64,000 nt of DNA from the human T2T-CHM13v2.0 reference genome, Homo sapiens, in assembly GCF_009914755.1 (NCBI RefSeq), contig NC_060939.1. One strand, written 5' to 3'. The notes below the pieces were generated by a model that made no database searches, had not been told where the DNA came from, and saw only the letters and a program-made list of their open reading frames with translations. How positions within the stretch are numbered: the stretch's first letter is position 1; every line of letters starts with the position of its first letter. The translations under genes were made by a program, and so were the position numbers. Shown here in pieces: positions 1 to 64,000 of this stretch.

Positions 1-4505
<4,505 letters not shown>

Positions 4506-4858
4506 AAAAAATGATCTTGAGACTACAGTTTTGCAATAAATAAAACATATATATGTATTCACATACATATACATATATATAGTAAAAGCTTAGAAAATTA
4601 TCTGAAAATACCCACAAGAAGGACATTTTATAGATCAGCAGAAATAGTTTCTATTTTAATGTATGAAAGGCTTTGTTTCTCTGTATATAATTCTATGTTT
4701 AACTTCCAAGCCTTAGAATAATGCTAAGATTCAACTGTATCTATAAGCTGATGGTCACACCTTGCATTACAGATACTGCACAAGATCAGACTACAATTTA
4801 CTTGCACTGTAATTCCAGATGGACTTCAGAACCTTAAGATATTAACAACAGACATCAT

Positions 4859-4910
4859 CTTTGGCTAGAGAATAAAGAATTTTGGCAAGAATAAAGAATT
4901 TTGGCAAGAA
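4859..4910. repeat. 19-bp tandem repeat (gaataaagaattttggcaa) x ~2.5
   Basis: Exact copies at 4870-4888 and 4889-4907. Confidence 0.9.
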
Positions 4911-5591
4911 AAAAATCAAATAGTTACAGCCTCCTGTTATAAGAGCTGAAAATGAGCCATACATACATGGTACAGTTAGAACTAAGAAGGATGTTAAAAT
5001 CTCTGATTGAGCAGAGAGGAAAAGGCATCTTCATAGAGTAGAAATTATCAAGCCAAGTTCAAAATATTTCATATCTATTGATTCCTGTCCCTCCCTATCC
5101 TCATGTCAGTTACCTTCAATAACTATTCAGCTGCCCACAAGCTGTTACTCACCTCAAAAAAAATCAATGGGTGCCTAGTCCGGGAGGCCAGCAGATGGTC
5201 TCCCTCCACTATTAGATGGGGTTAAGAGATTGTTTGCCATTGTTTTAACTCTACGGGGCTAAAACAGCAGAACTCAAAGTCCTTGCAACACTGTCAAACT
5301 CACCTTCCCAAATACGCCCTACCAAATGGCAGTATAAAGTCTATTTACATATTGGTCTCCATTTAATCATTTTATCAGATTAATCATCTCTGTCTATTCT
5401 CTCCATAAAACAAACCAATAGAGGCACCGTGCATACTGAACAGTCCCAGTATGTCAGCTAGTCAGCCACTCCTGGTACCCCTATACACTTCTGTTTCCCC
5501 TGATAAGTGAGTTCCATGTTTACCAAGAGTCACTTGTGTTTGTTCCCAAACCTGTTTGTGCCTGTTGTACTTTGTGATCTGAATGGGGATT

Positions 5592-6092
5592 GTGATAGGC
5601 AGAAACATGCCTCCCAAAGATGTTCATATCCTAATACCCAGAATTTGTGAATACATTACGTTACATGGCAACGAGGACTTTGCAAATGTGGTTGAGGTTA
5701 AGGACCTTGAGATGGGAGATTTGCCTGGATTGTCCAGGTGGCCCAATCTAGGCACATGAATCCTTGAAAGTGAAAAGTCCTGTCCAGCTGTAGTCAGTCA
5801 GAGAGAAATGTGATGTGAATGGTTCAGAGAGTTTCTGGCTTTCAAGACATAGCAAGGGGGCCAGGAACCAAGGGATGTGGACAGTCTCTAGAAGGTGAAA
5901 AAGGCAAGGAAACCACCTCTCCTCTAGAGCTGCCAGAAAGGAATGCAAGAGCCTTGCTGACACCTTGATGTTAGCCCGGTCAGACCCATGTCAGACTTCT
6001 GACCTGCAGGCTGTGAAGTAATAAATTTATGTTGTTTTAAGCCACCATATATTTGTGGCAATTTGTTACAGCAACAACAGAAAATGAATTCA
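5592..6092 (+). mobile_element. MaLR solo LTR (MLT1C/D-like)
   Basis: tgtgataggcag...cccaaagatgttcatatcctaat start and gttttaagccac...ttgttacagcaac end typical of MLT1. Confidence 0.85.
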
Positions 6093-7509
6093 GGGATTAA
6101 ATACCTCATGCTCTCCATGCACACACATCCTCACCTCGGCCTTGCTGCAGCTGCTGTGGTTTTCTACGGGCGTTGAAGGAGAGCCTGTACACAGGTGGTC
6201 TGTCATGCTGTCCCCAGGGCCATGACAAGGATGCCCAAATCCTGCATGGTCAGAACTCAGTATGCAAGCAAGCGGGAATGCCAGTCTCCTGACAGCGTTT
6301 CAACAACAGATTTGCTAGGTCAAAGCCTACATACGTTTCTAAGGTGGGGAAGAACAGGGCTGAGAATGAAGTTACAAAGAATCGAAAGCATAAAAATAAG
6401 AGTCATCTTTTTAATTCCCCATACTTAGTGCCTATAAATGTGCAAAGAATTTGGGGGAGGCATGTGAGATAGTGAAGCAAGCACAATCTCCATAAATGGT
6501 CAGGACTGAGTTTAATTCCTTCCTTGAACAAATCACTTAACTTGATCGGCAAATGGGAATAAAAATGCCAGTTTCCGGAGTTGTCAAGATTATCAATAAT
6601 TCATGCAGTTCTCCAGGCACATAGGCATTCAGTACATCAGTCACTATTACTGTTACCCATCGCTTGCACCGTACGCTGCTTCTTAATTTTTGTTTCTTGG
6701 CCTCTAACACTACATTAGGCCTTACTCAGAAGGATAACACCTGCCACATTCAGGGCTTCAGTTTTTCATTCATGTATGTTGCCTATTTGATTTTTACAAT
6801 ACCCTGAGAGGTAGCAGAGTAAACTTTATTGTTTTATAGAGGTGGAAATTGAGGTGTGGGGTGGGTTAGACAGAGTGATTTGCAGGCTGATATTAAGTGG
6901 CAAAGAAAAAAAAAATCGAGAAGGCAAACCCTGACTCCTCCTCTAGTACTCGTTCTGCTGTCTCCCCACCTGCTGCCTATTGGTCCTGTCTCTGGTTTCC
7001 ATATGCAACATGATTCTATTTGTGCAGCTGCTCAGCAAGCTCCTCAGTGCTATTTTATCTGAGGCAGTGTTGAGACGTTCCTATTCCTACACTTGTCATA
7101 GTGACAGCCTTACACCTCACTGTACAGTATCTAAGAAGCTGTCTTTCCCTCAGTCATCCATTGCACAAGTCCTCCCACCTATATGGTGCAGAGGAAGCCC
7201 TGTGTCCAGGCTGGTAGACAGTGTCCAGGTTTGGACTTGTGGGCAATAGTGGTCAGAGTTGATGGGTTTAGTACAACTGCAGGGTCAGCCCTATAAAGAA
7301 GAGTGGCCATCACTCCAATCACTCCGTTGATCTATAGAATGGTCTGAGAGTAGATATGTTTATTGTTGCCTCAGTTTCCCCAAAGGGGATCACTTTTCAG
7401 GATGTCATTAGAAATATGGTCCAAAGGCATATGGCACAAGGTTTGATGGCTACCTTTTGCCTCTCTGAATGGCAGCAGTCTCCTTGTTTCATAACTTCAG
7501 CACTGTGAG

Positions 7510-7577
7510 ATACATATACATATACACATATATACACATATACATATACATATACATGTACATGTACATGTACATAT
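7510..7577. repeat. (TACA/TATACA)n microsatellite
   Basis: Visible simple repeat. Confidence 0.9.
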
Positions 7578-8041
7578 TCTTGGTTGTCACATCCATGGGA
7601 GGTGCTACTGGCATCTAGTGGGTAAAAGCCATGGATGCTGCTAAACATCTTATGATACATGAAACAGCCCCACAACAAAGAATTATCCAGCCCAAGATGT
7701 CAATAGTGCTGAGGCTAGCCAGACACAGCCGCCCATGCCTGTAATCCCAGCCCTTTGAGAGGCTAAGGCAGGAGGATCACTTGAGCCCAGGAGTTCAAGA
7801 GCAGCCTGGGCAACATAGTGAGATCCCATCTCTACAAAAAGATTTTATTTTTAATTAGGCGGGGTGGTGGTGGCACCTTTAGTCCTAACTACTCAGGAGG
7901 CTGAGGGGGGAGGGTTGCTTGAACCCAGGAGGTCAAGACTGCAATGAGCCATGATCACACCACTGCACTCCAGCCTGTATGATAGAGCAACACTCTGTCT
8001 CAAAAAAAAAAAAAAAAAAGTGCTGAGTTTGAGAAAGCCTG
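7578..8041 (+). mobile_element. MER20 (hAT) interrupted by an AluJ-like element (~7713-8019, +)
   Basis: gctactggcatctagtggg...gatgctgctaaacatc MER20 core; agtgctgag duplicated on both sides of the Alu. Confidence 0.85.
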
Positions 8042-8228
8042 ACCTATAAGGTTCAGTCTCAATATTGACAACCCACTGACCTTGCCTTATTTCTTTATCT
8101 TCTTTCTTTTCCGCTACATTTCTGAAAAACTGACCTGAGGTTTCAGTAACACACCATTGCTAATAATTATCACAACAGTTACCATTTATTGAGCACTTAC
8201 CATGTGCCAGATATCAACCCTTTAATTA

Positions 8229-8648
<420 letters not shown>

Positions 8649-10801
8649 GGTATATAACTTGCTAAGTATTACCCAAGTAGAAGAAGGCAGAGTTGGGATT
8701 CAAATTTAGGCAAGAATTGATTTTAGAGCTACTGTTCTTAATAGCCATGCTATACAATTACATGCATAATTTCTCTAGCCTTCTTTTGTCTCTGTAAAAT
8801 TACTTACTGTTTTCCAAACTTACTAATTCATATACCACCCTAATTACTTTTTTTAGATTACATGCTCTCAATGTAACTTGCTTAATGTTTGTCTTTAAAC
8901 CTATTCATTCTTTCTTCATAGCCTCATTCTAAGCAATGATATCTATGAAAATATACATGAGGCAGACACTGTCAAGTGACCACTCCAAAGCCCTTCAAAG
9001 CTCCCTTTTTCTCCTTGGGTTGAACCCAGAAAACTTTAACAATATTTAATTTCTAGGACACTAATGTCACAGAGCTGCTGTACCAGCCTCAGACTATAGG
9101 GGTGGATACGGGTTTTCTAAGTTCTAAAGTTTATGCAGTTTGGGGAACCTCAACAAAAGAATCTAAGATTAGGAAAGCAATATTATTAGGCCCTCCCCAG
9201 GGCCTTGAAAGGAGCCCATGCAGGTGTGTGGTCCTGGAGCTTATTGCTTTATTAAATTCATGGGAAACTGCCTTTGCTATAATTCCCTGTTATGTAAAAA
9301 ACACTCCTGTCCCTATGTGTTTAGGCCACTGTTCTCTGGGTTTTCTTTTACACAGACCTAAATGCAATTCTGATTGACACAATGGGTTGGTTATGATTTT
9401 TCCTAGTAGACAGTAAAATAAGCACATCATTAAAACAAAAATCTACTTGGTTGTGTACTGGCTGTACTACCTGGATATGGTTTCCTATACCACTGGGAAT
9501 AATTCAGTTCTCTTTGGGAAATACCAGCCCATATGCTTGCTGGTGCCCCTTCTCATGTTCTCTGCTCTGGTAAAAGCAGCCTCAAGTGGAAACTCCAGCA
9601 AGGGCGCATGAGAGATTTAATCTAAGACCTCAAAACAATTAGAACCAGAAACAGATACATACGCACCATCCTGAGCCTCCAAAGTACCACCCACATGAAG
9701 ATGGAGGCTAGTGGAGAAGTGGTCAAAGGCTCAGCAACCAGGAGGAAGGTGAGAGGACGGATATGGTGCGCCATCACATGATCTGAATTTCTTCAAAAAG
9801 TCAGGAACTGGAAACACCAGATAGTGCAGAGGAGAGTGAAAATAGGAGGATTGCTTTAAATTCTGCATAAATGGTTAGCCTCGTTGCCAGTTCTTCATCA
9901 CCCCAAAAGCTCTTTATATGGCTAAACTATCAACCAAGTGTGAAGGTAAAATAAAGACCTGTTTAAGTCACGTAAGGCCTCAAAGCATGTGTCCTCTGAT
10001 CACAGCTATATATTCATATAAAACTCTACATAAGCATAAACGAAAATTTTTAATTGTTGAAAAGATACACAAAAATCTCAATTTACTTTCAAGACTCGTC
10101 ATCTCAGAAAGCTGCTGGAGAATGGCCTGAGGCTTTTGAAACCAAATCCAATGAAGAAATGCGAAAATTTCCAACAGAGGAAAAAAGATCATTGGTTAAT
10201 AGCCCCAAAATATTTTTGCAGCTACACACCACTGCCCAACACTCCCTCCTCTCCCCAGTCCTAACATTAACAGCACAAGATGAATCTTCTTACCTCTTCC
10301 ACTCCTCTGGTTACACAAGTTACAGCATAAAGGCAAAGATAAAACAACTAGAAGTGAAATGGGCATCGGTGTTAGCGATCACAGAGGTAGAGTCAGCAGT
10401 TTGATCTAATCAATTTCAAGATGATTTCTTCTCAAATCTAAGAGATTTGGGGCAAAAATATTATAGGAACAAGGAAACAATGGTTTTGTTATGAAATGTA
10501 GGAATTTGATTAACTGAACTGTTAAAGTCAAACTGATTCATTGATATTTGACCTAGAAATAAATCTTTTTTATTATAACTCATTTTAACTTAGCAGACTG
10601 ACCAGTTTTAGGAGCAAACAGTGAAGTGCTACTTTTTAGTTTTTGTTCACATTGTATCAGTTGCCTTTTAACTAGCTACTAAAAGTTAATTACCACATCT
10701 AGGTTAGTAATCAAAACTTTAAACAGTAAAATAATCACCTTCCCCAAACTATGATGGCATTCTCATGTTTACTACACATTCCTTTAAAATTTACCTTTGA
10801 A

Positions 10802-12894
10802 TCACATTCACAATTGCCACAAAAAGAATAAAATACCTAGGAATACAGCTAACCAGGGAGGCGAAAGATCTCTACAAGAATTACAAAACACTGCTCAAAG
10901 AAATCAGAGATGACACAAACAAATGGAAAAACATCCCATGCTCATGGCTGGAAAGAATTAAGATCATTACAATGGCCAAACTGCCCAAAGCAATTTACAG
11001 ATTCAATGCTATTCCTATCAAACTACCAATGACATTCTTCACAGAATTAGAAAAAACTATTTTAAAAATCACTTGGGGCCGGCCGGGCACAGTGGCTCAC
11101 GCCTGTAATCCCAGCACTTTGGGAGGTCAAGGCGGGAGGATCACTTGAGGTCAGGAGTTTGAGACTAGCCTGGCCAACATTGTGAAACCTCGTCTCTACT
11201 AAAAATACAAAAATTAGCTGGGTATGGTGGCACGCACCTGTAATCCCAGCTACTCAGGAGACTTGAGGCAGAAGAATCACTTGAACTTGGGATGCGGAGG
11301 CTGCAGTGACCTGAGATTGACTGCTGTGCTCCAGCCTGGGTGACAGAGTGAGACCCTGTCTCAAAAAAATAAATCAAAATCACTTGGAACCAAAAAAGAA
11401 CCCAAATAGCCAAGGCAACTCTGAGCAAAAAGAACAAAGCTGGAGGCATCACGTTACCTGACTTCAAATTATACTACAATGCTACAGTAACCAAAACAGC
11501 ATGGTACTGGTACCAAGACAGACACACAGACCAATGGAACAGAATAAAGAGCCCAGAAATAAGGCCACACACCTACAACCATCTGATCTTTGACAAAGCT
11601 GATGAAAGTAATGGGGAAAAGACTCCCTGTGCAATAAATGATGCTGAGATTACTGGCTAGCCATCTGCCAAAGATTGAAACTGGACCCCTTTTTTATACC
11701 ATATACAAAAATCAACTCAAGATGGATTAAAGACTGAAATGTAAAAACTAAGACTATAAAAACCCTGGAAGACAACTTAGGCAATACCATTCTGGAGATA
11801 GGACCTGGCAAAGATTTCATGATGAAGACACCAAAAGCAATTGCAATAGAAACAAAAATTGACAAACAGGACCTAAATAAATTAAAGAGCTTCTATACAG
11901 CAAAACAAACTATCCACAGAATAAACAGTCTACAAAATAAGAGAAAATTTTTGCAATCTATCTATCTGACAAAGGTCTAATATCCAGCATCTATAAGGAA
12001 CTTAAACAAACTTACAAGCAAAAAAATGAACAACCCCCAAGGTAAGCAAAGGACATGAACAGACTTTTCAAAAGCAGACATACATGTGGCCAAGAAGCAT
12101 ATGAAAAAATCCTCAATATCACTAATCATTAGATAAATGCAAATCAAAACAACAATAAGATACCAACTCATGCCAGTCAAAAAGGGTGTTACTAAAAAGT
12201 CAAAAAATAAGAGATGCTGGCAAAGTTGTGGAGAAAAGGGAATGCTTATACGGTGCTAACTGCACTGTAAATTAGTTCAGCCATTGTGGAAAGTAGTGTG
12301 GTGATTCTTCAAAAAACTTAAAATAGAATTACCATTCAATCCAGTAATCCCATTATTGGGTATACACCCAAAGAAAAACAAATTATTCTACCATAATGAC
12401 ACATGCACATGTGTGTTCACTGCAACACTATTCACAACTGCAAAGACATGAAATCAACCTAAATGCCCATCGACAGTAGACTGTATAAATAAAATGTGGT
12501 ACATATACACCATGAAATAGTATGCAGCCATAAAAGAAAAAGATCATGTCCTTTTCAGCAACAGGGATGGAGCTGGAGGTCATTATTTTAAGCAAACTAA
12601 TGCAGGAACAGAAAACCAAATACCACATGTTCTCATTTTTAAGTGGCAGCTACATGATAAGAACACATGGACACACAGAGGGGAACAACAGACACTGGTG
12701 CCTGGGCCTACTTGATGGGGGAGGGTGGAAGGAGGGAGAGGATCAGAAAAAATACCTATTGGATACTATGCTTATTACCTGGGTGACAAAACAATCTGTA
12801 CACCAAACACCCATGACATGCAGTTTACCTATATAACACACCTGCATATGTACCTCTGAACCTAAAATAAAAGTTCAAAAGAAAACAAAGTATT
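10802..12894 (+). mobile_element. 5'-truncated older L1PA with 15-bp TSD, interrupted by an Alu
   Basis: ORF2 3' part and 3'UTR; TSD aaatttacctttgaa (10787-10801) / aaattcacctttgaa (12895-12909). Confidence 0.93.
11077..11375 (+). mobile_element. AluS inside L1
   Basis: TSD aaaatcacttgg at 11065-11076 and 11376-11387. Confidence 0.95.
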
Positions 12895-13669
12895 AAATTC
12901 ACCTTTGAAGTAAGTTCATTATTTCCCATTTCTTACCTATGTTGTGATGAAGTCAAGACACCTGTATTCTGAATGCAGCTCTACCATCTACCACTATGGG
13001 TAAATACCATGGACTTCAATCTTCTCATCTGTAAAATAATGTCTTTACACAAGATGATTTCCAATGTTCCTTTCAACTCCAATATTCTATGATAAACTCC
13101 TTGCATAAAAATTCCAAAATAGTCCAGAGCTAAGGTACTTTGTACTAGAAGTGAATGAAATGCAGACTATGAGGAGTTAGGCAAGAGAAGCATTAGTGCT
13201 GAAAAGCCTGCTCTTTCCCCCTAAAGTATGCATTCAATCTTTCCAGGCTGAGAGAAGTTCTATTGCAGGAGGCAGTTAGTGGAGAGACATTAGAAAGACC
13301 CAGAGAGAGACAGCTGTCTGCCTCACTGAAGATTTGAAACCACGCAATCATTTATTACACAGCAACTCCAATCTGGCGAAATTTTTGTCTAGAGAAACCT
13401 CAAGCCTTGTTAAAAGAATTAAATCCCTGTTCTGAGTTTTTTGCATCTTACTCACAGAGCCTGAAAAACAGAATAATTTAGGTTGATTTCTTTTAGTGTC
13501 TACCCAGAGCTTGGTTTTGCCATCACCTTGGTCCTCTTCTATCTACCCTTCTCCTGATGTCTTGTGGCAACAAACTCAGAAACAGTGTCTCCCATCATCC
13601 ACTTAATGGACTGTTTACTGTTGAGCCCAGACAGGAGGTGTTTCCTAACTTTCTCCTTAGAAAATGTTT

Positions 13670-16575
13670 TCACTGATACCACAGAAATACGAAGGATCGT
13701 AAGAAATCACCACATACAATTTTATGCTAACAAATTGGATCATCTAGAAGAAATAAATTCCTAGACACATACAACATACAAAGACTGAATTCTGAAGAAA
13801 CAGAAAATCTGAACAGATTAATAATGAGTAAGAAGATTGAATCAATAATAAAAAGTCTACCCAAGAAAAGCCCAGGACCTGATGGTTTCACTGCTGAATT
13901 TTACCTAACACTTAAAGAACTAATTCCAATTCTTCTCAAATTCTTCCAAAAAACTGAAGTGGTGGGAATACTTTCAAACTCATTCTAGGAGGCCAGCATT
14001 ATCCTGATACTAAAGCCAGACAAAGACTCTACAAGAAAATTATAGACCAATGATGAACAGAGGTGCAAAAATTATAGACCATGGTGAACAGAGGTGCAAA
14101 ACCGCTCGACAAAATGTTAGCAGACCTAACTCCACAACATTAAAAGAATAATTGTCATAATCAAGTGAGATTTCTCCCAGGAAAAAATGATGGTTCAGTA
14201 AATGCAAGTCAATGAAAGTAATATACCACGTTAACAGAATGAAGGATAAAAATCACATGATCATCCAAACAGAAGCAGAAATAGTGGTTGACAAAATTCA
14301 CCATCCTTTCATAACAAAAATTCTCAACACATTAGCTATAGAAGGACATAATAAAGGACATATACGACAAACTCATAGCTAACGTCATACTCAATGGTGA
14401 AAAACCGAAAGCTTTTACTCTAAGATGAAGGGCAAGGCAAAGATGTTCACTCTCACCACTTCTATTCAGCATAGTACTGGGAGTCCTAGACAGATAAATT
14501 AGGCAAGATTTTTTTATTAAGGCACCCTAATAGGAAAGGAAGAAGTTAAATTGTTTATGTTTGCTGATGGCATGATGTTATATATGGAAAACCCCAAATA
14601 CCTTAGATATTCCCAAAAACTGTTAGAACTGATAAAAATTCAGTAAAGTTGCAGGATACAAAAATCAACATACAACAATCAGTACTGTTACTGTATAGAA
14701 ATAAACTATCTGGAAAAAAAGAAAAAAGAAAATCAAGATAATTCTATTTATAACAGTAACAAAAAAATTTCAATACTTGGGTGTAAATTTAACTAAGGAG
14801 GTAAAAAACCTGTACACTGAAAACTATAAAATACTGATTAAAGAAACTGAAGAAAACACAAGTAAGTGGAAAGATATTCCATACTGATAGATTGAAAGAA
14901 TTAATATTGTTAGAATGTCCACACTACCCAAAGCAATCTACAGTTTTAACACAAAATTCCCATCAAAATTCCAATGTCATTTTCCACAGAAATAGAAAAA
15001 ACAATCCTTAAATGTGTATGGAACCACAAAAGACCACAAATAGCCAAAACAATCTTGAGCAAAAAGAAAAAAAGCTGGAGGCATCTCACTACCTGATCTC
15101 AAAATATATTATAAACCAATTGTAATCAAAACAGCATGGTATCACATAAAAACAGACACATCTACAAATGGAACAGGATGGAAAAGCCCAGCCCAGAAAT
15201 AAACCCACACATTTGTGGTCAACTGATTTTCAACAAAGTTGCCAAGAATATACAATGGGGAAAGGAGAGTCTCTTCAATAAATGTGATATTGGGAAAAGT
15301 GGATATGAAATTAGATCCTTGTCTCACATCATATACAAAAATAACTCAAAATAGATTAAAAACTTAAATGTAAGATCTGAAACTGTAAAACAGCTAGAAG
15401 CAAACACAGGAAAAAAGCTCTACATCATTGGTCTGGGAAACAGCTTTTTTCTATATAACCCTGAAAGAACAGGTTACTAAAGTAAAATCAAGCAAAGGTA
15501 ATTGCATCAAACTAAAAAGCTTCCGCAAACAAAGGAAAAAACAGAGTAAAGAGACAGCCCACAGAATAAGAGAAAATATTTTCAAAACATGCATCTGACA
15601 AGGGGTTAATATACAAAATATATACAGAACTCAAGAACTCAAACTATTCAATAACAAGAAAAAACCAGGTTTTTTTTGGCTTTTTTTGTTTGTTTGTTTT
15701 TTCAGACAGAGTCTCGCTCTGTCACCCAGGCTGGAGTGTAGTGGCGTGATCGGCTCACTGCAAGCTCCGCCTCCAGGGTTCACGCCATTCTCCTGCCTCA
15801 GCCTCCAGTGTAGCTGGGACTACAGGCGCCCGCAACCACGCCCGGCTAAATTTTTGTATTTTTAGTAGAGACGGGGTTTCACCATGTTAGCCAGGATTGT
15901 CTCCATCTCCTGACCTCGTGATCCACCGTCTCAGCTTCCCAAAGTGCTGGGATTACAGGCATGAGCCACCGCACCCAGCCAACAACCACATTTTTTTAAT
16001 GGGCAAAGAACCTGAGCAAACATTTCTCAAAAGACAACATACAAAAGGCCAACAGACATGAAAAAATACACAAAATCACTAATGATTAGAGAAATTAAAA
16101 CCCCAGTGAGATTTCATCTCACACCTGTTAGAATGCCTTTTATCAAAAAGATGGAAGATACATGTTGTTGAGGATGTAGAAAAAGGGGAACTGTTGTACA
16201 TTGTTAGTAGGAATGTGAATTATATAGCAACTCATAGAGAGTAGAGTCATGGTTGCCAGAGGCTGTGTGGTGAGGTGAGGGAGGGGATGGGGAGTTGCTG
16301 GTCAGAGAATACAAAGTTTGATAGAAGGAATAAGTATTGAGATCTATTGCACCGCAAGGTGACTATAGTTAATAATAACGTATTACATATTTCAAAATAA
16401 CCAAGAGAGTAAATTTCAAATATCTCACCATAAAAATGACAGGCAAAGGAGATGATGGACATATTAATTATTAATAGCTTGATTTAATCATTCCACATTG
16501 CATATATCAAAACATCACATTGCATCCCCATAAACGCATACAATTATAGTTTTTTAATATTAATTTTTTATAAAA
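13670..16575 (+). mobile_element. Old L1 (L1MA-like 3' end), degenerate ORF2 with an internal deletion near 16225
   Basis: RT-region similarity to the L1 at 1-4505 (e.g. tttgctgatggcatg); L1MA-type 3'UTR. Confidence 0.88.
15669..15980 (-). mobile_element. AluY-like element inside L1
   Basis: ctgcaagctccgcctcc, ttcacgccattctcc and acctcgtgatcc diagnostic positions. Confidence 0.93.
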
Positions 16576-17377
16576 GAAAGGGCTGTTTTGTTGCAATTAG
16601 CCTTTGCTTTGAACAGATAAAGTACACCCTTCTTAGGATGCTTCTGCGGGCTTCCAGAAGAACCTCTGCTTATTCAGTGCCTCTGTCCTAAGTGACACAC
16701 CCCAACCCAACTCCCCCTCAACTCTCCACTCTTTTCTCATTCTACCAGCTCTGTTTCCTGTTTATAGTATTACTTTACCTTCCAGACCACTTCTCCAGCT
16801 CCAAGACCCTGTTTCAGCTCTGGACTATGATTTGGCACTCAGTTCCTAGTTAGGATGCCTCTTGCCACTCTCAGTAAATATGCTGTTCAATTCAGCCTGG
16901 CCCATAAGTGGCCTGCAGGTCCTTGTGGCCAAGGTCCCCACCCTGTGGCCAAGGCCTGCCCACAAGCAGAATCTATGCCACTGAGAATCCAGTCAAGCAG
17001 GGAAAGTCCCTACAGCAGCTCCATAAAGCTGCAGACTTTGTGAAGGAGGAAATCTGAACCCCGATCCAGAACAAATGCCTGAGACAGCAACGTCCTGTCC
17101 CCTGTCTGTGCTGTTGGTGCGATACCTGATGATAACCAACTCTTGGTCTTGAGGAAAGGGAGAGAGTCATGAATAGTGTTTCATCTTAAACAGCTCCCCA
17201 AGGCCCACAATAATGGTTACTACAAACAAATGCCCATTTTTGGATGAGTGATGGAACACTGGTTTCCCCTATGGCAAATGGCCAGTGATTGAAAAAAGGA
17301 ATCCTAAATTATATTGTATGCAGCCTTACCAATGGAAAACCAAATGAGAGTCCTCAAAAAAAAAATAAAAATTTGTT

Positions 17378-17925
17378 TGTTTTTTTTTTTAACCCAGCCA
17401 TCCCATTACTGGGCATATACCCAAAGGATTGTAAAACACGCTGCTATAAAGACACATGCACACGTATGTTTATTGCGGCACTATTCACAATAGCAAAGAC
17501 TCGGAACCAACCCAAATGTCCAACAATGATAGACTGGATTAAGAAAATGTGGCACATATGCACCATGGAATACTATGCAGCCAAAAAAAATGATGAGTTC
17601 ATGTCCTTTGTAGGGACATGGATGAAGCTGGAAACCATAACTCTCAACAAACTATCGCAAGGACAGAAAACCAAACACCGCCATGTTCTCACTCATAGGT
17701 GGGAATTGAACAATGAGGACACATGGACTCAGGAAGGGGTACATCACACACTGGGGCCTGTCGTGGGATGGGGGGAGGGGGGAGGGATAGCATTAGGAGA
17801 TACACCTAATGTAAATGACGAGTTAATGGGTGCAGCACACCAACATGGCACATGTATACATATGTAACAAACCTGCACATTGTGCACATGTACCCTAAAA
17901 CTTAAAATATAATAAAAAAAAAAAG
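17378..17925 (+). mobile_element. Short 5'-truncated young L1PA 3' end
   Basis: Close match to 3968-4500; TSD aaatttgtt at 17369-17377 and 17926-17934. Confidence 0.95.
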
Positions 17926-20900
17926 AAATTTGTTCTTTACTGCTGGAATTATTCACAGGAAATAGAGCCTAGTTATTATCTTTTGATACCAAATAAATGT
18001 CTATGAAGGGAAGATAAAACATTATTTCTAAGGATATAGCTGCCTTTACCCATTCTCCTATGTATTTATGTTCTAGGTAAATGTATTTTTATTTGACTAA
18101 GAAACATTATTACAATATTGGATTCATAAAAGTAGTTGGAATTGTATTTGCTCATTTCCTACTTAATAATATTTTGAGAAATCTTGGTCATTTAAAACTC
18201 TTTAAGCATAGTGTTGGAGAAATAAAACTACCTGAGAGGAGCTCAATTTATTCAAGCCACTCTAATTATCTCTACACTAGGCTGCTACCAAATGGCGTCT
18301 ATTTTTACAAAACAAAGATTTTGAAGAGGAAACGTTCCCCTTGCAAGTCTGTTCAAACTATCCTGTCCCTCTTGGAAAGGAGCAGTATAAGCCTCCTCCC
18401 ACTCTTAGCATCTAGCTGCCTTTCTGAACACCAAGATATGCTGGAATTCCCACAGAGGAAGCTCCAGCATGTTTCTCTGAAAGGCTGGGTTATCTACAAA
18501 CTGGTCCAGGTCAAAGCAGGAGATGTTATTATGCTGAAACAGAGGTAGCATTGTGTGATGACATGAAAACAGCTAAGAGAATGGAGGCCTGGGTTCCAGC
18601 CCTAGGGCTACCTTTAACTGGGTATGTGACCTTGAGCAAGTCTGTGGGGCCTTTATGAGTTTCAGTTTGATCATCTATCCTAGGGGAATAATAATATGGG
18701 CCCTTCAAACTGTGCAGGGTTGTAACACACCTTAAATGAAAGAATTATGCAAACGTACCCTGAAAAAGTTTAGATCTCTGTAAAAATGCCAGGTTGCAAT
18801 CACCACTGAATGAAATCTCATGGTATTTGGGGAGACAGCTAGTTCTAAAAGTTACAGAACCTGAGTCATATTTGCTCCATTCCCTGGTATATAATCTGAA
18901 ATCGCTTCTTGATGCTTTATTGATGAAAAATATCCCAAGTCTTCCTCGTAAACACATTTTTCATGATTATTTTCTTTCACAGTGTTTTTCTATTCAAAAT
19001 CAACAGCTGAATAATTCAACCCATGTCTGTAAGCCCACTGCCTTCTGTTGGCAGGACTAACAATGGAGATGGGAAAAAATGAGGGCAGAAGAGAGCAAAG
19101 CCATCCCTTTTTGTATTTCCATCAGAGAGCTTGCCTGGAGTCTGTCCTAGGTCCTTAGCTTCTCTTATTGGTGAAAATATTCCCTGTTACAGCTCTTGTC
19201 ACTGCCTTGGAGACATTTCACCCTGACTGGTAGGCTGTCACATGGCTGTCAGTGGCCTCAGCGGGTTCGCCTACCTGCTTGTATTTCATTTCACATCCGT
19301 GCAAATTGCAGCAGTAAGGTCAGCCGGAGAGATGCGCAGCCTTTCCACCGCACCTTCAGCAGAAGCCCACTTCATGCCCTCCTCTGCTCACCATTCGTCA
19401 GCCTGGGTCCTCAGGCCCTTATTTTCTGCCCAGTTCACACAAACCCTATTACTTATTTTTCTCCTCTCCAGCAGGGGAGCAAAGCTACATTGCCGTCTGG
19501 AAACACAATTCCTCCTGTAGATCAGACCGAAAGAATGTCTCATCTTCCCAGTAGTTTTTCTTATCTTTAGAAGAAAAATCCAAAGTGACTTTGGCTGTGG
19601 TCAATCATTAGACCTGAAGTCACCAACTTCATTTGTCTGTTTTACTCTTAAAATCAGGGTGACAGGAATGTTCTCTTGGCAGCTGGCCAGCCCTTCCAGT
19701 ATTATTGCTGTGTCTTCAGCAAGCATGAAGTTTGGGGTTAGAGTTGAGAGTCCTGGAGACCTCAACATTTTCCCAAGGCTGAAGTTCTGCCAGCATCTTG
19801 GGCAGGTTACTAGTTTGCTTCCCTTTAGCCAAAAACTCGAGTATACCAGATTCTTGGGCAAATACGGGTTATCAAAAATGAGTCAGTCCTTCAGTAGCAT
19901 GTAAGAAAATATATACGACTTTCCTCTTGATCACCATCTCCCAAAAGAACAGTGTGTCTTTTAAATGATTGTTTTCCATGGCAACTTCCTCTACATTGAG
20001 AGTCACAAGAGTGGTCCAAAGTTGGCCCAAGAAAACCTGTACCTTTTACTCCCAAGTTGATTTTTCAAGCATCTCAGACCATTACAGACCAGGTCAGCTT
20101 TCTCAGCTCTTCTCTAGTGAGAAAGGGTCTCCGGAAAAGTCGGTGAGGACAGCTACTCAGGTCTTCCATGGTCAGTTTAGGAAAACAGATCAAAATATTT
20201 TATGAGGTGTAAAAATAAGCCATGAAAAATTGTATACTTCAGCAGAAAGCCCGTGCTAAAATCCCAATACACTGAAAAGTTTCCCTGCAGTAATATTGGT
20301 CCACATTTCAGAAGGCTAGAGGGAAAACACTAAGAAATAATTTTCTTGTTCAAAGAATAATTTGTTCTCTGGTAGAGCTGCAAGTTTAAGCAGTATTTCA
20401 TAATGGAACCCTTTGGGAAAGATTTGAAACAAAATAAGCTACAATCATTCCCTCATTCATTATTCAACGGTTATTTATTGAACACCTACTACATGCCAGG
20501 TTTGTTGGAGACTCAGTGAGGTTTCCAAAGATGAATCAACCCTGCCTGGATCCCAAACTAGGAATTTGACCAAACTCATTGAAGAGGAAAACGTCAGCAT
20601 TAGCAGTAACAACATAAAACTTCCTGTTTATCAAGTGCTAGGAACTATGCTGGATATTCTCTTCCCAACAGCCCTACCAGAGAGGTACAAGTGAAGTCAG
20701 TGAGATTAAGAGACTTCTGGTAAACTGGCCAGCATATACACAGCTAGTGTGTGGCAGAATCAAGATGCAAACCAGGGCCACTCTGACCCCAAAGCTTTTG
20801 ATATGATAAGCACCGTAAGGTTCACTCTGAGAAAGCTGACTGGCAGTGCTAGAAGGGGAGAAATTACATCTCAGCCTTTCTTTAACATGGGGTTTCAAAA

Positions 20901-21207
20901 GCAATGTTAACCTAGACTTGGTGGTGTCACCTTAATACACATGTAACATACTTTTCTCATCCTAGGAATGAACCTGGCAGCTCACTTCAGTTTCTCATGC
21001 TCACTTATTTTTGTAAATGTTACTGATTGGGTTATGGATCTTAACATCTTTGGACTGGCTACTTTGTCCTGACCTCTCCCGTGGCAATCAGTTCTAATTT
21101 CATTGAAAATGCTACATGTTCAGTCTGTCCACTTTCCTAGATCCCCTTTTTCTTTCCTGGCAGAAACCTTTACCATGTGGTTCCCACGGGGTTATTCCAT
21201 ATCCTCC

Positions 21208-21560
21208 CATATTAGTCCATTCTCACGTTGCTATGAAGAAATACCAAAGACTGGGTAACTTACAAAGGAAAGAGGTTTAATTGACTCACAGTTCTGCATG
21301 GCTGGGGAGGCCTCAGAAAAATTACAATCATGGCGGAAAGCACCTCCTCAGGACGGCAGGAGAGAGAATGTGCCAGCACAAGAAATGCCAGATGCTTATA
21401 AAACCATCAGATCTCGTGAGACTCGCTCATTAACACGAGAACAGCATGGGGGAAATCGCTGCCATGATTCAATGACCTCCACCTGGTCCCACCCTTGACA
21501 CGTGAGGATTATTACAATTCAAGGTGAGATTTGGGTGGGGACACAGAGCCAAACCATATT
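21208..21560 (-). mobile_element. MaLR LTR (MSTA/THE1-like), apparently nested in an older MLT1 ending ~21938
   Basis: tattagtccattctcac...gagatttgggtggggacacagagccaaaccatat. Confidence 0.88.
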
Positions 21561-23887
21561 GCTTCCTTTCCCTAAGAACAGGATCAATCCAGATAACCTG
21601 AATATTCCATTCCCACTGACCACAGTGATTGGTTCAGATACGAGAATGGGACCCACTCATACCAATCAGTCTGGAATGCCAAGGAAGAGAGTCTCTTGCC
21701 ACTGGGTGGTAAGTTGGAAGAGTGTGAGTTCAGAGCTCAATTTGCCATCTTTCCCCACATACACAGCTGACGGACAGAGTGTGTGCACCCTGACAACACC
21801 ACAAAGTGTCTGGCCCCTCGTACCTGAGGCTAACTGCACATCTGGTCTTTTCAGTATGGAATGCCAATAAGTGCCTTCTTTCTAGAAGCTCTTTTGAGTT
21901 GGGTTTCTGTCACTAGAAATCACAAAAATTCTAACACATTAGGGCAGTTAGTTGTCTACAGAATTCTTTGATTATGTGTGCCCCATCACTAAAAAATTTT
22001 GCTCACCCTTAGTATATGTACATTTATTATATACTTGTATTGTGGCACAAACATTACAAAGCATACACAAAACATATATGTTATAAAAGGATGATTAAAA
22101 GCTAAATATAAATAATAGCTTAATGTTTTCTTTCTGAATCCCTTTGAATTACCTTGCAAGCCCCTGAATAGCCACATCCCACTTTAGAGACCACTTCATT
22201 AAAGAATAGTACCAACCTAATGGTTTACAACCTGAAGCCATATTGGAAGGCTTTTCTTCAGAATGCCAGTGTTGTCAATAATATGACTGCAGTCTAACAT
22301 AAACCTGCAGAACCAAATTCTCCTATTATAAGCAGATGCCCGATCATTAGCTTTTAATTATATATTTAAATTGCAAATATTTCAAAAAAGAACAGCATTC
22401 CAAATTGACACATCTGGAACTCCGTGGAAAGGGAAAATGATCTAAGCAATAATTCTGGACAGAGCCATGTCTACTGTCTTCTACCTAGAGAGCAAACAGG
22501 AAGAAACACTATTCAGTTTCCTGAGGTCTGTGTGGAGGCAATCAATGCAGTAAGAAGAATCATAGCAAGAGTGTGAAGGCCCATGCCTATGAAGAAACAC
22601 CATCTTTGTACTTATAAACTGCTCAATAAAAGTTTCCTAAACAGAGTTAGGAGGATAAGAGATATTGGGCAGTACTGAGAGAAAAATCAGAGCTCAGGAC
22701 TTAAAAAATAAAGCAGTTTCTATTGGTGATGCATTCTAGCCTGTCGCTTTGCTGGTGATTGGTAGAGATGAAAGTCATTGAAACTTGGAAGACTGGGAAT
22801 TTTAGAAAATGGGATGATGAGGAGCTCAATAACGTCCTCTCCTTTTCAAGGCCATCGCTGAAACCCTCGCTGCCCTCCCCATGGAATTAACTTTCTCATA
22901 ACTTGACTTTGGTGCCTGTCACACTGTGTCATAGCTAGGTGACCTTCATCTAGCTCTTTCACCTAGCTGTAGGTATTTTGACTACATTTCATTCATCTCT
23001 GCATCCCTAAGGCTTGCTTAACACAGGACGGGGCAACTTCTGTGATGAACAAATGCATGCATTACCCAGCTGAGAGCCAAAAAAAAAGAAATTTATTTAA
23101 GGCTTTTGTTTGGCAAGAGATAAAACAGTAAGAACTCCAATGTACAAGGAATACCATTCCAAATAGAGAACTTTCTCATCTCTACCTGAAGATGTAAAGT
23201 GGATAAGAAATGGTGAGCCTTATGTGAGTCACTTTAAACCCATATGTGGTAAGACCTGCAGCCTGAGTCTACTGCTTCAAAAGGCAAGAGGTACCTTCTT
23301 ATACCTTCTTATGCCTTCTCAATGACACATTAAAATAAGGAAAATAAAAATGGAAAATATTCAATATATGTGATAACCTCTTTACATGCATCAACAAAAA
23401 ATATAAATATGTACTATCATCTCCAATTTACAGATGTGAAAACTGAGATTTGCAGAGGTCAAATAACTTACCCAAGTTAACAAAGTCAAAATTCAAACAC
23501 AGAATTGTGTGACTTCAAAACTGTGCTTTATTAGAGGTTTCATTTGTTAAGCAGCCCCTCTCCTCTAGGTGGCCCTAGCTGTAATCCCTCTCAACCAGGA
23601 TGCAGGATTTGATCCTTGGGTCCTTGTTGACTACGTTCCCATTTAACCCCTTTGCTGACTGACATCCTGTCTTTCTGAGCCTCTAGGATTGGTAGGACAG
23701 CACCTTTAGGAGTCCTGATTCTAGCAACTCTCTGCTGCCCCCACCTGGCACCCAGAAGCACATACTTGATCATTTCAACCTAATAAATCCCTCACTAGCA
23801 CTATCCAATAGCCACAATATGTAGCTAAGTTTTCAAGAAGCTACATTAACAAAGTAGAAAGAAATGGATGAAATCAATTTTCATTAC

Positions 23888-24177
23888 TTTGTTTGGGACA
23901 GGGTCTCGCTCTGTGGCCCAGGCTGGAGTGCAGCGGCCTGACGTGATCTCGGCTCACTCCAACCTCCAAGTCCCAGGCTCAGGTGATCCTCCCACCTCAG
24001 CCTCCCGAGTAGCTGGGACTACAGGCGCATGACACCACGCCCTGCTAATTTTTCTATTTTTAGTAGAGACGGTTTCGCCATGTTGCCCAGGCTAGTGTCA
24101 AACTCCTGGGCTCGAGCAATCCTCCACCTTGGCCTCCCAAAGTGCTGGGATTACAGGTGAGAGCCACCACGCCTGGC
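23888..24177 (-). mobile_element. AluJ-like element within a MER3/MER33-type transposon (~23798-24400)
   Basis: Reverse Alu; flanks gcactatccaatag and ctagtggctgcta. Confidence 0.85.
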
Positions 24178-25074
24178 TACATTTTTATTTAAACGTATAT
24201 ATCCAAAATATTATTTCAATACCAAAAATTAATGATATTTTACACACTTTTTCCATCAAAATCTGGTATATATTTTTACAATTAAAACACATCTCAGCAC
24301 CATGGGGAAAGGTATATTTAAACACACACACACGTAATTAGCCGCTTTTTAAGCACTCAGTTACCACGTGTGGGCTAGTGGCTGCTATAGTCGACAACTT
24401 ACCCTGAGACACTAAATCCACTTTTCATGTCTGGTGAAATAAGTAAAGTGTTTCTGTCTGGAGAGAAAATGGCATTACCAAATTTAAATACTTAGCTAAT
24501 GTGTTCCACCAAATCAACCTGGATTATGATAGAAGTCTATTACTTGAGAGGCAATCTTAATATAATGAGGAAAGCACGGGCTTACTGGTCAGATGATCTC
24601 AAGTTCAAATCCCAGCAAAACCACAGATGAAAGGATCTTCACTAATTGTAATTGTGAGAAAGCAGGCATTTATTTAATGGAAAATTAACACTCAGCAAAT
24701 GGATAACAACTTGTGGTACATTTATATGATGGAATATTATACCTCATTTAAATTAATAAGCTAAGTCTACCTGTATGCACAACATGGATATAACAATAAT
24801 AATGTTTCGTGAAAAAATATGATACAATAGGACATCCTCACATGAGATCATTTTTTAAAAGTATAAGTACTTGCAAAATAATATAATATATTGTTTGTGG
24901 ATATAGACTGACGAAGCTAAATTATGAAAACACGCCTGAAAAGGTAAATATCCACTTCAGAAGAGTGGTTCTCCCCCCACCCACCACCCCCACCGCAGAG
25001 AGCAGAGAAATCTGCTGGCCCCTCACAGGGGACCAAAGGAAGGATGCTCTACAATCGGGGAAAAGGGGCTATAG

Positions 25075-25452
<378 letters not shown>

Positions 25453-26195
25453 TAATTTCTAAGTGTTTGAATGTTGTTATAATTATTAATCATTGACACG
25501 TTAATCATCTCCATTTAGCTTCTTATCAATCACTACAATTCTTAAGAATAAAATGTCTGCCCAGAGATAAGAATGTGGAGTCGGAAGATGCTTTATTACT
25601 AGAAATATTAAATCAAGATGAAATTGCAGAGTTGTTCCAAGACAAAAATGTAAAGGCACTTTCTGGCCCTTTCTATTGAAAACTAAAAGGAATTTGAAAG
25701 GGTAGTTACTGCTGTTAATGTTTCACTGCGCGACAATTTAAGGAATTTACTTTGTTATAATACATCTGACATTGCCTCAACTCCCGTTCCAATCACAGAA
25801 ATGCCTCCAATAAAATACATGCCAGGAATTAAAAACACTTTATTATTATCATTATTCCTTTAAAGGGGATATGGGGAGTTCTTTGTGCAGTCCTTGTGAT
25901 TTTTCTCTAAGTTTGAAATTATTTCAAAATAAATTTTAATTTAAAAAAAGGGGGTGGTTCTCTAGGGGTTCTCTGAATGGAGAGAAATGGAACACAGTGT
26001 GGAAGGGGAGACTTCAACTGTATTTGTGATGATTTATTAAGAAGGAAGAGGAGGAGAGGGAAAAGAAATTCTAAGACCAAAACTCGGGCAGTTAACAAAT
26101 GACTACACGTCAGGAAGCCCCTTGCCTGAAGAACACCATTTGTTCAGCCTCTCTCTCCTGTTAGTTTTGAAGGAGCAAACCCATCCAGTGCAATT

Positions 26196-26522
<327 letters not shown>

Positions 26523-28252
26523 ACAATTCTTAATCTAGAGAGTTTCAGACAAGCTCCGAACCAAAAATCTGTTTTCCAAGGTAGCCCACCTTCCCACATG
26601 GCAAATCTGTCCTTCAACGACACTGGCTTGGAGAAGGTTCGAGAAGCACAAAGGGGTAATTGCTAAATATTGAACTTCCTAGACAAGTCTGGGAAGAAAC
26701 AACTTTCTGAACCAGCTAATAATTTAAGTTAAATGGAGCATGAAAAGGAGTGCCTCCACAGTTTACTCAATCTGTAGGATTTCTACAGAAAGCTATACCC
26801 AGAATAAGAAATTTTTTAGTAATTAATGCAAAGTCGCTTGTCCTGCAGGCACTTGGATTTTAATACAGTGCTTACAGAGGATTTATTCCTAGACATCTTT
26901 TTTAATCAACATCTCCTAACCCATCTGTGCTTCTGCAGTGAGGTTTCTAATGCTGAAGTGCTATGACTATTTCCATTTGCTCCATTATAATTATGCAAAA
27001 CCATGTGTTTTGTTCTGCCTGATCCCAGTTCAATTTAAACACTGATTAAATTGGAAATAAATTAATGTGGTGCAAGTGTTGATGGAATCATCATAAACTG
27101 GCACTTACCCCTGGAAACAAACCATCCTCTAATGAATTAATTGTACTCTTTATTTAGGGAGAACATTAGATGTAATCAAATGGAGTGCACACATATTCAC
27201 AGGCCCAAATAAATGGGTATGTTACAAGTGTGATAGTAAATTAAGTTAATTTCAAGAGGCTCTCTAGCACAGGATACACAGGCTGTAATTAGAAAAATAA
27301 GGAGTCCAGTAAAAGAAAACATATGATCTGCCTTGCCCATTTGACAACACCTTGTCCTTCCAAGGTAATGTGACTTTCAATCAAAGAGAATGGGGATGAT
27401 TAATTCCTTGATTAATAACATGTACACATTCAAAGTAATGGAAATTCTAGATATTCACCAGAGAAAGTTTCTGCAGACACCACAGGAGTCTTCTACAAAC
27501 CAGTATAATGCCACAGGCCCTGGGTTCCTTGCAGATAAAATTTGGAAGCTCATTAAAGGTATTTTATGGCTAATCTTTATTTCCATGAGCGTCTTATAAA
27601 GAGGAGATAGCTAAATTAGCAAGTGCATTTCCACTCCTAGAAATCACAATATTCCAACCCAAACAGTGAGACAACTCTAACCCAGCTTTTCTGGAGATGA
27701 GCCTGCATTGGACCTGAAAGGGTGGAGTTCTCAGCAGTTGAGGCATTCTCTGGGCACCCTGCCTATCTTTGGGGACCCTTGCTGAAGGATGGAAGGGGTC
27801 CCTCTAGTTTCCTTCAATTAGAACCCATGAACTTCTAAGAACACGCTATTCAAAATAAGGAACAGATTACTTTCCTGGATGGATAGAGCTCACAATTAAG
27901 TGGGCAAGTACAGCAACCCATGTTATGGGAGTAAACCAGGCCCAGGCATAACCCAGGTTCCCTCCAAATAGAGGCATCACAGATACAGGCAATGAGGTGT
28001 GCACAGGTAAGGAGAGCAGTAGGAAAATAAAAAGATGCCTGAACCTTTTTAGAAAAAAACCTTCTCAGGCTGAGATAGGTCCAAAATTTAGCACATTTTA
28101 AAATAGTTTTTGTTTTTAATTACAAAGTCAGTACTTCTCATTTAAAGCAACATCTGAATTAACACACAAAGAAAAATAACATTTAAAACATCCATAATGC
28201 TATTTATTCAGAAAATATTTGTCCTTGCAATGGTATTTGTAATTGTTTAAAA

Positions 28253-28474
28253 GCAGGATTTCTAAATCTCAGTACTACTGACGTTTTGAGCCAAATAATT
28301 ACTTGTGGTAGGGGGCTGTCCTGTGCATTGCAGGATGTTCAGCGGCATGCCTGACTGCTAATCACTAAAGGCCAGTAGCACCAACCTCCACCCTGCTTGT
28401 AACAACCTAAAGGGTCTCCAGACATTCACAAATGGCCCCTCAGAGACAAAAATCACTCCTGCTTGAAAACTACT
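28253..28474 (-). mobile_element. MER20
   Basis: ggggctgtcctgtgcattgcaggatgttcagc...ctccagacatt. Confidence 0.85.
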
Positions 28475-29136
28475 CTTTTAGAGGAATCATATCATACAAT
28501 TTTGAAACCAGCAATTTTCATTTAATGTATTGTAAGCATCTTTCTATGTCATTCGACACATGACTGCAGCATCTAATTTAACTAGTCCTTAATCAGTCCT
28601 TAACTTTATTTAACTAGTTCTTCTTTTCAATGTTGTGCTAAAAAATATAGTGAATATTTTAGTACGTGCATATTTGGGCACATAATTATTTCCTTACGAT
28701 ATATTTCTTAAGTACAATTTCCGAGTCAAGTTTTTGTATATTTTTTATGTCATTTTTCTTTTAAAACCCTTAACACACCTTGTATCATTTTCCATTTGTG
28801 ATTGGTGTCAGCCTCTGTGACTTTCTTTCCCTCACTATTCCATGTGTGCAAGGATTGCCATCTGTTCCATTTACTATAATATCCCCACCATGTCTAGAAG
28901 TGCCTGGCACATAGTAGCACCTCAATAATATTCATTGAATGGGTGAATGGATAACCGAAAAAATAGCAGTTAAACTTTCAAACACTTTGCAGGTTGCTAG
29001 TTTTGTAACTCACTCATCTTATCCAAAAATAAACATTTGAAGTTGATCCCAAAGTAATAAATAGGCTATAAATATATCTTGCTTTTAGAGAAGAGGGAAG
29101 GGTATTAAGAAGAGGTAAATTAAAAGTCCAAAACCT

Positions 29137-29437
29137 AGATAGGAGCGGTGGATCACGCCTGTAATCCCAGCACTTTGGGAGATTGAGGTGGGTGAATCAC
29201 TTGAGGCTAGGAGTTCAAGACTAGCCTGAGCAACATGGTGAAACCCCATCTCTACTGAAAATACAAAAATTAGCTGGGCAAGTGGTGGCAGGTGCTTGTA
29301 GTCCCAGCTATACTCCGGAGACTGGAGCAGGAGAATCGCTTGAACCCAGGAGGCAGAGGTTGCAATGAGTCGAGATCGTACCACTGTATTCCAACCTGGG
29401 CAAGAGTGACGCTGTGTCTCAAAAGAAAAAAAAAAAA
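29137..29437 (+). mobile_element. AluS
   Basis: Dimeric Alu; aaaagtccaaa on both sides. Confidence 0.92.
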
Positions 29438-29820
29438 GTCCAAACCCGAACACTTGGGTTTCAAGGCTGCAGTTAGAGTGAAGAGATTTTGGTGGAGATA
29501 GGGAAGCAATGAACTATTTATTAAATCCCCATAGCTCCAGAGCTTCTTTAAAAAGTAATACTTATTTACTACCCTCATGACTGTAAAGCTCCCTTCCTGG
29601 GAAGAAAATAATAAAGACAGAAAGTGGCTTATTTGTTTTTATAAGTCAGCTAAGAAATTCAGAAGATGCTGCTTTGACTAAATCATTTGTGTTTTATGAT
29701 GGAAACCCTCCAAAATGAGATTGAATAGTTCATCTGCACTAACACACTGTACCTGTCCATATCTCACTAATGGACCTTGAACTCCAATGTCATTGGGGAA
29801 ACACAAATCTGATGGTAGAA

Positions 29821-30173
29821 TGTCTTAGTCTGTTTGCTGCTGCTAAACAGACTACCTGAGACTGGGTAATTTACAAGGAAAATAAATTTGTTTCTTACAG
29901 TTCTGGAAGCTGGAAGTCCAAGGCTGAGGGACTCGCATCTGGTGAGGGCCTTCTATCTGCGGCATTCAATGGCAGAAAAGCAAAGGGCAAGAAAACACAT
30001 GGGAGAGACAGAGCCCACTCCCAGAGCCATTTTTTAAAGGCGTTAAACCCACCCACAAGAGTGGAGCCTTCATGGCCTAATCACCTGTTAAAGATACTGT
30101 GTCTCAATACTATTACAATGGCAACCAAATTTCAACATGAGCTTTGGCGGGAACAAACATCCAAACTGTAGCA
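29821..30173 (-). mobile_element. MaLR LTR (MST family)
   Basis: tgtcttagtctgtttg...ctgagactgggtaattta...ccaaactgtagca. Confidence 0.85.
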
Positions 30174-30794
30174 AAGAGGTTCTGATAAAATGCTTCAAGT
30201 AATATTCCACTTACTGCTATGCCTGTCCACAGATGGTACAACTCACTTATCTTGGAATAAAAACCCCAATGTCTTCCCTGCATATGTCCTCTTCACCTCC
30301 TTTTAAAGTTAGGTGAGTTTTTGTGTGTGTGATAAACCATGCACCAATGGAAGGACAAGATTATGATGAGTGCCTCATTTAGGATCCAAGCAGAAGTCTT
30401 AGCCAGGCCTTCATAATTGGGAGAATTAAAGATAAAATATGTAGATCCTGGCAAATGGACCATGCAATCCTCACTGTTTAATTCCAAGGTCGCATCGACC
30501 CAGAGAGAATATTAATCAAAGTCCAATAAAAAATGAAAACGATTGTCTTTGTACCCTGTTTTACAGCTCAAGGAACATCCAGCTAACTATCATAGTGCAG
30601 TCCTATTAGGTATTTGGAAAATTATGTAACTGCTACCGTAGTTATCCAAGCATCAATCTAAAAATGTTCTCATTATTTTGGTGAGCCACTTGATAACATA
30701 AATACAGTGTTTCACAACATGCCTCTTGAAAAGGCACTATTTGAAAACACCTTTACATTAATTGCCTAAACTAAGAAATTCTAGCTATTACATA

Positions 30795-30970
30795 GATCAC
30801 TAGTTCTGAACCTTGGGAACACATTAGGATCACCTGGTGGCTTTTTAAAAATACCAGCACCTGGGCCCCAATCCCAGAGATTTTCATTTAATTATTCTGG
30901 GAGAGGCCCAGGCACTGGCAATTATAAACCTGCCCCAGATAACTCTAATATGCAATCAGATTTGAGGCCT
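30795..30970. mobile_element. MER5-type hAT element (similar remnants near 38030-38170 and 42200-42330)
   Basis: cacattaggatcacctgg...cctgggcccc..cccagagatt. Confidence 0.7.
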
Positions 30971-31209
30971 CTCTCTCAATGCTACTGGAGCTCATCCTCT
31001 GCTGCTTTGACCCAAATCCTCCTGGATACCTAATCTCTAATGGAGACTTCTCAACTCAAAGAAAGAAAACTTGTTCAGTAAGGTAAACTTTATTTCTGGG
31101 AGTCCATATAACTAACAGTGGGGATGAAATATTGTCATGTGTGTGGTGCATTGAGAGAACATGATCTTAGATTCTTTGCCACATCAGTTGTTAGGAAGAC
31201 AATTCAAAT

Positions 31210-31335
31210 GGCACACTAGTAGTCGGGAGGATAAGGCAGGAAGATTGCTCGAGCCTGGCAGTTTTACAGTGAGCTGAGATTGCACCACTGCATTCCAGCC
31301 TGGGTAACAGAGCTAGACCCTGTCTCTAAAAAAAA
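31210..31335 (+). mobile_element. Alu right-arm fragment
   Basis: gtgagctgagattgcaccactgcattccagcctggg followed by an A tail. Confidence 0.8.
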
Positions 31336-32411
31336 TTAAATTTTTTTAAAGAAGAAATCAAGTAACACATCAGGCAACTTCAAAGCCTACTTCTTACCTT
31401 AGATGAACCCTGACACTTAGCATCCAAACGTTCATGCCCTGGAACAAAGACAGTATTCTTATTGGCAATAATCTCAACAACTTGGAGAACTTGAAAATTG
31501 GCACAAGTGCAATAAATATTAGATTTAAATGGTCCTAAAAGACATGATCTATATCTAGAATACACTTCCCTATAATTCAGATTTCTCAAATATAACACGA
31601 GCTAATTATTTTGTTGCTAAATGAGGCAAGCAATGCCTCACACATAGCAGACACACAATAAACATTTTTTAATCTAATTAATGCTGAAATTGCTCATAAA
31701 GTGGGTATTGATAAAATTTAGAATTCTTATTTGATAACAAGATTAGCAGGCATTTCAGCACTGACTGTAAGACAGTTCCTCCAACAATTATACTAGAATT
31801 AATATCGTTGCTGTACTAATTTTTTTAAGAACAGTAAATTTCAAAAATTGTCATTTCATTAAAGTTGCTGTCTTAATTACACTTAACCTCAAATGATATC
31901 CTGTCAGTCCTGAAAGAACTGGGAAGAAAAAGTATCCATTCTTGTCACAAGAAAAATTAAACTACTCCATAAAATCTATCATTTCCCCAAGACATTTTCT
32001 TTTACTGCTAGATTTTTTTCCTCCAATGAATAAAAAACATATATTGAGGACCAACCATGTGCCAGGCAGGCCCCATGCTAGATGCTGTTTAGGATATCGG
32101 CTAGTGATTAGGAGTCAGACAGACCGTGCTTGAATCTAAGCTCTGCTAGTTGTTAGTGATATAGATCAAGTTACTCAATTTCTCTAACTTTCCTGTTTCT
32201 CATCTGCACAATAAGAAGGGCTAACTTGAGGGGTTGTTGATATTGGGAGACAATATATGCAATGTACCTGGCCTTAATTATTGCTCTGTCATTGGAATCT
32301 CACAACTCTGGGACTAGAGGGTACTATATCCTCTTTGCAAATGTGTAATCAAAGGCACTAAGAGGTTGTGACCTAGATACTTTTATCTTTTGAGATGCTT
32401 TCTCCCTACAC

Positions 32412-32709
32412 TTTTTTCGGGGGGGTTGGGGGCAGACAATCTCTCTCTGTTGTCACCCAGGCTGGAGTGCAGTGGCACAGTCATAGTTCACTGAGGTCTT
32501 GATCTCCTGGGTTCAAGCAATTCTCCTGCCTCAGGCTCCCAAGTAGCTAGGACTACAGGCATGTGCCACAGTGCCTGGCTATTTTTTTTTTTTTTAAAGA
32601 GTCAGGGTCTCACTATGTTGCCCAAGCTGGCCTTGAACTCCGGGCCTCAAGTGGCCCTTCCGCCTTTGCCTCTCAAAGCACTGGGATTACAAGCATGAGC
32701 CACCGTGCT
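32412..32709 (-). mobile_element. AluJ
   Basis: Diverged reverse Alu. Confidence 0.9.
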
Positions 32710-35130
32710 ATTTCCATTGTATGTTCTTTTAATGCATCTTCTGGTAATTCTTGTGTTTCTAGAAATGTAGAAATTCTATCTCTACAGAGTCAGAAAGCTT
32801 CTAGCTCTTGTGTTCTGGCAGCATGAAGAATCTGAGAATAGTGAAGAAAAACTCAGGGGATAGGATTGTATGCAACTGTAGCTTAACACAGCATGAACAA
32901 GCCTTTTGTATCCTCATCTGCTTTGGGATGGCATACCCTTTTAATCAGGTGAACTGCCTTTAATAGTTGCTTGCTGCCTGCATTGCGTTTTCTGACACCA
33001 TAAAAGGAAATACGTGACAAAATCATGAAGTACAGACTAAGAAACTGTATGGGGCAACTGATTAGAATAGCATTCGCACTGGTGTTCCTCTTAAGATTCC
33101 AAGGCTTGGTGTCGAACCAAATGTATAGACACTTTCTAAAATATAGTACGCTAAACAAAACAAGTATGTAACAGTTGGCATTCTGAAAACAAAGAGTTTC
33201 TTACAATACTAAGGAGCCAATGTCCTATATTTTTGTCTTGAAGAAAAAAATCTCTGTTTCAACAGATTCTCCCTAATTCGTTCTCCTTATTTCTAATTTT
33301 ATACTCTGGCTATTGAAGTAAAGGACTATTTCCATCAACAAAGCAAGTTCCAGACAAAAGTTCTTTAAGAAACTTGCCAAAAAAACAGCTCATGCTGTCT
33401 TTCCTGGGATTCTTCGACATGTGAATGCTCCAGCCAGACCCAGAAATGCAGCTTTTACTACCATTCGATAATGATCTAAGAAGCAAAAATCAGATATGTA
33501 ACCCTAAAGCCAGCACTGCTCCCCAGCAAGCCTTCCCAACAGCACAGATTTCATTAATGTCACAGTCACACGGGCTGCTTCTGTTCTTGGTATATCTCTC
33601 TGTTGTTAATTTATTCTTTGTATCTTTCAAATTACTGGTTATTTTTAAAATAGACTAATGTAAACCTAGCATATGGCTACACACTCATTTTCCATTTAGT
33701 TGACATTGACTGAGCACCTTCTATGGTCCTGGTACCCAATACATGCCTGGGATAAGAAACAAACAGTCCCCGCGCTCTTGGAAATTATGATAGAAATGCA
33801 TTACCTGGATATGTTGGAGGATGCCTTCCAGTTAAAATTTGGGGCTGCAAACTTTGATAAAAAGGAACTTATTAGCAGGATCATAGGGAGACACAGAATC
33901 AATCAGAGGCTAAAGAAAGAGACCAGGTAACTGGTACCCCAGGGAAGATCATGCGGCAGAAGAATCACCTCTCCCACATGCTAGCTTCAGTTGATTAAGA
34001 TTAAAACGGGAGAGCTTAAATCAGAGGTCATCCTATAGCAGCACCAGAAGGTAGACTCTTATTTAGCATAAGGAATACATTCTTCAAAAGAGGTAATTTC
34101 CCCTTTTGTAGAAACGATTCAAATAAACATGAAGACATGCAAGGTACAATTTGTGGATCTCCTGTTCAATCCTACAACATATTAATCAAGGAATATAGAC
34201 TGGGAAATCCTTCCAGAGTCCTTGAAATTTAGTTTTTAAGTTTTTAATGTTGATGTTTTCCCCTTGTCTTTTCAACACAATTCAGCAAGCTGCCATGTTA
34301 ACTTTTACACAGAACTCTGCATTGGATATTAGAATTTACCTTAAGCTGTGAGCAATTAAAGTCTGATGTCTTTTTCCAGATCTCCATTTAAAATGTAAAT
34401 TAAAGGGCAAAGGGAAAAGTAACTTCCCTTATGTCACTTAAATTATCCCTTAAGATTACAGGAAACTATTCATTTTTTCAAACTAAGAGGAACCAAAAAT
34501 GTATTTCCCCTTCCCACTCTTCACAACAGAAAATGCTCAGGCAGTGAGATGCTCTTCTTAGTAACAACTTTCTGGCTGACTTGAAGGCTAAAATTGATGT
34601 TTTAAACCATACATGTCCCTGTTTTTGTTGATTAAGTGGACTTCACTCAATTTAGCCACAGCTATCCCCAAACCTTAACACTCTCCACCTTTCTCCCAAG
34701 TCGAATCTCATTGCTGTTGTTTTGTGTGGCCACACACAACCAATCCTAATAGCTAACATTTTAACACTAGCTTACTATGGTGGTGGCCTTTAAGTATTTT
34801 ACATGTATTAGCTGATTGAATCCTTGCAAAGAATTCCAGGGTTGGTCCTATTATTAACTTCATTTTTCAGATGAAGAAACCAAGTCACAGTCAAGTTGAG
34901 TGTCACTCTCTTAGCTGTTATCTGGACTTGTGAAGACTTGATACACAAGGCTCTGGATAAAATCCTACATAAATGCAGGGAAACAGACTTGTATAAACAC
35001 AAATCACTAACACCTTGATATTCTAGTTGTGTGGTAAAGGAACAAGTTACCTAGTCCTCAAAGTTTTCTACCTATATATTTAAATGGGAATAATGCTATC
35101 TACTTCATGAGATACTGTGAAATAAGCCAA

Positions 35131-35197
35131 TCTTCTCAAACTCTTCTAAACTCAAACTCTTCTAAACTTACTCTTCTAAACTCTTCTCAAACTCTTA
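35131..35197. repeat. Imperfect (CTCTTCTAAA)n minisatellite
   Basis: About 6 degenerate 10-11 bp units. Confidence 0.85.
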
Positions 35198-35355
35198 TAG
35201 ATACAGAAGTTTATCTACAAGATAAACTTCTTCCTAAGGTTTCTATTTTTAAGAAATAAGAATTTTCAAAAATAGTTTTTCTGTATTCTTACAAGGTATT
35301 GTAAGGTATATGTGTTAAGGATATTCCTTCCCATGATTTCCAATCCTGTATTGTT

Positions 35356-35615
<260 letters not shown>

Positions 35616-35980
35616 CTACTCAGCACAGGCCTCTACCAAACAAGCTAAAACAAGGTAGCCTAAAAGTATTATACCATAACAACTTCTCAGGCAACATTTT
35701 CATGGGAAGTGATCCAAACAAGCTTAGAGGGTTATGGTGGGATGAAAAAAAAAATTATGGCATTTGTATCCATATAGTTTAGAATGAGATCTGGGTTCTC
35801 ACAATACTATGAAATCATGACAAGGAAGAGAACTGTTTGGATGCTAAACTTAAGATGCAACATCAGCTCTTCAATTCAGCCCAATTTCCCCCAAACTGAT
35901 GGTCGCAAAGCAAGGGCAGCTTGCTCCTTCGCTGGCAAGGTAGGACACTTGTTTCCTAATAAAACGTAACTTTCAAAATG

Positions 35981-35986
35981 TTTATT
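35981..35986 (-). terminator. Candidate distal RSL24D1 polyadenylation signal AATAAA
   Basis: TTTATT on + strand, followed on the transcript by U-rich sequence. Confidence 0.55.
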
Positions 35987-36490
35987 TCTTTAAAAAATGA
36001 ATACGGTATGTAGTAAAAACCCAAGAAATTTTACAAATGTCTTTCCTCACATGTATCATTTCCCCTAATCTTCAATCAATAATATTATTTACAAATAAGA
36101 ATACCCAGGCAAAACCACATTGGAACTCAGGTCTCCTAACACTTGGTCCAGGGACTGGTCTACAGCCTTAGTTTTACTATCTAATACTGAAACAAAAAAT
36201 GAGCCATTACTTTATAATTATGTAAGGCTAAGAATTACTGATTTTAAACTCTACCCTAAAAAAACCATTATGCAAACTGATCGTTACTTAATGTATTTAA
36301 CATACTTAAAACTGTAAACAATGTAAAAACACAAAACATTAAGTATTAAGTATCTATTTCTCTTTAATTAAATGTATCTCCTACTTAAATGGGATGTGTG
36401 GAGGAAGATTTCTTCTTCCAGGTCATCAATATTTCATATCTTTGTTTAGTGCCTTTAAAGAATAAATATCAGCATTACTTTTTAAATGGT

Positions 36491-36496
36491 TTTATT
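36491..36496 (-). terminator. Candidate RSL24D1 polyadenylation signal AATAAA
   Basis: TTTATT on + strand; a UGUA element (TGTACA 36500-36505) lies immediately upstream on the transcript. Confidence 0.7.
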
Positions 36497-37312
36497 TTAT
36501 GTACAAATAATGAACATACGTTGTACCCATAAATTCTACTTTCCAAAAACAGGAGCTTTTTAAAAGAAAACCACATAACAACTTTTAAAAGGCGCTGGGA
36601 TTCCTCTGCTTCTAGATCAATGCTGGGCTAGAAAAGTAAAGTCTGTTCTATCAGGAATCACAAGTTGGAACTGAGTATTCTCCAAAGTGGAAATTCTAGA
36701 GTGTAGTGTCACTCCAGGCAAAGATTATTCAGTTCTCATCCCCAGCATCCACAACTACCTATCAGAAGGGTTAAACCAGGTCAAAACAGTCCAGCATAAT
36801 TAGGCTTCATCAAACAATGTCATTATGCTCTTCTAAGATGCAAATAAACCAAAACAGGAAATACTAAAATAAAAATATCTGACACTGCCATACAAATTGT
36901 TAGTTCCTTTTTGTATCCCCCCTTCTATAACATTAACAAAGGGAATATTTTACTGCAAAGAATATTTTATTTTATACATCACTAGCCATGAATTTTTGCC
37001 ATTAGTTACTATACAAATGCTGCCTAGTGCCATTATCCAAATAGCACAACCATTTTACGTCCACAATTCACTTCTATAGTTACAAGTAGAATTTTCATGA
37101 TTTACTTAAGTACATCTATCAGTAAAGATTTAACACTGAGATGCAATCTAACATCCGTAATATCTGATATTATGTAGATGGCAATGCAGGAAAGATGTCT
37201 TTTAATCGCTTTTCATTTAAGTGACCTTATGTAAAAAATAAAATAATTTAGCAGTTCCAAGTATCCAAAGGGCATTTTCAAATGTACATAAAAGAAATGG
37301 TTACAGAGATTT

Positions 37313-37386
37313 TTAAGGAGCATCTTCCATGTCCACATCCTCTTGTAACTGCTGTACCATTTTCTCTTCCAACTGTTTCCCTTTGC
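37313..37386 (-). CDS. RSL24D1: RSL24D1 last coding exon (G-KGKQLEEKMVQQLQEDVDMEDAP*)
   Basis: attaaag|GCAAAGGG...CCTTAA; 74 nt; exon total 81+114+73+64+86+74 = 492 nt = 163 aa plus stop. Confidence 0.97.
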
Positions 37387-38475
37387 CTTTAATAAAAATA
37401 AGTAAAAAATAAACAACTTAATTAAATGTGACCTTACAGAATTCACACCAACACTTTATAAAGGATCTTGCATGTTTTCAAGTAATATTAGCCACTCCTA
37501 AGAAATTTAATAGTAGCTAAACTAACATAGGTCTTATGATATGCCATGCATCAAATAAACATTCTACATACATTTATTTGCTCATTTCACCCTCATAACA
37601 ACCCCCATTTTAAATATGAGAAAACTGAGGCTCAAAGACAGATTAACTTGCTGAAGGTCACTCAACTAGAAAGCCATTTAAGTCAAAGTGCTGGCATGTG
37701 AACCCCAGCCATCTGGATCCAAGGTGCCTGCTCTTAACACTGTTCTATCTACCTCAAAGAGGATTACCTAAAAACTTAGATAACAATGGTTCATTTCTGG
37801 TGCTTTTTGACTATCAGTTTGTTATCATGTATATGTGAAACAAATGCTCCAGAATTTTGCCTATTTTGTTTTAATAAAATTTGGTACAAAAATAATACAA
37901 GTAGATCTACACAAATGTACTCAATATGTGATTACAGAATTTGACCTTTACTAAGATTTCTTTCCCTTTAAGTGATCTACATAAGTAAATTGCATAAAAG
38001 ACTGTACTGGTGTTAGCTGAGCAAAAGAAACAGTAGTCCCAATTTTAGTATCAGAATCATCTGGGATGTTACTGAACAGTGGCCCAGACTCAAAGAGCCT
38101 GGGCCTATGTATTTATACTAAGTTCCCCAAGTTGGTAATTCTGATACCAACCAAAGTTTGAGAACCACTAATAAAAAATATAGTCCTTTAATCAATACAA
38201 GTGCAAGACAAAAATCATCTACAAAATTATTACGCAAATCATTTTGCATAACTTGGGGGGATATGGAACATAGAATTCAATGAAGGCAAAAAAGAAACAC
38301 CATATAAATAGACTGACTGCAATTGGGAAATACACTGAATAAATTACATTTTTATAGGCCAAATCATATCATAAATTTACTATGAAAGATAATATTTATA
38401 GGAAAAAATACCCAAAGTTAGTTGGTACCCAAATACACAGACCACAAAAATCTAGATGTGCAATGTAGTACTCAC

Positions 38476-38561
38476 CTGCAAGAGGGGCTCGGATAAGATG
38501 GATGTTTTGCTTGACTTCTTTGATATCCTGAACTTTCTGTAGCTCTTTATTTTTCTTCAAT
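38476..38561 (-). CDS. RSL24D1: RSL24D1 coding exon 5 ([30 protein letters not shown])
   Basis: ttgtag|ATTGAAG...GCAG|gtgagt; 86 nt. Confidence 0.97.
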
Positions 38562-39339
38562 CTACAACAAAACATATTAAAGCCAAAATTTCAGTTACTA
38601 ACACTGCTTTAAGAGGCATCAATTCACAATACAGCTTCTAAATTTTGTTACTTAAGTTAGCCCCACAGATGGGGAATGGAAACATGATGGCTGCCCTTCT
38701 GTTCACTCCCCTTTCTTCTCCCCACAACGCCCCCCATCCAGCAGGAGCATCAACACCAAGTGAACAGAGCCTCTCAGTCCTCTCACATTACTCCCAAATG
38801 GCAAGTGGTGAACTTAACCTAAAAGAGATATATACCTTACATTTATTCCCAAATCTAAGGTAAGGTCACCTGTTAAGCCCTCACAAATGTACATTTTCTT
38901 CTCTAACAACTCAAACTCAAAGTGGTTTTTTAGTTCGTAATTAGCTCAAAATAGGATTCCTACCCTACCACAACACTTATTCATTCATTCATTCTTTGTA
39001 CCTAGACTGGCACGAAATGGGAGCTCAATACATATTTGCTAAGTAAATGAAGGATGTGAGTCATGAAAAGAAGCAGTGCTCTACTACATAAAACAACCTT
39101 TAACTGTTACAGTGCCTAGATCTTTTCTCCTCAAATAGATAAGTCTCTGTTATATAATTTTTAAAAAACCATTGGGTAATTACAAGAGCACAAATCACAT
39201 GATATTCAATAGAAATGCTAACAGACTAGTTTTCAAACATTTTTGTGAAATGCTTTAAAATTTTTAAGCCAGAAAGCTGCTGGCACGTGCTTCTTTTCCA
39301 TGACATATTCCATAGCAATTAATTTAAAAGCTAATGGTC

Positions 39340-40450
39340 CTGCTCTGAAAAAAATAGTTGATTCCAAGCTGGGGAAGAGGAAACATCTTGTTAGCTATAA
39401 AACATGAATGCACTCAAAGAATGAGGAGAATTGTCAAAATGACATGACAGTCTGCCTGAAGGAACTCCCACAGGCCAAATATGGGCCACTTAGAACTTCA
39501 AAATAAATAATGACAATAAAGAATTATAACCCAATGTATACCATAAGAATCCATGAATACACACAGATGTAATATGAATAAAGGAATAAATCTTGAAATT
39601 GATGGAAAAGGGAAAGCTCTTTCTTACATGAGAAAATCAACTAAAAAATGTAGAAGAAATGATGGAATTAGAAAAACCACCATTTGGCAACAATCACAAC
39701 AATAGTAGTAACTGATTCAGGCAAGACTCTAATGAAAACCAAAACCAGTAGGTACAAGTTTGAGGAGTAATAGGCTTTTTACTGAATCTCTATGTATCTC
39801 CCCCAAAATACGTACTGATTATAAGGAAAACAAAATAGTAATCTTCCAGTGGAGAAACCTGACAGACATCACCTTAATCAAGTGATCAAAGTTAACATCA
39901 CCAGCAAGGTGACATCATGTGCTTCCCGATATGATGCATGAGAAGGATACGCCATCATTTCTGAGACATCCCTGCCAAAGGTGCCTAGCCAAAATCTAAT
40001 GAGGAAGGTATCAGACAAACCCAAATTGAAGAACGTTCTATACAATAACTTGACCTATAGTCTTCAAAACTATCAATGTCACGTAAAAGAAAGATGAGAA
40101 ACTGTCCAGATTAAAGGAGCCTGAAGAAATATGAAGGACTTTGTGTTGCTATGGACGTAATCAGAATAACTGGTGAGGTCTAAATAAGGTTTATAGATTA
40201 TATAATAGTATTACATCAATGTTAATTTCCTGACTGATAGATAACCATACTGTGTTTATTTAAGAGAATGTTCTTATTTTTAGGTTACACACACTTAAGT
40301 ATACTTAGAAGGAAAAAGCATTATGTCTTCAATACATTGAGACAAGGATAAAGTAAATGTAAAATGCTAGCAGAATATACAAGAGTTCTTCATATTATTC
40401 CTTGAAGTTTTTGGTAAGTCTGAAGTTATGTCAAAATAAAAAATTTTTTT
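39340..40450 (+). mobile_element. Ancient L1 (L1MC/ME) 3' region, RSL24D1 intron 4
   Basis: cagtggagaaacctgacagacatcaccttaatcaagtgatcaaagttaacatca motif. Confidence 0.7.
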
Positions 40451-40522
40451 AAAAAATACTAATGCCTCTAAATATCTACTAGTAATTATTTTCCAAAAGT
40501 TACTCCATACAAATATTCATAC

Positions 40523-40586
40523 CTGTTCATTATAAATTTAGCTTGGCGCTTCTGTTTGATTTCTTCAACTCTCTTCATCGCATCAA
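40523..40586 (-). CDS. RSL24D1: RSL24D1 coding exon 4 ([22 protein letters not shown])
   Basis: ttgtag|TTGATGCG...AACAG|gtatga; 64 nt. Confidence 0.97.
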
Positions 40587-41459
40587 CTACAAAAAAATTC
40601 ATGAGTTAGCAAATGTATGCACATTCAAGCGGTATGATCAACAACTGCATTAACAAACACTTCTTTATTATTCTGATTTAGAAATGAATTTACATGAAAA
40701 AAATCATTACAAAAACAATCCCTACTCAAAAAGCTGAAGAAGGTGTATACTCCTGGCCATCATGACTCTCAACATTCTCTTTCACAAGTATCATTTCTCT
40801 AATTTTTATCTGACAAAAGTCTCTACTGCTGTTAAATTTTCCTTCCACTTTAAACCAATCCAATGCTTTTCAAATTTTACTATAAAGAGAACTTGGACTA
40901 CTGACAACTAATCCCATTCTTAACTTGTAATTTCCATGAATAAAGACAGCATCTTTCTGGTTATGAACACTTAAAAGTGCCTGGGATATGGTCAGCACAT
41001 GATATTAGCAGAATGAACCAAACAATCAATACTACTAAGTTCTCAACCACAAAAATCCAACTGTTTTAGAAAATGCCTACAGGAGTGTTGGCTAAAAGGG
41101 GGCTGAGTCCAACTATGCTCTAAAATTTCTATCAGTACTATCCAATGAAAGACAAACCACATATGAAATTTTAAATTTTCTAGTAGCCGTATTTTTTAAA
41201 GTAAAAACGAACAGGAGGAAATTTAATGATACATTTTATTTAACCCAAATTTCCAAAATACTGTCACTCAACATGCAATCTATATAAAATTACTAGTGAA
41301 ACATTTTATCCTTGTTTTCATATTAAGTCTTCAAAATCCAGCATTCATTTCACATTTACAGCACAACGCAATTTAGACTGGCTCAGTAGCTCAGACACTT
41401 CTGATCTAGTCTAGCTCTTTAAAGTGTAGTCTGTAGATCTAAAGAATAATAAGATATTT

Positions 41460-42200
41460 ATATAGTCTTAAAGTATCTCTCAAAAGTATACTTATTAATT
41501 AAAAAGAGTAAAACAGTAACTCTTCAGTGGAAAAACCTGGCAGACACCACCTTAACCTAATGATCAAAGTTAACACTGCTAGTAATGGAACTAATGGACA
41601 GCTTGTGTCTCCTGACAAAACACACTGAAAAAACTCAGCATCAAATCTCTGGTGCTCTTGCCAAATGTGCATTATCCAAACCTAATCTGAAGGAAACACC
41701 AAACAATCCAGTTAAGAAATTTTATACCAAACGCCTGGCCCATATTGTTCTAAACTGTCAATATCATGAAATATAAGGACAAACTCAGGAAATGTTCCAG
41801 ATTACAAGAGATTAAAGAGACATGACATGTACTATTCTTACAAATTTTGCTATAAAGGATATTACTGGGACAATTGGAGAAATATGAATAGGACTAAGAT
41901 TAGGTAATAATAGTCTATCAATGTTAATTTCTTGATTTTAATAATTGCAGTGTGGTTATGTGAGAATGCTCTTATTTCTGGAAATACATATTAAACTAGG
42001 GACCAAGAAGTATTTTGCATGCTTAAACAGTTCAGAAAAATATACACTAAAGGGAGAAAGGGAGAAAGAAGAGAGACAAAGAGAAAAAATTAATTTAACA
42101 AAATGTTAACATTCAGGGAGTCTGGATGAAGGATATCAGAGAACTCTACTCGTGCAACTTTTCTGTAATCTGAAATTAGGTCAAAATAAAAACTTTTAAA
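41460..42200 (+). mobile_element. Ancient L1 (L1MC/ME) 3' region, RSL24D1 intron 3
   Basis: Homologous to 39780-40450. Confidence 0.7.
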
Positions 42201-42617
42201 ATGTAGCCTGGGACCAGTAACAGTGGCATCATTTGGGAGCTTGTTAGAAATGAAGGATTTCAGGCCCCACACAAACCTACTATATCTGAATCTACATTTT
42301 AACAAAAACCACCAGGACAATCTTTGAGACCTCTAGTATTAAAGCAATGTTTGTATAAATAACTCTAAGAAAATGTCAACTATAAATCTGCATATGCTGT
42401 AGCTCAGAATTAATAATATGCTGGATATATAACTTTTTTTCTTTGTCTTTCAGCAAAAATAAGTACAAGTTCTAGTACTCAAAAGCATTTCCACACTTTA
42501 AACTTATTTAGAAGGGAAATAAACACAAGTGGCAGGAAAATCCCTTCCAAAGAATAATATGCTGTATTTCCAAATATTCCAGAATACTGAAATATTTTGA
42601 ACCTAAGAAGCATCTAA

Positions 42618-43075
42618 CTGTACAATTCACAACTGCAAAGATATGGAACCAACCTAAGTGCCCATCGACCAACAAGTGGGTAAAGAAAATGTGGTATTTA
42701 TACATGATGGAATAGTTCTCACCCAAAAAAAGGAATGAAATAATGTCTTTTACAGCAACTTGGATGGAACTGGAGGCCACTATTCTAAATGAAGTAACCC
42801 AGGAATAGAAAAGCTAACACTGTATGTTCTCACTTGTAAGCAGGGGCTAAGCTATGGGCACGCAAAGGCATACAGAGTGGTATAATGGACTATGGGACTC
42901 AGAAGGGGGAGTGGGGTGGGGTAAGGGGTAAAAACTATAGATTGGGTACAATGTACACTACTCAGGTGATGGATGCACTAAAATCTCAGATTCTGACAAT
43001 CTACAATTAATCCATGTAACCAAAAAAACCACTTGTACCCCAAAAGCTATTAAGATTAAAAAAAAGTTCAACAAA
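42618..43075 (+). mobile_element. L1PB-like 3' end
   Basis: ggaaccaacctaagtgcccatc...gggtacaatgtacactactcaggtgatgg..A tail. Confidence 0.85.
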
Positions 43076-44070
43076 AATATGTAAAAAGTTAAAATAAAAA
43101 ATAAAAAAAAATCTGACAGATATTAACAATTCACCTGCAACACAGACAGCCATGAGGGACAAAGTGCAAACTATTTTTCCCGGTATTTTTGAAATTCTAA
43201 CATACTACTGTTTCTACAGACATCAGTACCTTAACAAAGGTTGTTTAATCCATATCCTCACACAATTTGATAATGTAAGCAATGAATATACAACTCTTGT
43301 CAATAGATTAGTTTATAGACCAAATGATACTGAAATACGAGGGGTGTGGAGAATCAATGAATCTCTTAGAAGAATAATATATTGTTCTGGAACACTACTG
43401 AAAACAACTTTTCTTAATTGTATAAAATATCATGAAACAATCTTAAATTCCAAAGACTCTCATACTATTTACCTAGCACTCATACTGTACACTTAGCAGA
43501 TCTTCTCAGAAAAATCTATTTTTAGGATCCCAGTAAAAAGGAAAGCAGAATCAGTGCAGGAAAAAAGAAATCAATAGAGCACTGCTTCTTACAGAATTTA
43601 CAGATGTATAAATGTGGGGGGCAAGAGAATGAGACTCTGTAATAAAACCTAACAGAAACAATAAAATAGGAGTACTCAGTAAGTGCACCTAGAGGGCAGA
43701 GACCGTGTGTGACGTGTTCATCTTTGTATGCCACAGGCAGTGCTTAATAAATGTGCACTGAATTAAAATAAATTAAGAACTGTAGAGAACACTACCATTA
43801 CAGTATGTGAAGTCATACAGAACACAGCAGTATTTCTCTCGAGCAATGTAAATAACATGACACCAGCATGGAGGACCATGGAACTGATTATTCACATATC
43901 GCTAAAATTGTATATGCAACTCTTTTCAACAACAACCTAAATACCCGCTAAGTAAAAGTAGTTACAAAATATGTAAAAATGATCTGGAGCTGCTGTCTTC
44001 AAGTAATAATAACAACAACAAAGGTCAAAATGAAATAAAACTGAATGAAGTCCAGAAATGCCTCAGGACT

Positions 44071-44374
<304 letters not shown>

Positions 44375-44696
44375 GAAATGCTTCAGGACTTTCCAATAAT
44401 GTCCTTGATAAGAGTGCCTTTTGAAATCAATTTAAGAATCCTATAGTTAATCTCTTTAGAAATCCTTGAGTTTGAATAAGTGTTATTTCCTTACCAAATA
44501 AACCCAATAAAAATCAACTGCTTTTCAGAAATTAACTCCTCCTCTAATTATAAAGCAGAAGGAAAAGACCTTATTTTTTAAAAAGGGGTTGGGGGAGACC
44601 CAAAGGGTACAATAATTAGGGCTAAGTACAGAAAAGGCAATTCCAAATCTAAACTCCAGTTTCTCCACATGGTCCTAGGTAAACAAAGCTTTAGAA

Positions 44697-44882
44697 CAAG
44701 CTTGACCAACCCACGGCCCAATATAAATTCGTAAACTTTCTTAAAACATAAAGAGATTTTTTTTGCAATTTTTTTTTCCCTTAGCTCATCAGCTATCATT
44801 AGTGTTAGTGTATTTTCTGTGTGCCCCAAGACAATTCTTCTTCCAATGTGGCCCAGGGAAGCCAAAGATTGGATGCCCCTGG
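44697..44882 (+). mobile_element. MER30
   Basis: agctcatcagctatcattagtgttagtg...ggcccagggaagccaaagattgga. Confidence 0.85.
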
Positions 44883-45080
44883 TTCAGAAGGTATAAATAC
44901 TACCACAAAGGTCCACAAATTTTCAGTTCTTCCCCTGAAGTCTCGTGACTGACTGGAGGACACAAAGGGATGCCCTGCCTATGATCCATTAGCAGAGTAA
45001 TAAAGTTTGTGGAATTCTAAGCCTTACAGACTCTGGTTAACAAACCACATCACCCCCACACCCAATACTAGAAATAGCTA

Positions 45081-45476
<396 letters not shown>

Positions 45477-46135
45477 CTACAAGCTAGCTCAAGGGATTAA
45501 CTTTTTCTACATATGAGACTTTTTTCATTAAACTTTCTGCCTATTTCAGGGAAAAAAAACAAAACAAAACAAAACAAAAAAAACAAGAACTAGATATTAT
45601 TGCTTTTAATTTCAGAAGATTATAACTTCATTTTTTACCTAAGTCAAACACTTAGAAATTCTCTCAGAACATTTGTAATGATGACCTTAAGCACTACACT
45701 TTTTAATTTTAAAGAAGCACTGAATTTTATAAGGTATACAGAATACAAGTTTATATCCTAAACTATATGGTCTAAACATGTAAAGTGTGTTAGGTTTCAT
45801 GTGTATTTTAACCATCCCACACTCACCCTAAAACAGTATTTTCCGTCTCTATTTTTTTCAGCCATTTTTATGTTTTTACATCTCTGTGTGGGCACTTCAA
45901 GTAGTATCAAAGTTAATAATTACATTATTTTAAAATGAACACACCAGCCAATTGTAAAAAAAAAATGATGAAAGATCTGACTACAACAGAACCATTAAAA
46001 TGAGGATAAAATAATAAAAGCCAAGGAATGATAAATGGAAAATTCAATATTTAAACAACAAACTGACACTTAAAGTTATAGTATTATCCCAAACCAGTCT
46101 CTCCTCAAAATTACTGGTATTTCTTTGTGACTTAC

Positions 46136-46208
46136 TAGTTTTATTCCATAGCTCTCGCTGGTATTTGATAGGTTCATTTCTACGTTTTTCAAATTCAAAT
46201 GAATTATC
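46136..46208 (-). CDS. RSL24D1: RSL24D1 coding exon 3 ([24 protein letters not shown]+I)
   Basis: ttacag|GAT...ACTA|gtaagt; 73 nt; frame continuous with exons 2 and 4. Confidence 0.97.
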
Positions 46209-46550
46209 CTGTAAGAGGGAACAGAGGAGATAAAAATAAGGTTTTAAGAAAGGTAGAAAGGAAACATTTCTTAAAACGTCTTCCTTTTCCTAAGTGTTCT
46301 AAATGAACATACACCTAGATTCACCCCTCAGGGTATCTCAGAGAATATAGGTTTTCAAATTTTTTCTCCTTTACACACCTCCCTATTGAAGACATCTCTC
46401 CATATACTAGTGATTCTCAAAGAGAAAGGAGGAGACAGTAACACCCCCATCCCTCAGAAGGGCATATAACAATTATCAGGATTACAAACTGAAAAACCTT
46501 CCCAATGTCCCATTCCCAGATAAGATTCAAAGCCAGAAAACTTTGAATTA

Positions 46551-46673
46551 TGTTGAACCATATGAAACTGCCATTTTTTACAGATCAAAAAAAGTCAACA
46601 TCAAGAATTCCATGTTCTTCCTGTAGGAGACAGAAAAAAAAAAAGAGAGAGAAAACTTCATATGGTTCAACCT
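46551..46673. mobile_element. MER53-like MITE with perfect 15-bp terminal inverted repeats
   Basis: gttgaaccatatgaa 46552-46566 / ttcatatggttcaac 46657-46671. Confidence 0.75.
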
Positions 46674-47880
46674 AAATATCTATGTTATAGCAAAAAGGTA
46701 TGAAAACTATATATATCTTCAAATAAATGAGGTGCTACTCTGCAGAATAAAAGTCAGGCCCTACATTTCTTCAGATCCCCTCCAAACACGGTTACCGTTG
46801 CTAGTGGCTGGTATTTTTACAGTTAATGATCCTTTTAATCTTAAAACACACAAAACAATTTTGGAAAAGCTACAGGTATTTCTTGGTTTTCAAATCTATC
46901 TGACAGGCATATAAAACAGCACTACCTCTGGATTTGGCTACTATTTCTTTTATATATACACAGCTTTATTCAGATCATAATAACCTCAGCCACGAGGTAA
47001 ATGGTAATCAGTAAATGACTGTGACCGGCAGTGTTTCCTCAGGCAGCTGCCACTTGCATTTGGGCTGCTATGCTTCTTTTCTTCCAGAATGAAAATTATT
47101 TTTGTGACAGTAATTATGATTTGGCCTTGCATCTGGTCAAACAATAGTCTTTACATTCATTGCAAAGCTCTGGTATTAAGGAGGCCAGGAAAGGGCTTCA
47201 TGGAAAATGCTTGTAGATACTGCCCTTTAGCAATAAAAAGGTGGGAAATGGGTCATTGGTTTGGTGGGTAAAGGAAGCCATGGATGGAGAGGACAGTTTA
47301 AAAGATCTTCCTCCCTCAAATGTAGCCTGTACTGCATTTTCATCTCCTTCCTTTGCAGGGACTGAACGTGGACAGCTTCAAAATACCCTTTTATCAATTC
47401 AATATAACAATATAATGATAGAGGCTCACTCCATTAAATCCTCTTTCCCCCTGACTTCTCTCTAGTTCTCCTCACACCAACACTACTAATTTCTCTGCTC
47501 TCAGATACAAAGTCCTGCTAAGGAAATCCAGAAACTGATAAATGAGTCTATTATAAACTTCACCTGAGCCTTGACTGCTGTTCAGAAATCCTTTATCTCT
47601 TAACTTCATCTCAAAATCTTTCAGTAGCAATTCCCAACTTCATCCCAAGCCATTTAAGTGATTTTCCTCTTGGTCTGCAAGAGCTAAAAATAGTAGCTCC
47701 ACAGAATTACAGTTTTAAGGATCATGTGAGAATGAGATTATTTCCACAGCCAAATACAAATAAGGTACTTATTAATCATGTTATAGGAGGCCTTGTTATG
47801 ATTGATTAGATGACATATACCCTTCAAATACTAAAACTGTGAAACGTGTAAAAACTATATTGATAGCTAACCGTACTCAC

Positions 47881-47994
47881 CACTGTAAGCTCTTTACCAG
47901 CTGCTTTCCGGAATGCTTTGGTCCACCTAACTTTGCGAGGATTGCGCTTCTTTTTAAAGTTTTTATGACATTTAGATTTGCAAAATCTGAACAC
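47881..47994 (-). CDS. RSL24D1: RSL24D1 coding exon 2 ([38 protein letters not shown])
   Basis: ttgtag|GTG...GTG|gtgagt; 114 nt, phase 0/0; contains the L24e RNPRKVRWT motif. Confidence 0.98.
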
Positions 47995-49934
47995 CTACAA
48001 GAAAAGTTAAAATATTGAGAAGTCAACATTAAAAACTTTTCTATCACAAGACGTTACCCCTGCTAGACAAAAAATACTTTCCCTTCTACTTAAACTGCCA
48101 TTTAGAAATGTGTAAGATATATCAGATTAAATGGAAACAACTATTTTTTGACTATCAAACATCATCCCAACCAAAGGCTAAGGGCCCTGAAAATATTATT
48201 TTAAATTACTAATCATTTATATAGAATAACAGTAAAATTATTTCAAATAAAGGGAACAGTTTTAAGTAAAGTCATTTATTTAAGTCCTTTCTTAATTCAG
48301 GATAATTTTCAAAATTCACTGTCTTTATACCTCAATGGGGATAAAAGTTTCAAACAACCATTCTGAAATCTCCTTTGGGTCTTTCCATCTTCCTTGTTGA
48401 AAGCACAAAATAATTTCAAAAGCAAGTAAAACTGGTGATATAACAGATTCGTTTTCGACTTACTCACAGATCTGCTAGCAAGATTCTTTACTACTTTAAC
48501 TCTCCACCTTCATCCTACAAGATTTAATCCTTTAATAGTGCTAACTTACAACTGATGATGCTTCAACATGTCCCTGAAATGTCTTATTAGGACTCATTTT
48601 ATAAATCTAACAGTATTATTTTGTTACTTTGTAATGCCTTAGAACACACTGCAATTTGTGTATGCCCTGGAGGAAATGGGAAGAGAAAAAGTAATTATTT
48701 GGGGTTTGTGGATCTTGGTAAAGAAAATTAAGTTGAATTATCACACCTAAAAGGTATGACAGATAATAGGTCAAAGTAAACAGTACAAACACTTCAAACT
48801 AAATAAGCCTGTGTATGTATCACAAATCATAATACTTTTCACCTTTTATATATGTTGCCCTAAGGGGAACTTCAAGTAGGTCACTACATACAGTAGGACA
48901 GTTTTCTTAGAAACTGTTGCTATTAGTTTAATCTGATCCAGGCCCATACCTCCTACAGAGCCTTCTCCTAAGACACTAGAGTGAAAGCATGTCTATATCC
49001 TTGAGTTAGTTTCAAATAGACTAGAAAATATAAGAACTACTAGTCTCCTGGAGTAGCCTACTATGAAATCATAAATAAAAAATGAATATATGAAAATCAT
49101 TGTGAAATGAATTATATTTTGAGTATTTTCAGCCCAAAATACTATTATTTTTTAAGCAAAAGCCTCCCACATTTAATATCTACTAGATATCCCTTAGGCA
49201 AATTCCTTTTTCTACTATTTATCTAATGGGAGGACTAAATTTGTTTTGGCTCCTCTCAATTCCAAATAGACCCAATGAGGAATCTAGTTGGTTCCTTAAC
49301 TAATAGGTATTACCTGAAAGGCACAATGAAGGATCTACAGAGACCTGGAACCAGAGGAGGTGCAAAGGGGATTCAATCAGTAAATAAAGAGCATCTATGT
49401 GCCTGATGTTGTACTAGTGCTAAGGATACAAGAACAATTAAAATTTGGTACTCTACCTTGAGAAGCTTAGTCTAGCAATGTGATAATCTCACTTTGCAAT
49501 CAAGAAAGATCAAGATCTGACTAGGATATAAACAATGGGATAAAGTTATAATCATGTATAATGTAATATGTAAACACATATGAGGAAGTGGTTAAATCTA
49601 TGGTGGGGTAAGAGGTGGATGGCTTATGTGTCAGGCAAAGCTTTATGGTTTCAAGTTTCTCTTTTAATTTAGTCCCCTAAATGCTAACATGCTAACAAAT
49701 GATCCCCCATACCTTGGACTCAAAGTTCTTCAAACCTTTCTTATTCCACTAATTCAACATTTATTAAGCCCTCATTAAGAATGTATTTTCCCTGTTTGCA
49801 AAGTATGTGCAAATATAGAGAATTAGCATTAATTCTACCCTTAACCCATTTATGCCTAAGAAGAGTAAAAGGTGAAGTTTCTATTAATAACAGTCTCAGA
49901 AACTAAGAGAATAAAGGCAGAAAGACTAGTTAAA

Positions 49935-49960
49935 GCCTGGGAAACATAGCAAGCCTCTGT

Positions 49961-50001
<41 letters not shown>

Positions 50002-50207
50002 GTTAATCTCCCCGTCTCTACAAAAAATTTTTTTGATATTGGGCATGGTGGTGCACACCTGTAGTCCCAGCTACTCAGCATGCTGAGGAGGGAGGACTGC
50101 TTAAGTACAGGAGACTGAGGCTGCAGAGAGCCATGATCACACATCTGCACTCCAGCCTGGGCAATAGACAGTGAGACCCTGTCTCAAAAAAAAAAAAAAA
50201 AAAAAAG
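49935..50207 (+). mobile_element. Truncated AluJ containing a (CA)~17 microsatellite (49964-49998)
   Basis: Alu sequence interrupted by a CA run. Confidence 0.9.
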
Positions 50208-51699
50208 GCTAGATAAGAGGCTATAAAAGTGGTAAGAGCCTAATCTGAACTAGGACAGGAAAGTAGAAAGAAGGCAAAGACACCACTATCTTTGCAGAGG
50301 CAGGATAGGTAAGACTTGATAACTAGATACAAAAGGTGAAAAGATTCAGACGACTCTCATGTTTCTAGCAAAACTATCCGGGCACTTAAGAGTGGTATTA
50401 ATTCACAGAGCAAAAAGATCTGAGGTACTAAGGAATTCTCTTTCAGTAGGCCCACTGTACCTACTGTTAGGTACATCCAATGGAAAATTCAGATTTGGAG
50501 CTCAGGAGATTTAGGTTTGGAAATCAAGCATAAAAAAAGATGAGATACTTGTTCTTTGTTAGTGCTTCAGGCCCTCTATCTTTTATTTCCTCCAACAACT
50601 CTCTTCTGGATCCACTGGTGACTCCCAACCAACTCAACACTGTCCTTATTCTTCATCAACTTAACTTCCACTGTGTCTACCAAATCAATACCCAGGTCTT
50701 GACAGTTCTCACGATCTGTTGTTCTAATTCCAATATCCAGCCGACAAGCATCCTGGACGAAAATCACAAAATCGTAACGACATCATGTATAAAACCATAC
50801 TGCCTACTCTGAATTAGACCCCAACCTGGCAATCTTTTGGTTCATTTTTATAAACTTCTTATCATGTTCCTGAGAGCAAGTATTCAAAATCTTCTAGGTT
50901 CTTTTACGTTATCAAACATGGCTTTGGTCCGTCACTTTCAGCTGAATCCCTTGGATCTAATTAATGAGGTCAATATCTTTGATCTGTTACAGAGATATAA
51001 GGTGAAGAAGTCAGACTTGTAATTATTTAGCACGTCAAATTCACCTTAATATACAGATTCTTAGACCCTCTTCCCCTCCCCCAAAGATTCCAACTCAATA
51101 GATCTGGTGAAAACCAGGAATCTGTAAACGCCCAGTAATTCAGAAGCAAACGTAAGAGATCAAATTCTGAGAAACAATGTGTTTCTCTGAGAAAGAGAGG
51201 AACGGGATTCATTCTGTAATGACAGGACAAATTCATGTACCATTCAAAACGTCTTTCACAACTAGGACTCATATTTATTATTTACGTTTACAGACTTATT
51301 ATACTTGTAGCCCTACGCCCAAGGCTCTATCATCATTTACAATCCAGTCACTTCCTCAAACAAATGTATTTGCTCCGTTCTCTGCCTTTTCTCAAAATGT
51401 TCACTTTCCTTCCACTTAGAAGGCCCCCTCCGCTTTCTTCCGCAAAATTCAGGATCCAAGATAAATATCACCTCTATGCTGAGTCTTTCCGTACAGGACC
51501 CTCCCCAACTCACCTGCAGTAACTTAATACATAACTCTACCATTAAGCAATACGGAACACTTCCATCAACCTCTACACTTTAGTATGGACCTTAGTGTAA
51601 TGCCTGACAGGGTATACACTCAACAAAGTTTACTGGATTCAAGAATTTGGCCCAAGTACATGAGTGGCCAAACAGCCCTCACAGACATCCAAGATTCCT

Positions 51700-52700
51700 G
51701 GTAGGCGCTAGCTGGGATCGCTCCTGAAGTTCCTCGCTGCCAACGCCACCCAAGGGTGGCGTGGTGGCCAGCGCCGCTCGGAAGACGGGCAAGGAGAAAC
51801 CCCCGAAGCGGAACGTTGAGAACGGAGGCCCAGTTAAGCCACCCTCCCAGGGGAACAACGGGAGGAACCCGGGCCAAACACGGCAGACGCAGAAGCACCC
51901 AGCACCGAGCCGCCGCGCCCAGGAACCGCGGGAGCTAGGCTGAAGCAAGAACTGGTGTCGACCGCCTTACCTTGCAATCGTTGCGGACGAACATCATGCC
52001 GTGTCCAGGATAGATGGGCCCCGAACAGAAATAACACTTTTCGATACGCATGTTGAACCCGCGTGTAACCCCACCAAACAAACGCCAAGCTTGAGAGGAA
52101 GTGATGCAACCCCGTCACCGGAAGTTACCTTCTTCCCCCTTCCCCGACCGGAAAAAGGCAAGCGTCCTTCGTTCTCGCGGGTCTGTTAGACCAGATGCGA
52201 ACACGACTGTGCCTCCGGCGGCCGTGTGGTCAAATGCGCTGCCGTTTGACGCAGGCGCAGAGCTGCAGACTAGACCTGTTCGCTGTTACTTTGGGGAAAT
52301 GTGGTTCTGCGCCACCTTGTGAACTTGCTCTCACAGCGCCTAGTTTTTTCTCTCTGTGTGTCGGCATTTATGCAAGTATTATGTATCTTTGGTTTGTGCT
52401 TTGCCTCGGAGTGCTCTCGAGAGCACTCTCTTAACTCATTTGTCTACTGCCTGCCCTAGACCAGCCCTCGATTCTCGTCCCACAGTGATTTGCAGGGTGT
52501 AAGCGGCGAAGACCCTGCAATCCAGCGTTGCTTCGAACATTGCAATGAAAACGGTTGAGTTGCTGATGCTCCAAGGACTTTACCAGCAATTTTTTTAAAT
52601 ATAAAATCGTGTTATCCGCCTCCCCCCCATTTTAATTAATATGCATATGTAGTAAACAAATATTTTCGCCGGAAACTACGACTCCCTCCCTAGACCTGCG
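51700..52700 (-). promoter_or_regulatory. CpG island / RSL24D1 promoter with ETS, NRF1-like and ZNF143-like motifs
   Basis: Only CpG-dense non-Alu stretch in the window; AGGAAGTG 52096-52103, ACCGGAAGT 52117-52125, ACCGGAA 52147-52153, ACGCAGGCGCA 52249-52259, ACTACGACTCCC 52675-52686; no TATA box seen. Confidence 0.85.
51971..52051 (-). CDS. RSL24D1: RSL24D1 coding exon 1 ([27 protein letters not shown]), ribosomal L24e/TRASH zinc-binding domain
   Basis: Minus strand reads ttcaacATGCGTATCGAAAAGTGT...TGCAAG|gtaagg; 81 nt, A at -3, canonical donor; matches the RLP24/L24e N-terminus. Confidence 0.98.
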
Positions 52701-52864
52701 GTCTTCCTCCCCAGGGGCAAAACAGTTCCATTTATTACCTGCCAGAGCTTTTCTGTGCATAGGCAAACATGTATATTTGTGTGTTTGCCTGTCTCTACGT
52801 CCTCTTCTTTATAATACTAGTTAATATGCTATTTACTCTTTTCTGCATCTTGCTGTTACCTTGT

Positions 52865-52985
52865 ATCCCTTCATTGGAATGTGAGCTCCATGAGGGGCAG
52901 GGATTTCAGTTCGTTTGGTTTACAACTACATCCCAGTATCTAGAACAGTCCCTGGCACATAATAGGCATTTGATACATATTTTAC
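52865..52985 (+). mobile_element. L2 3' end
   Basis: gaatgtgagctccatgagg...cctggcacataatagg. Confidence 0.7.
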
Positions 52986-53901
52986 TGTAAAAGGGTATTT
53001 AACATTCTTTTTCATATATATATGCCATTGTATGAAAGTATTTTAATTGGTCACTAATCGATGGGCATTCTTATCTTTTGATATAATAAGTATCTGTTGG
53101 TACGCTTTTTCAGGAGAGGGTTTATGTAGAACTGCTGGATCAGAGGAGCTGGATATAGATAAATAGTTTTAAAATTTGGCAGATAATACTAAATTGCCTT
53201 CCAAAAGTTTTTACCAATTAACACTCAGCATCAACAAATAAGATGTCTGTTTCACTACCCCGCTGTGAAAAGTGATCTTTGCCAACCTGAGATGAAAATT
53301 TATCTTATTATTATTTCAACTTGAATTTAATTACAAATGATGTTAAGAATCTTTCACAATGTTTTTCAGCTTTTTTCTGTGAATTGCCTGTTCAGGTCCT
53401 ACGCAGTTTTCTATTCTTTCGTTGATTTTCAACAGCACTTTACACGTTAAGGTTAGTCCTTTGCTGACATGCATTTAGAAATTATTTCCCTATCAATGTT
53501 TTAAGCTTTGCTCATGGTATTTTTCCATGCAGAAATATGTTGTTTATATATTCAGATTTATCCAATTTTTTTATGATTTTGGATTTGGTACTTTCCTTTA
53601 AACTGCACTTCTCACTCCAAAATTGTTTTTCAAAATGTTTTCTCTTATGTTTTGTAGTTTCATTTTTTTGCATTTGAATTTTCAACTCGTCTGGAATTTA
53701 AGTATAAATGACATAAGACTCCAGTGTCTTTCCCTCAGTGCTGTATGTTGATAAAGCATCCTTTCCCCCACTCACTCATAATGTCACATCTATGGCTCCA
53801 TTTCTGGACTCAGTTCCATCGTTTTATTTGTTAATGTGCCACTGCCCAAATATTTAAATTATTGTCATTTTTTGAATAACTGGGTTTACCTCCTCTCCCT
53901 T

Positions 53902-54261
53902 TCTATTAGTTTTCATGCTGCTGATAAAGACATACCCTAGACTAGGCAATTTATACAGGAAAGAGGTTTAATGGACTCTTTATGGCTGGGGACACCTCAC
54001 AATCACAGCAGAAGCCGAGGAGGAGCAAGTCAGGTCTTACATGGATGGCAGCAGGCAAAGAGAATGAAAACCAAATGAAAGGCGAAACCCCTTTAAAATA
54101 ATCAGATCTCGTGAGACTTATGCACTATCATGAGAACAGTGTAGGGGAAACTGGCCCCATGATTCAATTATCTCCCACCAAGTCCCTCCCACAACACATA
54201 GGAATTATGGGAGCTATAATTCAAGATGAGATTTGGGTGGGGACACAGCCAAACCATATCA
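53902..54261 (-). mobile_element. THE1 solo LTR with 5-bp TSD
   Basis: catgctgctgataaagacatacc...ggggacacagccaaaccatatca; CCCTT at 53897-53901 and 54262-54266. Confidence 0.92.
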
Positions 54262-55728
54262 CCCTTCCTTCCTTGTCCTTCTTATTCATTTTTTATCTGG
54301 CTATTCTTCAACATTTATCTTTTCATTTTAACTCTAGAATCAGTTTGTATAGTTATAATCTTCAAATACACACATTTTTCCTTTTATTGGATACTTTTTC
54401 TTGTCTAGTCATTCGACCAGTAATTCCAGAGTAATGTTAAATAACAAAGGCACATACCAGAAATTTTAGTAATAAACATCTGCCCAATACTTTATTGTCA
54501 ACCAAGAGACTGAAAATTATTTTACTTTTCTTTACTCTTCCTCTCCTATCCTCCTCAACAATTATGGAAGAGCCTCACCAATCTTTGCAAACTTTACACA
54601 GTTCCTTCCCAACTCTGTTTGTTCCTACTACTTCACCAAGAAATTTTATACCCTTCCCATATACATGAACACCCAGGTTTACCCTCTTACCTTTGATGTC
54701 AGAGGCCACATCATTTATCTGTGTTCTTAATTTCATACCTTAAGGCTTCATCTGAGACTTTGTTCCCTTCAGTCCATGAACATATTCAGTGCTTCACTTT
54801 AGAATGAGTGTGTGTATAGCCAGCCTTAGAAATTGTTTTTTTCTTTCCATCTATTTTAATGGAATACAAGATTGAACTGAAATCTTGGAAATATGATTCC
54901 ATTTATCCTTCTTAGGATTTATGATTCCTAAATCTAAGGGTATGTGTCTTTTATCATTACTGGAAAATTCTCAGCTATTATCTTTTCATATAGTGCCTCT
55001 TCCTTCAGTTTCTCTAATTTCTCCTCATAGAATTCCTACTAGATATAAGTTGGAGCTTTTTTTCTTCCCTCTGTGTCTTTTAACCCCTCCAGGACTTTCT
55101 CCTTATCTCTGTCTGCTGAATTATGGGTAATTTCCTCTGACCTGCCTTCTAGAATTTCCTCTTCAACTCTGTCAAACCTGTCATTTAACCTCTAACCATT
55201 AAGTTTTGAATATCAATGGCTGTATTTTTCACTGTTGGAAGTTTTTGTTTTTTTGTTTTTTTTTTAATTCAAACCAGTCTGTTATCTTTAATATTGTCTT
55301 CTTTTCTGGATTTTTTAGTTCCTTTCATGTTTGTGATTATCTTAAACACTTTGACTTTATGGTCTGCTTCTGATAAGTATATTATTTGAGGTTCTTAAAT
55401 GCCAAATCCTGCTGGCTGTTTGGTCTGCTGGCCCTTGCTAATGACTGGAGGTAAGAATGAAGAAGAAATAGATTGTAATTTTTCATTGTAATCTCATCCA
55501 TAGTAGGGTGTTTTTTGGCCTGTGCAGAAATTCCATCTGTAAACATTTTTGCTTTGCTTCCACCAAGTAATCCAGAACAAATCCCTTCTTTAAAATGTTA
55601 ATTTTTGTTAATTTCTTGATTGAACATACCCAGAAAAATTAGGTATTATACACTTTAACCTTAAACCTGTGTTCAAGCCGACTTGTAGTTGTAAATTTTC
55701 ACAAGAGATTAAAGGCATAGACTAGGTT

Positions 55729-56035
55729 GGCCAGGCACGGTGGCTCACGCCTGTAATCCCAGCACTTTGGGAGGCCAAGGTGGGTGGATCACAAGGTCAG
55801 GAGTTCAAGAGCAGCCTGGACAAGATGGTGAAACCCCATCTCTATTAGAAATACAAAAATTAGCCGAGTGTGGTGGTGGGTGCCTGTAATCCCATCTACT
55901 CGGGAGGCTGAGGCAGAGAATTGCTTGAACCCGGGAGGCAGAGGTTGCAGTGAGCCAAGATCGCACCACTGCACTCCAGCCTGGGCGACAGAGCAAGACT
56001 CCATCTCAAAAAGAAGAATAAGAAAAAAAAAAAAA
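55729..56035 (+). mobile_element. AluS (Sg-like)
   Basis: Dimeric Alu. Confidence 0.95.
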
Positions 56036-56529
56036 CCATAGAGCAGGTCCTGGATTTCTGTGTGTTTGGGGACAGAGGGCTGCAGTTTCATCACCCTATT
56101 CTCAACAGGCCCAAGGTTTTCTTTACTAATTCTTTGTAGCCATTATAACAAAGCATCCTGATTACCGATACTGGCAAAACCAAACCAAAAGCAAACCACA
56201 ATCAGCATCAGGTTGTTTTAAGTTCCATCTGTTGTCTGTTTTTAAGGGGAAGGAGGTGGTCTTAGGGCATTGCCCATATTTTTTTGAGAAATCATCGGTA
56301 CATTTTTAAAAAATATGTTCATACTTTATCCAGCATTATCTAAGTATCTTATAATGGAAGAGCTTATTAGTTTTATAAATACCTATATTACCAATAACAG
56401 AAGAGCTGGAAATACCACCATAGAGATTTCCAATTTATAAAAATACCAAGTGAAACATGTCTTAAATAGATTGTTAGCCATCTTGACATCAACTTCAAAA
56501 GATCAGAAATTATCTCTCAGATTTCTTAA

Positions 56530-56824
<295 letters not shown>

Positions 56825-57148
56825 TAGATTTCTTGATTTCTTGCAATGAATTAGTATGGACTTACTATATGTGAACCTTTTTAAACATTTTTAACGCTGT
56901 TTTTATTTTCAAATTGCGTTTTTCTGTCTTTTAACATTAACAGTGGCCTCTTTTGAAAACTCTCTTGACCCTGCTGCCTCTTTAAGTCCTTTACTCAGTC
57001 AATTAACAAAAATTTGAGTACCTATTGTGTACCAGGCCTTTTTCTGAGTGACGGTAACAGTTTTGAAGAAAACTACCTAAATCCCTGTCCTTGTTTGTGG
57101 AGCTTGTATCTTAGTGGATGTAGACAAATATATAAATATGTCAAGTGA

Positions 57149-57183
57149 ATCACTTGTCAGCCTCTTGGCTAAGAATAATTGTA
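57149..57183 (+). pseudogene. 3'-truncated U2 snRNA retrocopy (nt 1-35) inserted in an L2
   Basis: ATCACTTGTCAGCCTCTTGGCTAAGAATAATTGTA vs U2 ATCGCTTCTCGGCCTTTTGGCTAAGATCAAGTGTA (28/35); degenerate 15-bp TSD. Confidence 0.8.
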
Positions 57184-57695
57184 AATACATCAGGTGGTGA
57201 AATATTTACATTGAGTGATATGAAGAAACGCAAAGCAGAACAACAGGTCAAGGAGTGACAATCTGGTTGGGGCCATGAATGGGAGTGACTGCTCTTTTAT
57301 ATAAGGTGGTCAGTAAAGTTCTTTGGACAAAGTGGCATTTGAACAGTCTTAAAGGATAGGAGAGGTATACATGGAACACTAGCATTCCAGACAGAGGGAA
57401 CTGCAAATGCAAGAGATCTGAGGCAGGAACATGCTTGACTGCTCCAAGGAGGCCAGTGTGCCTGAGAAGAGTGAGTTGGACAGTGGTAAGAAATAAGGTC
57501 AGAAGGTCAGAGAAGCCATCTCTCCACATATACCCTCCTCATCCAGTCCATGACTGTACCCTCCCCAGTGTCTCTTGCATCATCTCTCAGCCCTGCATGA
57601 TCTTAGTTCAGGCCTCAATCATCCTTGTTTTGTTTATCTGAGATTGTCTACTACAACACTTCCCAAATATAGGTGCTCAATATATGTTTGATAAC

Positions 57696-57966
57696 TTTTT
57701 TTTTTTTTTTGAGACAGAGTTTTGCTCTTGTTGCCCAGGCTGGAGTGCAACCTCCGCCTCCTGGGTTCAAGCGATTCTCCTGCCTCAGCCTCCCAAGTAG
57801 CTGGGGTTACAGTCATGCGCCACCACGCCCAGCTAATTTTGTATTTTTAGTAGAGATGGGGTTTCTCCATGTTTGTCAGGCTGGTCTCAAACTCTCAACC
57901 TCAGGTGATCTGCCTGCCTCGGCCTCCCAAAGTGCTGGGATTACAGGCGTGAGCCACTGCGCCCAA
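57696..57966 (-). mobile_element. AluSp-like with a small internal deletion
   Basis: Reverse Alu; tgataac on both sides. Confidence 0.93.
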
Positions 57967-58147
57967 CCTGATAACATTTTTAATTACTTTTCCAGAATAT
58001 GTTGTCTTGGCTGGCCCCTCAGTGAGCACCTAATGGAACGTGTATCCCTGAATTTCATTTCCTTTGGCATTACAACCTCTGGTATGAAACTTTGTGATAA
58101 TAAATACAGTTACGTTCACACACAAATTTGACAGACTAGACCACTTT

Positions 58148-58153
58148 TTTATT
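58148..58153 (-). terminator. Candidate distal RAB27A polyadenylation signal
   Basis: TTTATT on + strand; GU-rich sequence (tttgtgtgtg) ~20-30 nt downstream on the transcript. Confidence 0.7.
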
Positions 58154-58489
58154 ACAGCTTAATTGGCACATGGTTCACTGAAGATACACTTCACTTTTAC
58201 ATAGGCTTGTAAATAGAAAAATACATTGATGCACAAAAAATATAGTACTTCAATACCAAACTTAAATGATTTCCAAAAAGAATACAGGTTATTTCAATAA
58301 TTAAAGGTGGCTTTTGTGTGTGCACTATATCATGTATACACTTAATTGTATGTTTAAGGCCAGTGGAATCTATAGCTAATTACTCATTTGGTTCTTGAAA
58401 ACTGAAACATGCAAACATTCTTATTTTTATGTTTAAAGACATTTAATGTGTTATTCTAACACAAATACACCATATAGAATATGCCCTGA

Positions 58490-58882
<393 letters not shown>

Positions 58883-59093
58883 AACCCTGCTCTTGAAATG
58901 TCTAAATCTTTTCCTCACTAGCATATACAATTCAAATGCACAGGCCTCCATGACTTCTTTGGAATTTAAAAGAAGCCTTCATTTCAAGGATAGAAATATG
59001 TAAAATTTTACCAACCATGGATAAGTTTGTTATGGGAGTAGTGGAAGGACAGTGGAAAAAAAAATAGGTTTTTTCATGATACTTTTATTTTTC

Positions 59094-59194
59094 CTTTTTT
59101 AAAAATAAATTTAGGGGGTACAAGTACAGTTTAGATACATGAATATATTGTGTAGTCGTAAAGTCTGGGCTTCTAGTGTAACCATCACGCAAAT
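59094..59194 (-). mobile_element. ~100-bp L1MA-like 3' end in the RAB27A 3'UTR
   Basis: tttagggggtacaagtacagt...tagtgtaaccatcac; TSD atactt(t/g)tatttttc at 59079-59093 and 59195-59209. Confidence 0.75.
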
Positions 59195-60529
59195 ATACTT
59201 GTATTTTTCTAATTACAGTTCTACCAAACATTTGCCACCACAAAATACAAGTATTTTTATTCTTTATTTAAATTATGGTGAGTGATATTTCTTCCTATAT
59301 AGCCATTAAGATCTCTGGAAGTTTTGATCTACTTTATTCAAACCACTTTAATAAATAAGACTTTTCACCTAAATGAAATACCTTTGAATTTTATAAACAA
59401 CTTCCATGAAACATATATTAAAACCACCTTTAATTTGGTATGAAGACACTTTGGCAATGCAGCGGAATAAATGATCTTGGCAAGACCCAGCAAGTACAGT
59501 AAATGCTCATGAGCTCTATGAAAAATATAGGCTACAGAATACTTCATTTTTCTTTTATTGAACTACAGTACAAATGTGACTGCTTCAATATGAACATCTA
59601 TCTTCCACCAAATAGCAAACAGGCATCTTATGTAATTAAAAACTAATTATTTCAATTCCACCAATGGAAAAGCAAAACAAGTTGCAAATATCAACAATAC
59701 AGAGCCTGCTGGTAAAGATAGAGATGAGTAAGTTATAAGCTAATAAAGCTGCAGCCTGAGGATGCCAGATCAACATTATAAATATGAAGAAAAAGAAACT
59801 AAATATTTACTCATCGCAAATAACTCGGCATAAGCACCAGCTATGTTCAGGTGCGGCCAGCACATAGGCCAAGTATAAATGTACAATCACAGTGAACTAA
59901 AGCCATAAAATCTAGTTCCCTGACCCTTCAATCAACCATTCAGAGCAATGGGAATATAGCGGGGAGACAGAAGTCCCACTTTGGTTGCTCATATTACATT
60001 AAGCCAGCCTGCCCCACCCCAATCCCCTTCCCACCAATAAAAAAGTCACCGTGAGTGTATAATTGGTCAATCCAGTTTATCCAAGGTCTATAGATATAGC
60101 CATGATTTGTCCTATATTCATGTTAAATAGAATGCTTACATAAAATTAATACTCAAAGACATTGAGCTGATGTGCATGTATATTCTTATTTAACATTTAA
60201 GTGGCTTTAATGGTATTTTAGAATGTCACCTATGGCATGAGTCTTCAAATCTGGATTGAAGACTGTGGCGGTTTTATAACTGCATGTAAGATCTTAAATG
60301 TAAGACTCTGGGCCTACCTACATTAAGGCAGGTGACAGTACCCTCATTCATTCTACATAATAAATACACTCTTCTGTGACTGCAAAATTCTGAATCCTTG
60401 AATGATTTACTATAATAGGCTAAGGTTGTATAAGGCACTTTTGGCTCTGAAATATTTCTCCTAACTCTCAGGCTGAATCTTAAAGAAATATTTACAAAGC
60501 TGCAACAAATTAATTTTAGAACCGGATGC

Positions 60530-60535
60530 TTTATT
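60530..60535 (-). terminator. Candidate proximal RAB27A polyadenylation signal
   Basis: AATAAA ~130 nt after the stop, with TGTACA upstream (~60568-60573). Confidence 0.55.
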
Positions 60536-60667
60536 CGTAGGTCTAATGGGGATGGTGAGAAGCAATTTGTACACAATGCCCATTAATCTCTCACTGTGCC
60601 ATGTATCAATCATAGAGAAGATCCCAGGCATGGGCCACCTGAACTACTATGTCGCTTACTTGACTTC

Positions 60668-60940
<273 letters not shown>

Positions 60941-61094
60941 TTAGAGAATCGATAGAATACAAATATACAAGATGACAAACATTTTACCACCCCAGAGTAC
61001 ATTAAAAAGTTAAAAAGACAATAAAATACTCACACTGCATTTCCAGTAGATATGCAAAACTGGAAATTTTAGACTCTTCAAAATATCAATTTTT

Positions 61095-61377
61095 GGCTGG
61101 GCGCAGTGGCTCACACCTCCCAGCACTCTGGGAGGCTCAGGTGGGCAGATCACCTGAGGTCAGGAGTTTAAGACCAGCCTGGCCAACATGCGGAAACCCC
61201 ATCTCTACAAAAAATACAAAAATTAGCCAGGAATGGTGGCATACACCTGTAATCCCAGCTACTGGGGAGGCTGAGGCTCAAGAATCACTTGAACCTGGGA
61301 GGCAGAGGTTGCAGTGAGCCAATATTGTGCCACCGCACTCCAGCCTGGGCAATAGAGTTAGACTGTCTCAAAAAAAA
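61095..61377 (+). mobile_element. AluS in the RAB27A last intron (antisense to the gene)
   Basis: Dimeric Alu; atcaatttt on both sides. Confidence 0.95.
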
Positions 61378-61458
61378 TCAATTTTCATTTTTTAAAGGAC
61401 CATATATATATTTTGGCAATACATACTGATTTACTGTAAAAAATTTATAAAAAGATAT

Positions 61459-61486
61459 AAGTAGGGGATTCTGGAAGACAGAGACA
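61459..61486 (-). repeat. Exact 28-bp copy of the RAB27A terminal intron/exon junction (60855-60882)
   Basis: aagtaggggattctggaagacagagaca occurs at both positions. Confidence 0.97.
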
Positions 61487-61519
61487 GAATTAAATCTTTT
61501 TTCGTTTAAGTTTTTGGAG

Positions 61520-61802
61520 GGTTTTTTGTTTTGAGACAGAGTCTCTATCACCCAGGCTGGAGTGCAGTGGCACGATCTCAGTTCCCAGGCGACTTCCCAG
61601 GCATCGATCCTCCTACCTCAGCTTTCCAAGTAGCTGGGACCACAGGCGCACACCACCACACCTGGCTAATTATTGTATTTTTTTGTAGAGACAGGGTTTT
61701 ACCATGTTGCCCAGGCTGGTTTCGAACTCCTGAGCTCAAGCTACCCACCCGCCTTGGCCTCCAAAGTGCTGGGACTACAGGTGTGAGCTGCTGCACCCAG
61801 CC
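61520..61802 (-). mobile_element. AluJ in the RAB27A last intron (sense to the gene)
   Basis: Diverged reverse Alu. Confidence 0.92.
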
Positions 61803-61849
61803 TAGTTTTAAGAATTTAAAACTTGATTATTGGTATGAAAGCCGTTTAA

Positions 61850-62465
61850 ATTCCTCTAAGTGAAAAGTAAAACTTGAAAACTTTTAGAAGAACATACAAC
61901 AGTCTTATCTTTTTGACATTGGAATAAGAAAGGATTTCTTAATATAGCTATAAAAGCTCAAACCACAGAGAATAAGTTTGATAATCTTGACAATGTTAAA
62001 GTTTAAAACTTTGGTGCCACAACATATATCATAAGCAAAGTTAAAAGATGAGCGACAGGCCGAAATACATGGCATTTCATATAACTTGCAAACGGGTTAG
62101 CATCCGAAAAAATAATTCCTCAAATGAATTAAAGTAATAAACAAGATAATACAAAACAGACTAAGGATATGCACGGGAAATTCTAAGAAATTACATTTGT
62201 GAAAAAATGTTCAACCTCACCCAAAATAAGGGAAATGCAAGTTAAAATAATGGTATATTAACTCACACCCATCAGATTGGCAAAAATATAGAAATCTCCC
62301 AATATTAAGTATTGCCAAGGAGAAGAAAAGAGGAACTTGCACTTACTGCTTATGTAAGTATAAACTGTTAATAACTACTTTGGAAAATAAGACGGTAATA
62401 TCTGATAAAATTGAAACATGCATGCACTATGACCCAGCAACAGCACTCCTGGGTATACATCTAAA
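61850..62465 (+). mobile_element. Ancient L1 (L1ME-like) ORF2 3' fragment
   Basis: gggaaatgcaagttaaaataa..cacacccatcagattggcaaaa..tatgacccagcaa. Confidence 0.7.
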
Positions 62466-62696
62466 GCAGAGCCAAGGCATGTTGATGGGCAGGAAGTGAG
62501 TTACAGGGATACATGAGACATCAGCAATCCCTCAGTCCTTAGGGCAACTGAGAAGGTCTTAGGGCAGCCAGAGTCCCTGAACCAGTCTCCTCCAAACTTG
62601 AGCAGCCTTATCTATTTATCCCAGTGAGCTGTACAAATATTATCATTTTCTGCAGGTGCCATCCTATGAAAAATATTCAGAAACCCTGTGCTGGAG

Positions 62697-63190
<494 letters not shown>

Positions 63191-63494
63191 CTAGAGAAGC
63201 TCTCACATATGTGCACGTGGCATCGTCTAATGGAATAGATATTGCAGAACTATTTGTAATAGGGAAAAAATTTACCTAAACGTCCATCAATAAGCGCATG
63301 AATAGTGATATTTTTATACAATGAATTATACAATGCTTAAACTGTATCAACATGGCAAAAATTAAACATTGAATTAAAAAACCAACTTGTATGATACAAG
63401 ATCATTTGTGTGAAGACAACAATTACACATCATTATAAAAACATCTATGTAGTAAAAGTACAACTTCTTGGACTAGAAATATATAATTTTGACT

Positions 63495-63950
63495 GCTTTT
63501 AGCTAAAAGTAACCGAAAATTGTGGCTCAAATTGGCATGAATCACAAGTAGGAATTTATTGTAATGCATAATGAACACAGAACTAGAGAGTTTCCAGTGT
63601 TAATTCGGTTGCCAAACGGTAGAAACAAAGAGCCTAGATTCATATCATCCTTCTGTTCTGCCATCCTCCACATGTCAGCTTTCTCCACAATCTGACTCCC
63701 TTCATGACCCCAGAAGTTAAAACATTCCAGGCATCACATCTCAACACACCGAAGTTCCAAGGAAGAAAGGACTCTTCCTCTGTGTGCCTCCCTCAGGAGA
63801 GAGGAAATCTTTCCCACAAGTCCCTGGAAGACTTTCCCTCGTGTCTCATTGGTCAAAACTGTATCACATGCCAATGCCTAAACCAAACTCTGGCAAGAGG
63901 AATGGTACACCACCATCACTGGCTTAAACCAATCAGTCTTCCTGGGCTGG
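63495..63950 (-). mobile_element. Old MLT1-type LTR
   Basis: gtaaccgaaaa..ggctcaaattggc; tctcattggtcaaaactgtatcacatg. Confidence 0.55.
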
Positions 63951-64000
63951 TGGCTGGCACCTGCCTCTCTTAAGTAGCATGTCCTCTAGAAGCAGAGTAG

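What the first reader, a model, noticed from the sequence alone, without database searches (positions are those of the whole stretch)
61431..61510. Exact duplicate (decoy) of the RAB27A terminal-exon splice acceptor 604 bp upstream in the intron
Seen: the 28-mer aagtaggggattctggaagacagagaca occurs at 60855-60882 (real junction) and at 61459-61486. On the transcript the copy reads tgtctctgtcttccAG|AATCCCCTACTT, i.e. the same 16 intronic nt plus 12 exonic nt, with a branch-like TTAAT just upstream. It is transcribed before the real site. An exact 28-nt non-repeat match at this distance is not expected by chance and suggests a local templated insertion. Inference: if used, the frame reads (G)IPYLYLFINFLQ-TAA (stop at 61431-61433). 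That product would lack the G5 ETSA box and the CGC prenylation motif, so it would be null or mislocalised. RAB27A loss causes Griscelli syndrome type 2, so this is a candidate cryptic site for splice-disrupting or deep-intronic alleles. Short split reads with <=12 nt overhang cannot distinguish the two acceptors.
Basis: partly seen in the sequence, partly recalled or inferred. Interest (0 to 1): 0.8.

Follow-up and report, generated by a model that had tools for sequence, protein, structure and literature searches.

The report
Copied RAB27A splice acceptor in intron
A 28-base exact copy of the splice acceptor of the last RAB27A exon sits 604 bases upstream in the same intron; it looks like a small DNA-repair duplication that made a look-alike splice site, and whether cells ever use it is untested.

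Summary
The 28-mer is exact at 60855-60882, the annotated acceptor, and at 61459-61486. It occurs nowhere else in the 3.1-Gb assembly, even with 3 mismatches. The flanks are unrelated. No comparable isolated repeat of 24 nt or more turned up in 200 kb of control sequence. The frame reading IPYLYLFINFLQ-stop is correct.

The best reading is a short, non-tandem, direct duplication. Filler DNA copied from the real junction was probably inserted at a repaired break in a very AT-rich spacer. That spacer also took two Alu insertions, and the copy now lies between those inverted Alus.

The core splice signals of the copy equal those of the real site. The two share -16 to +12, and the copy has a TTAAT branch motif with its A at -20. 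Its surroundings are not exon-like: the upstream side is A-rich and the downstream side is U-rich and GC-poor.

Use as a splice site could not be tested, because no RNA data and no other primate genomes were available. Five literature searches found no report of this site. It is a new example of known kinds (cryptic acceptor, templated insertion), and interest is modest.

The parts
60855..60882 (-). Source copy. This is the real acceptor of the RAB27A terminal exon: 16 intronic nt at 60867-60882 plus the first 12 exonic nt at 60855-60866.
   Evidence: Exact 28-mer. The hub annotation puts the exon end at 60866. The frame continues [11 protein letters not shown]...CGC-stop.
61459..61486 (-). 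Duplicate copy (look-alike acceptor). The AG is at 61472-61471 and the first 'exonic' base would be 61470.
   Evidence: 28 of 28 identical. It is the only other place in the genome, even at up to 3 mismatches.
61489..61493 (-). Branch-point-like TTAAT (yUnAy), with its A at -20 from the copy's AG.
   Evidence: Motif scan. It is the only yUnAy in -60..-1 of the copy.
61431..61433 (-). TAA stop that ends the 12-codon reading IPYLYLFINFLQ if the copy is used.
   Evidence: Translation.
61449..61456 (.). Left arm (AAAAAGAT) of a perfect 8-nt inverted repeat that brackets the insertion point.
   Evidence: (I15). In the RNA fold this arm pairs with 61494-61501.
61494..61501 (.). Right arm (ATCTTTTT) of the same inverted repeat.
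61095..61377 (+). Alu lying between the two copies. It is antisense in the RAB27A transcript and has its own target-site duplication at 61080-61093 and 61372-61385.
   Evidence: sequence; D5 (13 of 14 identical, spacing 292). The hub lists 61076-61419 as masked repeat. The name Alu is my recognition of the sequence.
61511..61802 (-). Alu upstream of the copy, sense in the transcript. Its A-rich tail ends 24 nt from the copy. Its target-site duplication T(C/A)GTTT(T)AAG lies at 61502-61510 and 61803-61812.
   Evidence: read by eye. Inverted-repeat pairs I1, I2 and I4 with the other Alu. Predicted long duplex.
61243..61251 (-). Donor-like CAG|GTGTAT inside the antisense Alu, with the G of GT at 61246. 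Paired with the copy as acceptor it would close a 224-nt pseudoexon.
   Evidence: 7 of 9 matches to MAG|GTRAGT. No evidence of use.

Best explanation
This is a 28-bp direct, non-tandem duplication of the intron/exon junction of the RAB27A terminal exon. Most likely (inferred) a DNA break in a very AT-rich stretch of the last intron (15% G+C over 60 nt) was repaired with a short piece of filler DNA. The filler was copied from the real junction a few hundred bp away: 604 bp today, or 312 bp if the intervening Alu arrived later. The result is a pseudo-acceptor whose core, -16 to +12, is identical to the real one and which has its own branch-like TTAAT with the A at -20. I expect it to be used rarely or not at all in normal cells (inferred). 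Everything outside the 28 nt is unlike a real last-exon boundary: an A-rich Alu tail lies upstream instead of a pyrimidine-rich region, and a U-rich, GC-poor sequence lies downstream instead of coding sequence. If it is used, the protein ends after 12 foreign residues and lacks the C-terminal 65 residues, including the CGC prenylation end. It is a credible fallback site when the real acceptor is damaged.
For: Shown:
- The word is exact at two places and occurs nowhere else in the genome at up to 3 mismatches.
- There is no flank homology, ungapped or gapped.
- It is the only isolated, complex, exact local direct repeat of 24 nt or more in the 64-kb window. In the window, 37 exact repeats of 20 nt or more within 2 kb were listed, and the rest are Alu-Alu, simple or tandem.
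- There is none of 24 nt or more in 200 kb from 20 other places. There, 252 repeats were listed and 56 were complex and non-tandem. Four of these had both flank identities at or below 0.40. By eye, 2 of the 4 are Alu, 1 is minisatellite-like and 1 is an isolated 20-mer.
- The 10 other annotated splice junctions in the window have no junction-spanning word longer than 11 nt that recurs.
- The 197 and 135 nt of non-Alu sequence between and around the copies are single copy in the genome. The interval is therefore not a transposon or retrocopy.
- The 23-mers at -20..+3 differ only at -20..-17. Pyrimidine fraction at -60..-21 is 0.68 for the real site and 0.35 for the copy. On the exon side, at +1..+30, G+C is 0.43 against 0.20 and U is 0.27 against 0.50.
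- The frame and stop are as stated.

From print: germline templated insertions of 25 bp or more copied from nearby sequence are a known class in human genomes. About 100 per individual were reported for the inverted, within-100-bp type (PMC8421209, passages).
Against: - Neither junction has any microhomology. On the left...GATAT|AAGT is set against ...TTTCA|AAGT. On the right, ACA|GAAT is set against ACA|ACTG. Polymerase-theta or MMBIR copying usually leaves 1 to a few nt.
- The copy is direct and its template is 312-604 bp away. The class characterised in PMC8421209 is inverted and lies within 100 bp.
- Nothing here shows that the copy is unused. Its core signals are as good as those of the real site.
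- Predicted RNA accessibility is higher for the copy than for the real site, with mean unpaired probability 0.63 against 0.38. Structure therefore gives no reason for neglect of the copy.
- No outgroup genome or second human assembly could be examined. Direction, age and fixation are all inferred.
Confidence: 0.6

Rival explanations
1. The two 28-mers are a long target-site duplication. The whole interval 60883-61458 (576 bp, about 284 bp before the Alu) was inserted next to the original acceptor. On this reading the copy at 61459-61486 keeps the ancestral upstream intron context, and the present branch region of the real site is new.
For: Direct repeats flank a discrete interval. The interval ends in A-rich sequence...CTGTAAAAAATTTATAAAAAGATAT, just before the second copy. 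The same 140-nt AT-rich stretch took two Alu insertions, so it is a retrotransposition target.
Against: The non-Alu part of the interval has no second copy or parent anywhere in the genome at E up to 10. An event young enough to keep 28 of 28 identity should still match its source. The A-rich end is interrupted and is not a clean tail. The cleavage site ACTT/TG or CTTT/GA is a poor match to the L1 endonuclease preference TTTT/AA (the preference is recalled). 28 bp is long for such a duplication. The region upstream of the real site is pyrimidine-rich like a genuine acceptor, 0.68 at -60..-21.
Confidence: 0.07
2. The copy is a working splice site. It engages the splicing machinery in normal cells and gives a measurable truncated or poison isoform, or delays removal of the last intron. 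It may be kept exact by selection as a regulator of RAB27A output.
For: The core is identical to the real site. It has a yUnAy branch motif with the A at -20 and no intervening AG, since the only other upstream AG in -60..-1 has its G at -26. It is transcribed first. It is predicted to be more accessible than the real site. Donor-like sites lie downstream at 61246 and 61153. There are zero substitutions in 28 nt.
Against: No transcript evidence was available. The hub's selected RefSeq model uses 60866 only. There is no report in five searches. The downstream sequence is U-rich and GC-poor, unlike an exon. Zero changes in 28 neutral, CpG-free bases is expected for any age up to tens of millions of years. 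With P(0)=exp(-28d), this is about 0.85 at d=0.006 and about 0.4 at d=0.03 (divergence values recalled). Exactness therefore needs no selection.
Confidence: 0.17
3. The 28 nt were captured rather than copied by a polymerase switching DNA templates. One version is a short reverse-transcribed piece of the unspliced RAB27A pre-mRNA. Another is a free excised oligonucleotide ligated into a blunt break.
For: Both junctions are blunt, with no microhomology. The piece spans an intron/exon junction, so an RNA source would have to be unspliced pre-mRNA, which is present at this very locus. The insertion site lies in a stretch hit twice by L1-driven Alu insertion.
Against: There is no A-tail and no endonuclease-type site at the junction. 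Nothing distinguishes an RNA template from a DNA template for a same-locus, same-strand sequence. This is pure inference.
Confidence: 0.08
4. Assembly error, or a variant private to the sequenced genome.
For: Only one assembly could be examined.
Against: The copy lies in unique, non-repetitive sequence between two well-formed Alus, each with an intact target-site duplication. A spurious, clean 28-bp insertion identical to a site 604 bp away is not a typical long-read assembly error (general knowledge).
Confidence: 0.05

Closest known systems
Cryptic (pseudo) 3' splice sites in introns, including those activated by mutation of the authentic site
   Same: It has a YAG preceded by a pyrimidine tract and a branch-like motif, it lies deep in an intron, and it is not used in the selected annotated transcript (hub annotation).
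   Different: Ordinary pseudo-sites resemble the consensus by chance. This one is an exact 28-nt copy of the authentic site of the same intron, exonic bases included. Core strength is therefore equal by construction and only context differs.
Germline templated insertions (MMBIR / polymerase-theta type), as catalogued in PMC8421209
   Same: It is a short insertion of 25 bp or more whose sequence is identical to a nearby template (PMC8421209 passages).
   Different: It is in direct rather than inverted orientation. The template is 312-604 bp away rather than within 100 bp. There are 0 nt of microhomology at both junctions.
Inverted intronic Alu pairs that alter splicing of a nearby exon (Lev-Maor et al. 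2008, PMC2533698)
   Same: Two Alus in opposite orientation in one intron, just upstream of an exon, are predicted to pair over their full length: -434 kcal/mol and z = -22 against 20 shuffles. The paper's abstract reports that such a pair shifted a downstream exon from constitutive to alternative splicing.
   Different: Here the point of interest is the 133-nt spacer between the Alus, which holds the look-alike acceptor. No effect on splicing has been shown, and local accessibility does not favour the real site.
Alu exonisation from antisense intronic Alus
   Same: The antisense Alu downstream of the copy offers donor-like CAG|GTGTAT and CAG|GTGATC, and an acceptor-like CTCCCAG|.
   Different: The acceptor in question lies outside the Alu and derives from the gene's own exon boundary.

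Membership tests
Cryptic 3' splice site | YAG preceded by a pyrimidine tract | tested here: met
   ATTCTGTCTCTGTCTTCCAG|AAT has 15 of 18 pyrimidines at -20..-3. The real site has 14 of 18.
Cryptic 3' splice site | Branch-point motif 18-40 nt upstream with no AG in between | tested here: met
   TTAAT has its A at -20. In -60..-1 the only upstream AG other than the site's own has its G at -26. This is a motif match only.
Cryptic 3' splice site | Observed use in transcripts, normally or after loss of the authentic site | not testable with these tools
   No RNA data were available. Five literature searches gave no report.
Templated insertion at a repaired break (TMEJ / MMBIR) | Inserted bases identical to a nearby template | tested here: met
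   28 of 28 identical, with the template 604 bp away. That is 312 bp without the Alu plus one copy of its target-site duplication, whose spacing is 292.
Templated insertion at a repaired break (TMEJ / MMBIR) | Microhomology at the switch points | tested here: not met
   0 nt at both junctions (read directly). Later substitutions could have erased 1-2 nt.
Templated insertion at a repaired break (TMEJ / MMBIR) | Insertion absent from outgroups while its flanks are contiguous | not testable with these tools
   No primate or other vertebrate genomes are held. The assembly 'has no relatives here'.
Retrotransposition-type insertion with a target-site duplication | Inserted interval derives from a repeat family or a parent gene | tested here: not met
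   60883-61079 and 61386-61520 each match only themselves in the genome at E up to 10.
Retrotransposition-type insertion with a target-site duplication | A-tail abutting the 3' duplication | tested here: inconclusive
   AAAAAATTTATAAAAAGATAT precedes the second copy. It is A-rich but interrupted, in a region that is 15% G+C anyway.
Inverted Alu pair forming intramolecular dsRNA | Two Alus in opposite orientation, close together, able to pair | tested here: met
   Inverted arms are 77-88% complementary (I1, I2, I4). The fold gives -434 kcal/mol against a shuffle mean of -234, z = -22. This is prediction only. Editing and pairing in cells were not tested.

The most novel reading that the evidence does not exclude
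The copy is a live decoy acceptor. In normal cells it captures part of the splicing of the last RAB27A intron. The product is either a 604-nt-extended terminal exon that escapes NMD and encodes a truncated, non-prenylatable Rab27a, or a 224-nt poison exon closed by the Alu donor at 61246. It takes over whenever the real acceptor is weakened by any variant inside c.468-16..c.479. That would make it a hidden determinant of RAB27A dosage and of unsolved Griscelli type 2 / HLH alleles, and a natural experiment showing that context alone decides between two identical 28-nt acceptor cores.
Probability: 0.15. Interest if true: 0.55.

Novelty: new member of a known kind. Interest (0 to 1): 0.3.

Why it matters
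- It is a natural controlled experiment in splice-site choice. Two acceptors in one intron share an identical core from -16 to +12, so any difference in use must come from context: the branch region, the far pyrimidine tract, exon-side enhancers or silencers, and the Alu duplex.
- For diagnosis, variants that weaken the real acceptor leave an intact wild-type copy upstream. One example, c.468-3C>T, is listed at 0.23% in a table of PMC12390453. The likely mis-splicing product, with 604 nt retained and a stop after 12 codons, can be predicted and looked for.
- Junction reads with 12 nt of overhang or less, and probes, primers or antisense oligos aimed at the acceptor, cannot tell the two sites apart.
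- It is a clean example of a direct, blunt-ended, 28-bp local copy. That form is less well catalogued than inverted templated insertions.

Tried and rejected
- Chance: rejected.
- Hidden longer duplication: rejected. No flank similarity, ungapped or gapped.
- Repeat family or retrocopy between the copies: rejected at this tool's sensitivity.
- Known RNA family at 60600-62100: none at gathering score.
- Hairpin at the insertion point as a cause: weak. A perfect 8-nt inverted repeat with a 9-nt loop brackets the point once the 28 nt are removed. Arms of 8 nt or more occur at 0.35% of 9,082 window positions and at 0.46% of 17,314 positions in 264 kb. Among GC-matched positions the figures are 3 of 57 and 39 of 1,036, or 3.8%, and those sampled positions are not independent. 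This is suggestive only.
- RNA structure hiding the copy: not supported. The copy sits in the spacer at the tip of the Alu-Alu duplex and inside a small local hairpin. Its mean unpaired probability, 0.63, is higher than that of the real site, 0.38.
- Splice-site scoring with MaxEntScan or SpliceAI: not available here. I did not build a substitute from memory.
- Dating with primates: no such genomes are held.
- Literature: five searches found nothing on a cryptic acceptor, pseudoexon or deep-intronic allele in this intron. Subscription-only papers and ClinVar-type databases were not searched.

Full report
**Observation.**
The 28-mer AAGTAGGGGATTCTGGAAGACAGAGACA is present exactly at 60855-60882 and at 61459-61486. 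The first copy spans the annotated boundary of the RAB27A terminal exon, whose end is 60866. It carries 12 exonic and 16 intronic bases.

- None of 100 dinucleotide-preserving shuffles of the window gave any match at up to 3 mismatches.
- In the whole 3.1-Gb assembly the word has only these two places, at 0 mismatches and at up to 3 mismatches.
- Similarity ends abruptly. The 40-nt flanks are 23% and 20% identical, which is the random level.
- A gapped blastn-short comparison of 300-nt flanks gave no in-register hit. Its best hit is only the physical overlap of the two flank segments, and the next is Alu against Alu.

**How unusual it is.**
- The window holds 37 exact direct repeats of 20 nt or more within 2 kb. 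All the others are Alu-Alu matches, simple repeats or a 19-bp-offset tandem.
- In 200 kb taken from 20 other places in the same genome, 252 such repeats were found and 56 were complex and non-tandem.
- Only 4 of those 56 had both flank identities at or below 0.40. By eye, two are Alu sequence, one is minisatellite-like and one is an isolated 20-mer, at L007 3773/4312. None of 24 nt or more was comparable.
- For the 10 other annotated splice junctions in the window, the longest junction-spanning word that recurs anywhere in the window is 11 nt. For this junction it is 28 nt.

The control sample is small.

**Anatomy on the transcript strand**.
- Real site: ...TCACTCTCCTTTCCCTCCACATGTTGTTACCTCAGT-TGTCTCTGTCTTCCAG|AATCCCCTACTT-TGAAACTAGTGC...
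- Copy: ...CCCTCCAAAAACTTAAACGAAAAAAGATTTAATTC-TGTCTCTGTCTTCCAG|AATCCCCTACTT-ATATCTTTTTATAAATTTTTTACAGTAA...
- The 23-mers at -20..+3 differ only at -20..-17.
- The copy has one yUnAy motif, TTAAT, with its A at -20. The real site has TTAC with its A at -24.
- Pyrimidine content at -60..-21 is 0.68 for the real site and 0.35 for the copy.
- On the exon side, at +1..+30, G+C is 0.43 against 0.20 and U is 0.27 against 0.50.
- The reading frame gives (G)IPYLYLFINFLQ and then TAA at 61431-61433. The real exon reads [11 protein letters not shown]...GACGC-stop.

Calling ETSA the G5 box and CGC the prenylation motif rests on general knowledge of Rab proteins, not on a call.

**Surroundings.**
- Between the copies lies an Alu on the + strand (61095-61377), antisense in the transcript. 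Its own target-site duplication is at 61080-61093 and 61372-61385, 13 of 14 identical, with spacing 292 (D5). Without that Alu the two copies would be 312 bp apart.
- Upstream of the copy lies a second Alu on the - strand (61511-61802). Its tail ends 24 nt from the copy. Its target-site duplication T(C/A)GTTT(T)AAG is at 61502-61510 and 61803-61812 (read by eye).
- The copy therefore sits in a 133-nt spacer between two inverted Alus. G+C over 60 nt at the insertion point is 15%. That spacer has received three independent insertions.
- The non-Alu sequence between and around the copies is single copy in the genome.
- No Rfam family matches 60600-62100.

**Origin.**
The simplest account is a 28-bp piece of filler DNA, copied from the real junction and inserted at a repaired break.

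Germline templated insertions of this size are a described class. PMC8421209 reports about 100 events of 25 bp or more per individual, of the inverted, within-100-bp type (passages read).

Two points do not fit the usual mechanisms. The copy is in direct orientation and its template is several hundred bp away. Neither junction shows microhomology.

With the 28 nt removed, the insertion point lies in the 9-nt loop of a perfect 8-nt inverted repeat, AAAAAGAT/ATCTTTTT. That is rare over all positions, 0.35-0.46%. It occurs at 3.8% of GC-matched positions, 39 of 1,036, so it is only suggestive.

The main rival is a 28-bp target-site duplication around a 576-bp insertion. Three things count against it. 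No parent or family exists for the interval. The interval has an interrupted A-rich end. The upstream region of the real site looks like a genuine acceptor.

Age is only loosely bounded. The word has no CpG, and zero changes in 28 neutral bases is unremarkable for divergences up to a few percent. With P(0)=exp(-28d), P(0) is about 0.4 at d=0.03 and about 0.06 at d=0.10. The divergence values are recalled, not computed here.

**Function.**
No RNA data could be consulted, so use of the copy is open.

Arguments for neglect are contextual. Upstream there is an A-rich Alu tail. Downstream there is U-rich, GC-poor sequence with U5 and U6 runs. The copy also sits at the tip of a predicted Alu-Alu duplex, at -434 kcal/mol against -234 for shuffles, z = -22.

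Inverted Alu pairs in an intron can change splicing of a nearby exon (PMC2533698, abstract).

Against a structural explanation, predicted local accessibility is higher for the copy (0.63) than for the real site (0.38).

If the copy simply replaced the real acceptor, the stop would lie in the last exon and should escape NMD. A cassette form is also possible, using donor-like CAG|GTGTAT at 61246 (224 nt) or CAG|GTGATC at 61153 (317 nt) in the antisense Alu. That form would be an NMD target.

**Literature.**
Five searches of the held library found no report of this site or of any deep-intronic RAB27A allele in this intron:
- RAB27A with 'deep intronic'
- RAB27A with Griscelli, cryptic and acceptor
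- RAB27A with 'c.468-'
- RAB27A with pseudoexon
- RAB27A with Griscelli, 'aberrant splicing' and cDNA

PMC13392799 only makes a general remark on non-coding RAB27A variants (passages). A table in PMC12390453 lists RAB27A c.468-3C>T, labelled 3' splice site, at 0.23% (passage). That position lies inside the real copy of the 28-mer. All other papers were seen as search listings only.

**Verdict.**
It is a genuine 28-bp local duplication that created a core-identical look-alike of the terminal acceptor. A templated or filler insertion is the best origin model, with confidence about 0.6 for the combined statement. Usage is unknown. The kinds involved, cryptic acceptors and templated insertions, are well known, so this is a new member of known kinds. 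It has modest general interest and some practical value for RAB27A variant interpretation and for read mapping.

Noticed in passing
window 61095-61377 (+) and 61511-61802 (-): An inverted Alu pair about 230 nt upstream of the RAB27A terminal exon is predicted to form a near full-length duplex in the pre-mRNA: -434 kcal/mol and z = -22. It is a likely A-to-I editing substrate and could influence splicing of the last intron.
   Followed up: partly
window 61153, 61246, 61294 (- strand): The antisense Alu carries donor-like CAG|GTGATC and CAG|GTGTAT and an acceptor-like CTGCCTCCCAG|GTTCAA. It therefore has exonisation potential of its own, independent of the 28-mer copy.
   Followed up: no
window 61372-61520: Three independent insertions, two Alus and the 28-mer, fall within about 140 nt of very AT-rich sequence. 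G+C is 15% around the insertion point. This may be a local hotspot for nicks or breaks.
   Followed up: partly
window 60869 (c.468-3): A published table lists RAB27A c.468-3C>T at 0.23% frequency (PMC12390453). The position lies inside the real copy of the duplicated word, and the upstream copy would keep the reference base.
   Followed up: no
window 4869-4910: A 23-nt exact direct repeat, AGAATAAAGAATTTTGGCAAGAA, is offset by 19 bp, which makes it a small tandem duplication.
   Followed up: no
L007 3773-3792 and 4312-4331: In a control stretch, an isolated exact 20-nt direct repeat, GGGGAGGTATGCACGTGTTG, lies 539 bp apart with unrelated flanks. It may be another short dispersed local copy of the same kind.
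   Followed up: no
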